Assembly: GCA_000388065.2 (NCBI GenBank)
Contig: KB932214.1
Reading direction: 5' to 3' (one strand)
DNA length: 7,380 nt
DNA from: Fonticula alba ATCC 38817
Lineage: Eukaryota > Protista > Nucleariida
Shown: positions 1 to 7,380 of the stretch, one piece after another
Layout of the letters: every line of letters begins with the position of its first letter
How positions within the stretch are numbered: position 1 is the first letter of the stretch
Program-made: the position numbers and the translations under genes
Notes under the pieces: generated by a model
Seen by the model: only the letters and a program-made list of their open reading frames with translations
Databases searched by the model: none
What the model was told of the DNA's origin: nothing

Positions 1-65
1 CCCCCCCCGCCCGCACATCGCCTCCCTCCGTCCGGTTGCCGCCGCCGCCGCGCGTCCGAGCCAAG

Positions 66-202
66 ATGGGGCGACCCCTTGACTCGCCGCTGACGCCCCC
101 CGGCGCCGGGGTCGTGCCGCTGTCCCAATTCCGCCTGTCCGAGCGCGACCTCGAGTCCTCCCCCCGGCATGTCTTCGAAATGATGGAGCGCCTGGGCAAG
201 GG
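66..202 (+). CDS. Kinase exon 1 (N-terminus to Gly-loop GKG, ends in phase 2)
   Basis: MGRPLDS...VFEMMERLGKG; donor GTGCGT at 203. An additional upstream exon cannot be excluded. Confidence 0.85.
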
Positions 203-3200
203 GTGCGTCCGCCGCGAGCCGGCCCCGTTGCATCATGTGCCCGCCCTCGCCCCCCTTCCCCTCGACTGACCTCCTCGCTTGCCGGTCCTCCGCCCGATTG
301 GCCGCGCCCCCCCCCCCCCCCCCCCCCGCCCCGCTCTCCCCGTCTGTCGTCACCCCGGGACCGGCAGATCGTTCGGCGTGGTGAACAAGGCGCGCCATCT
401 GGCCACCGGGCACATCGTGGCCGTCAAGCGTGTGACGTTGGATAACTCCCCGGCGGCCGAGGCCGAGCGCGTGGCCGTCCTCAATGAGGTGGAGTGCATG
501 CGTGCCCTGGACTCGCCCTTCGTCGTCCGGTTCTTCGGGCACTTCGTCCGCGCCAAGCGTCTCTGGGTGCGCCTCCGTTTTCTCTCTCTCTCTCTCTCTC
601 CCCCCCCCCCGCTGCCCTCCATCTCCCTCCCTCGATGTGCCATCGGCGGCTGACATCCATGTCCCCCCCTCCGCCGGGCAGATCGCCATGGAGTACTGCG
701 CCGTGGGCAGCATCCAGGAGGCCATGAACATCGCACAGGAGCCCTTGACCGAGTTGCAGGTGGCCCTCATCTGCAAGGACGTACGTGTCATGCCGGCTTG
801 TCCGTGCCTTTTCCCTCCTCTTGCACGCAACATGCAGCACACTGGCGCCCCCCNNNNNNNNNNCCCCCCGGCGAGGCCCGGCAGGCCAAGCAAGGCAACA
901 ACCCGGGGCCCTGTTAAATATGCGCGCCTCCTTCCCCGTTCGGGGCGAATGTGCCCCCGGCCCAAGTCGTCCCCTCCGGGCGTCGGCGATCGGCCGTGTT
1001 CCCGGGCGTTTTCTGCCCTCCCCCGCCCCCCCGGTCGCGGCCGGCCAAAGCCCCTGGCTGCCCCGGGGTGTTCCCACACGCCCGCCAGCCGATCCACCTC
1101 CGCCGCCCCCCCCGGGTCTCCCTCGGGTCTTGCCTGGACGAGGGGGGGCGGGCGTCTGCGCACCCCGGGGCGGAACGCGCCGCTCCGCCCGCCGCCAGGC
1201 CTCATGATCGGACCCGGGCCGGCGGCCCACACGCTGTCCCCACGATCGCCCCCCCCCTGCACCCGCCCCCGGCGGTTACACTTGTGCTCGGAAATGCCTG
1301 CTCCGGGGGCCGGGGGGCGAGCCCGCGCAAAGAACACACCCCGCACCCGCCCGGGGCGTTCCCCCTCCGGCGCGGGGAGCCCCCGTCCCCCGGGGCCGTT
1401 GTGCATGCGCTCCCCGAACCCCGCCCGCCTCGCATCCGCCATATTCACAACATAATATTCATTTGCACATACACACGAACACGCACACACGCACACACGC
1501 AGGGCTCCTGCTGCGGGCCCCACTGTTTGTCCCCGCCCGCCGGGCGGACGGCGCCCAGCCCGCCCCCCCCCCCCCCTCCCCCAAACACGCCCGACCGCGG
1601 GATTTGCCCGGATCCGGTTGCAGCCATTTCCGGACTCCGGGGAGCGCTTCCCCACGTCGACCAGAGCACACTCTTGGCGCGGCGCCGCGCGGCCGGGCGC
1701 CGCGCCGCGCCCGGCGTAATCAAACCCCTCCCCTTGCCCCCCCCCCTCCAACCCCATCCTTCGCCCTACCTCTTCCTTTCTGCTCCCCCCCCCNNNNNNN
1801 NNNNNNNNNNNNNNNNNNNNNNNNNNNNNNNNNNNNNNNNNNNNNNNNNNNNNNNNNNNNNNNNNNNNNNNNNNNNNNNNNNNNNNNNNNNNNNNNNNNN
1901 NNNNNNNNNNNNNNNNNNNNNNNNNNNNNNNNNNNNNNNNNNNNNNNNNNNNNNNNNNNNNNNNNNNNNNNNNNNNNNNNNNNNNNNNNNNNNNNNNNNN
2001 NNNNNNNNNNNNNNNNNNNNNNNNNNNNNNNNNNNNNNNNNNNNNNNNNNNNNNNNNNNNNNNNNNNNNNNNNNNNNNNNNNNNNNNNNNNNNNNNNNNN
2101 NNNNNNNNNNNNNNNNNNNNNNNNNNNNNNNNNNNNNNNNNNNNNNNNNNNNNNNNNNNNNNNNNNNNNNNNNNNNNNNNNNNNNNNNNNNNNNNNNNNN
2201 NNNNNNNNNNNNNNNNNNNNNNNNNNNNNNNNNNNNNNNNNNNNNNNNNNNNNNNNNNNNNNNNNNNNNNNNNNNNNNNNNNNNNNNNNNNNNNNNNNNN
2301 NNNNNNNNNNNNNNNNNNNNNNNNNNNNNNNNNNNNNNNNNNNNNNNNNNNNNNNNNNNNNNNNNNNNNNNNNNNNNNNNNNNNNNNNNNNNNNNNNNNN
2401 NNNNNNNNNNNNNNNNNNNNNNNNNNNNNNNNNNNNNNNNNNNNNNNNNNNNNNNNNNNNNNNNNNNNNNNNNNNNNNCCCCCCCCGCCGCCCTCTCCTC
2501 CTGACACGCCCTTCTGCTCCCGAAACTCGCCTGCCCCGTCCGTGTCGCCTCCCCCGCCCTCCGCAGGTGCTCGGCGGACTGGCCTACCTCCACAGCCGGG
2601 GGAACATCCACCGCGATGTCAAGGCCGGCAACATCGTCATGACATCCGACGGTTACTGCAAGCTCGGTGCGCACTACCAGCGGGGCATGCCTCCGCCACC
2701 GCGCCGGCACACACCTAGCGCCCCATCCAATGCCTGCCACGCCCCGCCCGGCGCAACTGACACCCATGCCCTCGCAGTGGATTTCGGCGTGTCCGGCCAG
2801 CTGACCGCATCGACCATGCGGCGGCACACCCTCACCGGCACCCCGTGCTGGATCGCGCCCGAGGTGGTCACCGAGGACGGGGGCTACGACGTCCGGGCGG
2901 ACATCTGGTCGCTCGGCATCACGGTCCTGGAGATGGCCGAGGGCCGGGCCCCGAACGCCGGGATCAACCCCATGCTGGTGCGTCGGGCTCCGGCACATCT
3001 CCCACACTGGCCTCGCTCTCCCTCTCGCCCCGAGGGGCTGACGCGTGTTTCCCCCCCCCCTCAACCCGGCACACGCACACGCGCACAACAGCACCCCTTC
3101 ATCAAGAGCACCCCGGGCAACGGCCGCGCAGTGCTGGCCGAATTCGCCCTCCAGGTGATCGAGCTGAAGGACATGCAGAAGGCCGGCGGCAGCTCGCGGC

Positions 3201-4824
3201 GGACACCGCGCGCCGATGGCGGCGGCCGGCGTAGCGCGTCTTCCTCGTCGGCCGACTCGGGAACCATCATGTCCGGGCCCTCGCGCGGGGGGGAGGCCAC
3301 GTCCTCGCCCTCGCCCTCGCCCTCGCCCAGCAGCAGCCGCAGCAACAGTCACGGCGGCGGCGGCGGCGGCGGCGGCGGCTGTGGCAGCGCGGCCAACAGC
3401 ATTGACCCGTCGGACATTGCCAGCCTCCTGCGACAGGACGCCACTGGGCTGACCTCCCCCCGGCGGGGCCGCCGGTCCCTGGTGTCCAGCGGCATCTTCG
3501 ACTCGGTCCCGACCATGGGCGGGACACCGGGGGGGTCGCCCGGGGGCGGGCCCGTCGGCAGCCCGGCCGGGCCGATGTCCGGGCGCGGCACCTCGGCACG
3601 GTCCATCGCCGCCGCCCTGCCATGGGTCGGGGAGGAGGCGGCGGCCCCTGCCGGCACCATCCGGCGCCCGGGCCCCGGCGGGGCCACCAGCCCCCTGGTG
3701 TCTTCCCCGGACCTGGGAGCCTCGTCGGACGCCGGCGAGGACAGCGACTCCCTGGATGACGGGCTAAGCGACGGCGATGAGCATGATGGCGAGGCCGGGG
3801 AGCATTCGCTCGGGACCATGCGCTTCAGTGACTCGACCTTCGTCTATCGCGGGAGCGACAGCAGCGGCAGCGGCAGCGGGTCCGACAGCGACGGCCCGGG
3901 CGGGCCTTTCGATGCATCCGGGACCGTGCGCTTCAGCGACTCGACCTTCGTCTACCGCGGCAGCGACAGCAGCGGCAGCGGCAGCGGGTCCGACAGCGAC
4001 GGCCCGGGCGGGCCTTTCGATGCATCCGGCACCGTGCGCTTCAGCGACTCGACCTTCGTCTACCGCGGCAGTGACAGCGATGGCAGTGGCAGCGAGCACG
4101 ACAGCGACGGCCCGGGCGGGCCTTTCGATGCATCCGGCACCGTGCGCTTCAGCGACTCGACCTTCGTCTACCGCGGCAGTGACAGCGATGGCAGTGGCAG
4201 CGAGCATGAGGGCGCCGGCCGGGCCGGCGCCGGGACCGTGTATGTCGGGTCACCGCGGGGCACCGGCGCCGGCGGCGCCGGGCTGGCGGGCCTGAGCCTT
4301 GGCCACTCCTGCTCGGAGGACTCGCTGTCGGACAGCAGCGACAGCGGCGAGTCCTCCGATGGCGACGGGGACTTCGGTGCATCCGGCACCGTGCGCTTCA
4401 GCGACTCGACCTTCGTCTACCGCGGCGGGGACAGCGATGCCTCGGATGACTCGCTTTCGGATGAGGATGGCAGTGATGATGACCATGGCGGGGCCGGCCA
4501 TGGTGGCGGGTCTGCCACCATGCGCTTCAGCGACTCGACCTTTGTCTATCGCGGGAGCGACACCGACACGTCGGCCGATTCGCTTTCCGACGAGGACGCC
4601 GACGAGGCCCGCGGCCAGGCCCACCACGGGCTTGGCACCATGCGCTACAGCGACTCGACCTTTGTCATCCGGGGCAGCGACAGCGAGACCCCCAGCACGG
4701 AGGATGACGACGGGCCGGATGGCAGCCATGATGATCTGGCCCCCGGGTCGACGGATACCATGCGCATGTATGACAGGCCGTCGGGGCGGCCGGCCGGCCG
4801 GTTTGTCAGCGGGTCCGATGACGA

Positions 4825-4859
<35 letters not shown>

Positions 4860-5415
4860 CCAGCAGCCCTGCTGCCGAGTCCGATGATGGGCATGGTGAT
4901 GGGCACCAGGCGCGCGGCGGGGGCGCGGCCGCGGCCGCGGCCGGCACGGTGCGCATGATGGCCCGACCGGGCCCGGCGCTACATGTGAACACCGATGTCC
5001 TGTGCGTTGCGACGACGACGGCGGCGGCGGCCCGGCAGGCCGGGGCCTCGCGGTCGGCGCCACCCACTGCCATGGGCTTCCAGTCGACCGGGCAGGGGGC
5101 CCTGCTGTCGGCCGGTGGCGGTGGCGGTGGCGGTGTCGGGGCCACGGCCTCATCGGCTGGGGACCACCCGGCCGGCAGCATCGCCACCGAGCCGGTGAAT
5201 TATGCCCAAACCCGGGCCATGTTCGACAATCTGGCCCGCAGCAGCAGCGGCGGCGACCCGGCCCTGTCATCGCCCCCCCCGCCGATGACGCCGCAAAGCC
5301 CGGGCTTCGGCGGGTTCCCCCGGCGGGCGCCCGGCGGCGAGTACCACCCGGCGGCCCTGGCGGCCAAGCCCCCGTCCATCACCAGCGCCCCGGTGTCGCC
5401 GGTCCCCCCGTCGGT

Positions 5416-5446
<31 letters not shown>

Positions 5447-5452
5447 CACTGA
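66..5452 (+). CDS. STE20/GCK-II (MST1/2/Hippo-like) Ser/Thr protein kinase with long acidic repeat-containing tail; spliced join(66..202,368..566,682..780,2567..2666,2778..2977,3092..5452), 1031 aa
   Basis: Manual splicing at GT..CAG junctions gives a continuous frame: LSERDLESSPRHVFEMMERLGKG/SFGVVNKARHLATGHIVAVKRV...NEVECM...RLW/IAMEYCAVGS...LICKD/VLGGLAYLHSRGNIHRDVKAGNI...CKL/VDFGVSGQLTASTMRRHTLTGTPCWIAPEV...DIWSLGITVLEMAEGRAP...NPML/HPFIKS. This matches, from memory, MST1 (LDEDSLTKQPEEVFDVLEKLGEGSYG; HRDIKAGN; DFGVAGQL; DIWSLGITAIEMAEGKPP). ATG at 66 has A at -3 and G at +4; stop TGA at 5450-5452. Exact orthology is not certain. Confidence 0.9.
203..367 (+). other. Spliceosomal intron 1 (165 nt, phase 2)
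   Basis: GTGCGT...CAG; contains a long C run; in-frame TGA at 267-269. Confidence 0.88.
368..566 (+). CDS. Kinase exon 2 (subdomains I-IV: SFG, VAVK Lys, alphaC Glu)
   Basis: Acceptor CAG at 365-367; GG+A restores Gly; SFGVVNKARHLATGHIVAVKRV...LNEVECMRALDSPFVVRFFG...RLW; donor GTGCGC at 567. Confidence 0.92.
567..681 (+). other. Spliceosomal intron 2 (115 nt, phase 0)
   Basis: GTGCGC...CAG; branch-like GCTGAC at 649-654; (TC)n and C10 tracts. Confidence 0.9.
581..610. repeat. (TC)10 microsatellite followed by C10, intronic
   Basis: Directly visible. Confidence 0.9.
682..780 (+). CDS. Kinase exon 3 (hinge, IAMEYC...LICKD)
   Basis: Acceptor CAG at 679-681; IAMEYCAVGSIQEAMNIAQEPLTELQVALICKD; donor GTACGT at 781. 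Confidence 0.92.
854..863. other. Assembly gap (10 N)
   Basis: N run flanked by C runs. Confidence 1.
1794..2478. other. Assembly gap (685 N)
   Basis: N run flanked by C runs on both sides. Confidence 1.
2567..2666 (+). CDS. Kinase exon 4 (catalytic loop HRDVKAGN)
   Basis: Acceptor CAG at 2564-2566; VLGGLAYLHSRGNIHRDVKAGNIVMTSDGYCKL+G; donor GTGCGC at 2667. Confidence 0.93.
2667..2777 (+). other. Spliceosomal intron 4 (111 nt, phase 1)
   Basis: GTGCGC...CAG; ACTGAC at 2756-2761; removal restores KLVDFG. Confidence 0.9.
2778..2977 (+). CDS. Kinase exon 5 (DFG, activation loop, APE, subdomain IX)
   Basis: Acceptor CAG at 2775-2777; G+TG=Val, then DFGVSGQL...GTPCWIAPEV...DIWSLGITVLEMAEGRAPNAGINPML; donor GTGCGT at 2978. 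Confidence 0.93.
2978..3091 (+). other. Apparent intron 5 (114 nt, phase 0); possibly a chimera of two introns with an exon lost between them
   Basis: GTGCGT donor, GCTGAC at 3037-3042, C10 at 3051-3060, (CA)-rich end and CAG acceptor. The flanking exons lack kinase subdomains X-XI. Confidence 0.7.
3092..5452 (+). CDS. Terminal exon: end of kinase domain (HPF, alphaJ-like helix) plus Ser/Asp/Gly-rich tail with tandem repeats
   Basis: Acceptor CAG at 3089-3091; HPFIKSTPGNGRAVLAEFALQVIELK resembles MST1 HPFVRSAKGVSILRDLINEAMDVK; open for 786 codons to TGA. Internal introns cannot be excluded, but codons look coding throughout. Confidence 0.8.
3305..3379 (+). repeat. Coding simple repeats: (TCGCCC)4 = (SP)4 and (GGC)9 = poly-Gly
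   Basis: (TCGCCC)4 at 3305-3328; (GGC)9 at 3353-3379. Confidence 0.9.
3812..4207 (+). repeat. Coding tandem repeat, 108-bp (36-aa) period, about 3.7 copies
   Basis: Units start at 3812, 3920, 4028, 4136: GT(M/V)RFSDSTFVYRGSDS(S/D)GSGS(GS/EH)DSDGPGGPFDAS; near-identical at nucleotide level. Confidence 0.97.
4385..4684 (+). repeat. Three further copies of the repeat core with diverged acidic spacers
   Basis: Cores at 4385 (GTVRFSDSTFVYRGGD), 4514 (ATMRFSDSTFVYRGSD), 4634 (GTMRYSDSTFVIRGSD); spacing 129 and 120 bp; spacers share DSLSDED. Confidence 0.95.
4829..4858 (+). repeat. (AGC)10 poly-Ser
   Basis: Directly visible trinucleotide run in the kinase frame. Confidence 0.9.
5417..5443 (+). 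repeat. (GGC)9 poly-Gly at the extreme C-terminus
   Basis: Directly visible; followed by EH-stop. Confidence 0.9.
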
Positions 5453-6290
5453 TGGGGGCGTCTGCGGGCCGGTGCCCGGGTCGGCGCCCGTGCTTGGGCG
5501 TACGTGTGTGTGTGCTCCTGCGCGCGAGTCCATCGCCTCGGGCGCCGTGTGCATGCCTCGGGAGAGGCTGTTCGCTTGCCTGCGTTTGCGTGCGGCCGGG
5601 ATGTGAAGCCCGGCGGCGCGTTTTCCGACGTCCCCTCCCCCCCTCCTTCCTCCTCCTGTGTATTTTCCTTCCTCCTCTCCCGGGGGAGGTCGTGTCGTGC
5701 CCATGCTCGCGCGTTAGCTCCCCCTCCCCCCCCCCCCTGTCCTTGTTGTCCTGCTCCTCGCTCGGAGAAAATACCACCCCGGCACCTCGCGCCACGTTAG
5801 CCCGTTTGCCCGACAGAACGGGATCCCGCGGGGCGGCTGCCGCGCCAGAACACTCCATTCGGGTGCTGGAAGAGGGGGGCATGTTTCAGAACGCGGCCAG
5901 AACTCCATGCCTAATTTCTCTGGCGGATACCGAGGGAGCGCGAATAGTGCGGCGGGACCTCGGCACAGGGCGCGCTCCGCGGGCGTCCCTCTCCGGCGGG
6001 ACCTAACCGGTGGCACGGCGTCGGGCGGCGCGATGGGGCAAACACGTGGGAAGTCAGCCGCCTTGGGAGATTGGCACCGCCGGCCACCTGGACGCGGCCG
6101 TTCGGCCAGGTGGCCGGATTCAAATGGGCGGCACGCTCAGGGGAAAGTGCCCGCCCAATGGGTGCGAAAAGGGAAAAAAAGAAAAGAAAAATAGGGGCCG
6201 CGCCGGCCGGGGGGATGATCCGGCTAGGGTGCGCCGGGGTGCGGGGGCCAGCCGCGGGGGGGGAGGGTACGGGGAGGGGTGTGTGCGGAC

Positions 6291-6353
6291 GTGTGTGTGT
6301 GTGTGTGTGTGTGTATGTGCCCGTGTATATGCGGGTGTGGGTGTGGGTGTGGG
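6291..6353. repeat. (GT)12 microsatellite followed by (GGGTGT)3GGG
   Basis: (GT)12 at 6291-6314; (GGGTGT)3GGG at 6333-6353. Confidence 0.9.
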
Positions 6354-6788
6354 CCCCGATGTGCGCCCTCGCCTGTGGCCCCCCGGCAAAGGCGCCCCGG
6401 GTGCGGGGCTGGATGCGGGGCTGGGCACGGAGGGGGGGGGGGGGGGGATCGCGCAGCCCCCCAATTCTGCCTCCCATTCTTTGCGGTCGCCGCCCCCCCC
6501 CCCCAGCGCCGGCCGGCCTGTGCATCTGCGGCTTGCATCCTCGCGCTCTGGTTTTGGGAGTGCGTGCGGGCGCGGGGGACAAGTAGCCGGGCCGATGGGC
6601 CTGATGAGACCCGGGCCTGCACACCAGCCCTCGCCGATGGTCCGGCTGCTTCGCCGGCCGGCAGGCCCTGTTCGCTGTCGAGTCCGGCCTTCGGGGGTGG
6701 GGGGCGGGGGGCAGGCCTGCTCGGGGACATCCCCCCGGGGATCGGCGGCCACCTCGCATGGAGCCGATCCCAGGGCATGTTTCCGGGG

Positions 6789-6834
6789 GCACACGCGCGC
6801 GCGTGTGTGTGTGTGTGCGTGTGTGTGCGTGCAC
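6789..6834. repeat. 46-bp strictly alternating purine/pyrimidine tract (CA/CG/GT)
   Basis: gcacacgcgcgcgcgtgtgtgtgtgtgtgcgtgtgtgtgcgtgcac. Confidence 0.9.
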
Positions 6835-7380
6835 CCGCGCACACATCTGCCGATACAGGGCGCCGACCCCCCCCCTGCGGCCAAGACACCAACTCGCCGG
6901 GCCCGTTCCGGTCGGACCAGCCATTTGGCCCATGGCCGGTGGGGGGGCGTTTGCCTGACAACCGCGCCGCCGCCCTCGCTGGACTCCTCTGCCGGCGGAG
7001 GGGGAGGGCAGCGGCTTCGGTCGATTGGCCTGCCCTGCCTTGCCGGGCGAGGCCCCGGCCCGAGGTGAAACCGGCGCCCTCCTTCCCATGGTGCCTGGTG
7101 ACGGGCTCGCGTGCCCTGGCATGCTGGGTTTCCCGCGCACCTGAGGCCCGGCGCCCGGCCGCACCCCGGGCCCGGCGCCTCGAGCGAGGGTATGGGCTCG
7201 GGTCGGTGCCGGCACTCCGCCGAGCGAACTTGCCAGTGCACCCGGGCACGGCACCGGGTGCGCTGGCCCGACACGGCCGTGCCCCTCAGCTGGCGAGGGC
7301 GCCCGCACAGGCACGCAGGCTGGTCGTCTTTCGGCGCGGCGCGGCCGCCGGATGCGGCCCGGCGATCCGAGTGGCTGCGC

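Follow-up and report, generated by a model that had tools for sequence, protein, structure and literature searches.

Why should a kinase carry in its tail seven nearly unchanged copies of one short element, each with two threonines, while the sequence between the copies diverges? The question is raised by a stretch of 7,380 nucleotides of Fonticula alba ATCC 38817 (G000:C14:48250-55629, on contig KB932214.1), henceforth the window, which has a G+C content of about 70-78% and holds a single spliced gene, on the + strand. Its product, P0001, has 1031 amino acids and goes under the NCBI name "STE/STE20/MST protein kinase [Fonticula alba]".

In the Hippo pathway of animals, docking at multiple sites of the MST linker recruits the activator partner MOB1 and also the off-switch STRIPAK (via SLMAP), and the array in F. 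alba bears on how the number and spacing of docking sites set the output of the pathway. Since it consists of one site copied seven times, almost unchanged, it would serve as a ready-made reagent for avidity and for reader choice. If the array is a drifting repeat within a dying paralogue, then it deserves little weight.

Seven copies in the tail of one gene

The exons were placed by mapping the public protein P0001 back on the window, and domain searches were run exon piece by exon piece. Two runs of N, at 854-863 and 1794-2478, lie within introns of the gene. The features are as follows, in the coordinates of the window.

About 66-203, 369-566, 682-783, 2570-2665 and 2777-2977, + strand: five 5' exons encoding kinase subdomains I-IX (mapping of P0001, Pkinase matches on exon pieces)
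2978..3091, + strand: intron of 114 nt, at the position of the exon for subdomains X-XI in the C1 paralogue, an exon absent from the P0001 gene
3092..5452, + strand: last exon, encoding the closing part of the kinase fold (HPFIK followed by a helix) plus a tail of 786 amino acids, ending at a TGA stop
3257..3271 (about 3260), + strand: degenerate site SGTIM (Thr 303), from a motif scan of the tail
3653..3667, + strand: degenerate site GTIRR (Thr 434), from the motif scan
3811..4202, + strand: young tandem part, units 1-4 (TRF: period of 108 nt, 3.6 copies, 95% matches)
3812..4684, + strand: array of seven units, GT[M/V]R[F/Y]SDSTFV[Y/I]RG[S/G]D (translation, repeat search, unit alignment)
3812-3859, 3920-3967, 4028-4075, 4136-4183, 4385-4432, 4514-4561 and 4634-4681, + strand: the cores of the array, within the last exon
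4232..4246, + strand: degenerate site GTVYV (Thr 627), in the long spacer that separates unit 4 from unit 5
4754..4768, + strand: degenerate site DTMRM (Thr 801), 120 nt 3' of unit 7
4943..4957, + strand: degenerate site GTVRM (Thr 864), from the motif scan

The initial annotation, made from the sequence without database searches, had proposed seven near-constant cores at 3812-4684, and both translation and a repeat search bear this out. The cores begin at intervals of 108, 108, 108, 249, 129, and 120 nt. In an alignment of the seven units over 30 columns, all units agree at 11 of the 16 positions of the core (T2, R4, S6, D7, S8, T9, F10, V11, R13, G14, and D16), and the acidic, Ser-rich spacers that separate the cores, 20 to 67 amino acids in length, can be aligned only in part. 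The five degenerate relatives that the same annotation had picked out also lie where it placed them, including DTMRM at its distance of 120 nt from unit 7, and a further one, VPTMGG, is found at amino acid 386.

The tail as a whole, rich in Ser, Gly, Asp, and Ala, matches no Pfam family at E values up to 0.1. Threonines followed by hydrophobic residues abound in it: there are 20 instances of T-[MVILFY], among them 11 of [GD]T[MVI] and 10 of T[MVI][RK], all far above what is expected from shuffled sequence. For T[MVI][RK], the 786 amino acids of the tail would be expected to contain 0.21 instances, and none of 5000 shuffles reached the 10 observed. Even with the seven cores taken out, 3 instances are left, against an expectation of 0.11 (p = 4e-4).

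A truncated kinase among its paralogues

Is the protein that carries the array a Hippo kinase? The initial annotation had called it Hippo/MST-like, and the two halves of that label fare differently. Compared with solved structures, P0001 scores 213-223 bits with MST1/2 and 187-195 bits with STK24/25/MST4 (GCK-III), and throughout subdomains I-IX it matches all 43 MST and YSK kinases in a 44-row alignment at every invariant column. As judged by these comparisons (223 bits for MST1/2 versus 194 for GCK-III) and by the tree described below, the kinase is a member of the MST family. What does not hold is the identification with Hippo itself.

In the first place, the kinase domain is incomplete. 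The Pkinase match covers positions 2-198 of the 263 in the model, and the protein reads ...GINPML | HPFIK... across the intron at 2978-3091, none of whose frames contains coding sequence resembling subdomains X-XI. The paralogue on contig C1 (L024) has introns at the two corresponding positions and between them a single exon, AVFLIPTKPPP...AESLL, which is exactly the part that is missing from P0001. An AF2 model of the P0001 kinase, built on the 44-row alignment, is confident as far as helix alphaF and weak beyond it. Since the exon for subdomains X-XI has been lost, autophosphorylation by P0001 is doubtful.

The SARAH domain gave no Pfam match in the tail of P0001. Nor did PF11629 (SARAH) match anywhere in a six-frame search of the genome, one that a short domain split by an intron could escape. 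Two pieces of the C1 gene that look SARAH-like to the eye find no Pfam match on their own.

Also, the genome holds at least two further MST-family genes, one on C1 and one on C3, both known from single exons that have not been joined to others. The C1 exon scores 205 bits with MST1 and 159 with MST3, and the linker motifs of that gene (YDTMIVNSD, FGTMQG, HGTMVSMNK, and EPYFMKI) resemble those of animals and chytrids. On C3, the gene (L025) encodes an MST-like kinase. Behind it, in the same orientation, lies an FHA exon for which the FHA domain of SLMAP is the best match among solved structures (E = 1e-7).

A tree made from about 105-158 columns, with C1 and C3 entered as single exons, groups P0001 first with P0002, a metagenomic protein (support 98/92), and then with C3 (99/96), leaving YSK/GCK-III apart. 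This group joins C1 and a SARAH-bearing Hippo kinase of a chytrid, weakly (83/76). P0001 and P0002 are 69% identical over 105 columns, and the branch leading to P0001 has a length of 0.71, compared with 0.094 for P0002. With no subdomains X-XI, no SARAH domain, further MST genes in the same genome (among them a more canonical MST on C1), and so long a branch, P0001 is, so far as these comparisons go, the product of a fast-evolving, lineage-specific MST paralogue and not a Hippo orthologue. The truncated kinase domain and the long branch are such that the gene could be in decay.

According to a published survey (PMC7035326), F. alba has no Hippo, a verdict that follows from the survey's demand for a SARAH domain. 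The genome nonetheless has three MST-family kinases, and their linker motifs have matches in animals and chytrids.

Ancestry of the unit and selection on its core

The module that makes up the array is confined, within the 31-Mb genome of F. alba, to the P0001 gene. A word-indexed protein search with the tail returned only P0001 itself. A profile of the seven units, run against 1.84 billion representative proteins, returned P0001 (E = 3e-92) and P0240 only, in collections that contain one fonticulid genome. On inspection, the match in P0240 proved to be an unrelated repeat rich in S, D, and G (...VERGSDSHGSQ...).

The initial annotation had recognized in the repeat no known family, and on this point it needs to be amended. 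Among the sequences compared, canonical Hippo kinases that bear SARAH domains carry a single two-threonine element where the linker begins. In Phlyctochytrium, it reads DTVRLSESTM, with a spacing between threonines equal to that of the F. alba unit. Other single-copy versions are DTVRLDHATIK in Spizellomyces, GTMRLDETMK in Powellomyces, and ETMRLEGTMR in Fimicolochytrium, and the vertebrate version, GTMRATSTM in STK3 (MST2), includes T336. The F. alba unit aligns with DTVRLSESTM and with GTMRATSTM and, to go by the motifs, is an amplified version of what canonical Hippo linkers have in a single copy.

The nearest relatives of P0001 tell something of how the two halves of the unit have fared. 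P0002 (698 amino acids) and P0124 (511 amino acids) are MST-like kinases of uncultured organisms, from JGI metagenomes; P0124 was left out of the tree, and its kinase domain has the sequence signatures of P0001 and P0002. Their acidic tails contain 3-4 repeats, about 8 residues long, of D-T-[VI]-[KR]-[ILV]-[ST], and T[MVI][RK] is enriched in them more than 10-fold (5 instances against 0.41 expected in P0002, 4 against 0.15 in P0124). The initial annotation had looked to the tails of related kinases as a check on the core. In the two tails aligned, the first half of the unit is kept, as a repeat of D-T-V-K-[IL]-[ST], and the STFVYRG half is not. Given these repeats, the first half (T-hydrophobic-basic-hydrophobic-S/T) is the part that constitutes a conserved repeated core, and the STFVYRG half appears to be specific to Fonticula, the single-copy parallel in chytrids aside. 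The tails of all three proteins are thus alike in having T-hydrophobic-basic repeats in acidic surroundings. P0002 and P0124 differ from P0001 in having complete kinase domains (Pkinase positions 2-263 and 4-263) and repeats that are short, with no SDSTFVYRG half and no long tandem repeats in their DNA.

A similar mixture of likeness and difference appears when the array is set beside the linker of human MST1/MST2 (Drosophila Hippo). In both cases the sites come directly after an MST-family kinase domain, within an acidic segment of low complexity, and obey a G-T-[M/V]-[R/K] grammar in which Thr is followed by hydrophobic residues. Redundancy is common to them as well: MST2 carries 7 TM motifs (PMC5663475) and a chytrid Hippo 7 of the form GT[MVI]. 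The sites of MST1/MST2 are, however, scattered and dissimilar, while those of P0001 repeat one two-threonine element in a regular tandem array with its 11 invariant residues. P0001 also differs in lacking SARAH and subdomains X-XI, and in being a paralogue that stands beside a more canonical Hippo-like gene.

Have the cores stayed alike because they matter or because they are young? In part the latter. Spacer 1 is identical to spacer 2 and core 3 to core 4, and with identical spacers and cores among such young duplicates, units 1-4 must be alike partly through recency. Their number may be neutral. The informative comparisons are therefore those that involve units 1, 5, 6, and 7. Over all seven cores, the minimum number of steps comes to 7 synonymous and 5 non-synonymous, where the neutral ratio of sites is about 11:37 (binomial P = 0.009, a count to be read with the recency of units 1-4 in mind). 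All five of the non-synonymous changes (G/A, M/V, F/Y, Y/I, and S/G) are conservative or at the edges of the core. Pairwise, pS between cores ranges from 0.2 to 0.56 and pN from 0.03 to 0.15. The core of the array is under purifying selection while the spacers drift, much as the initial annotation had supposed in describing a constant core amid diverging spacers.

This result bears on the explanation that asks least of the array, namely that a degenerating paralogue lost a kinase exon and its SARAH domain, and that a low-complexity piece of its tail was amplified by slippage or unequal crossing-over and has no present function. Much about the locus fits such an account: the 108-nt tandem repeat of units 1-4, 95% identical and with identical spacers; the disappearance of subdomains X-XI; the long branch of P0001; and the module's absence from any other protein. 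Moreover, long open reading frames come cheaply at a G+C content of 70% or more, and the window has many spurious ones. Yet mere expansion would not lead one to expect the 7 synonymous and 5 conservative non-synonymous steps of the core, amid spacers that vary in both length and sequence, nor that P0001 should keep the shared residue at all columns invariant among the 43 MST/YSK kinases. Codon bias is likewise at odds with mere expansion: read in the annotated frame, the tail has a GC3 of 0.86-0.90 all along, close to the 0.88-0.97 of the kinase exons, compared with 0.58-0.79 in intron and downstream DNA. Finally, relatives whose kinases are intact also have repeated T-V-K motifs. A functionless repeat therefore seems unlikely, though it deserves to be taken seriously.

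Possible functions of the array

The reading that we prefer takes the array for a Hippo/MST motif, normally present once in the disordered linker, that has been amplified in this lineage and most likely constitutes a multivalent strip for docking through phosphothreonine. We would put the probability of this at roughly one half. The initial annotation arrived at the same idea on the grounds that phosphorylated T-M sites in the MST linker bind MOB1 and the FHA domain of SLMAP, and that MST kinases favor Thr in a particular setting. The literature bears out both points (PMC5663475, PMC5461540; PMC6445471). It had also counted two candidate sites in each unit, here called Thr-1 (G-T-[M/V]-R) and Thr-2 (S-T-F-V-Y-R), and both suit the sequence rules of possible writers and readers, for which F. 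alba encodes candidates.

With regard to the writer, STE20 kinases outside the PAKs prefer Thr with a hydrophobic residue at +1 and basic residues at +2 to +4 (PMC6445471). Thr-1 (T-[M/V]-R) fits this rule fully and Thr-2 (T-F-V-Y-R) fits it at +1 and +4. The residue after DFG is Val in MST4 and has been swapped for the Phe of PAK4, which prefers Ser (PMC6445471). In P0001 it is Val, as in MST4. An MST-type kinase would thus phosphorylate both Thr-1 and Thr-2. Perhaps that kinase is not P0001 itself; because its kinase domain is truncated, phosphorylation in trans, by the paralogue on C1 or the one on C3, is as likely as autophosphorylation.

With regard to readers, Thr-2 would be the site for MOB1. 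MOB1 prefers phosphothreonine that is followed by hydrophobic residues (+1 to +3) and disfavors basic ones there (PMC5461540). Thr-2 precedes F-V-Y or F-V-I in all seven units and so matches this preference closely, with three hydrophobic residues after the threonine, whereas Thr-1, with Arg at +2, fails the rule. The F. alba MOB1 (G000:C4:710530) scores 260 bits against human MOB1B and keeps the phosphate pocket as K-R-L-F-R (K-R-x-x-R), corresponding to K153/R154/R157 (PMC5461540). One feature found at sites in MST1/MST2 is missing: P0001 has no clear secondary helix for MOB1 (of the PSFLEYF/YQPAFMKY type) directly after any site. A possible relic of such a helix, NYAQTRAMFDNL, at about nt 5192-5227, has the closest Thr site some 80 residues away, and it was rejected as too distant and too weak.

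Thr-1, for its part, would be read by an FHA domain of the SLMAP type, as at T336 of human MST2. SLMAP binding and feedback inhibition are mediated by three sites, that threonine among them, and the FHA domain of SLMAP, whose consensus is E/D-G-pT-M-x-R/K, binds the peptide VESVGpTMRAT with a Kd of 1.1 uM (PMC5663475). In 6 of 7 units Thr-1 is preceded by Gly (-1); Met or Val stands at +1, and the Arg is at +2, not +3. At -2 it has Ser, Leu, or Gly and no acidic residue, unlike the SLMAP consensus. Overall, GT[MV]R seems to resemble the FHA-bound pattern of T336. Three FHA domains of F. alba have SLMAP (6AR0) as their best match, at C7:665175 (E = 2e-15), C7:2056475 (E = 2e-9), and C3:2208409 (E = 1e-7), and the last of these, the one encoded beside the C3 kinase, keeps S52, R53, H55, and S75.

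Each unit would therefore offer one candidate phospho-site of the FHA type and one of the MOB1 type, seven times over. Together with the five degenerate sites, the seven units might confer avidity, or recruitment that is graded and dependent on copy number. The acidic, Ser-rich spacers may serve to hold the strip disordered and may add charge of the CK2 type. Some other motifs were sought in P0001 by eye, and the required residues proved to be missing: RVxF for PP1, 14-3-3 sites, LATS/NDR sites (HxRxxS/T), and DSGxxS for beta-TrCP.

The docking reading can be extended, at considerable risk, to the idea that F. alba has divided the work of a single Hippo kinase among three paralogues. The C1 gene would be the canonical-looking MST, the C3 gene would join writer to reader, and the gene on C14 considered here would be a multivalent phospho-scaffold, with a crippled kinase and an array of 7-12 sites of the motif that MOB1 and FHA domains of the SLMAP type would read, bringing together the C3 kinase, MOB1, and Warts to a degree graded by copy number, perhaps during aggregation and fruiting. 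A functional Warts has been published for F. alba (PMC7035326). Such a scheme is speculative, and we consider it rather improbable.

Alternatively, the unit may be a structural one, an amphipathic beta-hairpin (strand MRFS, turn DS, strand TFVYR) that would pair with others of its kind, inside one molecule or from one to the next, and so let the protein associate with itself in place of the lost SARAH domain, with any phosphorylation serving to regulate folding. AF2 applied to the single sequence predicts strand-turn-strand at all seven cores, most of them in blocks with pLDDT of about 60-80, while the spacers fall below 50. Each of the two strands alternates between hydrophobic and polar residues. 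The model was built without an alignment, though, and its overall figures are a pTM of 0.51 and a mean pLDDT of 49. In addition, disordered acidic spacers of 20-67 residues would be unusual for a folded beta-repeat, no match to Pfam or to any other repeat family was obtained, and the homologous Hippo element occurs as a single copy in a linker whose pT-M sites bind as short phosphopeptides. A hairpin as the purpose of the array is in our view improbable. The predicted hairpin is nonetheless a feature that a purely disordered docking motif does not require, and to that extent it counts against the docking reading. So do the departures of Thr-1 from the SLMAP consensus at -2 and +3, the absence of the STFVYRG half from the nearest relatives, the youth of units 1-4, and the truncated kinase domain on its long branch.

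The sites at which MOB1 and LATS/NDR are phosphorylated by MST-type kinases are of the T-F type. The array, with many such sites that would be optimal for MST-type kinases, might be a decoy, competing with Warts and MOB1 for active Hippo-type kinases or being read by 14-3-3 or another FHA protein so as to damp signaling, though we think this very improbable. In its favor are the fit of the sites to the STE20 motif, the probable impairment of the P0001 kinase, and the functional Warts of F. alba (PMC7035326). On the other side, as read from the sequence, the residues flanking the sites depart from the AGC hydrophobic motif at -1, and neither a mode-1 nor a mode-2 motif for 14-3-3 is present.

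If the array is a docking strip, as we prefer to think, then it has company elsewhere, in proteins with which it shares no descent. There are known arrays of multiple phosphothreonine sites that dock FHA domains: the SDT repeats of MDC1, bound by NBS1, and the sites of Rad9, bound by Rad53. The grammar of those arrays is different, acidic and of the CK2 type or else TQ, and they depend on other kinases; there is no evolutionary relation to P0001. By analogy, what they would have in common with the F. alba array is the design, that is, short Thr motifs in tandem, acidic Ser-rich spacers, and, as proposed here for P0001, multivalent recruitment that depends on phosphorylation.

Integrity of the window gene

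The gene in the window, which encodes an MST-family kinase, contains two runs of N, both within the long intron between the exon ending at 783 and the exon starting at 2570:

Window 854-863: run of N, 10 nt
Window 1794-2478: run of N, 685 nt

The coding sequence is apparently complete across these runs, since ...ICKDV is joined to LGGLAYLH, as in other MST kinases. The kinase domain itself is missing subdomains X-XI, in whose place is a 114-nt intron (2978-3091). At exactly this position, the paralogue on contig C1 carries a single exon (AVFLIPTKPPP...AESLL), so the window gene has cleanly lost that exon. Were the intron retained and translated in frame, the protein would gain 38 unrelated residues with no stop codon among them.

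Near the other end of the protein, NYAQTRAMFDNL (window 5192-5227, aa 946-957) bears a faint likeness to the helix through which canonical Hippo linkers make their secondary contact with MOB1 (YQPAFMKYL, PSFLEYF). About 80 residues separate this sequence from the closest Thr site.

Both strands of the window carry many overlapping ORFs of 300-500 aa with products rich in Pro, Arg, and Gly (e.g., 5911-7314 on the minus strand and 6010-7068 on the plus strand). These are due to high G+C content, and coding-type GC3 was not found for them in the stretch checked, 5456-6355. ORF length is therefore worthless here as evidence of a gene.

Related kinases in F. alba and in metagenomes

F. alba has at least two further MST-family kinase genes:

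L024 (G000:C1:253500-261500), about 1240-3830: more canonical Hippo-like gene, kinase domain complete
L025 (G000:C3:2203500-2211500), about 2200-3500: third MST-like kinase

The linker of the Hippo-like gene on C1 contains the motifs YDTMIVNSD, FGTMQG, HGTMVSMNK, and EPYFMKI. Immediately ahead of an assembly gap (3908-4177 of L024) are two SARAH-like pieces, KSMQELLAAVN and DALLRQRYAVPRQP; a Pfam search with these pieces alone gave no match. According to a published survey, F. alba has no Hippo (PMC7035326).

Five metagenomic proteins of uncultured relatives (P0121, P0122, P0123, P0127, and P0131) have a tandem pair of MST-like kinase domains and a linker joining them, an architecture not known among described Hippo kinases. 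P0121 and P0122 have motifs of the T-M type in this linker. In the linker of P0131 (residues about 226-241) is KRFSDTTLVMRSGES, which is similar to RFSDSTFVYRGSD, the latter half of the repeat unit in Fonticula. This likeness occurs at only one site in P0131, a protein absent from the matches to a profile of the seven Fonticula units searched against 1.84 billion representative proteins, and may be due to chance.

SLMAP-type FHA domains

Three FHA domains were found whose top solved match is SLMAP:

L025, 4790-5212, same strand as the MST-like kinase and downstream of it: FHA exon, E 1e-7
L026 (G000:C7:665175-665399): FHA domain, E 2e-15
L028 (G000:C7:2056475-2056654): FHA domain, E 2e-9

The FHA exon of L025 is separated from the kinase by a long Pro/Gln-rich stretch and is immediately preceded on its 5' side by a pyrimidine-rich tract ending in TAG. 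The FHA domain of L026 lies within an open frame of 892 aa, and its protein may be the true SLMAP/Far9 orthologue.
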